IMG/VR virus record: IMGVR_UViG_3300012089_000001
Location: 18,493 to 82,492 of that record
From: a virus
Direction: 5' to 3' (one strand)
DNA: 64,000 nt
Below are positions 1-64,000 of the stretch, piece by piece. How positions within the stretch are numbered: position 1 is the stretch's first letter; every line of letters starts with the position of its first letter. The translations under genes were made by a program, and so were the position numbers. The notes below the pieces were generated by a model. It saw nothing but the letters and a program-made list of their open reading frames with translations. It searched no databases and was not told the origin of the DNA.

Positions 1-64
1 CCCCTTATCTCCAAAAATCTCCTATATAAAATCAAAACCAAAACTCGGCCGATATCTAGCATAA

Positions 65-1024
65 TTAGGCATTACCTTTAGTAAGGTTCATACCCCAGCT
101 AGCACTATCATAGAAACTTATCCAATATGATTCTCTTTCATTTAGTTTGGATCTCTCACATTCTTCTAGTAACTCAAATGAAAAATTCCATACTCCTTCT
201 TTCATCATGGCAGGATATAGCTTATTACTAGTTATTCCTTCAGCGCCAACTCCGCGCTTAATATGACTTTTCCATCTGTCCCGCACATTTACACTTTGAC
301 CTATATATACTTCTTCTGTATTTACATTTGTTATTTTATAAATTCCACATATTGTGGATGTACCTAGTACTCGATTAATTAAATCATTTGTTGGTTTTTC
401 AAGATAAGTTTTCCATATTAATTTATTGAGTATATCTGCACGCTTTAAATTAATTTCAATAGATTTTATCTTTATTATATCATTTAATACATCATCATCT
501 AATTGAATCATGTAGTATCTTCTTTTATTTTCCTCTTCAATTTCATGTTTCTTAATTTCGATTCTTGATGCATATGCCTTCTTAAGTTGATTTAATTCTT
601 CTTCTAATTTCTTAATTTCATCTTTTCTCGCGGCCAAGGCGCTCTGTAAATCATTGACTAGACCCTTACGTAACTCAAGGAACTCTTCGGTGTAACTTGA
701 GCTCATTTCCGCTACTTTTTTATTTATTTCTTTTTCTTTTGTATCAAAGTAAGTACTTAATATTTCTGATATTTCCGCAATTCTTTGTTCATATTCTAAA
801 TTAGCTTTTATGAAGGAATTATTCAATTCAGAATATTTCTCGTTAAGTCTGTCATATTCGGTCTGTTTCTCTTGTATTATTGATTCTGATTGTGTTATTA
901 TACTGTTTACGTCAGATAAAGAATTACAAGTAAAAATAAATGTCTGGCAAATCTTTTCATATTCTTTATCAATAAGAATACACATAATCAGTAATAAAAA
1001 TATTATAATTACTAAAAATATCAT
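65..1024 (-). CDS. Membrane-anchored coiled-coil protein with C-terminal GIY-YIG nuclease domain
   Basis: N-terminal hydrophobic helix, long heptad-rich region, then GIYKITN...YIGQS...RW..H GIY-YIG motif. Confidence 0.75.
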   Translation of the reverse strand: MIFLVIIIFLLLIMCILIDKEYEKICQTFIFTCNSLSDVNSIITQSESIIQEKQTEYDRLNEKYSELNNSFIKANLEYEQRIAEISEILSTYFDTKEKEINKKVAEMSSSYTEEFLELRKGLVNDLQSALAARKDEIKKLEEELNQLKKAYASRIEIKKHEIEEENKRRYYMIQLDDDVLNDIIKIKSIEINLKRADILNKLIWKTYLEKPTNDLINRVLGTSTICGIYKITNVNTEEVYIGQSVNVRDRWKSHIKRGVGAEGITSNKLYPAMMKEGVWNFSFELLEECERSKLNERESYWISFYDSASWGMNLTKGNA

Positions 1025-1088
1025 TTCATCATTTCCTTAAAAAAAATAGAAAGGTAATTTTATACCTTCCTACTATTCTGTTATTTAA

Positions 1089-1397
1089 TTATTCAGTTGC
1101 TTCTTCTACTACTGCTACGACTTCGGCATCTGGATCAAAATCCTTGCCTTTCTGCGTCAATTTAATAAATTTTACAGTCTTATGCTTAACTTTGCCGTTT
1201 TCATCTTCAATCTCAATTTCAGTTTCTACTCTCTCTGCATATCCTTTACGAACCAAAGCCGCGGTGATAATTCCGTTTACACTCTTAACCGGCATACCTA
1301 ACGTATCTGCAACATCCTGTGCTGTATAGTTATCGCTATCACTAAGCTCCTTTAAAAAATTCAATACTGCCTTTGCATTTTCTTTCATTGCTGCCAT
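1089..1397 (-). CDS. Winged-helix DNA-binding protein
   Basis: YTAQDVADTLGMPVKSVNGII..LVRKGY helix-turn-helix followed by a beta wing. Confidence 0.55.
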   Translation of the reverse strand: MAAMKENAKAVLNFLKELSDSDNYTAQDVADTLGMPVKSVNGIITAALVRKGYAERVETEIEIEDENGKVKHKTVKFIKLTQKGKDFDPDAEVVAVVEEATE

Positions 1398-1468
1398 TTT
1401 AAAATCTCCTTTTAATTTAAGTTTATTATTATTATAACGAAGAGAAATCCTTGTTATCTTATATTTAT

Positions 1469-1497
1469 ATTATATCATAAAAATTTTATAGTGTCAA
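1469..1497 (-). promoter_or_regulatory. Consensus sigmaA promoter
   Basis: Minus strand TTGACA-N17-TATAAT; representative of many similar minus-strand promoters. Confidence 0.8.
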
Positions 1498-1697
1498 AAA
1501 TTTTGATTAAAATGTTTTTCGACTTTTTCCATCACATACCATAAATTTTCAGAATCTTTTAGTAATATAAACATCGTACCTTGGATATCATTTTCAGCTT
1601 TTGATACTTCATCTTTTGTACTAGAGACATTATTTATTATCTCTTGATTTTTGATTATTTCATTGGCCATTTTATTAAGTTTCTTTTTATTTTTCAT
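1494..1697 (-). CDS. Hypothetical protein
   Basis: ORF; start moved to MKNKK, which has an AGAGG RBS. Confidence 0.55.
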   Translation of the reverse strand: MKNKKKLNKMANEIIKNQEIINNVSSTKDEVSKAENDIQGTMFILLKDSENLWYVMEKVEKHFNQNF

Positions 1698-1746
1698 ATT
1701 TTCCTCTTCTTTTATATTATATAAAAAATTTTTGAATTTATCAATA

Positions 1747-2868
1747 TCAAGAGAAAATACAGTCAATTGTACAATCTTCAGCTAACTTATCTTCTCTCAT
1801 TTTTTTGAATCGTCCATGCCTAACGGTATGGTTAATCTTATCCAAACTCATACATTCAATTTCACAAACTTCTCCAATATATTTATCTGGATTTTCATTC
1901 ATATCATTTATCATTTCATCAGATAGTCCACTCTTGATCCTAGTAATTTCTTTTGCATAACCGTCTTTATCAATAGCAGAGATGATAAGTGTAGTTTTAA
2001 TCCCATAATAAGCCCACTTGGTTACCGGTATTAATTCTCCATCTAGATATCCCTTATATCCATCGCCCTTATAATAGGGTCCAGCCTCATCAACAGATTT
2101 CCAAAATTGCCAGCTCTCCAATTCTTTTGTTGAAGATTCAATAGCACCATAAGTTATATCACTGATGATTGCCTCTATAGTGGCTGTTTGTTTGATTTTT
2201 AATGATACCCATGCTGGACGATCACCAGGAGCATAAATTCCATCTTTTCTCTTTAAAACTACTCCCTCTTCACCCGCGGCCAAGGCATCTATAATCCGCG
2301 TTTCTATCTGATTAGTTTCAGAAATGGCTAGCTCTATAAAATCATAGGCTTTTGCCGCGTCTGACATAACTTTTTCTAAAACTCTATATCTCGTCCATGC
2401 GTCAGTGTTCATCAAATTAACTCCCTTATACATAATAATATCATGTATATAATAATGAATTAATCCTGCATCTTTCTGTCTTGCAATCGCTTTTTCTGGT
2501 AAACATCCCATTATAGTAGTTACTGTCTTTGATGTCTTTCCAGGATAATAGATCTCTCCCACAAGAACAGTGTCTTGAGGAAGAAAACTTAAAGCTTCTT
2601 CTATATGAGGAACATTTTTCATTTTATCGGTTAATAAACTATTTGTTTTACTAACGTTTCTTGAGAATAAATAACTATAGTTACAAGTTTTGTTATAAGT
2701 ATAATAATATCCATCTTTCTTTAATTGTAAAAAATACTCTCCGCTTTCACAAATATTAGGTAACAAGTTTTCTTTTCCCGCAGGAATTTTATTAACCAAC
2801 ATTGGCGGAATCATTGTAGCTTCTGGAAAATATTTATTTACTAAATCTTGATTAAAAAATGTTCTCAT
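1747..2868 (-). CDS. lig: ATP-dependent DNA ligase
   Basis: KKDG adenylation motif, LVGEIY, EGVVLK, LKIK motifs and OB-fold tail (RHGRF). Confidence 0.9.
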   Translation of the reverse strand: MRTFFNQDLVNKYFPEATMIPPMLVNKIPAGKENLLPNICESGEYFLQLKKDGYYYTYNKTCNYSYLFSRNVSKTNSLLTDKMKNVPHIEEALSFLPQDTVLVGEIYYPGKTSKTVTTIMGCLPEKAIARQKDAGLIHYYIHDIIMYKGVNLMNTDAWTRYRVLEKVMSDAAKAYDFIELAISETNQIETRIIDALAAGEEGVVLKRKDGIYAPGDRPAWVSLKIKQTATIEAIISDITYGAIESSTKELESWQFWKSVDEAGPYYKGDGYKGYLDGELIPVTKWAYYGIKTTLIISAIDKDGYAKEITRIKSGLSDEMINDMNENPDKYIGEVCEIECMSLDKINHTVRHGRFKKMREDKLAEDCTIDCIFS

Positions 2869-2891
2869 ATAGAAATCTCTCCTTTATTAAA

Positions 2892-3548
2892 TTAATAACA
2901 ATAGTAATGATACTTGGTTTTTAAATAAACCCCTTTGCCTTGCTTACCGCCGCTTTGATAAATAACATGATCTGGTAATATACTTCCATTTTCTAATAAC
3001 TGTTTAGCATTTATCCAGTTACTTTCTGTTGGAGTACGGTAATAATTTCCATCCCATGTACAAGCATATTGTCCTTTTTGAAATACTACACCTTTTAGAG
3101 TATCTGGATATCTACTTGATTTTATTCTGTTTAATACTACGCTCCCAACATACATTTGCTCCTGATCTGGATATGTATGACATTCACCGGCTAACAGATG
3201 AGCCATTATATATAAATCATCTTCTGTATATTTTATTCTGTAATCAATAATATATTTATTACATACCCAATATAAAGAATCATTATACAATATAGCGCTC
3301 CAGCTTTCTATCTCTTCGCCGTAATTCTTAATTACTTCAATTTCATCTCCTGTATTAAATTGACTTATAATATCAGAATCTGTTGATGGTAGTTGCCTAA
3401 TATTTACCACTGTTGACGAATACTTCGTCGTTGTTTCATAATTGTGAGTGATATTACTAGAAGTTGCAGTTGGTCCTGCCGCCAATGCCTGAATCGAAAA
3501 AGACACTCCAAGTATAAATGCAACAGTTAGTTTCTTCAATTTTTTCAT
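2892..3548 (-). CDS. SH3b + SleB/Hydrolase_2 cell wall hydrolase
   Basis: Signal peptide, VNIRQLPS SH3-like region, AHLLAGE...VGSVVLNR...FQKGQY. Confidence 0.85.
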   Translation of the reverse strand: MKKLKKLTVAFILGVSFSIQALAAGPTATSSNITHNYETTTKYSSTVVNIRQLPSTDSDIISQFNTGDEIEVIKNYGEEIESWSAILYNDSLYWVCNKYIIDYRIKYTEDDLYIMAHLLAGECHTYPDQEQMYVGSVVLNRIKSSRYPDTLKGVVFQKGQYACTWDGNYYRTPTESNWINAKQLLENGSILPDHVIYQSGGKQGKGVYLKTKYHYYCY

Positions 3549-3647
3549 ATTGAACTCCTTTGTATTTTTCGTAACAAATTTGTAATAAATTTATTACAAA
3601 TTTGTTACAATTATATTATAACATAAAATTTTTTGAAGATCAATATT

Positions 3648-6038
3648 TTACAATTTAATAGCTTTTATATCATTTCCTTGAAATAAGATATTTCCATAAG
3701 ATAATCTACCCACTTTTGGAATATCTTTTGTATTTATTACTATATTTCTATTTCCAGAAAATAACATAATATCTTCATTCTTATCGCCCACACATATAAC
3801 ATTTGATACTTTACCATAGGTTTCATCCACCCTATATGAGATTACTCCTTTTCCGCCTCTGTTCTGATTTGGAATTTCATCTATACTAAATTGTTTACCA
3901 TATCCTTTAGTAGTAATGATAATAAGATTATTATTTTTTACAATAGTTAAATCAATAATTTTATCTTCTTCTTCAAGATTAATTCCCTTAATACCTTGAC
4001 TAGTTTTCCCTGTCGCTGAGATTAATTTAGTATCAAATCTAATTGACCTTCCATTAAAAGTTGTTAATAATAACTCTTTATCTTTTTCATTAATAAATCT
4101 TACTGCGGCCAAGGTGTCATCGTTCTTCAAAGTAATAACTTTAATACCATTTGTAGATTTTCTTGAAACAATATATTCAGAAATTGAGGTCTTCTTAATT
4201 AATCCAGATCTAGTTACAAACAATGCATAACCATCCTCATTCGCTACTTTTAAGCTTGTTGCCGCGATTATTTTTTCATCATTATCAATTTTAATTAATC
4301 CATTTATTAACGTACCTTTTCCAGTATTAGTTCCAATAGGAAAATCATCAACTGGATACCTATACATTCTTCCTTTGTCTGTGAAAAACATAAAAGTATC
4401 TAGTGTATTGGTAGAAATAACAAAATCTACACAATTATCACTTTTTATACCTTTACCATTTTTATTTTGAGCTTTATAACTTTTCTTTGAAACTCTTTTG
4501 ATCTCATTCCCGCACATTATGACTACAACATCTTCTGGTTCAATAACTTTTATTTCTTTTTCTTTTGTTTCATTTATTTGAATTAATTCTGTTCTTCTAC
4601 TGTCATTAAATTTTTTGGCTAATGTAGATATCTTTGCCTCTAAAATTTTATATTGCTCTGATTCAAATTGTAAGATATTTTTATATCTGTTAATTTTTTC
4701 AACAAGCTCTTCTTTTTCTTTTTCAATCTTTATAGATTCTATATTTACTAATCTAGATAGTTTAATATCTATAATAGCTTGTGCTTGTATTTCAGACAAA
4801 TTATATTCAGAAACTAATGATTTTTTCGCATCCGCCACAGTAGAACTCTCACGAATAATTTTGATTACAGAGTCAATGTGAGCAAGAGCAATAAGAATTC
4901 CATTTACTACTTCAAGCCTATGTTCAGCTTTATCCAAATCATATTTGGTTTCTCTTGTGATAACATCTACTTGATGATCAACATAGATTTGAATCAGCTC
5001 TTTTAATGAAATTTGCTTAGGATCTCCATTAATAAGAGCTAGTTGATTTATGCTTACTGTCTCTTCTAACCTAGTTTTTTTAAATAATTTTTGTAGTGTT
5101 GGCTGAACCAAAGCTCCTTTTTTAAGCTCAACTACAATTCTCATATTATTCTTATTAGTTTCATCTCTTATATCTGAGACTGTCTCTAACTCCTTGGCCG
5201 CGCACAAATCAATTAATTTCTCCAATATAGAGAGCTTATTTACTCCATATGGGATCTCTGTAAATATAATTAATTCTTTTCCATTTTTTGTTTCTATATT
5301 ATATTTTGCTCTCAGTCTAGCTTTACCTCGACCAATATTATAAGCATCATATAAATCATCTTTGTTTATTAATAATGCTCCGGTTGGAAAATCTGGACCT
5401 TTTATATGTTCCATTAATTCTTTTGTACTTATATCTTTATTACTCATATAAGCAATAATTCCAGAACATAACTCATTCATATTGTGAGGAACAAAGCTAC
5501 AAGCCATACCAACTGCAATACCCTCTGTTCCATTAGCCAATAGCTGAGGAAATAAACTTGGCAATACTGCTGGCTCTTTTTCCGTTTCATCAAAGTTTGG
5601 AATAAAATCAACAGTATTTTTATTTAAACCCTCTAACATTAGCATTCCTGCATCAGAAAGTCTTGCCTCTGTATAACGCATTGCCGCAGCGCCATCTCCA
5701 TCATTACTTCCATTATTACCATGAAAATTAATTAATGGATATCTCATATTCCAAGATTGAGATAATCTTACTATTGCATCATATATAGATGTATCACCAT
5801 GCGGATGATATTTACCCATGGTATCACCTACAATACGAGCACACTTTTTATGAGGCTTGTCGGGAGTTAATCCTAATTCATACATGGCATATAAACTTCT
5901 TAAATGAACAGGCTTAGTTCCATCTTTTGAATTTGGCAAAGCTCTTTCTGTAATAACTGATTTTGAATAATCCAAATAGCTTTTTTCAAATTCATCATTA
6001 AAATCTACTTGAATAATATTTTCAATTTTGTCCATCAT
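3648..6038 (-). CDS. gyrA: DNA gyrase / type IIA topoisomerase subunit A
   Basis: DGTKPVH, YHPHGD, AAMRYTE catalytic Tyr, beta-pinwheel repeats with QNKNGKG and QNRGGKG. Confidence 0.95.
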   Translation of the reverse strand: MMDKIENIIQVDFNDEFEKSYLDYSKSVITERALPNSKDGTKPVHLRSLYAMYELGLTPDKPHKKCARIVGDTMGKYHPHGDTSIYDAIVRLSQSWNMRYPLINFHGNNGSNDGDGAAAMRYTEARLSDAGMLMLEGLNKNTVDFIPNFDETEKEPAVLPSLFPQLLANGTEGIAVGMACSFVPHNMNELCSGIIAYMSNKDISTKELMEHIKGPDFPTGALLINKDDLYDAYNIGRGKARLRAKYNIETKNGKELIIFTEIPYGVNKLSILEKLIDLCAAKELETVSDIRDETNKNNMRIVVELKKGALVQPTLQKLFKKTRLEETVSINQLALINGDPKQISLKELIQIYVDHQVDVITRETKYDLDKAEHRLEVVNGILIALAHIDSVIKIIRESSTVADAKKSLVSEYNLSEIQAQAIIDIKLSRLVNIESIKIEKEKEELVEKINRYKNILQFESEQYKILEAKISTLAKKFNDSRRTELIQINETKEKEIKVIEPEDVVVIMCGNEIKRVSKKSYKAQNKNGKGIKSDNCVDFVISTNTLDTFMFFTDKGRMYRYPVDDFPIGTNTGKGTLINGLIKIDNDEKIIAATSLKVANEDGYALFVTRSGLIKKTSISEYIVSRKSTNGIKVITLKNDDTLAAVRFINEKDKELLLTTFNGRSIRFDTKLISATGKTSQGIKGINLEEEDKIIDLTIVKNNNLIIITTKGYGKQFSIDEIPNQNRGGKGVISYRVDETYGKVSNVICVGDKNEDIMLFSGNRNIVINTKDIPKVGRLSYGNILFQGNDIKAIKL

Positions 6039-6056
6039 ACTTTTAATCCTTTCTAA

Positions 6057-7955
6057 TTATATCACCACTTTAACTTTGTGAGAATTTTTTATTATAAATT
6101 CTTTTCTAATAGCTGGACTATTTCCCATTAATTGATCCACTAAAATTCTTGATTTCTGCATATCCTCTATTGTCAATTGTTTTAAAATTCTAGTCTCAGG
6201 ATTCATGGTTGTGTCATTCAGCTGATCAGCGTCCATCTCTCCAAGTCCTTTGAAACGTTTAAGCTCATATTTAGTATTCGGATGTTCAGCTTTGAATTTT
6301 TCAAAAGCTTCATCATTCTGTAGATATTCATGTTTTTTTCCGTAATCAACTCTATATAGAGGAGGAACTGCAACATAAATATATCCTTTTTGAATTAGTT
6401 CAGGCATAAAATTAAAAATAAAAGTTATAAAAAGCGTTTGAATGTGCGCGCCATCAACGTCGGCATCTGTCATTATAATTATCTTTCCATATCTCATTTT
6501 AGATTCATCGAAAACAATCTTAGTTCCTTTAATTTCTTGACCAAATGCAATTATCATTGATTTAATTTCTTCATTGGCATAAATTTTATCTAAAGTAGCT
6601 TTTTCTGTATTTAGAATTTTTCCGCGCAATGGTAGTACTGCTTGAAATTCTCTGTCTCTTGCAGTTTTTGCGCTACCTCCAGCAGAATCTCCTTCTACAA
6701 TAAAGATCTCACACTTACTAGGATCTTTACTATTGGCATCAGCTAACTTACCAGGCAGAACAGAAGAAAAATTACTAGAGGTTTTCTTTCTTACGTTTTC
6801 TTTAGCTTTCTTTGCTGCATCCCTTGCCCTTTTCGCGGCCAAAGCTTTATTAACTATAGCCTTTGCGTCAGTTGGATTTGCCCGCAACCAAGTATCAATC
6901 TCTTGTTTTGTCAGCCTCTGAACAGTAGTTCTAGCTTCTGTGTCATTTAAAATCTCTTTATTCTGACCTTGATAAACTGGATCAGGCATCTTAAGATTTA
7001 AAATAAGAATTTGCCCTTCCGCCAAATCAGTCCCGCTAACATTCTCCTCTTTTTCTTTAATTAAATTAGCTTCTCTTGCATACTGATTAATAGCTGTTGT
7101 AAAAGCAGTTTTGAAACCAGTTAAATGTGTTCCACTAACTTGAGGAATATTGTTCGCATATAATTTAATCTTGTCAACATGAGTAGAATCATACACCAGA
7201 GCAATCTCTAACTCAGATTTCTTATCTTTAATATCACAATAAAATGGATTACAAATATAAGATTTAGCATCTGACAAGAAATTTAAATAATCAAGTAATC
7301 CATTCTCTGAGTAAAAGGATTCTTCTTTATTAATTCTTAAATCTGATATAGTGAACTTCAATCCTTTTGTAATAAAAGCTAATTCTTGAAGTAAGTTTTT
7401 TAATCTTTCGTAATCAAAATTTATTGTTTCAAAAATTTCTTTATCCGGATAAAATTCTACCACAGTTCCAGAAGTTTTATCTAAACAATTATGAAGATCA
7501 TGGCTAACAAACTCTCCTTTTTCAAACACAACAACTTCTTCTTGGCCATCTCTTTTAGTCTTGGCTATAAATTTAGAGCTTAAGGCATTAACAGCTTTCG
7601 CTCCAACACCATGCTGACCACCAGATGTATTATATCCGCTTTCTCCATCTTTATTATATTTACCACCAGTATTCATAATTCCAAATACTGCTTGTAATGT
7701 TGAGCATCCAGATTTATCAATTCCTATTGGGACGCCTCTTCCATTATCTTCTACAATACAAAAATCTTCCCCAATAGTCAAATGAATAAAATTACAACTG
7801 CCGTTTAATGCTTCGTCTACAGAGTTGCTAATTATTTCCTTTGGACAATGATGAAGACCATTAACATCTTTTGACCCAATGTACATACCTGGGTAAGATC
7901 TTATATGTTTTACAGACTCAAATGTTTGTATAGAGCTTGCTTCATATTTACTCAT
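6057..7955 (-). CDS. gyrB: DNA gyrase / type IIA topoisomerase subunit B
   Basis: GHKL motifs NSVDE, DNGRG, GQHGVG; TOPRIM VEGDSAGG, PLRGKILN, DADVDG, RFKGLGEM. Confidence 0.95.
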   Translation of the reverse strand: MSKYEASSIQTFESVKHIRSYPGMYIGSKDVNGLHHCPKEIISNSVDEALNGSCNFIHLTIGEDFCIVEDNGRGVPIGIDKSGCSTLQAVFGIMNTGGKYNKDGESGYNTSGGQHGVGAKAVNALSSKFIAKTKRDGQEEVVVFEKGEFVSHDLHNCLDKTSGTVVEFYPDKEIFETINFDYERLKNLLQELAFITKGLKFTISDLRINKEESFYSENGLLDYLNFLSDAKSYICNPFYCDIKDKKSELEIALVYDSTHVDKIKLYANNIPQVSGTHLTGFKTAFTTAINQYAREANLIKEKEENVSGTDLAEGQILILNLKMPDPVYQGQNKEILNDTEARTTVQRLTKQEIDTWLRANPTDAKAIVNKALAAKRARDAAKKAKENVRKKTSSNFSSVLPGKLADANSKDPSKCEIFIVEGDSAGGSAKTARDREFQAVLPLRGKILNTEKATLDKIYANEEIKSMIIAFGQEIKGTKIVFDESKMRYGKIIIMTDADVDGAHIQTLFITFIFNFMPELIQKGYIYVAVPPLYRVDYGKKHEYLQNDEAFEKFKAEHPNTKYELKRFKGLGEMDADQLNDTTMNPETRILKQLTIEDMQKSRILVDQLMGNSPAIRKEFIIKNSHKVKVVI

Positions 7956-8243
7956 TTTTTTCTCCTTTATTTTCTATTACTTATATTATATCATATTTTA
8001 TTTTATATTTCAAATTTATCTGTTCTGAAATGCTTGATAAGCATAAACATACCTGCCCTAGGGCGTAGCATATAGTTTAGTAAAATAAATAAAGCTACTA
8101 TATAATAAATATATAATAGCTCTAAATAAATTTTTTTTTTACTTAAATAATTTTTTTGTTTTAAGAAGGAAAGAAAAGAAAGAATTTTTATCTATTTCCT
8201 AACCCCTAAAATAATTATATCAAAAATTTTTTTCCAAGTCAAA

Positions 8244-8717
8244 TCATTGCTGTATATGTACTGGAGATATCTTTCCAGTAGCTAGTTTATCTGCAATTTC
8301 ATTACCTTGAACTCCACAATGCCCCTTACATTTTATAACTTTATAGTTAGGTTTTGTTTCTTTTGCATAATTATATAATTTTTTTATCAGATCTAAATTC
8401 TCTGGAGTTTTCTTGCTAGAATTAATCCAGTTGTTGCTTGCCCAATTATGAATCCAATCATTAAATGTATTGACAACATAAGCAGAATCAGAATAAATCT
8501 CTGCTTCTTCTGTTCCCTTAATAAAAGTAACATTGAACCATTCAAGAGCATTAATCAATGCTTTTAATTCCATCCTGTTATTAGTTGTACTGTTTTCGCG
8601 CGCGGAAGCCGCTTCGATTATACGGTTGCTAGCATCATATACGACATACCCCCATCCGCCTTCGCTATTTTCTTTGCCATTTCCGCGGCAAGACCCATCA
8701 GTGTAAATTGTTATCAT
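8244..8717 (-). CDS. rnhA: Ribonuclease HI
   Basis: IYTDGSC, TNNRMEL, YSDSAY, KGH..GNEIADKLA; GGAGG RBS before MITIY. Confidence 0.92.
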   Translation of the reverse strand: MITIYTDGSCRGNGKENSEGGWGYVVYDASNRIIEAASARENSTTNNRMELKALINALEWFNVTFIKGTEEAEIYSDSAYVVNTFNDWIHNWASNNWINSSKKTPENLDLIKKLYNYAKETKPNYKVIKCKGHCGVQGNEIADKLATGKISPVHIQQ

Positions 8718-9289
8718 ATGACATACCTCCAATGTAATTTTCCAGCACTTTTTCTTTGATTACGACAAACTAAAGAAATATCATTATGATTTATTCCAGT
8801 TTGTCTTTCTGCCTCACGAGTAGATTCATATGTAATATTTGTTTCAATACATAATACAGGAGTGCTAGTATTTTTATGATTTTTTAATTTATTAGAAATT
8901 TTCTCTTTAGTTTCTTTACTATGCTTTTTATTATACATAGGATTTTTTTCACCAGATGTGTTTATACTCATTAATTTTTTAGAAGACTCTGAATGTCTCA
9001 TTGTACCAGATCCACCACCAGAAGTAAGATTATATCCAAATTCCTCATTATTAGAATTATATTTTCTAATTAATTCAATTTCTTTTAATTCAGCTTCTTC
9101 TTTAGATAAATTTTCACATAATATTTCATGTGAAAAATTTTCCCACCCATATTTTATAATTGATGCATCAAAATGAGGATTATGACTATATCCCTTTCCA
9201 TTTCGCCATCGATGTTCTGGAGGATGAGATGTTATTCCTATATATACTTTTTTATTTATTAAATTTGTATGTTTGTAAACTATATACAT
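8714..9289 (-). mobile_element. Free-standing GIY-YIG homing endonuclease with NUMOD3/NUMOD1-like DNA-binding domains
   Basis: YIVYKHTN..KVYIGIT; MYNKKHSKETKEKIS; PVLCIETNITYES.REAER. Confidence 0.85.
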
Positions 9290-9451
9290 TTATATCCCCT
9301 TCACCAAAATTTTTCTTATTTTCTTTTTTCCGCATTTATTGCATTCGCTCCAGATATTATATACAGCATATCCTTTATAATTAATATATTCGCTGACTAT
9401 TGGCCCGCGAAAAGTATAATCATGTAGACAAAAATTTTTTAAGATCTTCAT
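9290..9451 (-). CDS. Small Cys/His (CxH...CxxC) protein, paralog B; not in ORF track
   Basis: Hand translation MKILKNFCLHDYTFRGPIVSEYINYKGYAVYNIWSECNKCGKKKIRKILVKGI. Confidence 0.7.
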   Translation of the reverse strand: MKILKNFCLHDYTFRGPIVSEYINYKGYAVYNIWSECNKCGKKKIRKILVKGI

Positions 9452-9464
9452 TTTAATATCTTCC

Positions 9465-9614
9465 TTACCAAAATTTTTTTATTTTCTCTTTCCCACATTT
9501 AGTACATTTACACCAGATACTATACACACTATATCCATTATAATCAATTTGTTTAGTAACTATTGATCCATAAGGAACATAATTATGTAGACAAAGTTTT
9601 TTTAAGATCTTCAT
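9465..9614 (-). CDS. Small Cys/His (CxH...CxxC) protein, paralog A; not in ORF track
   Basis: Hand translation MKILKKLCLHNYVPYGSIVTKQIDYNGYSVYSIWCKCTKCGKEKIKKFW; GAGGAG RBS. Confidence 0.7.
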   Translation of the reverse strand: MKILKKLCLHNYVPYGSIVTKQIDYNGYSVYSIWCKCTKCGKEKIKKFW

Positions 9615-10143
9615 ATTTAATCCTCTCCTCTTTTATATCTTTGATAATCTCCTCAAGATCAATAGGAAAGCATTCATGAGCGTCCATACAGACATTGTAA
9701 GTTTTTGAAACACTTTTATTAAATTTCTCTTTGTCGTGGGTGTGTCCATGAATAGACCAAACTTTCTTTGGATCTTCTCTATTAGCTACTAAAGTGGGAT
9801 AATGAGTTAGAATAAGACTATATTTTCCATGAGATAAGCGATATCCCATTTGGATATCCTCAAACATACCACTCTCTTTATAAGCTTTTAATCTATTGTC
9901 AGTATCATGGTTTCCATAGGCTAAATATTTTTTTCCTTTTAATTGTTTAAGTAGCTCAAGTCCCGAATCTAATTTCCCCATGATACAATCACCCAAGATA
10001 TAAACATCATCTTCTTCTCTAATAATAGTATTATATCTTCTTATGATTTCTTTATTCATTTCATCAACAGAACTAAATCCTCTTTCCTTCCAGATGAATT
10101 CTTTATCATGCTGGAAATGAAAATCGCTACAGATTAATTTCAT
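9583..10143 (-). CDS. Calcineurin-like metallophosphoesterase
   Basis: SDFHF, LGD, GNHD, THYP, HGHTH motifs. Confidence 0.9.
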   Translation of the reverse strand: MKLICSDFHFQHDKEFIWKERGFSSVDEMNKEIIRRYNTIIREEDDVYILGDCIMGKLDSGLELLKQLKGKKYLAYGNHDTDNRLKAYKESGMFEDIQMGYRLSHGKYSLILTHYPTLVANREDPKKVWSIHGHTHDKEKFNKSVSKTYNVCMDAHECFPIDLEEIIKDIKEERIKYEDLKKTLST

Positions 10144-10163
10144 TTTATCATCTCCTTTATTTC

Positions 10164-10664
10164 CTAATGTGAAAAATATTTCGTAAAACGAGTTATGAAA
10201 TCAAAGCCTTCATCTAATGTAGGTACTGTAAATCTATTATACATATTTTCAATATCTTTCTCAGGAACCTTAGATCTACCTTCTCGTTCCTTATTTCTCT
10301 CAAGACATGTTTCTAATGAAGTATCAAAATATATACAACCTAAAGAAATATCATTCTTTTCTATAAAAAGTTTAAGTGCATTAATCAATTTTAATCTTGA
10401 ACCTTCATTTATATGTGTAGCATCAGCATAAACAGTAGTGATGTTTTCATCATCGAAAGATTCTTTAATAAGTTGAACAAAAGTATTAAATACTTCTTTC
10501 TCTTTGCTAAAATACTTATCTTCTGGTTTTACTAAACTAAATCTTACCTTATCGCGGGAAATGACCTTCTCTCCGCTCTTTAGATGGCTTTGTATATAAG
10601 TTGACTTGCCTGATGCTGGGATACCGCTAAGTAGGATTATCTCTTTTCTTTTCATAATTACCAC
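10164..10664 (-). CDS. P-loop kinase, polynucleotide kinase/AAA_33-like
   Basis: GIPASGKST Walker A, SRD, DATH, CLERN..R. Confidence 0.85.
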   Translation of the reverse strand: MVIMKRKEIILLSGIPASGKSTYIQSHLKSGEKVISRDKVRFSLVKPEDKYFSKEKEVFNTFVQLIKESFDDENITTVYADATHINEGSRLKLINALKLFIEKNDISLGCIYFDTSLETCLERNKEREGRSKVPEKDIENMYNRFTVPTLDEGFDFITRFTKYFSH

Positions 10665-10762
10665 CTTTTCTTTTATTCTTATAAGTAATTATAACATAAT
10701 TTTTTATTTAAATCCATTAAATAGAAAATAGCAGTTAGATTTTTTAATCTAACTGCTATAAA

Positions 10763-11041
10763 TTATTGGATCTTTAATCCATTTGCGTCCTTAACATAAC
10801 CTTCATGCTTTTTAGCCATCTTTAGTGCTATTTCTTTCTTACTATACTCTTGATATGGAGTATCTAATTTATAAACTGTATAAGGACCTTTTTCTTTTGG
10901 TTCTTTTGTTTTATATTTTGGTTTTTCTTCTTCAGTTTTATTTGAATTGAATTCAGTTGATTCTAATTCTGAATTATCAATTTTATTATCTTTAGGCAGA
11001 AATTCATCTTCCATATTTAACTTCATTAAATTTTCCTCCAT
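10763..11041 (-). CDS. Hypothetical acidic protein
   Basis: ORF immediately downstream of the endolysin, followed by a terminator hairpin. Confidence 0.55.
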   Translation of the reverse strand: MEENLMKLNMEDEFLPKDNKIDNSELESTEFNSNKTEEEKPKYKTKEPKEKGPYTVYKLDTPYQEYSKKEIALKMAKKHEGYVKDANGLKIQ

Positions 11042-11043
11042 TA

Positions 11044-11790
11044 TTAAAATTTACCAATGCTTTGCACGCCATCTGCATCAGTTATGTACATCGCGCACTC
11101 ATATTGATGGCCTACTGTTGGTTCAAAGTAATACCATTTATCATTTATCTTTTGCCATCCAGTAACCGCATATCCATCAGAATTAAAGTAGTACCAATGA
11201 CTGTTAATAAGTTTCCATGTACCTTTAAAATAAGTAGTAGTAGTATCTGCATACCACCATCCATTGCTATCTTTATTCCATCCAACTGTATAGACGGGTG
11301 TCATCGCGGTAGCCACATCATTTTTAAATTTTGTCCAAGCCGCGGGATTATCTACAAAATATTTTGGACAAGATTTTCCAGTTACATCATAGTGTCGAAT
11401 AAGCCCACCATGAACTGGATCAAGATTCCATCGTTCACATAAGTCAGCACATAGCTCTATATATGATTTATAAGTTGCATCGTTAAACTTGCCAGTACTA
11501 TCTGGATGACAAGCTTCAATTGAAATAGTATAGCTATTTGCAGAATTAGTACACCAGCTGATTTCATCTTCAGGGATCAATCGCAGAATCTCTCCTTGTA
11601 ATCCAATGATGTAATGACAGCTTGCTTTAATTCCAGTACCATTTTTCAAACTCTCAAAATAATTCCTATTGGCTTGCGCGCTAGTGCCAGGATTCCCGAT
11701 ATAATGACAAGCAATGGCTGTTGTATTAGCACGTTTAGTGCCTGGGCGATTATAATTACTAATAGTTAGTAATGCATTTGTAATATTCAT
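11044..11790 (-). CDS. Endolysin: N-acetylmuramoyl-L-alanine amidase (Amidase_2) with cell-wall-binding repeats
   Basis: IACHY, SCHYIIG, SIEACH, RHYDVTGKSCP; GWQKINDKWYYF-type repeats. Confidence 0.9.
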   Translation of the reverse strand: MNITNALLTISNYNRPGTKRANTTAIACHYIGNPGTSAQANRNYFESLKNGTGIKASCHYIIGLQGEILRLIPEDEISWCTNSANSYTISIEACHPDSTGKFNDATYKSYIELCADLCERWNLDPVHGGLIRHYDVTGKSCPKYFVDNPAAWTKFKNDVATAMTPVYTVGWNKDSNGWWYADTTTTYFKGTWKLINSHWYYFNSDGYAVTGWQKINDKWYYFEPTVGHQYECAMYITDADGVQSIGKF

Positions 11791-11811
11791 TCTTCTCCTC
11801 CAATCTAAAAT

Positions 11812-11834
11812 AAGGGCGGAATTTTTCCGCCCTT
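11812..11834 (-). terminator. Rho-independent terminator hairpin
   Basis: GGGCGGAA-TTT-TTCCGCCC with T-run on the minus strand. Confidence 0.7.
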
Positions 11835-11838
11835 TAAA

Positions 11839-12099
11839 TTATTTATTTTCCAAAAATTGTGAAAATGCTTGATGTAAACCAGTAGCTGCAAGTCCGCTTG
11901 CAAGCCCTTGTAACAAAATTTCTGGAGAGATGTTTCCCCAATTCATTGATATGGCTACACCAGTTCCAATAATAGCGCATATGGTTGGAATGTATTTATT
12001 ATCTACATCTTGAATCCATTGTTTAATAATATACCCAACACATAAACAAATTCCAATAATTACCGGAACAATAAAGCTATTTAAAAAACTTAAATCCAT
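11839..12099 (-). CDS. Holin
   Basis: Small multi-TM protein (NKYIPTI..GLASGLAATGLHQ) directly upstream of the endolysin. Confidence 0.8.
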   Translation of the reverse strand: MDLSFLNSFIVPVIIGICLCVGYIIKQWIQDVDNKYIPTICAIIGTGVAISMNWGNISPEILLQGLASGLAATGLHQAFSQFLENK

Positions 12100-12114
12100 A
12101 TTTGACCTCTTTTC

Positions 12115-12372
12115 TTATTTTACTCCAGGTCCTTTAGTTGCATCTTGATCGCCGTTTGCACTGCTTGGGGCCGTCGGATCTGGCGCACAAAATGGTTTCA
12201 TATTTACAGCTTTCTGTGGCCCAACTCCAGGACCAGAATTCACATAATGCCCACAATCATCTGCTCCTGGTTCTAGATTACTGTGTTCATTAATATCACA
12301 ATGCTCTGCATCATGAACTTCACAATCTCTGTGTAATTTCTCTTGCATAATTTTATCCTCTTCTTCTTTCAA
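12115..12372 (-). CDS. Hypothetical Cys/His/Pro-rich protein
   Basis: ORF. Confidence 0.55.
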   Translation of the reverse strand: MKEEEDKIMQEKLHRDCEVHDAEHCDINEHSNLEPGADDCGHYVNSGPGVGPQKAVNMKPFCAPDPTAPSSANGDQDATKGPGVK

Positions 12373-12385
12373 TTAAATTAATTGG

Positions 12386-13645
12386 TTACAATTCTTCAGC
12401 CAATTCGGCTATTTTACTTCTATGTATTTTATTAAGGTAAACTTCACCATAGAAATCATGATTTTTAAAAACTTCAGATATGCGCTTCATTCCATTATTT
12501 ACACCAGCGAATCTGTAATCATCTACTTGTGCTCGGTCATCTCCATCTATAACTAAGATAGAATCTTCTCCAACACGTTGTAATACTAATTTAGCAAGTT
12601 GAATATCCATATTTTGAGCTTCAGTAATATAAACTCCAGCTTTCATTCCAGTAGTGTCAAAACCACGCATATCGCTCATTGGAAGCAAAAGAATAGTTCC
12701 TTCGTTTATTAATCTTTCAACCTCTAGTTTATCTCCTATTTTACTAGTTAAAAAGTTGCCAATTTGAGAGTCTAAAAGTTTTGAATTCTTGCTACCAGGA
12801 TAAAAACCTAGCTTAACAGATCCTGCCGCGGCAGGTGAATTACAGAAGATGATTATCTTGTCAATTTCATGCCTCTGTAGCTTATAAAATAAATATCCTA
12901 GAGACAAATATGATTTGCCGCTACCTGCTTTGCCTCGTATCATAGTAATTTTATTATTAACCAAGCTATCCATTGCTAAAATTTGGTATAAATCTCCTTT
13001 AAAAGGAACAACTTTACCAAACATTTTAGATTCAAAGGCTGTTGAAATAATTCTTTCATGTTCTGTACCATTCCACTTATATAGGTCGTCCTGTGTAAAC
13101 TCGTCGGGCGTCCGCACTATAAGATACTGATTTATAAGTAGACCATGTATATTTATATTTAGATTACTATAAAAATCAGCTAGCTCATACATTGATGGAA
13201 TAAGTTCTATATATCCTGTATAGTCGTCCTTATCATACTCAACAGATTCAATATTTTCAATTCCAAAGATACTTTTTGCAATCATTTTATTTGCCAAATC
13301 ATTAGTTACATAAGTACAAGGGAATTCTTTATTACATTTCATATAAGTTGCCATAATTCTGGTATCATTTGTGATATCAATATCTCTACTAGTAATTTCA
13401 TACTCTAAATTATTAGTATAAATATAAACTAAATACTTATCTTGATTATCATCTAATAAGTGTAATAATCTTCTTGTCTTATATTTTATATCTTCATCTT
13501 TTTTTCCGGACGTCTTTATGTCTTCTAATTCATTTAAAGTTATTGATGATATATAAAAAAATTCATCAAAAGCTCGATCTAAAAGAATCAATAAAGAACA
13601 TGTGTCATAAAATTTATTATTCATAGTCCTCTTCCTCTTCATCAT
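12386..13645 (-). CDS. phoH: PIN + PhoH family ATPase
   Basis: YDTCSLL PIN start, GKAGSGKS, LGFYPG, MRG..ITEAQN, GDDRAQVD. Confidence 0.9.
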   Translation of the reverse strand: MMKRKRTMNNKFYDTCSLLILLDRAFDEFFYISSITLNELEDIKTSGKKDEDIKYKTRRLLHLLDDNQDKYLVYIYTNNLEYEITSRDIDITNDTRIMATYMKCNKEFPCTYVTNDLANKMIAKSIFGIENIESVEYDKDDYTGYIELIPSMYELADFYSNLNINIHGLLINQYLIVRTPDEFTQDDLYKWNGTEHERIISTAFESKMFGKVVPFKGDLYQILAMDSLVNNKITMIRGKAGSGKSYLSLGYLFYKLQRHEIDKIIIFCNSPAAAGSVKLGFYPGSKNSKLLDSQIGNFLTSKIGDKLEVERLINEGTILLLPMSDMRGFDTTGMKAGVYITEAQNMDIQLAKLVLQRVGEDSILVIDGDDRAQVDDYRFAGVNNGMKRISEVFKNHDFYGEVYLNKIHRSKIAELAEEL

Positions 13646-13862
13646 TTTCTTCTGGCGGGGTATATCTAAAACCTATTGCTTGAACATCCTCACCTCCAGC
13701 TAAGTCTTGACATTCTTTTCGAATATCAAAAATTTTCTTGCTTATTTTAATTACTTGCCATTCACCTAAAGCAGTTAAAAAATCTGTTATTAAGTTTAAA
13801 ATTGGCAAGATAAAACAAGAGAAAAGAAAACCATATAAAAAATACTTTAATTTTTTGTCCAT
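13617..13862 (-). CDS. Small membrane protein
   Basis: N-terminal TM helix, acidic tail. Confidence 0.55.
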   Translation of the reverse strand: MDKKLKYFLYGFLFSCFILPILNLITDFLTALGEWQVIKISKKIFDIRKECQDLAGGEDVQAIGFRYTPPEENDEEEEDYE

Positions 13863-13912
13863 CTTAAGCCTCCTTAGTATTTCTACTATTCTTTAAAAAA
13901 TAGAATATTAAA

Positions 13913-14353
13913 TTAGCTTACTTCGTCCCCAGTATTTTTTATCTTTTCTTCATATTTTTTGTGTAGATCGTCTGCCACCTTGATTCTTTCTCTAATGGCA
14001 TCATTTACTTCCCTTATTGTCGCACTCAATTCTTCTATTTCTTTCTTACAGATATAGATTTCTTTTCTAATGCGCTTTGCGGACAGTTCATCTTTATTAA
14101 ACCCTTTCATATTTTCAATGGTATTATAAAGAGTTATTAAGGTTTTCAATCTTTCTTTTTCTTTCTTAATTAAACTTTTATTAAATTTAACATATGCTCT
14201 GTAATTAGCAACAGTATAACCAAATAATTCTGATTCATATTTCTGATCATCTGGATGACATCTTGCTACACCATGGTATTTATTTCCATGTTTATCTATA
14301 AATGTTACTTTATAAACAGAATCTTTGTTTTCCACTATTAATCTATCTTTCAT
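13913..14353 (-). CDS. Hypothetical coiled-coil protein
   Basis: ORF with GVARCHPDD motif. Confidence 0.6.
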   Translation of the reverse strand: MKDRLIVENKDSVYKVTFIDKHGNKYHGVARCHPDDQKYESELFGYTVANYRAYVKFNKSLIKKEKERLKTLITLYNTIENMKGFNKDELSAKRIRKEIYICKKEIEELSATIREVNDAIRERIKVADDLHKKYEEKIKNTGDEVS

Positions 14354-14453
14354 TTATAAGTTTCTCCTTTTATATTTTATATATCCATTATAATATAAAT
14401 TTTTCCTGAAATCAAATAAAAAGCAGATATAATTAAATATCTGCTTTTTGTCT

Positions 14454-14672
14454 CTAATGAGTATTCTTATTTGTAAAAAAAACATCAGGCGGCGTATAAT
14501 TGTTTGTAATGTTGACCTTTGACATAGCAACTGTTTTAATACAACACTGATTATGTGTATTATCCCACCAGCCGCAATTTCCTTCCTCACATCTCACAGT
14601 CATAGTGTGCTGTCTTTGATAACTCATAAGCGGACAAATCATATTTTTCTCCTTTTCATTAATAATTAACAA
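14454..14672 (-). CDS. Small Cys-rich hypothetical protein
   Basis: CPLMS..C..NCGWW..C; probable start at MICP. Confidence 0.55.
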   Translation of the reverse strand: MLIINEKEKNMICPLMSYQRQHTMTVRCEEGNCGWWDNTHNQCCIKTVAMSKVNITNNYTPPDVFFTNKNTH

Positions 14673-15064
14673 CTATAGTTATCATTTCTTAATTTAAAAC
14701 CTAATTCATTCATTCTTTTAACATTTTTCTGAATTATTTCTACTGTCTTTTCTTCTGCCTCATCGTAAGTTAAGAATATTTTGGTATTCCAATTTTCTAA
14801 AAAATATTCTAAATTAGAAAGCCTTACTTCAAAGTCTCTAGGAGAACAAAATCTTGTATGACATGGACTATATCCGTCGCATTTCAGTTCTTCTGCATGT
14901 TGGCAATATAACTTCTTTTGAAAACAACATACGTCACTACAATCAAGATTGATGTGATATAACCAACTTCCTAATGGAACTGGTAAATTAATTTGAGTTT
15001 TATCTTCACTTATAAATGTCATATTTTTACTCCTCCTCTGCCTCTTTAAATTTTCCACTTTCAA
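14666..15064 (-). CDS. Hypothetical Cys-rich protein
   Basis: ORF; KIFLTYDEAE motif. Confidence 0.55.
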   Translation of the reverse strand: MKVENLKRQRRSKNMTFISEDKTQINLPVPLGSWLYHINLDCSDVCCFQKKLYCQHAEELKCDGYSPCHTRFCSPRDFEVRLSNLEYFLENWNTKIFLTYDEAEEKTVEIIQKNVKRMNELGFKLRNDNYSC

Positions 15065-15269
15065 ATTCTTCTAAAAAATTGTTATATTTATATTTGCCAA
15101 AAGGTCTTATTTCAGCATGATTGGTCTCCGTTTTGCAATGAAGACAGAATAACTTTTTTAAATGTCCAGGCTCACGCTGACTTTGCACTCTTCTTGGCAG
15201 CGGAATACCTCTATTCCCGCATTTAGTACAATAGAAATCACTTGTATAAAAATCTTTTGTTCTTGCCAT
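15027..15269 (-). CDS. Zinc-ribbon protein with bL33-like motif spacing
   Basis: YCTKCG...HLKKLFCLHCKTETNHAEI. Confidence 0.6.
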   Translation of the reverse strand: MARTKDFYTSDFYCTKCGNRGIPLPRRVQSQREPGHLKKLFCLHCKTETNHAEIRPFGKYKYNNFLEEFESGKFKEAEEE

Positions 15270-15270
15270 A

Positions 15271-15489
15271 TTATTCGCATGCCTCCACTTCTACAATATA
15301 TTCTGTTAAAAGACTTAAAAAATTTTCACGTTCTTCTTTTTGAATCATTACTGTAGTTACATTTTTAACAATAGATTTATGCTTTCTTTCAGCTAAAGAA
15401 AAGATAATACTTTCTCCAACATTTGGTACTCTTGGTGTAGTTACTTCACAAATAATAGAATCATTAAGCATCATTCTTACTTTAAACAT
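15271..15489 (-). CDS. Hypothetical protein
   Basis: ORF with RVPNVGE motif. Confidence 0.55.
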   Translation of the reverse strand: MFKVRMMLNDSIICEVTTPRVPNVGESIIFSLAERKHKSIVKNVTTVMIQKEERENFLSLLTEYIVEVEACE

Positions 15490-15589
15490 ATTTTATTCCT
15501 TCTTTCTTTTCTTTATATAATAATTATATCATATTTTTTATTTAAAATCAAAAAGAGAAAAGATGTTAAGTCTTTTCTCTTTTATCTAA

Positions 15590-15823
15590 CTATTTATCTA
15601 CTTTATAAGTATTACATAATGATTCAAGCCAGAGTATATCAGTATCCTCTGTAAGAACAGATTCTACTTCAACAGGATCGTATGGATTGATATACATTAC
15701 ACCAAGTATGGATTTAGCATCAACTGCGACATGTCCGCGCGAAAGGATTACATCTCCCTCAATCTTATTTACAAGTTCAACAAACTTATGAATTTCATTA
15801 ATGCTATCAATTTTAATTTTCAT
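15590..15823 (-). CDS. HPr-like phosphocarrier-fold protein
   Basis: VDAKSILGVM Ser46 motif; no GLHARP His15 motif. Confidence 0.8.
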   Translation of the reverse strand: MKIKIDSINEIHKFVELVNKIEGDVILSRGHVAVDAKSILGVMYINPYDPVEVESVLTEDTDILWLESLCNTYKVDK

Positions 15824-15840
15824 ATTACTCTCCTTTTGAT

Positions 15841-16941
15841 TTATTCTGAATGCTTAAGTAAGAACAGAGGATCAACAGCTTTAAAACTTTGTTTACCATC
15901 TTTTGTGCGGAACACAAGTCCCTCTCTTAAAGTATTATATAACTCAGATGTACCATGAGCCATAGCTAATACCTTATCAACACTCTTTCCTTTTAGAAAG
16001 ATGCTCTCTGAAATAATTGGAACAAATTTTAATCCATGTTGCTCCATCATATTTTTTGCAACAATAGAACCAAGTCTTCCAGTTGGATAAATAACATTGA
16101 AAACATATAGATCACATTCTGTAACCTTATATTTATTTCCCTGTACACTTGGCCCAATGCACTCTCCTTGAATGGCGATCCACTCACGGTCTCCAATCAT
16201 ATTACGAAGTACGTTTTCAATTTTATATCTATCAGATACTTGCCAATAAGAGGTATTATCTTTATACATCAATCTCATATTCCGGCTACAAACACCATAC
16301 TCATATTTATCTTTTAAGAATGGCAGTTTGCGCGAATGCCGCTTAAGATAGAACGTACCTGACTGGCCATCTACTTTTTCGGTCACTACATATTTATTAT
16401 CCATCTTCAAATAGAATGGAGCATTCTGAATCCTTGTTTCATCTGTTTTAGAGATAAAAGATGGAAAGGCAGAAGAATTACGCGTCTTTTTTACAGATAA
16501 TTTTCTGTACCACTTGAATCTCATCATATACTTAGCCAATCCTTTTTTAGGCTCTTCCCGAGTCTCAGGATCTTTATCTCTTGTTGCTTCATACTGCACA
16601 ATACCTAGGGCTTCAGTAACATCCATGCCTTCTGTTAATTTCTTTCCTTTTAAATTAGTGCTATCAAGGATAGAGGTTGAGAAGCAGATACCCTGTGATA
16701 AAACGCCGCACATCTTTTGAGTTTTAATTCTATAAGCCTTTTTAGACAAGAATTGAAACTCTGGATTACTTGCAGGCATAACGCTATCAATCTCGACATA
16801 TACGCACAGATCTCCAGGTTTGAATTGATCCTTCTGAACTATTACATGCCAGCCCAAAACTGTAGCATACTCTACTCTGTCATATTTTTCAATTGGTACT
16901 ATATCAATAATTTTTTCTACTCTAGCTAATGATCTGCTCAT
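15841..16941 (-). CDS. RNA ligase, DRB0094/Rnl2-like family
   Basis: N-terminal GW.V.V.K..F..GD.CVY.EIDS domain, TEKVDG, IQGE, FNV, EGLVFR, FKAV. Confidence 0.88.
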   Translation of the reverse strand: MSRSLARVEKIIDIVPIEKYDRVEYATVLGWHVIVQKDQFKPGDLCVYVEIDSVMPASNPEFQFLSKKAYRIKTQKMCGVLSQGICFSTSILDSTNLKGKKLTEGMDVTEALGIVQYEATRDKDPETREEPKKGLAKYMMRFKWYRKLSVKKTRNSSAFPSFISKTDETRIQNAPFYLKMDNKYVVTEKVDGQSGTFYLKRHSRKLPFLKDKYEYGVCSRNMRLMYKDNTSYWQVSDRYKIENVLRNMIGDREWIAIQGECIGPSVQGNKYKVTECDLYVFNVIYPTGRLGSIVAKNMMEQHGLKFVPIISESIFLKGKSVDKVLAMAHGTSELYNTLREGLVFRTKDGKQSFKAVDPLFLLKHSE

Positions 16942-16944
16942 AGT

Positions 16945-17307
16945 TTATTTCTCCTTCCATTCTATACATTCAATTCCTACTTGATTAAAAAACTTTGCTA
17001 CCAGATGTCGATGACAAAAATCATCTTTCTCATAACATACTAAAACGATATCTTTGCCATTTGATAGCTCAAATAATTTTCTCTTTTCATCATAAGGACA
17101 AAGATTAAATAATACCCTACTGTAATACTGTTCTGTAAAACTTTTTTCATCGCCATCTTGTTTATATTTTATAAAGAAATCATACTTTGGCGCGAATGCC
17201 TTGTAATGTAACCCCTTATACCAGTCCGGAACTTTCGCGCAAATAGCAATTGGAACAATATCACTTGGCAATTTTCTCAAATTTCCAAAATAAGTTGTAT
17301 AAATCAA
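16945..17307 (-). CDS. DUF488-like protein
   Basis: IYTTYF..FAP..LVCYE...FCHRHLVA. Confidence 0.7.
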   Translation of the reverse strand: MIYTTYFGNLRKLPSDIVPIAICAKVPDWYKGLHYKAFAPKYDFFIKYKQDGDEKSFTEQYYSRVLFNLCPYDEKRKLFELSNGKDIVLVCYEKDDFCHRHLVAKFFNQVGIECIEWKEK

Positions 17308-17774
17308 AAGTATTCACCTACCAATCTGCTAATTAAGCTTTTATCCTGATCAGCTAATTCTGACATAGTTTCCTTCATAACAGTTCCCTTATATTTCTTA
17401 TCAAGAGGCTGATCAAATTCGACATCTAAATCATCTTTAATACGATCAATTATACCTCTGATAGAATCTTGCAACTCTTTTTCAGACATCTGTTTTGGCA
17501 TAAGATTTGAAACAATAGCCTCTTTAATGAGGAATGTGTCTAACAAGTCTTTTCTATCTTTTGGACATGTTGCAATTTGCTCTTTGATAATTTTATATTC
17601 TTTGTTAATAGCGGACTTCACCATATCATCACTCACGTTATCCTTATCTTTTCGCGCGATGGCGAGGTTCTGAGCGGTATTAATGATAGAAGAATATACC
17701 TCTAATGATAGCTTATTCTTTCCTCTTCTAGCAAGATCTCTATAATCTTTAATCATGTCTATTGTAAAACGCAT
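17304..17774 (-). CDS. GatB/YqeY domain-like protein
   Basis: AINKE.K...E.AIVSNLMPKQMSE.EL; KGTVMK. Confidence 0.7.
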   Translation of the reverse strand: MRFTIDMIKDYRDLARRGKNKLSLEVYSSIINTAQNLAIARKDKDNVSDDMVKSAINKEYKIIKEQIATCPKDRKDLLDTFLIKEAIVSNLMPKQMSEKELQDSIRGIIDRIKDDLDVEFDQPLDKKYKGTVMKETMSELADQDKSLISRLVGEYF

Positions 17775-17943
17775 AATAAATTCTCCTTTCTTTATTTTAC
17801 TATATAATAATTATAACAAAATTTATTTAATAAATCAAAGGGACGAAAATGGCTAAAGTGTATAAGCAAAATTTAAATAATATTAGGAATAATTTAAGTA
17901 TTAACTTATACTTATTCTAAATAAAATGTAAAGGAGTAAACAT

Positions 17944-18237
17944 ATGAAAAGTTTAATACAAGGTCGTGTAAATCAAGTACTGGGACCTTTTGACACATCA
18001 GACCTTTTGGGAGTAAATGGAGCAATTACTAAAGCAGTCCCGGAGAGTGACCCTCCGCGATTAATAAAGCTTGGTATACAAGCAAGTGAAGGAACAATAG
18101 TAAATATTAATGGTGCCAATATAAGGATTGGAAAAACTGGTATATATGAATTAGATAATACTGTGCAAATTATTTCGCTATATTTTCCAACACCAGGCGC
18201 AACAGATGCTAGTACTATAGTTGACTTTATATATTAA
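17944..18237 (+). CDS. Small beta-rich protein, possibly virion-associated
   Basis: AAGGAG RBS; IRIGKTGIYELD; first gene of the plus-strand cassette. Confidence 0.65.
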   Translation: MKSLIQGRVNQVLGPFDTSDLLGVNGAITKAVPESDPPRLIKLGIQASEGTIVNINGANIRIGKTGIYELDNTVQIISLYFPTPGATDASTIVDFIY

Positions 18238-18250
18238 AAGGAGGGAAGAT

Positions 18251-18571
18251 ATGACAAGTTTTTATGGAAATTTAGGCGGAACAGGTGGCGGTGGTGACGG
18301 TGGAGTTACCAATCATGGAGATTTAACTGGCCGCAGCTTACCAAATCAACATCCAGCTAGTGCTATTCAGCTTAGTGATGGAACTAATGTTAATGATAAA
18401 ATAAATAGTAATACAACAACTATAGCTGCAATGCAAGCAGAAGCAACAGCTAAATGGATTATTTTAAATGATGTTGAAACTCGTAGTAGAGAAAACGCAG
18501 ACGATATTTCAGACCTGCAATCTACTATTGGTGACTTAAATAACAGATTGGAGGCAAGGCTAGATGGCTAA
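18251..18571 (+). CDS. Gly-rich/coiled-coil protein, possibly fibre-like
   Basis: GGTGGGGDGG, HGDLTGRSLPNQHPASAI, C-terminal heptads; GAGG RBS. Confidence 0.6.
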   Translation: MTSFYGNLGGTGGGGDGGVTNHGDLTGRSLPNQHPASAIQLSDGTNVNDKINSNTTTIAAMQAEATAKWIILNDVETRSRENADDISDLQSTIGDLNNRLEARLDG

Positions 18572-19991
18572 AAGAACTTTATCTGAAAACATATTACAAG
18601 CTATTGATGATTTTGATGATATTCAAGCAGCTATCATTGAAAAAGGCGTAAGTGTTTCCAAGGATACTGCTACTAGTGAATATGGTAATAGCATACGAAA
18701 AATAAAGACTAATGGTGGGACTATATCTAACAAAGATGTTAATTTTTATGATTATGATGGAACATTATTGTATTCTTACACCATAAGTGAAGCTAACGCG
18801 CTTACATCTTTGCCAGATGGGCCTGTTCATGATAAATTATTATTTCAAGAATGGAATTATTCTTTAGTACATGTTAATGCAACAACTATTCCCATTAATG
18901 TAGGAGCAATATACACTACAAAAAGCGAAGCAAGTGAATTTGATTTGACATTTACAGAGATTACTGGGCTAAGTACAGATATGCGTATTTATAATAGCAC
19001 AGCAGGAAGCATAATTAATATAGATTGGGGCGATGGAACAGTTGAGGATGCTACTTCAACTACTATCGGAACAAAAACTTTTACTCATACATATTCTAGT
19101 ATGGGATCTTATACAATAAAAGTAGATAGTATTGGTAATTATTATTTTTGGGGAGGCTCAGGTTTGCCGAGTAATATGTTTAACATATCTCCCAATTATA
19201 CTTGTACAGAAGTTAGACTTGGTGATAGATGTAGATATGTTGATTCTTATTCATTTCGAAATTGCTATAACTTGACTAGCATATCAATACCAAGTGGTGC
19301 TACACTTATTGGTCAGAATGCTTTTTATCAATGCTACAGTTTAATTACTATATCAATACCAAACAACGTTACAAGTATTAATGCTAGTACGTTTCGACAA
19401 TGCTATAGTTTGACTACTGTATTAATGCCAAGCAATATTACAAGTATTGCGGAGAATGCTTTTTATCAATGTTACAATTTGACTAATATATTAATACCGG
19501 CTAATGTTATAACTATTGGTAACTATGCTTTTTATCAATGTTATAGTTTGAGTAACATATCAATACCAAATGGTATTACAAGCATTAGCAATTATATATT
19601 TCAACAATGCTATAATCTTTCCAGTGTATCATTACCAAATACTATTACAACTATTGGTAATTATGCATTTCAATATTGTTATAGTTTGACTAGTATATCA
19701 ATACCAGATAATATTACGAGCATTGGTAGTAGCGCGTTCTATCAATGTTATACTCTGGCTAGCATGTCAATACCAAGTGGTGTTACAAGTATTGGTGGTA
19801 GTGCATTTTATCAATGTTATATTATTAAAAATTATCTTATTAAAGCTACTGAGCCGCCAACACTGTCAACAAATGCATTTGATGGCATCAATGATGGTTG
19901 TATAATATACGTCCCACCTGGTACGCTTAAAGATTATCAAAGTGCTACTAACTGGACAGCTTATGCAAGTTATATGCGGGAATGGGAATAA
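18564..19991 (+). CDS. BspA-type leucine-rich repeat (LRR_5) protein
   Basis: About 9 repeats of 23 aa, consensus FxxCxSLTSISIPxxITSIGxxA, then PPTL...F...IYVP. Confidence 0.88.
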   Translation: MAKRTLSENILQAIDDFDDIQAAIIEKGVSVSKDTATSEYGNSIRKIKTNGGTISNKDVNFYDYDGTLLYSYTISEANALTSLPDGPVHDKLLFQEWNYSLVHVNATTIPINVGAIYTTKSEASEFDLTFTEITGLSTDMRIYNSTAGSIINIDWGDGTVEDATSTTIGTKTFTHTYSSMGSYTIKVDSIGNYYFWGGSGLPSNMFNISPNYTCTEVRLGDRCRYVDSYSFRNCYNLTSISIPSGATLIGQNAFYQCYSLITISIPNNVTSINASTFRQCYSLTTVLMPSNITSIAENAFYQCYNLTNILIPANVITIGNYAFYQCYSLSNISIPNGITSISNYIFQQCYNLSSVSLPNTITTIGNYAFQYCYSLTSISIPDNITSIGSSAFYQCYTLASMSIPSGVTSIGGSAFYQCYIIKNYLIKATEPPTLSTNAFDGINDGCIIYVPPGTLKDYQSATNWTAYASYMREWE

Positions 19992-19994
19992 AAA

Positions 19995-20031
19995 TAAAGA
20001 CCTTTATAAAATTATAAAGGTCTTATTTTTT
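19995..20031. terminator. Bidirectional terminator between convergent genes
   Basis: AAGACCTTTATAA...TTATAAAGGTCTT with A and T flanks. Confidence 0.75.
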
Positions 20032-20519
20032 TATAACAAATATTTTATTACTGGGTAGTATTTTTCTTTTAGCGCATCTGTTAATGTTTCCTCTTGCTCA
20101 AGATGATCTTTCATATCCGCCTGTTTAACGTAGAACGCCGCCTGCGAATAAAATCCGCCTTTTGTTGCAGTATCTCTAATTTTCTTAATATATGTTTCAT
20201 AAGAATCAACTTTTTTATCATGAGTAAGTAATTCTAAAGCTTGTTTCAAATAAGTTATATTAGAACCACTATCTATTGTATTAACAATAGTATCAATGTT
20301 GCAGTCTGTATCTTCTATCATGTCATGTATTAAAGCTAGAGAAAAAATTAATTCTCGCTCTATAATAGACATATAGACAGTTGTAGGACTATTAAAAACA
20401 TTGATTGCTACCCTTAAAGAGTGATCAAACTTTTCCTTTGGTAAATGTTCTTTACATAATATTATTGTTTCCATTATATTTACCACTTTATTATACCTCC
20501 CATTCGTTAAAAGGTTCAT
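20031..20519 (-). CDS. HD-domain phosphohydrolase, RelA/SpoT-HD/Mesh1-like
   Basis: HSLRVA, IHDMIEDT, LLTH, VKQADMKDHL. Confidence 0.75.
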   Translation of the reverse strand: MNLLTNGRYNKVVNIMETIILCKEHLPKEKFDHSLRVAINVFNSPTTVYMSIIERELIFSLALIHDMIEDTDCNIDTIVNTIDSGSNITYLKQALELLTHDKKVDSYETYIKKIRDTATKGGFYSQAAFYVKQADMKDHLEQEETLTDALKEKYYPVIKYLL

Positions 20520-20763
20520 AATATTTCAAATCCAGATATGAAAAATCTTTAATTTCTATATCCTCTAGATTTTCTTTTCCTCTGTCTAAAAGCATTTGTC
20601 CATATCCATCTTCTTCAATTTTATTTTTAATAAATTCTCCTATTGCGCCTCCATACCATATCCAATTGTCCACGCCGCCACATTCTAAAGCTTCAAGCTT
20701 GTTACTATCACTTATTAAGTCTAATAATTCAGATTCTGATATTATATATCTCTTTTCTTTCAT
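20491..20763 (-). CDS. Hypothetical protein
   Basis: LEALECGGVDNW.WY motif; start moved to MKEKR. Confidence 0.6.
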   Translation of the reverse strand: MKEKRYIISESELLDLISDSNKLEALECGGVDNWIWYGGAIGEFIKNKIEEDGYGQMLLDRGKENLEDIEIKDFSYLDLKYYEPFNEWEV

Positions 20764-20774
20764 ATTTTTCCTCC

Positions 20775-21314
20775 TTATTTGTAAAGTTCTGGATATTCTT
20801 CTTCCCAATCATCAAACCATTTTTCTGGTATATGACACCAAAAATTATCATCTCCATCCTCATCCCTAGCAACAATTCCAATTTCCCCTTTGTCACCATA
20901 AGGAATATCTTTGCAAACTCCCAAAAGAACTAAATTATTTCTTTTGAGTTCAAATGCTTGTTCGTAGGGATCTGCACAAACCCAACCATTCCACATTTCA
21001 TGATCTCCAATTTCATAAAAAGGCAATTCATTTTTAATCAGTTTAACAATCTCTTTCGCGCTTTCACGATACTTGGTCAAGATTTCTTCTTCTGTCAACT
21101 CTACTATAAATTTACAATCAGAAGAAATTACTCTTTCAGTATGATCATAATACATAGAAACAACTGTTATATAGGAAAGATTTGTATCTAATACTTCTGC
21201 GAGAAAGTAATTTGTTGTATTACTATACTTATCATAGTATCCTTTAATTATGTCACCTTTTTTTAATTGTCTCCAACCAACCTCTTTTACTTGGTATCCA
21301 AACATATAACCCAT
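20775..21314 (-). CDS. Hypothetical protein
   Basis: ORF with RBS and upstream promoter. Confidence 0.6.
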   Translation of the reverse strand: MGYMFGYQVKEVGWRQLKKGDIIKGYYDKYSNTTNYFLAEVLDTNLSYITVVSMYYDHTERVISSDCKFIVELTEEEILTKYRESAKEIVKLIKNELPFYEIGDHEMWNGWVCADPYEQAFELKRNNLVLLGVCKDIPYGDKGEIGIVARDEDGDDNFWCHIPEKWFDDWEEEYPELYK

Positions 21315-21388
21315 ATTTTATTATCACTCCTTTTCTTTCTATAATAATTATATCATAATTTTATATAAAAATAAAGCTAGAATTTCTT

Positions 21389-22576
21389 CTAGCTTTTCAA
21401 ATAAACTCCATCCCTTGTTTGTGAATAAGAATGATATTTCATAGGATACTTTGCTACAAAATCTTCTTGATATTCATTCATATGTGTAAAAGCAAGATTT
21501 TCTTTGATAATAAATTTTCCTTTAGCAGACAAAATATCTTTATTTACTCTTTTATTTAAATCCATGAAATTCAATTTCCCATATCTTAAATGATCTTGAA
21601 AAGGATTAGGAACATTTGTCATATCAACCATATTATCATAAAACTCTGTCTTATGACATTCTGTATCAAATCTTCCTACACCATGTCTTGTCATATAGGT
21701 ACGAGAAACATAACAAGCTTCTACTATCCCAGTATAATCCAGTCCATTTAAAATTTCTGTGGGATTAGAAAGGCCCGTATTACTCGGAGACAAGTGCGGA
21801 AAATAATCTCTATTATGCTGATCTAATAACAATCCTTGACCATTTTCAAAAATAACTGAATCATATCTATTTAATACTTCATCATTTGCAAAAGAAGAAT
21901 TGTTCATCATAAAGGAAAAGTCATCAATGAAATTAACTATTGCGGCATCACTAAGTAAAACATTAGTAAATTCAACAGAAATATTTTTTAATCCAAAGAT
22001 ATCAAATCTTTTTGGAACGTAGCTTTTTCTTATAAAATTAAGAAAATCTACTTTACTTATATAACTTAACTGATTAAATTCTCCAACAGTCATTCTAAGA
22101 GGGTTGTATTCAAAGGTGTTTACAAAATCAATCCCATTTTGATTTCTATATAAGGTTTCAAATATTCCAGATCCGCAACTACCATGCTTACCAGATCCTC
22201 GATCAATTTCAAGAACCTGATTAATAAGCATATCGTAGATAGTAGTTAATTTACAATTTGGATTAATATAAATTTCTGGCATTTTAAGATGTCTACTCAA
22301 ACTTTCATATTCTTTTCGAAAGTACGCGGGATTGACAATAAATTCCTTTGCGATATAGGTTGCTGCACCTACATAAGTTCCAGAACCAAAATGCTTAAAT
22401 ACATGACGATACCCCTCTGGAGTAACAACAGTGTGTCCTCTTTGCGCGCCACCATTATGCAAAACAACAACACAAGATTCATTGGCTTCTTTTGCTTTAT
22501 CCGCAAAATAATCAGTCATTAATCCTTTTCCTTCATCACCAAAATTTGCTCCTATAACTACTTTAATATCTTTCAT
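21389..22576 (-). CDS. Divergent adenylosuccinate synthetase (PurA)-like ligase
   Basis: GANFGDEGKG, NGGAQRGHTV, FENGQGLLLD, TYMTRHG; canonical TTGRxRR loop absent. Confidence 0.85.
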   Translation of the reverse strand: MKDIKVVIGANFGDEGKGLMTDYFADKAKEANESCVVVLHNGGAQRGHTVVTPEGYRHVFKHFGSGTYVGAATYIAKEFIVNPAYFRKEYESLSRHLKMPEIYINPNCKLTTIYDMLINQVLEIDRGSGKHGSCGSGIFETLYRNQNGIDFVNTFEYNPLRMTVGEFNQLSYISKVDFLNFIRKSYVPKRFDIFGLKNISVEFTNVLLSDAAIVNFIDDFSFMMNNSSFANDEVLNRYDSVIFENGQGLLLDQHNRDYFPHLSPSNTGLSNPTEILNGLDYTGIVEACYVSRTYMTRHGVGRFDTECHKTEFYDNMVDMTNVPNPFQDHLRYGKLNFMDLNKRVNKDILSAKGKFIIKENLAFTHMNEYQEDFVAKYPMKYHSYSQTRDGVYLKS

Positions 22577-22593
22577 TTTATTCCTTTCTTATA

Positions 22594-23496
22594 TTAAAAT
22601 GTAATTAAGTTACTTTCTGCAGAAGCAATTGCCAAATCATTAATTGCATTCTTTACAACTACAGAAGTAGATCCATCCCAAGAGTTAACTACAGTGTTAA
22701 CATCCTTTCCCGCGTGAAGCTCAAGAATAGAAACTATTACTTCTGGAATGTTATCAACATTTTCAACCATGATGGCATTTTTACCCAGTAGATTTCTCCA
22801 ACTTCCAGTTACATCTTGATTATAACAAGGTTCAACAATTAGATGATATACCTCGTACATTCGAGATACTTCTGTAAGTACTTCTTCCGCAGTCAAATCT
22901 TTTTCAATATCATCTCCAATAAATGTCTCAATCTGACTGGCCGTTAGTTCAGGATGGCAACATTCATCACCAATAGTAAATAAATAACCCTTTTGGCCTC
23001 TCTTATCAAAATTATCAAGTTTTGTATGTCTTGCCGCAAAATACCATGGTAAAGCATAAGATTCTCCGCCATTGCCACCGCCGCGCTTCTCAAAATAAAC
23101 ATCATTAAGCTGTTCTGCAATACGAATGTCTGATTCAAATTGTGTCACCTGTAGCGGCCTAGAGTCGCATCTTGCATCTCCAAAAGCTACAAACATGATT
23201 TGTGGATCTTCCACAGGTTTTCTTTCAAAAATTTCTGTAATTAAAAGATTTAATTTTTTACTGATTGTTTCCAAAACAGATCCCATACTTCCGGTCACAT
23301 CAAGACCTAGTATAATTGGATGAGAGTTAGGATGATCTGCACTATCACAACTTTCTCTAAATTTCACTCCTTTTGGATTAAAATCCGCTCTAATATCAAC
23401 TGATTTATATAAATCTTTTGCTGTTGATTGTGCTGTCATTCCTCTTGCATTTGAATAAGTAACCCAATCTTTGTTAGTCCAACTTCCTCCGCCCAT
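22594..23496 (-). CDS. von Willebrand factor A domain protein
   Basis: LGLDVTGSMG MIDAS, GGGNGGESY, FTIGDE. Confidence 0.85.
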   Translation of the reverse strand: MGGGSWTNKDWVTYSNARGMTAQSTAKDLYKSVDIRADFNPKGVKFRESCDSADHPNSHPIILGLDVTGSMGSVLETISKKLNLLITEIFERKPVEDPQIMFVAFGDARCDSRPLQVTQFESDIRIAEQLNDVYFEKRGGGNGGESYALPWYFAARHTKLDNFDKRGQKGYLFTIGDECCHPELTASQIETFIGDDIEKDLTAEEVLTEVSRMYEVYHLIVEPCYNQDVTGSWRNLLGKNAIMVENVDNIPEVIVSILELHAGKDVNTVVNSWDGSTSVVVKNAINDLAIASAESNLITF

Positions 23497-23510
23497 TTTA
23501 TTATCTCCTT

Positions 23511-24512
23511 TTAATTTTTTATATTATAAATTTCTTGTTTCGTTGTTTTTATCTTTATAAATCTTCTTTCTCCAAAACTTTTATCAAGTGCGGAATCCCA
23601 TTTATTTAATTCTTCTACTGAATTATCAAGGGTGCCAGAGTTAAGAAAATTTTTAAAGTCGTCTGGTAAATCTTTTTGATATGCTCTTCCAAAAGCTTTT
23701 ATTGATTCAATATCTGTTATAGATTTAGATATCTTCTCTGATTTAACTTTTGGTGGCATTAAATTGAAAATATTTTTTGTAGTTCCAATCATTGTTTCGT
23801 CTTCTTTTGTTGTAAACCACCAACCGCCATATAAGCAAATTGAATGAAATTTTGGACAAACGAACAAGTTATCGATCTCTATTCCATTGTTAACTAGATT
23901 GTTAAATTTAAGAAAACATCCTATATTTAATAGTCTAGTAATCATCCAGGCAAGATGCTTTGGCGGAACATCTCCTTTAAAGACATTATCAATAAAACAT
24001 CTTAATGGATATACGTCCGCGGGCTTGCTTATTAAAATTATGTGACTAGTGTTTGTGTCATATTCAGCTTCGATTGCTGGAAATAATTTCTTATAAAAAT
24101 CCTCCATCTTCTTATCTTCATATTTTAATTCATTTATTTGTTTGATATAATTATTATAATATATTTTTTTATTAAAATCAAATAAATAAATAATATGCTT
24201 GTCGCATACATAATACTCACCCAATTCAAAAGTATGATGATAGAAATAATTAATTTTAAGAGTTGTATTGGTTTTTGTTTTAATCTCCAAATAATTAGAT
24301 TTTTCCCAAATATTTTTATGAATCATATCTAATGCTTTATCATATAGCTGATTAAGTTTTTGAAAAGCATCCACTGCGCGCGGATCTTGGTTAGAATCCG
24401 GATGACAAATTTTACTAAGCTTTCTGTAATCTCTTTTTAAATTTTCTTCACCATTTGAGAATATATCTCCAACCTTTACATCTGAATCAAGAATTTTGTC
24501 AAGAAAATCCAA
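23511..24512 (-). CDS. J-domain protein fused to a degenerate protein-kinase-like domain
   Basis: YRKLSKICHPD..AFQKLNQLY; HLAWMITRLL..LVNNGI..DNLFV..GGWW. Confidence 0.75.
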   Translation of the reverse strand: MDFLDKILDSDVKVGDIFSNGEENLKRDYRKLSKICHPDSNQDPRAVDAFQKLNQLYDKALDMIHKNIWEKSNYLEIKTKTNTTLKINYFYHHTFELGEYYVCDKHIIYLFDFNKKIYYNNYIKQINELKYEDKKMEDFYKKLFPAIEAEYDTNTSHIILISKPADVYPLRCFIDNVFKGDVPPKHLAWMITRLLNIGCFLKFNNLVNNGIEIDNLFVCPKFHSICLYGGWWFTTKEDETMIGTTKNIFNLMPPKVKSEKISKSITDIESIKAFGRAYQKDLPDDFKNFLNSGTLDNSVEELNKWDSALDKSFGERRFIKIKTTKQEIYNIKN

Positions 24513-24515
24513 GCA

Positions 24516-25049
24516 TCACACCTCCTTCAAAAGAATAAACTTTTCTTTAAATTTATTAAACTGTTTTAATAATTTTTCATTTTGATATCGCCCAAAATCA
24601 AATATTGGAACATCATATTCTCTTGCAATTCTTAACGCTTGGCCAGTCCCACCATTACCTTGGCCGCGCAACGTCCAGCATAAAACAAAATTACATGGAT
24701 CATCGAGATTTATGCCAAGTATTTGATAGGAATTTCGCATCATTAATAACTTTCCAGCTTGTGACAATCTATCCCAAGCCGGATGAAATTTTTCAGCGAT
24801 ATCATAGGCCTCTCTTTCTCTAATTATAAGATTTGAATCTGATCCATTGAAATTTTTCCACGGAAGATAGATTTCTTTTTTACCAGAAGCTTTATCGCAA
24901 CCAAATTCAAATGCACTGTCCGCGCCAAAAGCATGCCCAGATCTAAGAATAAAATCTTTGCGAGCTAGACTGTGTGCAACTTGTTTCATATAATTCTGTA
25001 TAAATATAGGCGTATCTCTACTACCTATTCCAGCATAGCTATTACTCAT
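24516..25049 (-). CDS. SLOG superfamily (DprA/Smf-like) protein
   Basis: YAGIGSRDTP, LRSGHAFGAD, RNSYQILG, GGTGQA. Confidence 0.75.
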   Translation of the reverse strand: MSNSYAGIGSRDTPIFIQNYMKQVAHSLARKDFILRSGHAFGADSAFEFGCDKASGKKEIYLPWKNFNGSDSNLIIREREAYDIAEKFHPAWDRLSQAGKLLMMRNSYQILGINLDDPCNFVLCWTLRGQGNGGTGQALRIAREYDVPIFDFGRYQNEKLLKQFNKFKEKFILLKEV

Positions 25050-25869
25050 AATATTTACCTCTTGTGTATTCATTATACACAATATAATTCATATAAGAAT
25101 AAATAAGTCTATCTATTAATTCTTTATCTTTTGGTTCTTTAGCAGAATATTCATTTGTAAGCATTTCCATTTGATTTAAATAATTATCCACTTCACTTTC
25201 TATATTTCGTCTATTATGATCAAGACCATTAATATAATTTCCTTCTTTTAAAGAGATAATTTTTTCTCTGATTCTAGTTCCTGGAATCATCTTAATACAA
25301 CTTTTATAAGATTGGTGCTCAGGAAATATACCAGATGCTCTAAGATCAAGGTAGCGCATTACATGTCCAAAGTACAGAACTTTTCCAAAACTCTTTTCTG
25401 TACCATATGTTTTACTATGCTTTGCCTGACCATAAAGAGATTTAAACATAACTGGTAAATTACATCCAGCAATATCTTCTTTATATAAGTTAAAACAAGA
25501 ATTCCAAACTGTATATAAAATCTCATTGTCTCCAAAAACTACATAATCAGTGAATAAAATCTCTAAAAAGTTAATGTTTTGATTCTTCAATCCCTTTTCA
25601 GCAAAGTGTCTAATATCTTGGATAGAGCAAATTTCACCATTCTCAAAATGATAATCATAAGAATAGAATTTTTTACCCAGTAGAAAATCCTTTTTATCTG
25701 GAATAATTAACATTTTAGAGTCAATATCAGAATTTTCTGTGTCTAAATTATAATTCTGGCTTCCATAAAGGAAAATCCCAATTATGTTAAATTCATCAAT
25801 ATGCAGTTTGTTTATAATTTCATCCATCTGTTCTTCTAGCCTTTTTAAAATTTTCTCTTTTTTATCCAT
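25042..25869 (-). CDS. Pol-beta-like nucleotidyltransferase (RlaP/Nuc-transf-like)
   Basis: LYGSQNY.L....SDID; NINFLEILFT. Confidence 0.75.
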   Translation of the reverse strand: MDKKEKILKRLEEQMDEIINKLHIDEFNIIGIFLYGSQNYNLDTENSDIDSKMLIIPDKKDFLLGKKFYSYDYHFENGEICSIQDIRHFAEKGLKNQNINFLEILFTDYVVFGDNEILYTVWNSCFNLYKEDIAGCNLPVMFKSLYGQAKHSKTYGTEKSFGKVLYFGHVMRYLDLRASGIFPEHQSYKSCIKMIPGTRIREKIISLKEGNYINGLDHNRRNIESEVDNYLNQMEMLTNEYSAKEPKDKELIDRLIYSYMNYIVYNEYTRGKYYE

Positions 25870-25870
25870 T

Positions 25871-26224
25871 TTATTCTCCTTGATTAAAATAATAATGATA
25901 TCTGATATGTTCTCCATGTCTTTCACAATAAAATTCTACTGCCAAGAACTCCTCAACTAGATCGCGACAATGGATATGATCATAAGAGTCTTCCTTATGA
26001 CCCCTCATGACACATATATCACTAGCGACATCTAAAGGAGAACAAAGTTCAAAAAAACCTTCTAACATCAATTTTTTTGCTTCATCTTTAGTAATTTCTT
26101 CCTCTTCTAAAAGAAAAAATATATATAGAATATAAATCTCTCTTGGAATATAATATTCGTCTATATTATCTCCTAGACTAAGATCTATATCCCAAATTAT
26201 ATTTGAAAAATCTTTATTTTCCAT
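25871..26224 (-). CDS. Hypothetical acidic protein
   Basis: ORF downstream of a promoter. Confidence 0.55.
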   Translation of the reverse strand: MENKDFSNIIWDIDLSLGDNIDEYYIPREIYILYIFFLLEEEEITKDEAKKLMLEGFFELCSPLDVASDICVMRGHKEDSYDHIHCRDLVEEFLAVEFYCERHGEHIRYHYYFNQGE

Positions 26225-26408
26225 ATTTTAGCACTCCTTATTTTATTTATTATATATATTATAACATTTATTTTATTGGAATTCAATAGTATGTAATTTT
26301 CAAGCCAAAAATTTCCTGAGCTAATTTTTATTCTGCGGAGCGAGCCATATCTGCCCTGCAGCCTAAACAAAAAAACAGGAATGATTTTTTTCATCCCTGT
26401 TTGAATAA

Positions 26409-26852
26409 TTATGCACTATAGTAATGTAAATTTTCATCTTCTTCATTGCTTTCATGAACTGTTTTATAGTTATCAATAATATCAGTAGCATTATCGAGGG
26501 GATAAGCTTTGCTCAATAATTCTAGCAATTGAGATTCAGACAACCTATAGGTTCTTTCTACTCTTGTAAAATAAAAAATTTCATTGTTTTCAGATTCAAT
26601 AATTAATGTATTATTAGTAGCATTAAACATTGAAACATTCTTTATAATAAAAGAAGCAAATGCGTATCTATATCTAATACGTATCTCTGAATATTCTATT
26701 GGAGATATATTAACCAAAACAGGAGGATCATTTTCTTCCTTCTTAATATTCATGTAAAAGTTATCAATATCAGCATACAAAATTTCACCATTTTTATTAG
26801 TTACTTTTTCAAAGATATAGGTATCATTCTCATTACATTTTTTCATATTCAA
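26409..26852 (-). CDS. Hypothetical protein
   Basis: ORF with its own promoter and terminator. Confidence 0.55.
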   Translation of the reverse strand: MNMKKCNENDTYIFEKVTNKNGEILYADIDNFYMNIKKEENDPPVLVNISPIEYSEIRIRYRYAFASFIIKNVSMFNATNNTLIIESENNEIFYFTRVERTYRLSESQLLELLSKAYPLDNATDIIDNYKTVHESNEEDENLHYYSA

Positions 26853-26959
26853 ATTCCTTCTTTCTTTTTTTATTTATATATATATATTATAACATTTATT
26901 TTATTAAAATTCAATAAACAAAAAAAATGAAGAATGATTTTCATCATTCTTCATTAATA

Positions 26960-28510
26960 TTAAACAACTTCAGCATAGCGGTCGCTGTCCAACACATTTA
27001 ACATCAGATCTACTCCGGACTTGCCGCTTAATAGAGACTTGAATGTGCTAGTAGAGAATCCAGATACAAAAGAAACAGTGTTATCTGCCTTCTGTAGAAA
27101 TGTATCCTGGCGAGCTTGTAAATTCCAAAATACTAGCTTTGGCATTTCATATCCCGCGGCATTCCATTTCTTTCTCATGGATTCCATCATTGTATCAGCG
27201 TTCTCTCTTGTCCATGCATTTCTGCAATTGTTACTCCAGCCATTCCAGCGACTCCAGTGATCTCCTCCAGTACAGTTATCAATCTCCATGTCGCTGAGAA
27301 CAACAATTGTATTAGGTAAATCAGACTGAGACAAGTGATGCTTTTGCGCAGTAGTCAATACAAGATCAAAAGCAGATTCAAGGTTAGTATTTTCTACAAT
27401 AGAATTCTTATAGATCTTACTAGCCTTATCCACAAAATCAATTCCTGTAATTTCAACAAGAGAAGGACTTGATGAAAATGTTAAGAAGTGATCTTTGTAT
27501 GGCCCGCTTAGTCTTTCTGCACAGTACATCGAAAGCGCAATAGCTGGAAAAATTGGAGAATTGGCGTCTGATCCGGCCATTGATCCAGAAGTATCACACA
27601 TACATAAGAAACTTCCTTCATTGCCCTCAAAGTAATCTGGTACATTCTTCCAATATTTATTTATCATAGCCCGCTCAGTTTGTCTATCTGAGCGCTCTAA
27701 GCCATTTATATAACGGTTATCACGGTCATGAAAGATAGCTTTGTGAACTATTTCATGAACGAAGAGATCTTTTGCATTTACTTCAGTATTTTCATCCTTA
27801 GTAAATGCCTCATATTTCTTGGCAATAATATCTCTGCGCGCGAAGGCATTGCGATATTTAAAGCCAGCCTTAGAAGGAATCTTATCAAACTCAATTTCTT
27901 CCCAGCGTCCCTCTGACATTAACTTCTCAAGAACATTGATCTTTGTTCTTAGTTTAGTTAAAATCTTTCTGTAGCTCTTGTGTGAAAGACGAAGTGATTC
28001 TCTGGTCTTGAAACCAAGTATTTTTGTTTCCTTGCTAGATGCGTTTTCTGATTTCAGCCATTTTCCAAGCAAGCTTGGAGTTTCACACTGCATATCAAGG
28101 ATAAGCTGATTACCAAGAAACTCAAACATCTCTTTCTCAAGAGAAGTATCAACTAGGCAGTAGTAGTCATCCCAGCGACCCATATTGCTAATCTGTGCCA
28201 TATTTCTGCGGACGGTGTCTGGTTCATTTTTAGCTAGCCAGTTCAGAACAATTCTAAAGAATCTGCGCTCGCCTTGCCCGCCACGAATATCCCTTAAATA
28301 GAACAAACATTTCATTGCATATTTTTCATTTGCTCTGAACGCTTTCTGAAAAAGAGAAATACAATCGCTTTCATCTCTAGTTCTATATGCCCCACCAAGA
28401 GCAAAAAGATCTAGAACAGGGTTGAGGCTTGACTTATAAGCCAATCCACCATTCTCCGTAAGTTTCATGTTTGTTTCTGCTTTCAATCCATTAATTAAAT
28501 TTCCCATCAT
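26960..28510 (-). CDS. DUF2828-type TROVE/Ro60-like protein with C-terminal vWA domain
   Basis: TENG..AY.S, RDIRGGQGER, GRWDD, KWLKSEN, CDTSGSM MIDAS, TNLE.AF, SDMEID, FWNL, VSGFS. Confidence 0.85.
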   Translation of the reverse strand: MMGNLINGLKAETNMKLTENGGLAYKSSLNPVLDLFALGGAYRTRDESDCISLFQKAFRANEKYAMKCLFYLRDIRGGQGERRFFRIVLNWLAKNEPDTVRRNMAQISNMGRWDDYYCLVDTSLEKEMFEFLGNQLILDMQCETPSLLGKWLKSENASSKETKILGFKTRESLRLSHKSYRKILTKLRTKINVLEKLMSEGRWEEIEFDKIPSKAGFKYRNAFARRDIIAKKYEAFTKDENTEVNAKDLFVHEIVHKAIFHDRDNRYINGLERSDRQTERAMINKYWKNVPDYFEGNEGSFLCMCDTSGSMAGSDANSPIFPAIALSMYCAERLSGPYKDHFLTFSSSPSLVEITGIDFVDKASKIYKNSIVENTNLESAFDLVLTTAQKHHLSQSDLPNTIVVLSDMEIDNCTGGDHWSRWNGWSNNCRNAWTRENADTMMESMRKKWNAAGYEMPKLVFWNLQARQDTFLQKADNTVSFVSGFSTSTFKSLLSGKSGVDLMLNVLDSDRYAEVV

Positions 28511-28719
28511 TTTTTCTCCTTATCTTTGTCAAGATTTATTTTATGAATGTCCAACGTGCCACCACCCACAAAAGTAACATTTATAGCTTCGTATTGTGTT
28601 CCAGTCATACTAGAATTAGTTAATTTTTCTGCTCTTTTTTCAGCTTTTACTTTGTTAAAGAATTTCTTTTTGATTTTTCCAGTACGTTTATTTCTATGTT
28701 GAGATATATTTTTATGCAT
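28507..28719 (-). pseudogene. Small basic zinc-finger protein, apparently frameshifted near 28586
   Basis: Shifted frame reads YKCYFCGWWHVGHS then stop at 28541. Confidence 0.55.
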
Positions 28720-28797
28720 TTCTTTTCCTCTTTACGCGGGCTGGCGGTATGTCGATAACTATACTAGCCTTGTTATCGACATACCTCTTTGCCGCAC

Positions 28798-29088
28798 CTA
28801 ATGCTCCTCTGAAATGACAATTGCGTTATAAATAATTACTCTTTTACCATATTGATCATCAAAGTAAACTTTTGTATCATTTTCAGAAATGTCAAATTTA
28901 CCATCCCACTCCCTGATTACATCTCCATTATAGTCATAAACAGTAACTGTTCTATTAAGACCGCCAGACATATCACTGGAAAGAGATTTCTTCATCCTAC
29001 TACAGGAAGAGCAACCTCCTAATAATCCAGATACACATATAATTGATACTAGTAATGCTCTTTTTAACATTTTCTTTTTCTTAGTCAT
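28798..29088 (-). CDS. Small lipoprotein
   Basis: Lipobox LLGGC; GGLNRTVTVYDYNG. Confidence 0.7.
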   Translation of the reverse strand: MTKKKKMLKRALLVSIICVSGLLGGCSSCSRMKKSLSSDMSGGLNRTVTVYDYNGDVIREWDGKFDISENDTKVYFDDQYGKRVIIYNAIVISEEH

Positions 29089-29203
29089 TTGAGATATCCT
29101 CTTTTCTTTTTCTTATATAATTATTATATCATTATTTTTCAAAAAAATAAAGTAGAACATTTAATCTAATTATTTATTAAACATTCTACTATTGTTGAGG
29201 TTA

Positions 29204-29275
29204 AGTCTGGTTGGGGATTTGAACCCCAGCCTAGGGTGTTGCAGACCCTCGTTCTACCAACTGGACTAACCAGAC
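29204..29275 (-). tRNA. tRNA-Cys(GCA)
   Basis: Cloverleaf; AGGGT-CTGCAAC-ACCCT. Confidence 0.92.
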
Positions 29276-29282
29276 ATTATTA

Positions 29283-29341
29283 CAAGACACTAAAAATAAT
29301 TTTTCCACCAGGATTTTATAATTTTTGCTGTTTGTGTCTTT
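29283..29341 (-). ncRNA. CAGCAA hairpin RNA, copy 1
   Basis: AAAGACAC-AAACAGCAA...GTGTCTTG. Confidence 0.7.
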
Positions 29342-29385
29342 ATTTTAATCTGTTGTTTCTAACCTGTAATTCTTAACTCTTGTAA

Positions 29386-36177: not shown

Positions 36178-36603
36178 TTAAATTGTTTCTAATACTTTTT
36201 CAATTAAATAATCGTTCTCCATTTTTACATTTGTAAAATTATTATTTTTTGGATTTTCAAAACGAATATTAATTGAGTTAGATGAAGCATCTTTAAATGA
36301 AACTAAATAAATTTTATCTCTTACTATACTATATAAAGCATAATAATCAACATCTTGATTTGTATAAGTAGAGGTTTTTTGTCCTGTAGAATTTCTTCTT
36401 CTTCCGCTTAATTCAAATGTAGTTTTTCCTTCAGACGTTTGCGTCGAGGCTTTAATTTGAATTTTGTATAATTTACAGTCCTTCTCTATTATTAAATCAT
36501 AAGGAGTATTGTCTCCATAAGGAATTGATACATTATAACCAAGTTCTATTAATTTACATAGAACTTTTACTTCACCTAAATTTCCAATATCTTTAGTTTT
36601 CAT
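36178..36603 (-). mobile_element. PD-(D/E)XK homing endonuclease-like protein (group I intron-associated type), free-standing
   Basis: GNLGE..V...L...GY.VSIP.GD..PYDLI...KIQIK. Confidence 0.8.
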
Positions 36604-36619
36604 ATAAACATCCTTTCAA

Positions 36620-36692
36620 TACTAAGGGCAAGAATCGAACTTGCGGCAGCAGCCTTATAAGGACTGTCCCATCACCACTTGGGTACCTTAGC
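36620..36692 (-). tRNA. tRNA-Ile(TAT)
   Basis: CAGTC-CTTATAA-GGCTG. Confidence 0.85.
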
Positions 36693-36872
36693 AAATATTC
36701 GAATTAAATAAGATATGAAACATATTATATTTCTTGCATCATGTTATATGCTAGATTTTGGTCTCTAGACATTATAACAATAGCAAGGTCACAAAACAAT
36801 TACCAAATATTATTCTGTTTATTTTATATTTCATATCTTATATAAATATTATATCAAAAATTTTTAAGGATT

Positions 36873-37166
36873 TCAAATTTGAAAATTTTCTCGCCTTGCA
36901 AGAGAATTAATGTGATTTTTAAACTTGCGGCAAGACGCTATGTCGTGTTTTTCCCAGTAGTACCAAAACCACTCTAGCTTGCCGCACTTAATTATAGGAA
37001 CTATTTTGGCATCATATTCATTAACCAATTTCTCTACAAATTTATCAAGAGGCAGATTCATTAATATTGCTCCTGCTGCCCAAAACCCATGAGTATCAAT
37101 AGACAAATCAGTACAAGTAAGTACATATCCGTGATAGTTTTCAAATTCACTTAGCCGATATAACAT
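36873..37166 (-). CDS. Hypothetical protein
   Basis: ORF with GGAG RBS. Confidence 0.6.
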   Translation of the reverse strand: MLYRLSEFENYHGYVLTCTDLSIDTHGFWAAGAILMNLPLDKFVEKLVNEYDAKIVPIIKCGKLEWFWYYWEKHDIASCRKFKNHINSLARRENFQI

Positions 37167-37178
37167 AGACTTCTCCTT

Positions 37179-38096
37179 TTAAGATATTAAAAATTTTTCA
37201 TTAAATAAATCTTCTATTGTTACTAGATTTTTATACTCTGTATAGGGTATTCTATATAGAAGAATATTATTATCTAATGCATATTTATTCTTTATTTGAT
37301 CATAGTATTGTCTTTCTATTAAAGGATTTGATTCACTCCAAGAACCATAATATTCTTCAAAATGCTGTATTCCATCAAACTCAATTAAAAAGATTATATT
37401 GTTATTACTATCCAAAACACTAAAGTCATATCTTAGAAAAGCATCTTTTTTAGATTTTAAATCATTGAAAATTTGTTCTTTTCTAAATTTTATATTGTTT
37501 TCAGACAATATTTTTGAGATTTTTTCTTCCCCTCTTGATTTTACATGCCCACAAGATTGAGTTTTTCCACATTTTAATTCACCACTACACACAGATTTTA
37601 TTGCTCCACAGGAACATTGACACCACCAGTAAATATTTCCACCACTAGAGACTCTTGTAAGATCTTTTTCAATAACTGTTAATTCCCCAAAGGTTTTTCC
37701 AGTTAGATCAAATTTACATCCACAAGACTGAGATCCTCCACTTCTTAAGGTACTTCCAGTAATTTCTCGTCTAGTTTTATTTTCACATGAACACTCACAA
37801 ATCCATCTTACCCCTCCGTTTGGGGTTCTACCGCCTTCCTCTAGCACAGTCCACTTACCAAAAGCTTGACCAGTTAAATCTACTTTATTCTTCTCTGAGG
37901 CAAGTTCGTTCCTTAAACATCCACAAGATTTTGAACTGCCACTACGAAGACTATTTCCAGTTATTTCCCTTCTGGTCTTATTTTCACATGAGCACTCGCA
38001 TAACCATTTCACATGTCTTCCTGATGTTTTACCAGCTTCTTCAATAACCGTCCATCTGCCAAATGTTTGTCCAGTTAAGTCTATTTTCTTTCCCAT
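37179..38096 (-). mobile_element. Putative homing endonuclease: three DLTG.TFG.WTV...W.C.CSC repeats + Vsr/DUF559-like nuclease
   Basis: Three Cys-containing repeats; EEKI..IL...RYDF...IEFDGIQH. Confidence 0.8.
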
Positions 38097-38327
38097 TTCT
38101 TTGCCCCTTAAATTTTAGTATAATAACATTATACTAAAAATTTAAGGGAAAGTCAAATATAAGTACCTTCCTCTACTGTTTTCTTTTTTTATTGATTTTT
38201 CTTGTTAGAGCAGTCTTTTCATAAAAATTCAAACAATTAATGTCACACTCTCTAATAAGTTCGTCATAAGTAATTAAATCTGCCATGAATGCGATAAAAC
38301 CTGTTTTATCTACATAATTTTTCACGA

Positions 38328-38624
38328 TTACTCCTCCGGCTCATTAATAAATAATCCCATCTCAACAAGCAACTGAACTACTTTTTCCCTTTCTTCATCT
38401 GTTGGCTCTTTATACTCTGTTGCGCCACCAGCTCCCGCAGTAAAACTTATATCTCCATCGTGAGGAACATTGTCCTTCGCGCATGTAAGAGCTACTTTTA
38501 TTTGCCGCTCTTGACCATCTTCTGATACAGGAATCCTTAACTCTTTGCCAGATATAAAAGCTCCTGGAAATGTCTTCAATAAGATCTCGGTAATATTACT
38601 TTTTGCTACTGCTCCTGCCGCCAT
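38328..38624 (-). CDS. Hypothetical protein
   Basis: KELRIPVSEDG..QIKVALTCAK. Confidence 0.65.
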   Translation of the reverse strand: MAAGAVAKSNITEILLKTFPGAFISGKELRIPVSEDGQERQIKVALTCAKDNVPHDGDISFTAGAGGATEYKEPTDEEREKVVQLLVEMGLFINEPEE

Positions 38625-38722
38625 ATTTTTACCCCTTTTTCTATTCTTTATAATAATATTATAATATAATTTTTTATGTTTTTCAAATAAAATTAACGCG
38701 CGAGAGGTAGATTAGTTTTTAT

Positions 38723-40135
38723 CTACCCAGGCTCAGGATCATATTCACCCTCGCTTAAAGGAAAGCTATCTATTATAACAGGATCATCAAAAAATGAAGG
38801 ATCATCAAAAGATGACATTAATCTTCTTAGGCTTTGTAGAATAGGGCTTGATTCTTGAAATTCAAAAAGTAATGCTTCATTATAACTATCTACAATAGAA
38901 GAAGGTATTAAATCATTATTTATAGCTAATCCATCTCTCCATAGAACCGGTTCTGGTTCTGGTTCTGGAGCATTTTCCTCTACTTCTCCCCATTCTTCAT
39001 CTTCTTCATACCCATCTTCGTCATCTCGATCCTCTTCTAGGTCATAACGACAATCTTCACAATAAAACTCCATTGCAGTACTTTTTCCGCATCTTAAGCA
39101 AAGAAATTCTTCTCCAAAGCCAATTTCTGGAATTTCATCAATGTCCCATACATTAGCAAAAAATACTGGATCATAATCTGAATGACAACAAATATCATTG
39201 TAATAAGACGCTGATATATTATAATTCCTAAATTTTGTATCAATATTTGATGCCATTCCGTCAATATTATATATTTTTTTCCATTCACAATTTTTCATTG
39301 TAGCTGGAAGTAATCCGCATTCCAGCACCGCATCAGAAGATGTCAATAATAAATCTTTTGATCTATAAGGATATGAATTTCCTGCTATTAAGAAATCATC
39401 TTTTAAGAAAAGAAAAGTTCTCCATTTTTTACTATTCCATTTACAAACATCATAGAATCTTGATAAATCATATTCCTTATCTGGATCAGCAACATACGTC
39501 ATGAAGGTTACATCATCACACATAAACTGAATATTACCTGCGGCATAGTCTCCATTGAGGGCATGACAACTTCTCCAATTGTGACAATTTTCTGACGCTG
39601 ATAAAAAATCAAGAGGATGAACAGATAGTATAACCTTAGATGTTTTACTCAATCTTTTATCTTGAATAAATCTTGAATAAACTGATTGAACTTCAAGAAT
39701 CAAATCTTCTGAAGTATTAAATAGAAGTTCTTTGATGCATTTACCAATCTTTCTTCCAGGTTGTATGGACAAAATTTCATGGTTTTTATCATAATAGTCA
39801 AATCGTTCTGAAGTTTTATTGTGAAATAAAGTAGATTCATTTGTTGAGAAAAAATTTGAAATTCTAGTAAAATCATCATAGTTATTTAAAATCCTACATA
39901 TGATATTACTTAATTCATTCATCTCAGATGGATCATCTACTCCCACCATTCTTGACACATCTATGGAACTTTCGTACGTTAGTCCGCCAAAAGCTTCAAT
40001 AAATCTCTTTTTATTTCTATACCATTTCTTAAAAATATCATACATAGCAAAATCGCAGCAAGAGATACCATTGTTTTCAAGAATTTCCTTAAAATAAAAC
40101 TCAATCTTTTCAATTTCTGTAGTTTTTAATGTCAT
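38723..40135 (-). CDS. Large hypothetical protein, SxHPxD...W.SC family, paralog 1
   Basis: LSVHPLDFLSASENCHNWRSCH; KKWR; C-terminal CxxC motifs. Confidence 0.7.
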   Translation of the reverse strand: MTLKTTEIEKIEFYFKEILENNGISCCDFAMYDIFKKWYRNKKRFIEAFGGLTYESSIDVSRMVGVDDPSEMNELSNIICRILNNYDDFTRISNFFSTNESTLFHNKTSERFDYYDKNHEILSIQPGRKIGKCIKELLFNTSEDLILEVQSVYSRFIQDKRLSKTSKVILSVHPLDFLSASENCHNWRSCHALNGDYAAGNIQFMCDDVTFMTYVADPDKEYDLSRFYDVCKWNSKKWRTFLFLKDDFLIAGNSYPYRSKDLLLTSSDAVLECGLLPATMKNCEWKKIYNIDGMASNIDTKFRNYNISASYYNDICCHSDYDPVFFANVWDIDEIPEIGFGEEFLCLRCGKSTAMEFYCEDCRYDLEEDRDDEDGYEEDEEWGEVEENAPEPEPEPVLWRDGLAINNDLIPSSIVDSYNEALLFEFQESSPILQSLRRLMSSFDDPSFFDDPVIIDSFPLSEGEYDPEPG

Positions 40136-40136
40136 A

Positions 40137-41015
40137 TTATAGTTCTCCTTTTAAATAGTCATCATAACATTTATTACAAAAGATATATTCTGAATCTTCT
40201 CCAATAAGAACTCTATTTAATTGATTAGTAGAAAACATTTTAAAACAATTGTAACAACAATGATATCTTTCATATCCTAAATCTAGTGTATAACGAGAAG
40301 GAATGTATCCATAATGTTTCAACTTACCCTTTTCCGCGTCTTTAAGAATTGCTTCAACTTTTTTTATTGTAGTTTTAAACCAGTACATATTGAGAGTTTC
40401 TTGTTTCGTATGTTCATCCAAGTACCCAATAGAAAGATTCACTGCAGCGCATTCCCAAGTAGGAGCTAACTCACAAATATCTGAATAAGTTCCCCAACGA
40501 GATATAAACCCATATTTTTCTATGAGATCCTCAAATTTGGGACTATCCAGTTCGTAAAAAACACAATCATTATAACCTTTTCTATCTAATTCAATTAGAA
40601 ACAAAAGGTCATTAAAAGGAGATTTTGTTATTGTTTTTGTTAAAATCTTCGCGCCAACGCCGCCCAGTTCCTCATTTGTAGTAAGAATTATGTGCGGCCG
40701 ATAGCCTCGTTGTAACAAGGTTAGGATTCCATAAATTCCAGCACGATCATCTGCTCCTAATCCCTGCGGACTCCACATAACCTCATAGTCTTGATCGTAA
40801 TATATATCTATTGGAGGGCTTATAAATACAGTGTCAAGATGAGCGACCAGTCCAATTGGAATCTTGCCTTTTGCTATGAGATAATCTTTTGTGTGAATTA
40901 TATTTTTGCTGCCATATATTTTTGTTAAAGTCTTAAACATCTGTTTTCTTAGAGCATGTTGATCAAGCTTAACAATATCTTTTAATAACTTTAAATCATC
41001 TTTTTTGTTAGACAT
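40137..41015 (-). CDS. M28/M20-like zinc peptidase-fold protein
   Basis: VAHLDTV, LGADDRAG, NEELGG, IELDR, SDI, GYLDEHT. Confidence 0.85.
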   Translation of the reverse strand: MSNKKDDLKLLKDIVKLDQHALRKQMFKTLTKIYGSKNIIHTKDYLIAKGKIPIGLVAHLDTVFISPPIDIYYDQDYEVMWSPQGLGADDRAGIYGILTLLQRGYRPHIILTTNEELGGVGAKILTKTITKSPFNDLLFLIELDRKGYNDCVFYELDSPKFEDLIEKYGFISRWGTYSDICELAPTWECAAVNLSIGYLDEHTKQETLNMYWFKTTIKKVEAILKDAEKGKLKHYGYIPSRYTLDLGYERYHCCYNCFKMFSTNQLNRVLIGEDSEYIFCNKCYDDYLKGEL

Positions 41016-41017
41016 TT

Positions 41018-41185
41018 TTATTCTCCTTCATTAAGCTTTTTAATATAATCAGGAAGTGTAATGGAATCACAATCATCACAGTAGTTACATAAACGCCATA
41101 ATTCACATTCTGAACATTCTCTATTATCACAGTACTTTTGAATAGAATCTTTAATAACTTCTAATAGCTCTTTATCAGTTTTCAT
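41018..41185 (-). CDS. Small Cys-rich protein, paralog 3; not in ORF track
   Basis: Hand translation MKTDKELLEVIKDSIQKYCDNRECSECELWRLCNYCDDCDSITLPDYIKKLNEGE. Confidence 0.7.
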   Translation of the reverse strand: MKTDKELLEVIKDSIQKYCDNRECSECELWRLCNYCDDCDSITLPDYIKKLNEGE

Positions 41186-41363
41186 TTTCACTCTCCTCTA
41201 TTACTTTTTCAATATAAGTAAGCAGCCCAAAGGAACCATGATAATTACAGTAATCACAAAAAGATTCTAGTACACATTCTGAACATATTGTTCTACTATC
41301 ACAATACTCTTGAATAGAATCTTGAATAACTTTTAACAACTCTTTTTCAGTTTTCATTTTCAT
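41175..41363 (-). CDS. Small Cys-rich protein, paralog 2
   Basis: YC...CxxC...CxxC. Confidence 0.7.
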   Translation of the reverse strand: MKMKTEKELLKVIQDSIQEYCDSRTICSECVLESFCDYCNYHGSFGLLTYIEKVIEESENEN

Positions 41364-41532
41364 TCTCCTCTATTAATTTCTTAATACAGTCAGGTAGTAC
41401 CGCATTGACATTAGTGTCATAATCACAGTAATCACATAAAAGCTTTAATGCACAACAAGCACATGTTCTAGTATCACAATATTCCCGTACAGTTTTATTG
41501 ATAATATCTAACAATTCTCTATCGCTCCTCAT
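41347..41532 (-). CDS. Small Cys-rich protein, paralog 1
   Basis: YC...CxxC...CxxC. Confidence 0.7.
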   Translation of the reverse strand: MRSDRELLDIINKTVREYCDTRTCACCALKLLCDYCDYDTNVNAVLPDCIKKLIEENENEN

Positions 41533-41667
41533 AATCTATACCTCCATTTTTTTTATTTCTTATATATATTATATAATAATTTTATAAAAAAATAAAGCCA
41601 GGAAAATTTCCTAGCTTTTTAAGATGCGGCTAAAGGTATGTTATTGTATAGTCTAGACTGGTATAAA

Positions 41668-42456
41668 CTAACCACTGGCCACATTAAAGTATATGCCCGC
41701 CCTCTTTGCCTCTGCGCATAAATCAGCATACTGCCAACATATTCTACATCTTGAGTTTTCCTCGAAGCATTTCTTCTTACAGTTCATTCTACGTTGTCCA
41801 AAGTCTGGAATAATTCTATCACCAATCAAGTCTTTTGGCAACAGATAAATAATATCACTAAGATCTCCTATCCACTTGCCCTTGCTAATATATATTTCGG
41901 CCAAGATTGATGCATTCGGTAGGTCTGGAATTTCAAATGTATCAATACAACCTTCATAAAGGCGTATATCCTCTGGGCGCACATAGAAGTCAGAGAATTT
42001 GGGCGTAAGACCAGTATTCTGTGCCACACAAGGGATTGCCCGCACATTCACTTCAGCATCAGTTAAATATGCTACATTGAATCCTAATACATCACTAACA
42101 TAAATATCAGTTGCATATGTTTGATATAAGTCCATAAATTTTTCTTTAGTGTAACAAAAGACACTTAAAAAGAAGGGAATATCTTCCGTATTTTGCTCCA
42201 ACTTATCCTTCCTAATATAGAAGCTATTTTCTCCCCATTCCTTATATAGCTCTATAAAGAAACCAAAATTCTTTTCAATAGCTTCATTGTATATAATTAC
42301 AATACGTTTATTATTGTCTTTTAAAGATTGTAATACTTCTTTTATGGTTTTCAAATCATAATATGCTGAAAATTCAATTCGAATCTCATTAACTTGATTA
42401 CTAAAATCTTTGTCTTTTATCTTTTGAAATGTTTCATAACTTACTGACCAATTCAT
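41668..42456 (-). CDS. Hypothetical protein with weak peptidase-U32-like C-terminus
   Basis: FYVRPEDI..Y...IDTFE; W.GDL; R.NC...C....C..C. Confidence 0.5.
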   Translation of the reverse strand: MNWSVSYETFQKIKDKDFSNQVNEIRIEFSAYYDLKTIKEVLQSLKDNNKRIVIIYNEAIEKNFGFFIELYKEWGENSFYIRKDKLEQNTEDIPFFLSVFCYTKEKFMDLYQTYATDIYVSDVLGFNVAYLTDAEVNVRAIPCVAQNTGLTPKFSDFYVRPEDIRLYEGCIDTFEIPDLPNASILAEIYISKGKWIGDLSDIIYLLPKDLIGDRIIPDFGQRRMNCKKKCFEENSRCRICWQYADLCAEAKRAGIYFNVASG

Positions 42457-42509
42457 AATAATTCCTCCTTTATACTAAAAGAAAGGGCGCCAATCTGCGC
42501 CCATCATTC

Positions 42510-42977
42510 TTATTCTTCTTCAGGCATCTTTTCAATTTCAGCCGAAACATCAACTTCCTCTTCTTCTACTGCCGCTTCCTCTTCTACAACCGCCCAAGAG
42601 TATGCTCTGATGTATCTGTCGCCTTCTTTTACGTTAGACTTTTCTACATTACCTGCAGCGACCAGCTTAGATAAGCGGCTGACAACTTTCTGATTAGTTA
42701 CTTCTGTACCGACATCATAACCTCCCAGCTCTTTTACCAAAGCATTTACAGTAAATTGGCCATTACCTTCGCCAGAAGTAAGAACTTCCACAATGGCGTC
42801 GGTGAGCTTATCCGGCTCAGCTTTCTTTTTTGCAATTCTCTCTTTTGCCTTTTCCGCCTTCGTATCAATTGCGTTGATCTCTTTCTCGCAGAAATTAACC
42901 AGTTCCATGGCCATATCTTCTTCATCAGTGTTCATAAGAATGTTAATAATCAATTCATAGCTTTCTTTCCTTGTCAT
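42510..42977 (-). CDS. Coiled-coil + winged-helix protein
   Basis: FCEKEI...; TVNAL..; VTNQKVVSRLSKLV..G.VEK. Confidence 0.65.
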   Translation of the reverse strand: MTRKESYELIINILMNTDEEDMAMELVNFCEKEINAIDTKAEKAKERIAKKKAEPDKLTDAIVEVLTSGEGNGQFTVNALVKELGGYDVGTEVTNQKVVSRLSKLVAAGNVEKSNVKEGDRYIRAYSWAVVEEEAAVEEEEVDVSAEIEKMPEEE

Positions 42978-43065
42978 AATAATTTTCTCCTTTTTATTTA
43001 TCTTATTTTCTGTTTTCTATATATAAATTATATCAAAATTTTTTAAGTCATTCAATTTGTATGTT

Positions 43066-44709
43066 TTATGTTATCCTCAAATGACTGTGCTCCTTGGAAA
43101 TTTCTAACCATTTAGCTTTTACCGTATTCTTGTATTCCGCTTTACTCATGCTATAAACGATGTGTTCTGTTCCATCCCAGCTAGATTTTCTAATAATACC
43201 AGGCAAATGATCTAAATCCTTTTTAGATGCGAAGAAGTAAGTATAATATTCCACATCATAATCTACCTCGTGTCCTTTTTCTACGAGATAAACTTTAATT
43301 TTATCGTTGTCAGGGATATCATAGTATGAAACATATTTATCTTTAAACACATCATAATGACCATATCCATCTCTCATTTCCGAAAAACAGTCTAAGCAGT
43401 ATTTTTTATCTTCAATCTTAATTACCTTGTTTTCATTAGTTATATTTCTGTCACAGTTAGTACAGGACATATTTAAATTGCTATGAAGATCACGATAACA
43501 TCTTTCACAAATAAAATCACGATTTGTGGTATTGCCATAATAAGTACTATGGTTGTCGCCTCGGACCAGCTCTTGGCCGCATTCTAAGCAATATACTTCT
43601 CCATAGATATCTAAAGTGATTCTATCATTATAATCTTCATCACTTCTCCACTGATTATTAGAAGGCTCTGCTTTTACTCTGTCAACAATACGATAATAAC
43701 TATAATTACTTTCTTCAAAATCATTGTACATATAACATGTATTTATTATAACATCTTCATGACGATCATAGTCTCTTACAGGTCTATCAACCATTGGAGA
43801 GTATGCAGAACAACTATTATAAAGTTTCAATAACTGTTTCATTGCAAAATCTGTGTACGTCTTATTCTCATTTGGATAATTTTTCCCGCTTATGATGTAA
43901 TTTTCATCAGCAACAAACAAACATCTCCAAATTTTATTGTTCCAAGTACATAAAGAATCTCCTTTTCCAAAAGAAATATTGGAATTTTCTTTTGCTATAT
44001 AGCAAATGATAACATTAGGAGAGGTCATAAGTTCATAAGTTCCTAAACAAATGCTTCCATTGATCCAATTCATACAAGAACTCCATCCATTATCATTATC
44101 TGACATTGTAATGTAATCCATTGGATGAATTGAAAAATATAAGTAAGTGTCTGAAGTCCACGTATTTTGAGTAATTTTTGACGCACCGATTCTTATATTC
44201 TCCACACATTTTTCTATTGCTTTAACACTTTTGTCGTTTAGTAGAGGAGTGATCTGTTTAACAACCTTTTGTAAACCTTTCATAGGTTTTATTCCTTTTT
44301 TCAAGATAAATTCATCAGGAAGATAGAAGGTAATATCATTAACTGTTGTTTTGTTTAAAAAAGTTTCTAAGCTAAACAAATCATTAAGACTGGTAGCATT
44401 TGATGGACAATTAAGAATATCAATTAAAAATTCTCTGTTTAAGACTGTCAAATACCAACTAAAATTATTTGGATCAGCATCATGGGTTTGTTTAATCATT
44501 CCATGAAAGATTTCACCATCTTCTTCGATGGGAATCTTATAAGTTAAATTATTCCCAAGAAGACTGAATAAATTCTCCTTATTTCTCTTCCAACCTCGTA
44601 AAAAAGCTTTCATATCTGGAGAACTTGTATTTGAAAAAGTGCTTACATAAGTTTCAATTGTTTTTAAATCGTTGTTTGTCAATGCTTCCTCAAATAATTC
44701 GTTTTTCAT
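43066..44709 (-). CDS. Large hypothetical protein, SxHPxD...W.SC family, paralog 2
   Basis: FSIHPMDYITMSDNDNGWSSCM; KIWRCL; C-terminal CxxC zinc ribbons. Confidence 0.7.
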   Translation of the reverse strand: MKNELFEEALTNNDLKTIETYVSTFSNTSSPDMKAFLRGWKRNKENLFSLLGNNLTYKIPIEEDGEIFHGMIKQTHDADPNNFSWYLTVLNREFLIDILNCPSNATSLNDLFSLETFLNKTTVNDITFYLPDEFILKKGIKPMKGLQKVVKQITPLLNDKSVKAIEKCVENIRIGASKITQNTWTSDTYLYFSIHPMDYITMSDNDNGWSSCMNWINGSICLGTYELMTSPNVIICYIAKENSNISFGKGDSLCTWNNKIWRCLFVADENYIISGKNYPNENKTYTDFAMKQLLKLYNSCSAYSPMVDRPVRDYDRHEDVIINTCYMYNDFEESNYSYYRIVDRVKAEPSNNQWRSDEDYNDRITLDIYGEVYCLECGQELVRGDNHSTYYGNTTNRDFICERCYRDLHSNLNMSCTNCDRNITNENKVIKIEDKKYCLDCFSEMRDGYGHYDVFKDKYVSYYDIPDNDKIKVYLVEKGHEVDYDVEYYTYFFASKKDLDHLPGIIRKSSWDGTEHIVYSMSKAEYKNTVKAKWLEISKEHSHLRIT

Positions 44710-44811
44710 ATGCGTAGATGCTCCTTTTTTCTTTTCTTTTTTATTATAAGATAATTATATCATTATTTTTTATAAAAATCAAAAAAGAGCCTATTATCTA
44801 GGCTCTTGATG

Positions 44812-45207
44812 TTATTCGGCAGTAGGTTCACTTAATAAACTATCAATTTTTTCAAATAAATAGTCAATACCCTCTTTAGTATAATCACCCACTGCTTCAA
44901 TATTATTCGGCGTGACGTAAGAGGCAATCATCATATTTCTAACAGTTTCTTGGGATGGTATAAAAACCTTTAAAATAATTAGTGCTATAAATAGATTTTT
45001 AAGATTTTTAAAATGCTTATTTTTTAACTTTTCATGTAAATAATCAAGAAAAGTAGCTGGTTCTTCTCTGTCATCCATTATAAAGCCACCAAAAACAGTA
45101 GCAGATACCACAATTGTTACTATAACAAGACAGAAATAAGATAAAGAATTTAAATTTCCAATAAGCGGAAATAGATAAATCCAAAATGGATTAAGAATAG
45201 GTTCCAT
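44812..45207 (-). CDS. Membrane protein
   Basis: PFWIYL, TM helices, FIPSQET..M.IAS. Confidence 0.65.
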   Translation of the reverse strand: MEPILNPFWIYLFPLIGNLNSLSYFCLVIVTIVVSATVFGGFIMDDREEPATFLDYLHEKLKNKHFKNLKNLFIALIILKVFIPSQETVRNMMIASYVTPNNIEAVGDYTKEGIDYLFEKIDSLLSEPTAE

Positions 45208-45508
45208 ATATTTTTCTCCTTTTAATTTATTTTATTATAATGACAGAATTTTTTCAGAGAGTAACAAAAGACGAAATTTCGAGTCGAAAATAGGATTTAT
45301 TAACCGATTCAGCTATTTTCGTCTAAATAATCGTATAACCTCTCTAATCTTCTAGAAGCTTCAATGACAGTCTCAATGCTATCATATTCTGTAGCATATA
45401 ATGACATTAGACTAGCTGTAATTTCTTCCTTGACATAATTAATATTTACCATATTATTCTCCTTTACGCGGACAGGTCGTTAAGTTTATATGAAGCCAGG
45501 TGTGTATG

Positions 45509-45691
45509 TTAAAGGACTTGCTGTAATTCAGCAATTGTTTCTTCAATATATTCAACTACATCTCGTGAGGATATACATTCAGAAAGAGAATACTTATCCC
45601 GTCCAAGATCTCCAATTACTTTTTCAATAACCTCTTTCATTCTGGTGTTCTCCTCCACCAACATGTAATAAGTTCCAACATTCATATTCAT
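45509..45691 (-). CDS. Hypothetical protein
   Basis: ORF with GGAG RBS. Confidence 0.5.
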   Translation of the reverse strand: MNMNVGTYYMLVEENTRMKEVIEKVIGDLGRDKYSLSECISSRDVVEYIEETIAELQQVL

Positions 45692-45706
45692 TTATTTTTC
45701 TCCTTC

Positions 45707-46141
45707 CTATTTCCATTGGTCATTCCAATTAATATCAAGTATCATAGTTGGTGATTGCGATAACACAGTAGTCATACCCTTGTATGCTTTTTCTGTATAA
45801 ATTGTATCTTCTTCTTTTATCATAAACATGTATCCCTTATTTAATAAATCATTTCCAATAATGGATAATATATCCCTAACATCATTTTCCGCTATAAGAC
45901 TTAGCGGTTTACAAGTATAATAAAAGTAAATTCTTGCTGTACATTTTCCTGTATTGTTGCTTGTATTATTAATTTCTGCATTTATTTTATTACAACAAAA
46001 GATATAAGCTTCTTCAACAAGCTGTTGATACTTCTTAGCTGATTGTTCTCTTGCCTTTTCTACAGATATCATTTCTATAATAGGTATTGTATTAATCATA
46101 TTATTCTCCTCCAGACCAATCAATAGTAAGATCATATGCAT
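45707..46141 (-). CDS. Hypothetical protein, ...Y..I.W-terminal family
   Basis: ISVEKARE... LNKGY ... LDINW; true start likely downstream. Confidence 0.6.
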   Translation of the reverse strand: MHMILLLIGLEENNMINTIPIIEMISVEKAREQSAKKYQQLVEEAYIFCCNKINAEINNTSNNTGKCTARIYFYYTCKPLSLIAENDVRDILSIIGNDLLNKGYMFMIKEEDTIYTEKAYKGMTTVLSQSPTMILDINWNDQWK

Positions 46142-46493
46142 CTACAAGTACACCACAATTTGCTAGTCTTGATTGTTCTTTCTTAATAAATGTTTTATAT
46201 CCCTTAGCAGAAAAAGTATCACCAACATATTTTGCAACATCATATAAATCTTCTTCTTTTAAGAAAGCACTTTCTTTAAACTTACTATTTAAGATAGTGA
46301 GATACATTTCTGTTGAGCTGGAATCGCCATATTCAATAATATCATACAGTTTATCAATAGCATGATCTAAATATTTTTTCTTTGAAGATTCAATATTTTC
46401 AAGTCTTATTTCCTCTTGCTTTTCTAATAGCTTTTCTACGGACAAAAGCTCTCTACACATAATATCAATATCAATGTCAAAACTCTTCATCAT
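46101..46493 (-). CDS. Hypothetical protein, same family
   Basis: LSVEK... AKGY ... LTIDWS. Confidence 0.6.
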   Translation of the reverse strand: MMKSFDIDIDIMCRELLSVEKLLEKQEEIRLENIESSKKKYLDHAIDKLYDIIEYGDSSSTEMYLTILNSKFKESAFLKEEDLYDVAKYVGDTFSAKGYKTFIKKEQSRLANCGVLVDAYDLTIDWSGGE

Positions 46494-46496
46494 TAA

Positions 46497-46844
46497 TTAT
46501 TCCTCCTCTTGTGACCAGTCAATAGTAATTTCAGTGTAACATGATACTGCTTCTGGTGAATTAATATCATAAATTCCCCAATTTCTTACTATTACTTTAT
46601 ATCCCTTTTTTTCATATAAACTTTTAATATAGTTTATAATGGAACCAAACTCCTCTTCTGTTAGTTTTCTTCTTTTAAAATATCTACTAGTTGAGATTGT
46701 AGCACTAAAGTTACCTTTATAACTATCTTTATCAATAATATTTTCAGTCCTTCTTAAATAAAATTCTTTTACTTCCTTAAGCTCTTTTCTTTTTTGTCTT
46801 TGAGTTTTGTTAAACATATCCTTGGCGGATAAGATCTTAAACAT
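46497..46844 (-). CDS. Hypothetical protein, same family
   Basis: LSAKD... KKGY ... ITIDWS. Confidence 0.6.
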   Translation of the reverse strand: MFKILSAKDMFNKTQRQKRKELKEVKEFYLRRTENIIDKDSYKGNFSATISTSRYFKRRKLTEEEFGSIINYIKSLYEKKGYKVIVRNWGIYDINSPEAVSCYTEITIDWSQEEE

Positions 46845-46961
46845 ATTTTTACTCCTTCTTTCTTTTCTTTATATAATAATTATATCATATTTTTTATTTA
46901 AAATCAAAAAGAACGCGGGAATTAGGCTAATCCCCGCATGTCTAGATGTGTAAAATCAGGC

Positions 46962-47204
46962 CTACCAGCCGCGATCAAATTCTTCGCAGCCAATATCAAA
47001 TACTACACCATATTCAATTTCCTCCAACGCTTGTTGTCTCTTCTTTTGGTAGGCTTTTGCTCTTAACAAACTTCTCATTTCCGCATCAAATTTGTTTTCA
47101 TCATAGAAATAATCTTCAACTTGAATCCCCATCTCCAATGCTGCTTCAAATGCTGCCATAATCTCTACCTCCGCGTTTTTATTTTTACCAAGAAACTGTA
47201 ACAT
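46962..47204 (-). CDS. Hypothetical acidic protein
   Basis: ORF followed by a terminator hairpin; true start likely MAAFE. Confidence 0.5.
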   Translation of the reverse strand: MLQFLGKNKNAEVEIMAAFEAALEMGIQVEDYFYDENKFDAEMRSLLRAKAYQKKRQQALEEIEYGVVFDIGCEEFDRGW

Positions 47205-47469
47205 CTATTACATATTCAGATGATGAAATAATTTGTATATAATATCCAAGATCATGATAGTAAGTTTTCAGACTGTCTTCAGCTCTTTTAAAGTTAGATA
47301 CTGGTTTCTCAGTAGAAAAAGAGTAATAGACAAAATTTGTTGGATTATCACTTGTTAATTCTAAATAAATTAGATTATTAATCTTTCGACGTACACGGAC
47401 ATAGAATTCAGAACTAGTCTCATGATAAGTATTATTAATTTGTCCTCTTGCTTCTTTTGCAGTAATCAT
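47185..47469 (-). CDS. Hypothetical protein, same family as 45707-46844
   Basis: ITAKEAR... DLGY ... VTVSW. Confidence 0.6.
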   Translation of the reverse strand: MITAKEARGQINNTYHETSSEFYVRVRRKINNLIYLELTSDNPTNFVYYSFSTEKPVSNFKRAEDSLKTYYHDLGYYIQIISSSEYVIDVTVSW

Positions 47470-47470
47470 A

Positions 47471-47704
47471 TTATTTATCTCCCCATCTAAGTTTTTTCTT
47501 TAGTGCGCAATCATAGATATCAAAGAACTTATCTTGCGCGATAGTGTTTCCTTCAGTTAATATTACTCCATTTTTTGAAAGAGCCAAAACAACAGAAGCA
47601 AATTCTCTTAACTCATGCTCCACATTAATTCTTGATATTTCTTCCGCGGCCAAAGCTTCGCGCAATCTTTCTATTTCATGATCTGCGGCTGATATAATTC
47701 TCAT
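47471..47704 (-). CDS. Hypothetical protein
   Basis: ORF with GGAGG RBS. Confidence 0.55.
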   Translation of the reverse strand: MRIISAADHEIERLREALAAEEISRINVEHELREFASVVLALSKNGVILTEGNTIAQDKFFDIYDCALKKKLRWGDK

Positions 47705-48092
47705 ATTTTATTCCTCCTATTTATCTTCTGTAACTATCTTGTAAGCGGTTAATTTGTTTTACTAATTTTGCATTTTTTTCAGAGAGTGCTTCATTAAATG
47801 AACGAAGATTTTTCGTTCTTTTTCTCTCTAAAGCTAATTCTTTGCGCAGCTGTTCAATTTCATTTTGCATGGTTTTCATTTATTTTCCCTTCTTTCTTTA
47901 TGATTCGTTTATAAGGTATATTAATGCAATAACTGAAATGGCGCTTAGCACCATTAAGGTTATTAGTAGACATAAACTTGTTGCTTCTGACATATTTTAT
48001 TTCACCTTTCTTTACATATTTGAGATGCCATAGGTGATACATAACAATGCAACAATAGCCATAAGACAGATAGTTCCTATTTCTGACATATT

Positions 48093-48377
48093 CTAATCCT
48101 CCCACTCATATGCGTTATCATCCTCAAACTCTTCTTTTGTTATATATTTCCAAGTGTATGTGCATTCTTCATACCAAGATTCTTCATCTTCTTCATCATC
48201 AAAGCCATTACCCCATCCAGTGTGTAGATATGAATAGTTTTCAGCATGCTCATAAGATGCTTGGTGGCCATATTCATCAATCTCTTGATGCTCTGGATCT
48301 AGAAAACGTTCTTTAATTACTTCATTAGTTCCGCCATATGGCGTCTGAAGCAGAAACATTACATAAACTTCGTTCAT
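48093..48377 (-). CDS. Hypothetical acidic protein
   Basis: ORF with GGAG RBS. Confidence 0.6.
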   Translation of the reverse strand: MNEVYVMFLLQTPYGGTNEVIKERFLDPEHQEIDEYGHQASYEHAENYSYLHTGWGNGFDDEEDEESWYEECTYTWKYITKEEFEDDNAYEWED

Positions 48378-48635
48378 AATATATTACTCCTTTCTTTTTT
48401 TTTATTTCTCAGTAAGAAAAAATGCGTTACAAACCATCATAATTAAATATATTCCAATTCCAAGTTGCCATGTAAATGTCAATCCAAAAAGTAATGTAAC
48501 TAGTTTAACTATGATGAGTACGAGACCACCATTAATGAATAAAGTTACTGCTAATCTGATAAGTTCTCTAAGTAATGTCATATATTTCCCTTCTTTCCGC
48601 GGACTTGCCGCTATGTTATTGTCAGTCTAGATGTG

Positions 48636-49124
48636 TTACGTTTTAGTCGCCTTTCGCGCGTTTCTAAATATCTTAAAGAAAAGTACTTGAAGATCTTTAC
48701 TATCTTTTGTTTTTTCGACCCCTTCTTTAGTAAGATCTATGATTGATTCCATTGCATTTCTTAATATTTTGAGTTCAAACTGTTGATCTAAAATTAAGCT
48801 CTCGAGTTCAAATTCTCGCTTATAATTGATTTCTAAATATTCATCTTCCATCTTTACCCCTTCCGCGAGTATATCATATATGTGAAATACTTCGCAAATG
48901 TTGTCTAAACTATGAAAAAGGGAACAAAATTCTCTTGTTTGTAAGCTATCACCATTTTTTTCTACGCTCTCTACTACTAGACTCCAAGCTTTATCAGTGA
49001 CTTCTTTGATTTCAATGATCATCTTTTCATCTTCCATCTCTTCTTTGCCTTCATCCACTAAATTTTGAGCTTTATCAAGAATCTTTTTAACTTCATTGAG
49101 TAATTCCAAATATTCTCTTTCCAT
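48636..49124 (-). CDS. Helical protein with internal repeat
   Basis: EIKEVTDKA..L..ESVEK.G segment shared with the adjacent upstream gene. Confidence 0.6.
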   Translation of the reverse strand: MEREYLELLNEVKKILDKAQNLVDEGKEEMEDEKMIIEIKEVTDKAWSLVVESVEKNGDSLQTREFCSLFHSLDNICEVFHIYDILAEGVKMEDEYLEINYKREFELESLILDQQFELKILRNAMESIIDLTKEGVEKTKDSKDLQVLFFKIFRNARKATKT

Positions 49125-49128
49125 CTTT

Positions 49129-49344
49129 TTACTCCCATCTCGCGAATGTATTATAGATATCTAACATTTCGCAGCAATCATCTAACTCAGTGAATGCAGA
49201 TCGAAACATATATGTTATTTGAGTATGCTTGCCGCTCTTTTCTACGCTTTCTTCCAGTAATTCTCCAGCTTTATCAGTGATTTCTTTGATTTCATTGATT
49301 AGCTTTATATATTCATCTTGTAGATTTATGCATTTTCCTTCCAT
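49129..49344 (-). CDS. Small helical protein, paralog of 48636-49124
   Basis: EIKEITDKAGELLEESVEKSG. Confidence 0.6.
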   Translation of the reverse strand: MEGKCINLQDEYIKLINEIKEITDKAGELLEESVEKSGKHTQITYMFRSAFTELDDCCEMLDIYNTFARWE

Positions 49345-49746
49345 TTTTTTCTCCTTTTTTCTTTTTCTTATATATATATTATATAATAATTTTATTGAAA
49401 TTTCAAAGAGTATAAATATATCATGATATTTAAATGGCGGAGAGGGGATAGATTGATAAGAAATTTTGATGAAAATGAGTAAAAGTATATTTTTTATTAA
49501 ATATTTTGTCCAGTTTTATATATTTTCCACCCATTTTTTCATGAATAGATAAATAGTGGAATTATGAGCAAAGCGAATAATTTCATGGAGTAGATCAAAT
49601 CTTTTTTAGATGTTATAAGCTGTGCATAGCACAGCGTTAACAAGATGAAAAAGTTTGAGATACGTAATATATCTAGGGAGAATAAAGGAAGAATAGAGTT
49701 TAAGATATTTATATGCTTTCCCGCGTTTATTTTATTAGTTTAGGAC

Positions 49747-49827
49747 TTTTCGACAAAAAATTGGGGATATAAAATTCCTTAATAATAGTTATTGTAAGGA
49801 CAAAATGGTTCCAATTTTTGTCGAAAA
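49747..49827. repeat. 17-18 bp inverted repeat
   Basis: TTTTCGACAAAAAATTGG ... CCAATTTTTGTCGAAAA. Confidence 0.8.
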
Positions 49828-49843
49828 ATACCAAAGTATGTTT

Positions 49844-50668
49844 TTAATTAAATGAATTTATAAATTTTTTATCCTTTTCTTTTTTATACTCTTTTCCCAA
49901 ACACTGATATTCACCATCAAGCTTCTTTTTTATTACTATTTTTGATCTAATTTTAAAATCTCCAAAATCAATACTTTCGATGATTTTCATACATCTTCCA
50001 ACAGTTTTTTCTTTAATACCAAGCGGATAAGCAATTCTAAGGTTCGTAGCTAATGTTTCATTATCAAATCTATCAAGTTCATCATATATTACTAAAAAAA
50101 CTTTTAAAACATTTTCCCAAGATACTCCTATACTATTTTCTCTTATTAACTCATACCATGCTTTTTTTATTTTTATTATATTATTATCTTTTCTCGCTTC
50201 AGGAGTCAAAATTATAGTATATATTTCTTTTAGAATCTTAAGATCAATATGGCCACTATCATATAAGAATTTTAAGCTTCTTTTTATTTTTTTAATATTC
50301 TCTTGATTATTTACTACACCTATTTCTTCACAAAACTTTTCTAATGTTCCACAATAAGCTCTGTTCTCATTTGCTAATATAGTTGCTATAGTTAATATTT
50401 TAAAGTTATATTTATCAAGAGATAACCAATCTTCCCAAAAGCTTACATCTTCTTTTATTTCTAATATAACTTCATCTATTGTTGTTTCTTTTTCTTTTGG
50501 TATTGGCAATTTAGTTATAGTTGTTTCTTTTCTAGAATAAATATAATTATATCCTTCTTTTTCTAAATTACGTTTAATTTTTCTTGCGAATTGATTATCT
50601 TTTAAGTCAATTCCATATATAGTTGCTATTTCTTCTCTTGGATAACTTTTTAATTCTAATTTAATCAC
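49844..50668 (-). CDS. Putative multi-HTH DNA-binding protein, possibly replication-initiator-like
   Basis: GTLEKFCEEIGV..IKRSLKFL..SGHI; ATNLRIAYPLGIKEKTVGR. Confidence 0.45.
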   Translation of the reverse strand: MIKLELKSYPREEIATIYGIDLKDNQFARKIKRNLEKEGYNYIYSRKETTITKLPIPKEKETTIDEVILEIKEDVSFWEDWLSLDKYNFKILTIATILANENRAYCGTLEKFCEEIGVVNNQENIKKIKRSLKFLYDSGHIDLKILKEIYTIILTPEARKDNNIIKIKKAWYELIRENSIGVSWENVLKVFLVIYDELDRFDNETLATNLRIAYPLGIKEKTVGRCMKIIESIDFGDFKIRSKIVIKKKLDGEYQCLGKEYKKEKDKKFINSFN

Positions 50669-50861
50669 AAAATCCCCCTTTCTCTAAAAAATTAATTAGT
50701 ATTTTTTGATTTTCTTCTGAGAGTTTTCTATTTCCACTTGTAAATTGAAAAAATGTTTGGTGTGGAATACCTGCCTTATTTGCAATATAAGTATAAGTTA
50801 ATCCTTCTGCTCTCAACTTTTTAATTGATTCTAATAGATCCATGATTCTCCTTTCTGTCAA
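50661..50861 (-). CDS. Small XRE-like HTH regulator
   Basis: GLTYTYIANKAGIPHQTFFQFTSG..LSEE. Confidence 0.7.
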   Translation of the reverse strand: MTERRIMDLLESIKKLRAEGLTYTYIANKAGIPHQTFFQFTSGNRKLSEENQKILINFLEKGGFCD

Positions 50862-50945
50862 AAATATTTTACATAAATTTTAAATAAAATAACAGTAATC
50901 ATCAAGATTACTGTTACAGTATATATTATTTTTCTTAATAACAGA

Positions 50946-51260
50946 TTACATATCCTTGCCCAAATTATCTCTGGTAATTATTTCTGTCAATTCCTTTAAT
51001 TCTCCAGCAAGCCTTCTAATATATTTAATATCTTCTATATTATCATAACTGTAGTCATTTACAGTACTATTTAAACTATTAACCATGGATAATAGACCGC
51101 CTTCTGGATAGTATCTCTTGATAATAATGCTATTTGTCTCTTCATCAAAGAAAATTTCTCCAGGAGTATCTTCCATTAGTCCGCACGCTACTCTAAGTCC
51201 CCTTGGAATAACAATTCTTCCAAGATCATCAACTCTTCTAACAATCCCTGTTGGTTTCAT
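50946..51260 (-). CDS. AbrB-family transition-state regulator-like protein
   Basis: MKPTGIVRRVDDLGRIVIP. Confidence 0.85.
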   Translation of the reverse strand: MKPTGIVRRVDDLGRIVIPRGLRVACGLMEDTPGEIFFDEETNSIIIKRYYPEGGLLSMVNSLNSTVNDYSYDNIEDIKYIRRLAGELKELTEIITRDNLGKDM

Positions 51261-52043
51261 AATTCTCCTTTTTATATTCTATTTTAAGTTCCCTACATAA
51301 ACTATCTAATATTACCCACTTATTGTAATATCTTTTGTTAAGATCAGTATCTCCATAAAGTTTATAATCATCTTCATATATAATCCGAGCCATTTCAGTT
51401 TTTCTTTTGATTATGGCCTTCATCTTTTTCTTTTTCATACCATCTTTCCTTTATATATAAATTCTATTCCATATATAAATTCTATTCCAAGTTCTTTACA
51501 TAACTCCTCTAATGCTATCCATCTGTCATGATATTTTCTTGCTAGCTTAGTATCTCCACAAAGGCAATATTCATTTATATATTTATCCCAAGCCATTTCA
51601 GTTTTTCTTTTGATTGTATCTATCATTTCTTTCTTCTTCATAGCTATTCCTCTGTGTATTTTAAGTCATCTATTCCAAGTATTTTGCATAGATTTTCTAA
51701 TACAACCCATTCTACATAGGATGCTTTTGCTATTTCGTCACGCGCGCCATACCGCTTTTTGCGATCTAACCAGTGAGACCAAGCATCTTCAGTTTTTTCT
51801 TTGATTATAGCTTTCATTTCGTTCTTTTTCATATTATTATTCCTTCTCATAACTTATTTCAAGTTTTTTACATAGATCATCTAGAATAGCCCAGCGCGAC
51901 AGTGCATAGTCAGTTGTTATATGATTATTTCCGTAGCGACCTTTGTTAGTTTGTAAAGCATCCCAAGCTTTTTTGGTATCTTCTCTAATTATAACTTTCA
52001 TTTCTTTCTTTTTCATTATTCCTCTCCTTTGCGCGCGTTCCAA
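51238..52043 (-). repeat. Tandem array of four paralogous ~67 aa genes (51238-51438, 51435-51641, 51644-51850, 51837-52043)
   Basis: Shared MKK.EM...IK..T..A...Y...W..L..LC..L.I.Y. Confidence 0.8.
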
Positions 52044-52216
52044 GCATTTACTACATCTTGTGAAGCATCTTTTGGTGTACTATCTCTCATAATTTCCCAG
52101 AAATCCTTTGATATGGCGGCTTTGCATTCTTCACAACGAACTTTAATGCTTCCATCATGAAGGAGATTGAGGTACGCCCTATTCCCGCAGAAAGGACATC
52201 TTTTTAATTCAATCAT
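52016..52216 (-). CDS. Lar-family restriction alleviation-like zinc protein
   Basis: ELKRCPFCG...VRCEEC...VNAWNAR. Confidence 0.75.
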   Translation of the reverse strand: MIELKRCPFCGNRAYLNLLHDGSIKVRCEECKAAISKDFWEIMRDSTPKDASQDVVNAWNARKGEE

Positions 52217-52688
52217 GTCTTATCTCCTTTTTCTCACCTGTTCTCCAGTCTATTCCAAGTTCTTCGCATAATTTATCCAGTCCTCTCCACAATGTAAAAT
52301 GGATTTTAGTTAAATCATCACCTTCTCCAAGCTCCCATCTACTTGATATCCAATTAAAGTAAGCTGTTAGGGTTTCTTCTTTAATTATTGAAATCATTTC
52401 TTCTTTTGTAATACTATTATCTTTCATTGCTGATATCATTTCTTCTATTGTTCTTTCTTTCTTCTCTTGCTGCCATAGAGACACATAGACGCAGTCTTCT
52501 TCTGTACTTACTTTTACTATATAGTCTAAACATGAATAATGCGTATATATTTGACTACATATGTCATCTGCGCTCATGCCTGGTATGGCGATGGAGAAGT
52601 CATAGGTATATAAATTTCTTTCTAGCCTTTTAGCTATGTGTCTGTCTATGCTTTCGTAAACAAAATCCGGTATCTTTACTTTTGTCAT
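52209..52688 (-). CDS. Two-domain hypothetical protein; C-terminus matches the 51238-52043 array family
   Basis: KEEMISIIKEET...W..LDKLCEELGI. Confidence 0.65.
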   Translation of the reverse strand: MTKVKIPDFVYESIDRHIAKRLERNLYTYDFSIAIPGMSADDICSQIYTHYSCLDYIVKVSTEEDCVYVSLWQQEKKERTIEEMISAMKDNSITKEEMISIIKEETLTAYFNWISSRWELGEGDDLTKIHFTLWRGLDKLCEELGIDWRTGEKKEIRHD

Positions 52689-52703
52689 AATATTTCCTCC
52701 TTT

Positions 52704-52898
52704 TTATTCTTCAATTTTGCCAAAGTCTCCACAGATGCGGCAAATGCTATTGATTTCGCAACACTCTCTGCATATTTCAATGCCGTTACAGTAGTTAGTA
52801 CCTTCATTGCCGCAAGTCAAGCATTTAAATGTTCTTATTCCTTTGGCTATAGCGCAGTTAGTATGCGTCATAGTTGTTTTATTAATTATTTTATGCAT
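52704..52898 (-). CDS. Small Cys-rich zinc-finger protein
   Basis: CxxC..C..IC.EC...C..C. Confidence 0.55.
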   Translation of the reverse strand: MHKIINKTTMTHTNCAIAKGIRTFKCLTCGNEGTNYCNGIEICRECCEINSICRICGDFGKIEE

Positions 52899-53046
52899 AA
52901 AATTCTCCTTAAGGGAAAAGTAAAAGAGAAGAGACTATATGAAATCATATAGAATCTTCTATGGAAGGGAAGTATGAAAGATGTATGGGAGGGTGGGGTG
53001 AGAATTGTATGGGGAGGGAGGGGAGAGATGTAAAATCCTCTGTTGA

Positions 53047-53138
53047 TCATATGAAATTGTATAGAATATTCTGAGTGGTCATATGAAAACTTGTAAAACT
53101 CTCTGAAGAGTCATATGAAAACTTGTAAAACTCTCTGA
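53047..53138. repeat. Iteron-like direct repeats with 32 bp period
   Basis: TCATATGAAAACTTGTAAAACTCTCTGA at 53079 and 53111; degenerate copy at 53047. Confidence 0.85.
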
Positions 53139-53240
53139 GTGGTGTGGTCACCACCCTCCCTAGATTTTTCTCCACCAACTCGTCGTCCTTACCTTCGCTT
53201 CGCTCAGTCACCTTACCTCCGCTCTCCGCTCTCCCCATCT

Positions 53241-53648
53241 TTATCTCTTCTTCACCAGTTTCAGATATGTTCCACTCCACAATTCTACCATTCCAATATA
53301 CATCTTACATTCCAGCGCAGCTGCGACTCTCCCAGTCATTTCATACTTTGCTGCGGGGGTGGGGTCCTTCTTGGGGGTATATATACTCATTTTGTATTTG
53401 GCTCTACTAATACTACTTCCAGTTCCCAAATCTCGATTTTCATTTTTCATTTCCCAAATCTCAAATCTAGTTTTCTGTCCCGCGGCAGCATCGGTGTGTA
53501 TAATGAACCCCTTGTCTTGTAACTTTTTGGCGATTCGCCGCATCGTTAATTCTCTCTCATTAGTAGAAGAAAATCCAGGTCCAGTAGAAACAGACTTACC
53601 ATTAATCGCAATCACTTCGCCGCCATATCCGTAATCAATGTCATTCAT
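53241..53648 (-). CDS. Hypothetical protein
   Basis: ORF with AAGGG RBS. Confidence 0.55.
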   Translation of the reverse strand: MNDIDYGYGGEVIAINGKSVSTGPGFSSTNERELTMRRIAKKLQDKGFIIHTDAAAGQKTRFEIWEMKNENRDLGTGSSISRAKYKMSIYTPKKDPTPAAKYEMTGRVAAALECKMYIGMVELWSGTYLKLVKKR

Positions 53649-53730
53649 ATATATACCCTTTCCTCTAAACGCGGGAAGCAGGTGGGTTTAGTACCCACCT
53701 AACCCTAATCTGCCAACAGTCACTAATTAA

Positions 53731-54366
53731 TCAAAGTTCCATATTTGGATATGGCTGCAAGAAGCTATGTAACATTTCAAAGTGTTCATCACTAAGCATT
53801 GTAGCCATGCTGTCTTGCAAACTAAGCAAACCTTTCATTTCATTAACCAACTTAACTACTTCTGGATTTTTTTCAACATCCACAAGTATCTCTACCAAGA
53901 GGTCAAAGAGATCATCATCAATAACATCTGAGAGATCAACTTCCCATACAGTCTCCACATAGTCAATTAGAGATTCTACCAAACAGTTGCGAGCGATTGA
54001 GACTTCTATCTCTTTCCGTTCCGCATCCCTCTTATATTCTTCTTCTGCTGCCTTCTTAGCCGCATTCTCTGCTTTTTCCAGCTCTTTTATCTCTTTATAT
54101 ACCTCGTCAAGCATATTAACTTCCATCCAGATGGCATCAATCTCATTCAGCCTATCCATCTTCTCAGTGATAATCTCTTCAGCAGTCATATTCTTTACTT
54201 CTTTGCAGCCGCCACCAAATATTTTCACTGTAGTATCCGCGCAAAAGGCATTCTTCTTATCATTGCTAGTATTGTCTTTCTTTTCTCCTGGTTTGCAGGT
54301 GCATTCATCGAGGCACCAACCGCAACAGCTATGAGCATATTCATTTCTATCTCCGCATCCGCACAT
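53731..54366 (-). CDS. Hypothetical protein with Cys-rich N-terminus and coiled coil
   Basis: MCGCG..CCGWC..C.C; AGGAG RBS and promoter. Confidence 0.6.
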   Translation of the reverse strand: MCGCGDRNEYAHSCCGWCLDECTCKPGEKKDNTSNDKKNAFCADTTVKIFGGGCKEVKNMTAEEIITEKMDRLNEIDAIWMEVNMLDEVYKEIKELEKAENAAKKAAEEEYKRDAERKEIEVSIARNCLVESLIDYVETVWEVDLSDVIDDDLFDLLVEILVDVEKNPEVVKLVNEMKGLLSLQDSMATMLSDEHFEMLHSFLQPYPNMEL

Positions 54367-54922
54367 ATTATAATTTCTCCTTTTTTATTTATCTTATGTA
54401 TATATTATATCAAAAATTTATAATATTTTCCACTAAGACGCGGCAAAGGCGCTATGTTTTTACGAATCTAGGCCTAAAATGCGCAATCAGGGCACCAATT
54501 TGGCAATTCTGGGGAAGAAATGCGCGAAAATCGCCAATTTTTTACAAATCTAGCTTAAAAACACATGGATTTAGAGTAATCTTATTAGAGTCTAGACTGG
54601 GGATGGGTAAATCGTCGTTTCCGCCATCCTTAATTAGTAAATTTATTTTTTCTGTTGGAGTTGAGCATATGATTTGTTAAGCAAGGAATATTAAAATAGG
54701 CGCGAATGAAACTTTGTATGGTATGAGAAACTGGGGCATATGGGGAGTTGAATTTAAGTGATTCTGTTGTGGTCTGGGGTGGAGGGAAGGGAGTTGCGGG
54801 ATGTCAGGGGAGAGAGGCATATGAGATCAAAGTTCCACGGAAAATTGCCATATGTTGAAAGAAGTGGAAATTCGGGCTGGGATGACCCAGCTCAGCCCGC
54901 CAACTCTATCAATTCATCCTGG

Positions 54923-55030
54923 CACTTCGCCACACTAAAGTGTTAACACATTAACGTGTTACCACTTCACCGCGTTAAAGTGCTGACGTGAAAGAAAATT
55001 GCACAAACTTCATGATCAAAGTTTGTGCAA
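54923..55030. repeat. Block of quasi-palindromic repeats (CACTT-N10-AAGTG twice; TGCACAAA-N14-TTTGTGCA)
   Basis: Read directly; the same motifs recur at 62.3-62.9 kb. Confidence 0.8.
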
Positions 55031-55039
55031 CTCTTTCCC

Positions 55040-55273
55040 TTAAATCTTCTTAACAATGTTGATTTCAATTTCAACCTTTTGTACCGCCCGTAAATCATTT
55101 TCGGGATGGTTTAAGTCTATTATCTCTCCAGTCTCAAGATTTAACGCTTGATGGTAATCTAATATCCAATAAAGATCTTTTCCGCCTGTATCAATGTAGT
55201 AAAAAACATCATCATGCATTAATTCTCCCAATCGTAAAAATGATGGTGACAATTCCCAATTAATTTTTGGCAT
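55040..55273 (-). CDS. Small beta-rich protein
   Basis: Resembles 57786-58049 and 58146-58388. Confidence 0.55.
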   Translation of the reverse strand: MPKINWELSPSFLRLGELMHDDVFYYIDTGGKDLYWILDYHQALNLETGEIIDLNHPENDLRAVQKVEIEINIVKKI

Positions 55274-55545
55274 TATTTACCCTCCATTAAAGCTTGGAAT
55301 ATCAGCCGATTCATAAGGTGGGTAAAACCAAGAACGTCTACATCATCATCAGTAATTCTTTTGTACATCATATATACAGCATAAACCATCGCTGTAAAAT
55401 CTTCTGTCAACTCCTCCTCTTTGAATTCAATGGTAGGTATTGCAGTACCTTCCCTCACATCTTCATCTCTGTAAACGTCGGATAATGCCGACATAAAAAC
55501 CACAATCTTATTATCTAATTTATTCATTCCTTTATTCCTCCTCAT
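55273..55545 (-). CDS. Hypothetical protein
   Basis: ORF. Confidence 0.55.
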   Translation of the reverse strand: MRRNKGMNKLDNKIVVFMSALSDVYRDEDVREGTAIPTIEFKEEELTEDFTAMVYAVYMMYKRITDDDVDVLGFTHLMNRLIFQALMEGK

Positions 55546-55660
55546 ACTTTAAACAAAAGTGACCAGATGCCCCAACCAATTTCAAATATCTTTACTTTCT
55601 TATGATACAAAACAGTTGGGACAATCTTTATAATATTACTGCTTTTATAGAAATCCCAGA

Positions 55661-56233
55661 TCATGGTATCTCCACCTCTTTCACAACGACGGTATGCCCT
55701 AAAGTTTCTAGCAAATCAATCCATACTTTCGCATCAAATCTATGACCGCTACAAAAGATTAAATCACTGTAATGTAGTTCTTCCCAAGTGTCGCAATCTT
55801 CAACGGTACGGGTATAGTAAATTGGTTCATCCAATCTAGCAATCTGATCTTCCATGAAATCAATAGCGCCCATAGCAATGCCATGCTTGACAGAAGATGT
55901 ATCCTTGCAATAATTTAATATATTTAGAACCAGCTCATAACCTACGCTTCTTCCTTCCCTCTTTTCCGCGCCCTCTCTTTCTTTTTCTACCTTGTGCACA
56001 TGGGCTTTAAATTCCCTGTCTAACAGGTTGCATAATGTCAATGTTCCCTTCTCCATGCCACGCAAAAACATTTCTTTCCGAATGCCGATATACTGTTCTA
56101 CTTCTGATTCAAGGATATCAGTATATTCATCAACTATTGAATCAGCTATCTTTTGGATATCTTTCAGACTGAAAATTTTTTCTTCCCTCATATCTCTTTC
56201 TCCATATGCGGAAAGCCAGCCTTGTTTATGCAT
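55661..56233 (-). CDS. Hypothetical protein
   Basis: ORF; start likely MREEK. Confidence 0.55.
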   Translation of the reverse strand: MHKQGWLSAYGERDMREEKIFSLKDIQKIADSIVDEYTDILESEVEQYIGIRKEMFLRGMEKGTLTLCNLLDREFKAHVHKVEKEREGAEKREGRSVGYELVLNILNYCKDTSSVKHGIAMGAIDFMEDQIARLDEPIYYTRTVEDCDTWEELHYSDLIFCSGHRFDAKVWIDLLETLGHTVVVKEVEIP

Positions 56234-56275
56234 AGCCAGCTTTCCCGCACTTTCATTTAATTATTTTTCATTGCT

Positions 56276-56863
56276 TCAATCATCTACTGGAAGTTCTTGC
56301 CCTAATAGCAAGTTGGCTACCATTTTCCCACCAGTCATTTTTTCCTTTTGTTCCTCCTCTTCAAACAATTTTCTAATCATTGCACCGCTGATACTTCCAT
56401 GAGGAACTGCATCTTTGAATATTTCAGACCGCATAAATTCAGCGTCGTATTTGTAATAGGAAACACTCTTTTCATAATACTGCTTGACGTTATCGGTAGC
56501 AAGTAAAGAGCTAACCTTTTGACAAGACAGTCCAGCCATTGCTGGACAATTAGCAATGATATCGGTAACTCTATGCCCGCCCTCCATATCCTTCAACCAC
56601 ATGACAAGCTCTGATCTCAAGGCATTGTTAGCCGTCTGTTTTTCCATTTCCTTTTTGGTGGGCTTACGTGGGCGGTCAAGCGCCTGTACATGTTCTTCAA
56701 TGAAAGCAATTGCCTCCGGCAAAATGTCATTCTTATTGTCGGTATGCTCATAATTGCCTTTTAGAAAATTGAGTACAATTCTATAGCCGTCTCTTTTGGT
56801 TCTGATGAATTTTCCATCTACTTTCTTACTTTCCATTTTCATACATCCTCTCTCTTTTTTCAA
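56276..56863 (-). CDS. Coiled-coil + winged-helix protein
   Basis: AFIEEH...KPTKKEMEKQ..N; LSCQKVSSLL. Confidence 0.6.
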   Translation of the reverse strand: MKKERGCMKMESKKVDGKFIRTKRDGYRIVLNFLKGNYEHTDNKNDILPEAIAFIEEHVQALDRPRKPTKKEMEKQTANNALRSELVMWLKDMEGGHRVTDIIANCPAMAGLSCQKVSSLLATDNVKQYYEKSVSYYKYDAEFMRSEIFKDAVPHGSISGAMIRKLFEEEEQKEKMTGGKMVANLLLGQELPVDD

Positions 56864-57071
56864 CTCTTTTGTTTCTGATTTCCAAGTACAAAAACTGATG
56901 GTTGTTTCTTATTTCTATGGCTGTTACTTTACAGCACCAGCCATGTAGTTTTAACCCCTTCTTTAAAGTGCCCCATGTGTTTGTTAGGCAATAGTTTGGG
57001 TTGCATCCCTTTACGTTGAACGCTATCCATTGCTCATTTGGAATGACGTTTTTTAGCTGGAATAATCTCAT
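56826..57071 (-). CDS. Hypothetical protein
   Basis: ORF with GAGG RBS. Confidence 0.5.
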   Translation of the reverse strand: MRLFQLKNVIPNEQWIAFNVKGCNPNYCLTNTWGTLKKGLKLHGWCCKVTAIEIRNNHQFLYLEIRNKRVEKRERMYENGK

Positions 57072-57083
57072 ATTACCTCTCTT

Positions 57084-57323
57084 TCAATATCTAATTATAC
57101 TGTACCTTCTGCTATCCGGATTCCATTCAGAGGTTATCAAGTAGCATTCTCCATCAGTATCAAGGTTTCTTGCATTAATTAAATCTTCCACTTCTTCCAA
57201 GGTATCCGCATAACCAATGACTTCATCCTCAAAGTCGTAAGCATCAATCAATTTATACTTTTTCATTCTACCGCCTTCCTTCCTTCCTCCATATGTATAT
57301 AACCATTCCCATTTATTATACAT
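57084..57323 (-). CDS. Hypothetical protein
   Basis: DTDGEC motif; start likely MKKYK. Confidence 0.55.
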   Translation of the reverse strand: MYNKWEWLYTYGGRKEGGRMKKYKLIDAYDFEDEVIGYADTLEEVEDLINARNLDTDGECYLITSEWNPDSRRYSIIRY

Positions 57324-57339
57324 CTACATCACCTCTTTT

Positions 57340-57729
57340 CTATTTTCTAATATCAAGTTCTTTGCTTAACTGTGCGTACTGTTCCGCGGTAAGCAATCTA
57401 GAAACGGTTTCCATCCTCCAGTCTTTGATATATTCAAATTTTTTATTAAGATCACGTCTAAAAACGTGTTTCGGAACTTCTTCCCACCTGTCATTAGTAG
57501 TAATGCAATCATGCCACCCGTAAAATTTTATAGCGCTAGGATATACATGATCTTTTGTTGTTTGGATTGCACAAGCTATTTTTTCAGTAACTTCTGTTTC
57601 ATCACAAATTACAGCTACCACATCCTCATGAAAAATTTCCTTGCGCTCTATTACCTTTTTGAAAAGTTTTCTTTTGGATACGTCGGCATAGCCGACCAAT
57701 ATAAAATGCTGGTATGCTCTTACTAGCAT
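57340..57729 (-). CDS. Hypothetical protein
   Basis: ORF with AAGG RBS. Confidence 0.55.
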   Translation of the reverse strand: MLVRAYQHFILVGYADVSKRKLFKKVIERKEIFHEDVVAVICDETEVTEKIACAIQTTKDHVYPSAIKFYGWHDCITTNDRWEEVPKHVFRRDLNKKFEYIKDWRMETVSRLLTAEQYAQLSKELDIRK

Positions 57730-57785
57730 CTTTACCGCCTTCCTTACGGGCGCTAGGGTAATTGAATCAACCTAGCGCCTGCCAT

Positions 57786-58049
57786 TTAAATTACTTTGAC
57801 TTCCACCATTACCGGAATAACTCTGGTATTTTTTTGAAATGTATAGACAGTGCCATGCTCAAGGTGCGCACACTCGATATAATTATTGTCATCACAAGCG
57901 CCAGTATCTAATTTTAAAAAAATTGCATCCGTATTAGTACAATAAGCATCTTCCGGCTTTTCAAAGGTATCACCATAGCCAATTTCCGATAACTGTATCG
58001 GTGTCTTATCTTTTCTAATTACTTTCATGAATTTCCTCCCTGTGCCCAT
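57786..58049 (-). CDS. Small beta-rich protein
   Basis: LSEIGYGDTF..HLEHG. Confidence 0.55.
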   Translation of the reverse strand: MGTGRKFMKVIRKDKTPIQLSEIGYGDTFEKPEDAYCTNTDAIFLKLDTGACDDNNYIECAHLEHGTVYTFQKNTRVIPVMVEVKVI

Positions 58050-58145
58050 TTCATTTCTGTTAATATCTTACGGGCTTCTGGTGAACACGCTGACAGAAAA
58101 TGGATTCTGGACGGCTTGCCTACTTTACCTTTTGCTTTTTTTGGA

Positions 58146-58388
58146 CTATTTTTCATACTTTACCACCTCCATATTGGTTATTGTTACCGTTGCACTGACA
58201 CAAGTTACTTCTTTAATGACATTACCAGCATCCATGTGAAGTACCATACCATCAAGTAATGATATATATGTTTCTTCATCAGTGATCATATAGAATACGT
58301 TTGGCTTATCAGTAAAGAAAAATACTTGACCAGCTTCGAGGTCTATCACAGTAGACCAATTACATGATAAATGATTGACTACTTTCAT
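58146..58388 (-). CDS. Small beta-rich protein
   Basis: DLEAGQVF..SLLDG. Confidence 0.55.
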   Translation of the reverse strand: MKVVNHLSCNWSTVIDLEAGQVFFFTDKPNVFYMITDEETYISLLDGMVLHMDAGNVIKEVTCVSATVTITNMEVVKYEK

Positions 58389-58425
58389 AAAATCACATAG
58401 GGCGGTAATTACCGCCCTTCCTTCC

Positions 58426-58836
58426 TTATTTTTTAGGTGGGCGCTTCTGAATTAGATTCAATTCGTACTTATTGCCATCCATTTCAAAGGTGATATACTT
58501 TTCTGGATTCATGATATTTAGATTGGAAATCCCTTCCAGTGCTTCCAGTCCTACGTTTAAGAACGATATAATTGATCTCTTTGTAGGATTTTCCGCCCGT
58601 ACTCTATCAACCTTTGGTTTATTTGGATCAAACGTCCTTGCATCATGTGCCGTCCGGCTGAATTCTTTCCAGCCATCCGACATTTTTTGACTTTCTTCTG
58701 TTTCTTCGCTGGTATTATCCCAGATATAAAGCTCTATCGCTTCGGCTTCTGTATAGCCGCCTTTTTCCATAAGGCGGCTAATTTCAGCTTTAGCAGAAGC
58801 AGAAGTTATATCGATTTCTTTCTTCCCTTTTGCCAT
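58426..58836 (-). CDS. Hypothetical protein
   Basis: EAIEL..WD; R.ENPTKR.II; KYELNLIQKRPPK. Confidence 0.65.
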   Translation of the reverse strand: MAKGKKEIDITSASAKAEISRLMEKGGYTEAEAIELYIWDNTSEETEESQKMSDGWKEFSRTAHDARTFDPNKPKVDRVRAENPTKRSIISFLNVGLEALEGISNLNIMNPEKYITFEMDGNKYELNLIQKRPPKK

Positions 58837-58848
58837 GTCTATTCCCTC

Positions 58849-59268
58849 TTAGATGATTTCATAGTAAGATACACCCTTAAGTGTAGACCGGACGGCCTTA
58901 CCTTCAACTAAAAGCGACCGCAATAAATAGGTTACTTTCTGGCTAGTAAACTCTTTTTCCGGAAACAATTTGACAATTTCCGTTACTGTTTGTGGTGCAT
59001 AACCTGTCAGATTGTCATACAAGAAGGCTTTCAGTAATGTAGTTTCATGCTGTTTTTCCAGCTGTTTTGTGGAAGTTTTCCGGCTTGCATTCTGCTTCTT
59101 TACCGCTTCAATCTGCTTTTCAATAAATTCAAGCTCTTCCTGATAGCGTAAAACAGTTACTTCTTCGGTAGAAAGTTCTTCATCAATATTGTAGTTACTT
59201 ACTACATTGTAAACTCTTTCAAACATTTCTAATTTTGTTGCTTTGCCTTTTTCCATAATTAAATCCAT
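58849..59268 (-). CDS. Coiled-coil + winged-helix protein
   Basis: LEFIEKQI; TVTEI; FTSQKVTYLL..L..EGK. Confidence 0.65.
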   Translation of the reverse strand: MDLIMEKGKATKLEMFERVYNVVSNYNIDEELSTEEVTVLRYQEELEFIEKQIEAVKKQNASRKTSTKQLEKQHETTLLKAFLYDNLTGYAPQTVTEIVKLFPEKEFTSQKVTYLLRSLLVEGKAVRSTLKGVSYYEII

Positions 59269-59305
59269 CCTTTTTATTTTTATTTTGTTGGCGCTTTACG
59301 CTCAT

Positions 59306-60511
59306 TCAGTTGTCTAAAATCATTTGTATTTCTTCTTCAAATCTTCTGATCTCACGTACGCATCTATCATACGCTTTACCGTCTGAATTTAAAGACGTTG
59401 CATAATTCATTTTCCTTCTTAACTGCTTTTGTAGCTGTGATACCTTGCAATCTTTAAAAACCTCCTCATGCATCTTACCGTGGTTGTTTTGCAACCATAG
59501 TTCTAGCCGTATAAGATTTGTTTCAAGGTTGCTAGCAAAGCTTGACTGTCTGTCATATTCACCAAGTTTTTCATACATGATCTGAATGATGTTATCAACC
59601 ATGTCATAGGTCATTTTCTTAGGTGGCTGGCTTGTTACATAATCAGTGGTGTAACCCAATTCCCTAAATGGGAAATACTCAATTCCAGTATCAATCTTAC
59701 CTTTTCGTAAAATCTTAACCAAAATTTCACTTTCAATCTGTGAATCACTAAGCGCCGTATGTTCTTCCTCGAATCCATTATTTTTGATAAGAAATCTAAA
59801 TGTCGATTCAGCGCTTGTTTTGAAATAAAGCCCGCTTGCACTTATCATACTTTCTTTAATGCAATTTATACGGTACTTGTCTTTATTGATTAGACGATTG
59901 CATGATAATCCCCACAAATCAGCAATAGGATACTTGTAATCTCTAAATTCAAAGTTATGGGGATCAAATTCATTAGGGTTTTCGTACTTGTAACCAGCAA
60001 CGATTTTTTGACAACTTACCCTTTGTTTGTCTTCCCACTCCTGATAATGTGGGCTGTACAAGGCATTTATATAGCGCTCTGTGAACGGTATAGCCTTTTT
60101 AAAGTCAAACATTGCGTTGTATGCCAATGAGATATCAGCTCTTTCCAAGTCCATTTCTAAGATTGCCGTTGCTTCTGCCCACGTCTTACAAATGATTTCC
60201 CCTTTGTCGTAGCGTTCCATATAAAGGGGACGTTTCCACGCGTAGTAGGCGGTATTGAAAACTTGCGGAACAAAGAATGTTTCTTGAATCAAAAAACTGT
60301 GCCGACTGTAAATATTGCCTTTTGCATCAATGATCTGCCAGCCTAAATCATATATAAGCGGTTTAGCAATTGATAGCTGTTGACGCTGTTTTGCTGTACA
60401 TTCCCAATTCTTAATAAATGGAAGTGTAGCCGTTTCACAGTCCAGCACTAGATACAATTTTGGCTTTCTGCCCTTTTTTTTGGGCATATTGAAATCTATT
60501 TCATTTCTCAC
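59306..60511 (-). CDS. DEDDh 3'-5' exonuclease (DnaQ-like)
   Basis: LVLDCET, AYNAMFD, HTALSDS. Confidence 0.88.
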   Translation of the reverse strand: MRNEIDFNMPKKKGRKPKLYLVLDCETATLPFIKNWECTAKQRQQLSIAKPLIYDLGWQIIDAKGNIYSRHSFLIQETFFVPQVFNTAYYAWKRPLYMERYDKGEIICKTWAEATAILEMDLERADISLAYNAMFDFKKAIPFTERYINALYSPHYQEWEDKQRVSCQKIVAGYKYENPNEFDPHNFEFRDYKYPIADLWGLSCNRLINKDKYRINCIKESMISASGLYFKTSAESTFRFLIKNNGFEEEHTALSDSQIESEILVKILRKGKIDTGIEYFPFRELGYTTDYVTSQPPKKMTYDMVDNIIQIMYEKLGEYDRQSSFASNLETNLIRLELWLQNNHGKMHEEVFKDCKVSQLQKQLRRKMNYATSLNSDGKAYDRCVREIRRFEEEIQMILDN

Positions 60512-60544
60512 ATTTGATACTTCCTTTTCGTGTCCTTCGCCGGA

Positions 60545-60799
60545 CTATTTTTTTCTTACCCAAACCATAATATCATGGGTGTTATACACCCGTATAACTT
60601 TTGCATAGTCTTCCGGAGTGGGACAATAAAAACTTGAATTTTCATCAAACATATCTAATTCCCAAAAGTAGCCATCTTTGTCAATAGCTATTTTTTTACC
60701 CCACTCATTCAACTTCACGATATGAGATTCTACTTCATCAGTATATGGGTTATAAATATCTACTGTATAACCAATAGGAATAGTACACGCATGAAACAT
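60545..60799 (-). CDS. Hypothetical protein
   Basis: Ends VIRVY...VWVR, similar to the two halves of 60818-61324. Confidence 0.55.
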   Translation of the reverse strand: MFHACTIPIGYTVDIYNPYTDEVESHIVKLNEWGKKIAIDKDGYFWELDMFDENSSFYCPTPEDYAKVIRVYNTHDIMVWVRKK

Positions 60800-60817
60800 A
60801 GTTGTCTCCCTTCTGTT

Positions 60818-61324
60818 TTAAAATCTTAACCAAATCACATGGTTTTCGGAATCAGTTACCGCCATGATGGTCGCTAAAATTACACCATTTTCATCATAGT
60901 AAATAAAATCATCTTCAAAACCATCAGCTATAAAATAACGGTCTTCTGCATCTTTAAACGCTATTAAATTATTTGCCTGCTTTACAACGGTATGCCATAC
61001 CAGTTCCCCGCTCAATTCAGCAGATTCCAGAATAGCAAGTTTATAGTCTTCTTGCAAATACTCTTTTTTCATTTCCCGACACCATTTTAATTTGTCGTTT
61101 TTGTCATAAATCATCATGATTCTTCCAAGTTCAATACCGCCCTTGCTATAACATACTAAATCATTGGTAAAATCATCCAAGGAATAGTAGCCCCCATTAT
61201 GTTTGAGAATTAGCGCGCTTATATTCCACGGATCTCTTTCCACAATATGAGTATTTAACTTGCCGAATTCTTTGACTAAAACGGTATCGCCTACAACAAT
61301 ACTATCTTTCTTAATCATATGCAA
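60818..61324 (-). CDS. Hypothetical protein with two similar halves
   Basis: IMMIYD..LKWCRE and IMAVTD..VIWLR. Confidence 0.55.
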   Translation of the reverse strand: MHMIKKDSIVVGDTVLVKEFGKLNTHIVERDPWNISALILKHNGGYYSLDDFTNDLVCYSKGGIELGRIMMIYDKNDKLKWCREMKKEYLQEDYKLAILESAELSGELVWHTVVKQANNLIAFKDAEDRYFIADGFEDDFIYYDENGVILATIMAVTDSENHVIWLRF

Positions 61325-61830
61325 CCCTCACTTTCCAGCAATTCCCTCAAAACCGCTAAAATGTCATTGTCCGGCACCTTAATTGTTTCTTCGGCGCCAT
61401 ACCATTTTAACCAGTCTTCACAAACTTCTTCATTATCATCAAAAATAAACTGTCTTTCCGGATAATGAGAACCGCCCTTCATCTTCTTTCTAGGGCTAGT
61501 GGGATACCGTTTACAAGTTCCATATTGGACTGCATGAAACGAATCATAAGGAAAATCATAAGCATCTAAATATTGACGCTTTACGGCGGTAATTTCCTTC
61601 TTATATTGCCGTTCCGCTTCTTTCGCAAGCCATGTAGTGACCGCCACTTTATAGCCTATCTTCTGCAATTCGGAAAGCAAAAAAGCCATTTCCCGTAAAT
61701 CTGTTAACGGCTTCGCAACCGCATAAGGGAAAACGCTTTCTGCTTTCAAATACTCTAACCAGTTTGGAACACCATAAAAATCTACTAGTGTGCCATCCAT
61801 ATCAAAAACCAATAACCCTTTTATCTCCAT
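61315..61830 (-). CDS. HAD-superfamily phosphatase, 5'(3')-nucleotidase-like
   Basis: FDMDGTLVD, VTTW, IFDDN; start moved to MEIK. Confidence 0.8.
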   Translation of the reverse strand: MEIKGLLVFDMDGTLVDFYGVPNWLEYLKAESVFPYAVAKPLTDLREMAFLLSELQKIGYKVAVTTWLAKEAERQYKKEITAVKRQYLDAYDFPYDSFHAVQYGTCKRYPTSPRKKMKGGSHYPERQFIFDDNEEVCEDWLKWYGAEETIKVPDNDILAVLRELLESEGCI

Positions 61831-62629
61831 AAAAATATTCCTTCCTTGATAATATAAAGTGCCGACGTTTGGCAGTCCTCCAGCTATGTTTCCTATGGCC
61901 CTTTCGTAACCACGTGATATGAATGTGTGTTCGCATCTCATATAGAGACATATGCGCAACTTACCCACTCAAATGACATAACTAGCTACCTAATTCAATT
62001 GTCAATGTACACCTATCGCCATATATAATAATTCAGCACAAAAGAAACTAACAGAAGAAAATTGAGAAAATCCAAATTTGAACACCATAAATAAGCCTCT
62101 TTACTACATATGCAACGATTCCCTTTCGAGCGAACTCCTTTCTTAAAATTTTTTTAAAACTTTTCGCGCGACCGCGCAATGTGGGCGAGAACCCGGCACC
62201 CGACTGGGTGACTACCTGTATTTGACTATACCTTATTATACCACAGCGGGAAGGGGATTACAACGGCAATTTGCACAAATCGAAACCAAATTTTTATACA
62301 GAATTCACAAAACGTATGTTCGGATCCGCGCTTTAGCACTGCGCAGTTTAGAACTTTAACGCGGCAAAGTAGATCGTGAATTTTTTAACAGGCTCGTTAG
62401 TTAATTAATTAACGATCCCCGCCCTATGGTACACTACCGCGGTACCACTTTACCACGGTGAAGTTCAGCACTTTAACGCGGCAAAGCGTCAGCGCATTAC
62501 AACTTTAGTGCGGCAGAGAAGATCGTTAATTTTTTAACAATCGGGCCCCTTTGGTACGTTACCACTTTACCGCGTTGAAGTGTACAAAGTGCACAATTAC
62601 GGGATGAAAAATTTGTGCACTTTTACTAC

Positions 62630-62658
62630 TTGACAGCGGGCGAAAAATGTGCTATAAT
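62630..62658 (+). promoter_or_regulatory. Perfect sigmaA promoter on the plus strand
   Basis: TTGACA-N17-TATAAT. Confidence 0.75.
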
Positions 62659-62706
62659 GGAAGGTTATGGAAATTCGGCGCAAGAACGCCCAAGGGCGCG
62701 CCGCCA

Positions 62707-62736
62707 ATTATATCATGAAATCATCCAACTTGTCAA
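62707..62736 (-). promoter_or_regulatory. sigmaA promoter on the minus strand with extended -10
   Basis: TTGACA-N18-TATAAT with TGn. Confidence 0.7.
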
Positions 62737-62936
62737 TGGGCAATATGCACAAAAATTCTCCATAAAGTTTGTTACTTTTTCCGCGTCTGAAAAGTTGCAC
62801 AAAGTTTTTCCATAAAGTTCGTGCATATTGTACATCCAAAATATTGCACAAAGATTCTCCATAAAGTTTGTTACTTTTGTATATCTGAAATTATGCACAA
62901 ACTTTATCTCTAAAGTTTGTGCATATTGACTATTCA

Positions 62937-63341
62937 TTAGAGATCACGCAATGCAACCCGTTCCGCACCTGCAGTTAGTAGTCTCTGACATTCCTCACTA
63001 GTGATTGCTATTGTGGTGTCATTTTCTTTTTTATAGCAATCACACATTCCCTCATAGCTATCACATGAACAGTATGATATTTTTATACCCCTTGTTAATT
63101 CCCACAATTGAGCGTTAAAATAACAATCGGAAAAATCTTTTAGTATCTGTTTACAATAGCCACATGCGGCATCAAATTCTATATTATTGTTATATACAAC
63201 AATTTCCGACCACCTATCTGCTTTTCTAATAAAGTCAACTGATGCCGCGTGTTCACGTCCCCAGTCATTGATAAAGCTTTCCTCTAACTCTTTGATAAAT
63301 TCTAAAACTTTTTCCTTCTGTCTCATAGTATTTCCTTTCAC
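62937..63341 (-). CDS. Hypothetical protein
   Basis: SFINDWGREH, similar to 63452-63697. Confidence 0.55.
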   Translation of the reverse strand: MKGNTMRQKEKVLEFIKELEESFINDWGREHAASVDFIRKADRWSEIVVYNNNIEFDAACGYCKQILKDFSDCYFNAQLWELTRGIKISYCSCDSYEGMCDCYKKENDTTIAITSEECQRLLTAGAERVALRDL

Positions 63342-63451
63342 CCCGTATGCTCTGATAGGTCATGCATATTGATTATTTAAAAGTTATCCATAACAGCAAG
63401 GCATATAAAACCACTGTTAATAAAAACCATAATCCGCCCCATTCATTATCA

Positions 63452-63697
63452 TTATACATCCGCATTGTCCCTTTCTATGTACCTTCTCATAAAGGCTTTT
63501 GCTACTGCATTATGCCATCTAATACTGGCATGATAATCTATGCCAGACGTTTCATCAATTACTTTCTTTTGCACTTCCGCATATCTGGCGAACTTAATAG
63601 TCGCCTCATGTTCATGACCAAACGTTTTAATAAATGAATCCATTTGGGTGTCTAACAAATCTTTCAAACAATTTCTTACATAATCCTGATAATTCAT
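63452..63697 (-). CDS. Hypothetical protein
   Basis: SFIKTFGHEH; GAGG RBS. Confidence 0.55.
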   Translation of the reverse strand: MNYQDYVRNCLKDLLDTQMDSFIKTFGHEHEATIKFARYAEVQKKVIDETSGIDYHASIRWHNAVAKAFMRRYIERDNADV

Positions 63698-63772
63698 ATA
63701 TATACCTCACTTTCTAAAATATGCGGGCGGTAGATGGTTGCTTGTTATCTACCGCCTATGCTGATTAATGGG

Positions 63773-63991
63773 TTACACTCTCATGAACTGGTCTATGTGG
63801 TATCTTTTCCCCTTGCGCATAAAGTATGATCTTCCGGCTACTGTCTCACGTACTTTGCTCTTTGAAACATTCTTAATCTTACCATTATAGTAGTCCGCAT
63901 GCACCACATAAGTATCGATTCCATCCTCAATATCTAAGATGCAAATACCGCCAAAACTACAAACTGTCATAACTGCTATTGATTTTCTCAT
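63773..63991 (-). CDS. Hypothetical protein
   Basis: GRSYF..KGKRYHIDQFMRV. Confidence 0.6.
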   Translation of the reverse strand: MRKSIAVMTVCSFGGICILDIEDGIDTYVVHADYYNGKIKNVSKSKVRETVAGRSYFMRKGKRYHIDQFMRV

Positions 63992-64000
63992 TTCTTCTTC

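Follow-up and report, generated by a model that had tools for sequence, protein, structure and literature searches.

We describe a three-gene operon of a large gut phage, found in a window of 64,000 nucleotides (the whole stretch of DNA that was analysed), which encodes a J-domain pseudokinase, a vWA protein and a PurA-like enzyme. The explanation that we prefer overall, and to which we give about an even chance of being correct, is that the operon represents a widespread module in which an NTP-dependent ligase, with an acceptor other than IMP and an amine other than aspartate, works with a vWA protein and a DnaK-recruiting J-pseudokinase on a nucleotide related to NAD or ADP-ribose. For the enzyme itself, an NTP-dependent ligase with non-IMP and non-aspartate substrates, linked to NAD/ADP-ribose nucleotide metabolism, is the most likely identity. 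The two names under which it is filed in databases, 'adenylosuccinate synthetase' and 'PurZ', both fail tests at the level of residues and of scores.

We show that the J-pseudokinase, vWA and PurA-like genes form the 3' end of a single transcription unit. ORF calls and translations place all three on the minus strand (Table 1), with gaps of 14 nt (J-kinase/vWA) and 17 nt (vWA/PurA-like), in agreement with the spacing of less than 20 bp given in a preliminary description of this DNA. Reading of the sequence finds a ribosome-binding site ahead of every gene (GGAGG, AAGGAG or AAAGGA), with GGAGG standing 8 nt upstream of the J-pseudokinase start at 24512. A terminator-like hairpin overlaps the stop codon of the PurA-like gene; the consensus scan of the region found 10 such sites against 2.1 expected.

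Table 1. Features of the operon, in positions of the window.
Feature	Position	Strand	Remarks
J-kinase-like ORF	24512..23511	-	333 aa, TTG start
J domain (aa 1-65)	24318..24512	-	HPD at aa 37-39
Protein-kinase-like domain (aa 66-333)	23511..24317	-	neither catalytic Asp nor DFG Asp present
vWA-like ORF	23496..22594	-	300 aa
vWA-fold protein with MIDAS	22594..23496	-	invariant N-terminal Met-Gly, family block LQVTQFESDIRIAEQL
PurA-like ORF	22576..21389	-	395 aa
Putative PurA-fold NTP-dependent ligase-like enzyme	21389..22576	-	rebuilt acceptor and amine pockets
Terminator-like hairpin	21373..21396	-	10-bp stem then T run (consensus scan); closes operon

The operon is confirmed as a real unit by a gene order whose recurrence far exceeds chance: in 80 bacterial loci we found the PurA-like gene 77 times, the vWA gene 76 times and the J-kinase gene 69 times, in constant order, and in 80 viral loci 74, 76 and 45 times, respectively, with the qualification that loci of one genus are not independent, so that fewer separate events underlie these counts than they suggest. 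The pair of vWA and PurA-like genes is present in about 220 cultured phages, among them every cluster C mycobacteriophage sampled, and also in 247 contigs of IMG/VR and the genomes of at least 583 bacterial species; the phage records with a PurA-like gene (232) and with a vWA gene (219) fall into identical phage groups. The conserved core, which the preliminary description had missed, is the vWA and PurA-like pair, with the J-pseudokinase as a frequent accessory; the triad of that description stands as a unit of the same order in bacterial and viral loci, though not with the J-pseudokinase as an obligate member. No J-pseudokinase was detectable in Vibrio and Rhizobium phages that carry the pair, the proteins that Vibrio phiKT1024 and Rhizobium Y65 encode upstream of vWA were rejected as J-kinase homologues (hhalign probability <1%), and a tblastn search of the window J-kinase against cultured phages gave no match. 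An apparent fusion of the J-kinase and the PurA-like enzyme (P0158) proved to be an in-frame deletion chimera of J-kinase aa 1-226 and the PurA-like sequence from about aa 120, lacking both the vWA protein and the P-loop. Around the triad of a related gut phage contig (L089) no conserved flanking genes were found. When a complex of three chains was predicted (the pseudokinase domain, the vWA protein as the scored partner and the PurA-like enzyme), a control in which the PurA-like chain was replaced scored nearly the same.

To map the residues of the PurA-like family, we aligned 196 members against E. coli PurA, whose numbering is used here. Judged by this alignment, the enzyme keeps the residues by which PurA moves the NTP gamma-phosphate to the lactam oxygen: D13 and K16 of the P-loop, H41 and Q224 are retained in 195-196 of the 196 members and correspond to D14, K17, H48 and Q247 in the window protein, where GDEGKG occupies aa 13-18. 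The substrate pockets show a different pattern. T300, T301, R303 and R305, which contact aspartate in PurA, have not been retained, bearing out the earlier claim that the aspartate-binding loop had been replaced; the counterpart of the TTGRRRR loop is 4 aa shorter and reads FQ(D/G)xL-RYG, with a single Arg, and aa 320-333 of the window protein read TNVPNPFQDHLRYG. Among the contacts of the IMP 5'-phosphate, N38 is replaced by Gln and T129 by Cys (194 of 196 members), R143 of the partner subunit is not conserved, and T239 is the sole contact retained, as Ser in the window protein. Family-invariant substitutions comprise I126H, T128S, T129C, N38Q, V273H and G298Q, and a block D318-x-T-N...Q327 is conserved. 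The preliminary description had overlooked that the pocket for the IMP ribose-phosphate is rebuilt (T129C, I126H, V273H, loss of R143). It had also proposed dependence on GTP, which is not borne out, as the guanine-specifying (N/T)KxD motif (K331, D333) reads THMN in the window, with H and N at the two positions; of the 196 family members, 173 have H in place of the Lys, and the Asp position is occupied by N in 130 and by D in 62. Because the residues for the IMP ribose-5'-phosphate and for aspartate are replaced by new, family-invariant ones, the enzyme is predicted to be neither PurA nor PurZ.

An ordinary adenylosuccinate synthetase would be an auxiliary purine-salvage enzyme that makes adenylosuccinate from IMP, aspartate and GTP, with neighbours unrelated to its function. 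The Pfam and NCBIfam PurA models are indeed the best matches of the enzyme (Adenylsucc_synt PF00709 at 1.6e-30, over profile positions 1-280 of 416 only), E. coli PurA is its best solved relative and the four phosphoryl-transfer residues are retained; but the contacts to aspartate and the 5'-phosphate contacts T129 and R143 are lost, the scores fall far below the cut-offs (NF002223, 89.9 bits against 402; TIGR00184, 76.8 against 395.55), a full-length normal purA is also present in 5 of 5 bacterial carriers, there is no coupled purB, and the gene is strictly linked to that of the vWA protein. We consider this identity very unlikely. Still less can be said for a PurZ-type enzyme, which would make a precursor from which the 2-aminoadenine (Z) of a modified phage genome is formed; we regard this identity as extremely improbable. 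The name is attached to phrog_1211, which the enzyme matches, and to relatives in RefSeq phage records, and an HD-domain gene lies 0.9 kb downstream of the operon. However, the enzyme has Asp where PurZ has Ser (GSTGKG in phiVC8 PurZ), so that the preliminary description was right to exclude PurZ from the retained GDEGKG; its score with the PurZ model NF038379 is 43.7 bits, where the cut-off is 300, the family forms a clade of its own on the tree with PurZ far off, and it is common in bacterial chromosomes under NrtR. The downstream HD protein gave no alignment with phiVC8 DatZ, its best solved match being a weak one to Mesh1 (E 0.047), and the Z-genome reading was rejected since this protein is not DatZ-like. 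The suggested link to phage DNA modification is likewise not upheld, given the lack of a DatZ homologue and the presence of the family in bacterial chromosomes.

The vWA protein has no match in a search of Pfam and matches phrog_2971 at 1.5e-60. Its AF2 model (pLDDT 93.5, pTM 0.92) has the vWA fold, with integrin I-domains, the ANTXR2 vWA domain, BatB, Ku80 and Sec23/24 as the top Foldseek matches (E 1e-6 to 1e-5). The MIDAS consists of D66-V-T68-G-S70 (DVTGS, aa 66-70) and G176-D177-E178; D66 and S70 are invariant in the family and T68 and D177 conserved in at least 90%, so that the intact MIDAS described earlier is corroborated. By pairwise identity the vWA protein is the most conserved of the three: 61% to the L005 copy, against 48% for the PurA-like enzyme and 42% for the J-kinase, and 36%, 27% and 19%, respectively, to Mycobacterium phage Sebata. 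A new observation is that the vWA partners start with Met-Gly (249 of 257 full-length sequences; 131 of 139 representatives at 50%), within an N-terminal consensus MGxG(S/T)(W/F); alignments that span gut phages and mycobacteriophages show both M1 and G2 as invariant.

The third protein has a J domain at its N-terminus (Pfam DnaJ 3.2e-8, 34 bits against a cut-off of 27.8), the family profile gives matches of about 1e-7 to numerous PDB structures of DnaJ, and each of 28 close relatives retains HPD. The remainder is modelled by AF2 with a pLDDT of 94.5 as a bilobal kinase fold, matched by Foldseek to PKA, PAK1, Aurora and PLK1 (probability 1.0, TM 0.45-0.5). It is homologous (E 8e-9) to a mycobacteriophage Sebata protein annotated 'Ser/Thr kinase', which itself matches Pfam Pkinase at 1.7e-9. 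Motif mapping places N-N-G of the window protein (in NNGIEIDN, aa 208-215) at the HRD position, where the mycobacteriophage homologue has A, and GGWW (aa 229-232) at the DFG position, where the Asp is retained only in the mycobacteriophage homologue; no conserved beta3 Lys was found in the N-lobe strands of the aligned J-pseudokinases. The protein is hence predicted to be catalytically dead, a pseudokinase, and its architecture is as first described, an intact HPD joined to a kinase-like fold with replaced catalytic loop and DFG.

In bacteria the family is tied to NrtR and to NAD and ADP-ribose genes, and in phages to islands of RNA repair or of NAD metabolism, ties that the preliminary description had missed. 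The ADP-ribose sensor NrtR is encoded next to the operon in 33 of the 80 bacterial loci, in three different arrangements, and bacterial copies of the operon adjoin genes of NAD salvage or of ADP-ribose removal. Five Clostridium loci contain Prs-like, PncA-like, NAMPT and PARG genes in one array with the operon, and in three bacterial loci DUF4291, a family described as ART-like (PMC12522546), is placed between nrtR and the operon. Most other recurrent neighbours in the bacterial loci are local, unrelated genes. Several phages carry PARG, ARH, NADAR, NMNAT-Nudix, NadE or NAMPT near the module, and RNA-repair genes (TROVE, RlaP, Thg1, RNA ligase, Pnk-HD) lie within 10 kb of it in 24 of the 80 viral loci, with Pnk near the mycobacteriophage copies. 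The window operon comes after an NTase gene, with TROVE/DUF2828 about 2.4 kb upstream and a cluster of tRNA and Y-like RNA genes at about the same distance. The upstream DprA-like and NTase proteins gave no informative match when compared with solved structures. Since the 92-kb phage record is about 57% complete and a search of it for the NAMPT, Nudix and PARG families found all three absent, the link of the module to NAD rests on its relatives.

These neighbourhoods admit other accounts of the module. RNA repair, in which the enzyme would repair a damaged purine of tRNA or of some other RNA, by re-amination or otherwise, or would supply a repair nucleotide, beside the phage Ro60-like/Y-RNA, Thg1, RlaP and RNA-ligase genes, has on its side the viral loci with such genes, the setting of the window operon and the Pnk of mycobacteriophages; yet bacterial copies have NrtR and NAD-salvage genes as neighbours instead, accessory islands of large phages hold many mixed functions, and no RNA-binding domain is recognisable in any of the three proteins, so that we judge this unlikely. 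The module could also make a toxic or signalling nucleotide as a conflict effector, induced in bacteria through NrtR upon ADP-ribose during infection and captured by phages for counter-defence or superinfection exclusion. A self-contained cassette with variable surroundings across phyla and phages, under a repressor-type sensor, would be consistent with this, as would the reading of ARG-centred, Nudix-TF-controlled systems with vWA chaperones as conflict systems (PMC9503650). We nevertheless find it improbable: PADLOC 2.0 models gave no match with an E of 0.01 or better to any of the three operon proteins, the three show strong sequence conservation, in contrast to conflict genes, which evolve fast, and the Clostridium cassette is in line with NAD-salvage genes. 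In a further account the ligase is directed at a protein, the alpha-amine of the N-terminal Gly of vWA (after removal of Met) taking the place of aspartate, so that a nucleotide-tagged vWA protein would be handled by the J-pseudokinase and DnaK. The near-universal Met-Gly start, its invariance from gut phages to mycobacteriophages, the rebuilt amino-acid pocket of the enzyme and the conservation of vWA above its partners would all fit; however, the proposal is pure inference and lacks precedent in the PurA family, and a conserved N-terminus could equally mean folding, partner binding or turnover. We think it quite unlikely.

The preferred explanation, a ligase of NAD- or ADP-ribose-linked nucleotide metabolism with two accessory proteins, has several parts. 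On a substrate that is not plain IMP, the enzyme would activate an oxygen, to which it would join a non-aspartate amine, while the vWA protein may bind the enzyme, or the enzyme's target, through its MIDAS metal. The J-pseudokinase would act as a scaffold and recruit the host Hsp70 (DnaK) to the complex, a role that might parallel that of the MoxR ATPases of enzyme activases, which work for vWA adaptors. Judged by the bacterial and phage neighbours, the substrate may be a nucleotide derived from NAD or ADP-ribose, and in the phage the module could sustain nucleotide or NAD-linked metabolism under host attack by NAD+ depletion, by ADP-ribosylation of targets or by RNA damage. Against this speaks the retention of D13 and Q224, as in chemistry on a purine lactam, although an ADP-ribose-like substrate would offer no obvious oxygen of that kind. 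More specifically, the PurA-fold enzyme might perform an undescribed ligation of NAD/ADP-ribose chemistry, either an NTP-driven re-joining of ADP-ribose with nicotinamide or some other amine by way of a 1''-phosphoryl intermediate, or a covalent nucleotide-tagging of the invariant vWA N-terminal Gly; with the DnaK-recruiting pseudokinase this would be a further answer to NAD+ depletion or ADP-ribosylation in hundreds of large phages and many NrtR-controlled bacteria, a tentative and on balance doubtful proposal. If the substrate is indeed derived from NAD or ADP-ribose, the module would add a new reaction to the contest between phages and bacteria over NAD+, and this would also account for a J domain and a vWA adaptor accompanying an enzyme of metabolic type. 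Because cultured, genetically tractable carriers exist (Bxz1-type mycobacteriophages, Vibrio phage Va1, Clostridium beijerinckii), its role is directly testable.

A full-text literature search found no description of the vWA/PurA-like/J-pseudokinase module or of its function, and the module is best placed by comparison with systems that share some of its parts. With PurA (EC 6.3.4.4; E. coli structures 1ADE and 1KJX) the enzyme shares the fold, GDEGKG with D13 and K16, GH41T, Q224 in GQG.LLD and the TRHG.G motif, but it lacks the insert of about 60 aa after TKLD, has H and N/D in place of K331/D333, and coexists with a true purA while always being paired with a vWA gene. PurZ, the succino-amino-deoxyadenylate synthase of Z-genome phages such as phiVC8, likewise belongs to the PurA superfamily in a shortened, phage-encoded form, and its PHROG name is held in common; its P-loop, however, has Ser-Thr for the Asp-Glu kept here, and phiVC8 lacks a vWA or J-kinase partner just as the module lacks a DatZ partner. 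The MoxR AAA+/vWA adaptor activases include CbbQ-CbbO, NorQ-NorD and the Mg-chelatase BchI-BchD. By analogy, the module would resemble them in having a MIDAS-bearing vWA gene beside the enzyme presumably served and a means to recruit an ATP-driven remodeller; it differs in that it has no AAA+ gene, and the J domain on its pseudokinase would recruit the host DnaK/Hsp70.

Bacterial copies of the module adjoin nrtR, Prs-like, NAMPT and PncA genes, as in NrtR regulons (Rodionov 2008, PMC2330246). Phage copies reside in genomes or islands with NAD-salvage genes, as in phage NAD+ reconstitution by NARP1, NARP2 and NARP3 (Sci Adv 2026, PMC13464706), the last of these consisting of PnuC and NadR, although no protein of the module belongs to any NARP enzyme family. 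The ARG-centred, Nudix- or WYL-TF-controlled systems with vWA 'peptide-binding chaperones' (Iyer, Burroughs, Aravind et al. 2022, PMC9503650, section 3.8), in whose text PurA, adenylosuccinate, DnaJ, J-domain and pseudokinase were searched for and are not mentioned, likewise place a vWA protein in one neighbourhood with a Nudix-HTH sensor and enzymes that remove ADP-ribose, but those systems are built around an ADP-ribosylglycohydrolase and phosphatases.

We took 196 members of the PurA-like family, which come from gut metagenomes, cultured phages and 80 bacterial loci, and mapped their residues onto E. coli PurA; the role of each residue in that enzyme is assumed to be as its established structural literature describes. 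The phosphoryl-transfer residues D13, K16, H41 and Q224 (E. coli numbering) are retained in 195-196 of the 196 members. The substrate pocket carries a set of family-invariant changes (N38Q, I126H, T128S, T129C, V273H and G298Q), R143 is absent, and a conserved block appears that is new to this family (D318-x-T-N...Q327). The preliminary description had held that the aspartate-binding loop is replaced, and across the map the TTGRRRR loop is indeed four residues shorter, with a single Arg left. As read from these aligned residues, the phosphoryl-transfer site is intact and the substrate site is conserved yet different, the pockets for IMP ribose-5'-phosphate and aspartate being rebuilt with new family-invariant residues. 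The guanine-specifying K331 and D333 have become H and N/D, so that GTP is not assignable as the NTP.

That the protein is an ordinary PurA is highly improbable. The PurA Pfam model does match, solely over profile positions 1-280 of 416, and with 89.9 bits the window protein falls far short of the NCBIfam cut-off for PurA (402); a full-length canonical PurA is also encoded in all five bacterial carriers examined. A PurZ is less probable still: the NCBIfam score against PurZ is 43.7 bits (cut-off 300), and the PurZ of the Z-genome phage phiVC8 has Ser-Thr at the site where the window protein has Asp-Glu. A quick maximum likelihood tree places the PurA-like proteins in a clade to themselves (SH-aLRT 90), separate from both canonical PurA (98) and PurZ, which sits on a long branch. 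The tested features disfavour both identities, in line with the earlier view that the enzyme is not PurZ.

Searches of Pfam and NCBIfam with the second protein gave no match, and its predicted structure (AF2 pLDDT 93.5) has a vWA domain fold that matches integrin I-domains, ANTXR2, BatB and Ku80. The MIDAS, described earlier as intact, is conserved (D66-x-T68-x-S70 and D177). The protein also carries an invariant block, LQVTQFESDIRIAEQL, and 249 of 257 full-length relatives begin with Met-Gly (consensus MGxG(S/T)(W/F)). It is the best conserved member of the triad, as it has the highest identities both to the copy of the module at L005 (vWA 61%, PurA-like 48%, J-kinase 42%), and to that of the cluster C mycobacteriophage Sebata (36%, 27% and 19%, respectively). 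Some cluster C mycobacteriophages have the vWA gene as a single 595-aa ORF annotated 'HNH endonuclease', as in gp259 of Mycobacterium phage Sauce, and two-piece matches to the vWA protein in other cultured phages are of the same kind. In Sauce an in-frame insert of ~255 aa lies six residues ahead of the MIDAS Asp (RKGY/C...SSN/CIFIGDE, slashes marking the junctions), with a Cys at each junction and a weak match to a Hint module (E 1.6e-3); it is probably an intein that sits in the best conserved strand of the vWA protein.

The first protein combines a J domain (Pfam DnaJ, 3.2e-8; its family profile matches many DnaJ structures), in which the HPD is invariant among 28 relatives, with a remainder that adopts a protein-kinase fold (AF2 pLDDT 94.5). 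The best Foldseek matches of the latter are PKA, PAK1, Aurora and PLK1, the single best being an oncogenic DnaJ-PKA chimera. The protein is homologous (E 8e-9) to a cluster C mycobacteriophage product annotated as a 'Ser/Thr kinase', which matches Pfam Pkinase; in the alignment of the two, the HRD Asp position is Gly here and Ala in the mycobacteriophage protein. Instead of the DFG Asp there is GGWW, a motif kept in gut-phage and bacterial members, and we saw no conserved beta3 Lys in the family alignments. The intact HPD and the replaced catalytic loop and DFG had all been proposed beforehand, and the ORF translations contain every motif quoted then, each in its place. By sequence the protein is a pseudokinase, and an unorthodox activity is possible. 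In two Lachnospiraceae copies the J domain has given way to a zinc-ribbon-like CxxC...C segment at the N-terminus, which indicates that the chaperone-recruiting head is exchangeable.

The three genes form a conserved unit, as had been suggested, in bacteria as well as in phages. A vWA relative is encoded in at least 583 GTDB species genomes, and among the best 80 GTDB loci the J-kinase, vWA and PurA-like genes occur in 69, 76 and 77, always arranged in this order, with few other genes common around them. IMG/VR holds 247 contigs with the module, the corresponding counts in the best 80 loci being 45, 76 and 74, and related gut phages share the triad while their flanking genes differ. Cultured phages carry the PurA-like gene in 232 records and the vWA gene in 219, in the same phage groups (~200 cluster C mycobacteriophages, 10 Rhizobium phages, 6 Vibrio phages and one gut phage). 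The vWA gene is an obligate neighbour of the enzyme and the J-pseudokinase a frequent one. The pair of vWA and PurA-like genes is the core; no J-kinase homologue is detectable in the Vibrio and Rhizobium phages, and the zinc ribbon stands in for the J domain in a few bacterial copies. The metagenome protein P0158 (498 aa) is the product of a natural in-frame deletion that fused J-kinase residues 1-226 to the PurA-like protein from about residue 120; with the vWA gene and the P-loop lost, it represents a broken copy of the module.

The window is a 64-kb part of a 92-kb IMG/VR virus record (CheckV completeness estimate 57%, GC ~30%) with nearly all genes on the minus strand. A Shine-Dalgarno-like sequence precedes every triad gene, and the J-pseudokinase starts with TTG, 3 nt past the stop of the DprA-like gene. 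Given the terminator-like sites on either side (table), the triad is probably the 3' end of a ~5-kb transcription unit shared with the nucleotidyltransferase (phrog_388, 1e-13; weak PADLOC PDC-S09 match) and the DprA-like Rossmann protein (phrog_768, 4e-53; Pfam DprA below cut-off). In L089, a contig from a related gut phage, neither of the two lies beside the triad. A small HD-domain protein two genes downstream (phrog_990, 6e-9) was considered as DatZ and rejected as not DatZ-like; its best solved-structure match is weak (E 0.047), to Mesh1/HDDC3 of the (p)ppGpp/NADPH phosphatase family. The only plus-strand block of the region, where GC skew flips, encodes, among others, a protein of 475 aa whose many leucine-rich-type repeats contain Cys (NCYSLTSISIP...) and which is probably exposed at the surface or binds a receptor.

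Features of the window and of related loci
Feature	Coordinates	Strand	Remark
Triad ORFs (333, 300 and 395 aa)	24512-21389	minus	intergenic gaps 14 and 17 nt
Hairpin with T-run	21396-21373		overlaps stop codon of PurA-like (last) gene
Closest upstream terminator-like sites	26402-26373; 26955-26926
DprA-like and nucleotidyltransferase genes	24516-25926	minus	upstream of triad, apparently co-transcribed
Nucleotidyltransferase	25042-25926	minus
TROVE/DUF2828+DUF7788, Ro60-like protein	26960-28510	minus	~2.4 kb upstream of triad
HD-domain protein	20031-20519	minus
Plus-strand gene block	17944-19991	plus
Sauce gp259	L105:1501-3288
Zinc-ribbon pseudokinases, Lachnospiraceae	L067:8936-9943; L080:4788-5837
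Region upstream of triad, 720.9-kb contig	L006:1-8000

NrtR is a Nudix-wHTH repressor of NAD genes that responds to ADP-ribose. It is the commonest bacterial neighbour of the triad (33 of the best 80 loci), lying upstream on the same strand, divergently or downstream. In five Clostridium loci the triad is in line with genes for Prs-like, PncA-like, NAMPT and PARG proteins, and three Lachnospiraceae loci have, between nrtR and the triad, DUF4291, a family described as ART-like and as neighboured by Nudix, Macro and ARH genes (PMC12522546). Phage neighbours of this type include PARG (L089), ARH (locus L091), NADAR (Vibrio), NadE (L006), an NMNAT-Nudix protein with a phosphoribosyltransferase (Rhizobium), and NAMPT in five IMG/VR loci. 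Upstream of the triad on L006 are NAD synthase, a histidine phosphatase, a weak RyR-domain protein, an inosine-uridine nucleoside hydrolase and MazG, a set that resembles an accessory island for nucleotide and NAD functions. RNA-repair genes, however, are the commonest neighbours in phages (TROVE/DUF2828, RlaP-type NTases, Thg1-like, RNA ligases and Pnk-HD; 24 of the best 80 IMG/VR loci), and TROVE/DUF2828 lies within 10 kb of the pair in 11 of those 80 and in Vibrio phage phiKT1024. The window, with its TROVE/DUF2828 and nucleotidyltransferase genes, follows the RNA-repair arrangement. No member of the NAPRTase/NAMPT, Nudix or microbial-PARG Pfam families was found in the 92-kb record, so the NAD/ADP-ribose link rests on relatives.

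We propose that the enzyme may be an NTP-dependent ligase joining a non-IMP acceptor to a non-aspartate amine, that the MIDAS adaptor, and host DnaK drawn in by the J domain, would serve it by analogy with MoxR-vWA activases, and that its setting could be NAD/ADP-ribose-linked nucleotide metabolism; for this reading of the module as a whole we see about an even chance. The specific chemistries that can be imagined are all speculative: ADP-ribose might be re-ligated with nicotinamide, ammonia might serve for an amination, the enzyme might tag the N-terminal glycine of the vWA protein, or it might act on RNA.

The module is without published description in the literature that we searched. Text searches of the Aravind-group surveys (jumbo phages, NAD-ADPr systems and NTP-dependent conflict systems) found PurA, J-domain and adenylosuccinate absent, and DnaJ only in unrelated contexts. 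Among named systems, NARP3 consists of PnuC and NadR. The nearest system in those surveys to the J-pseudokinase/vWA/PurA-like module is ARG-centred, controlled by a Nudix transcription factor and equipped with vWA chaperones (PMC9503650).
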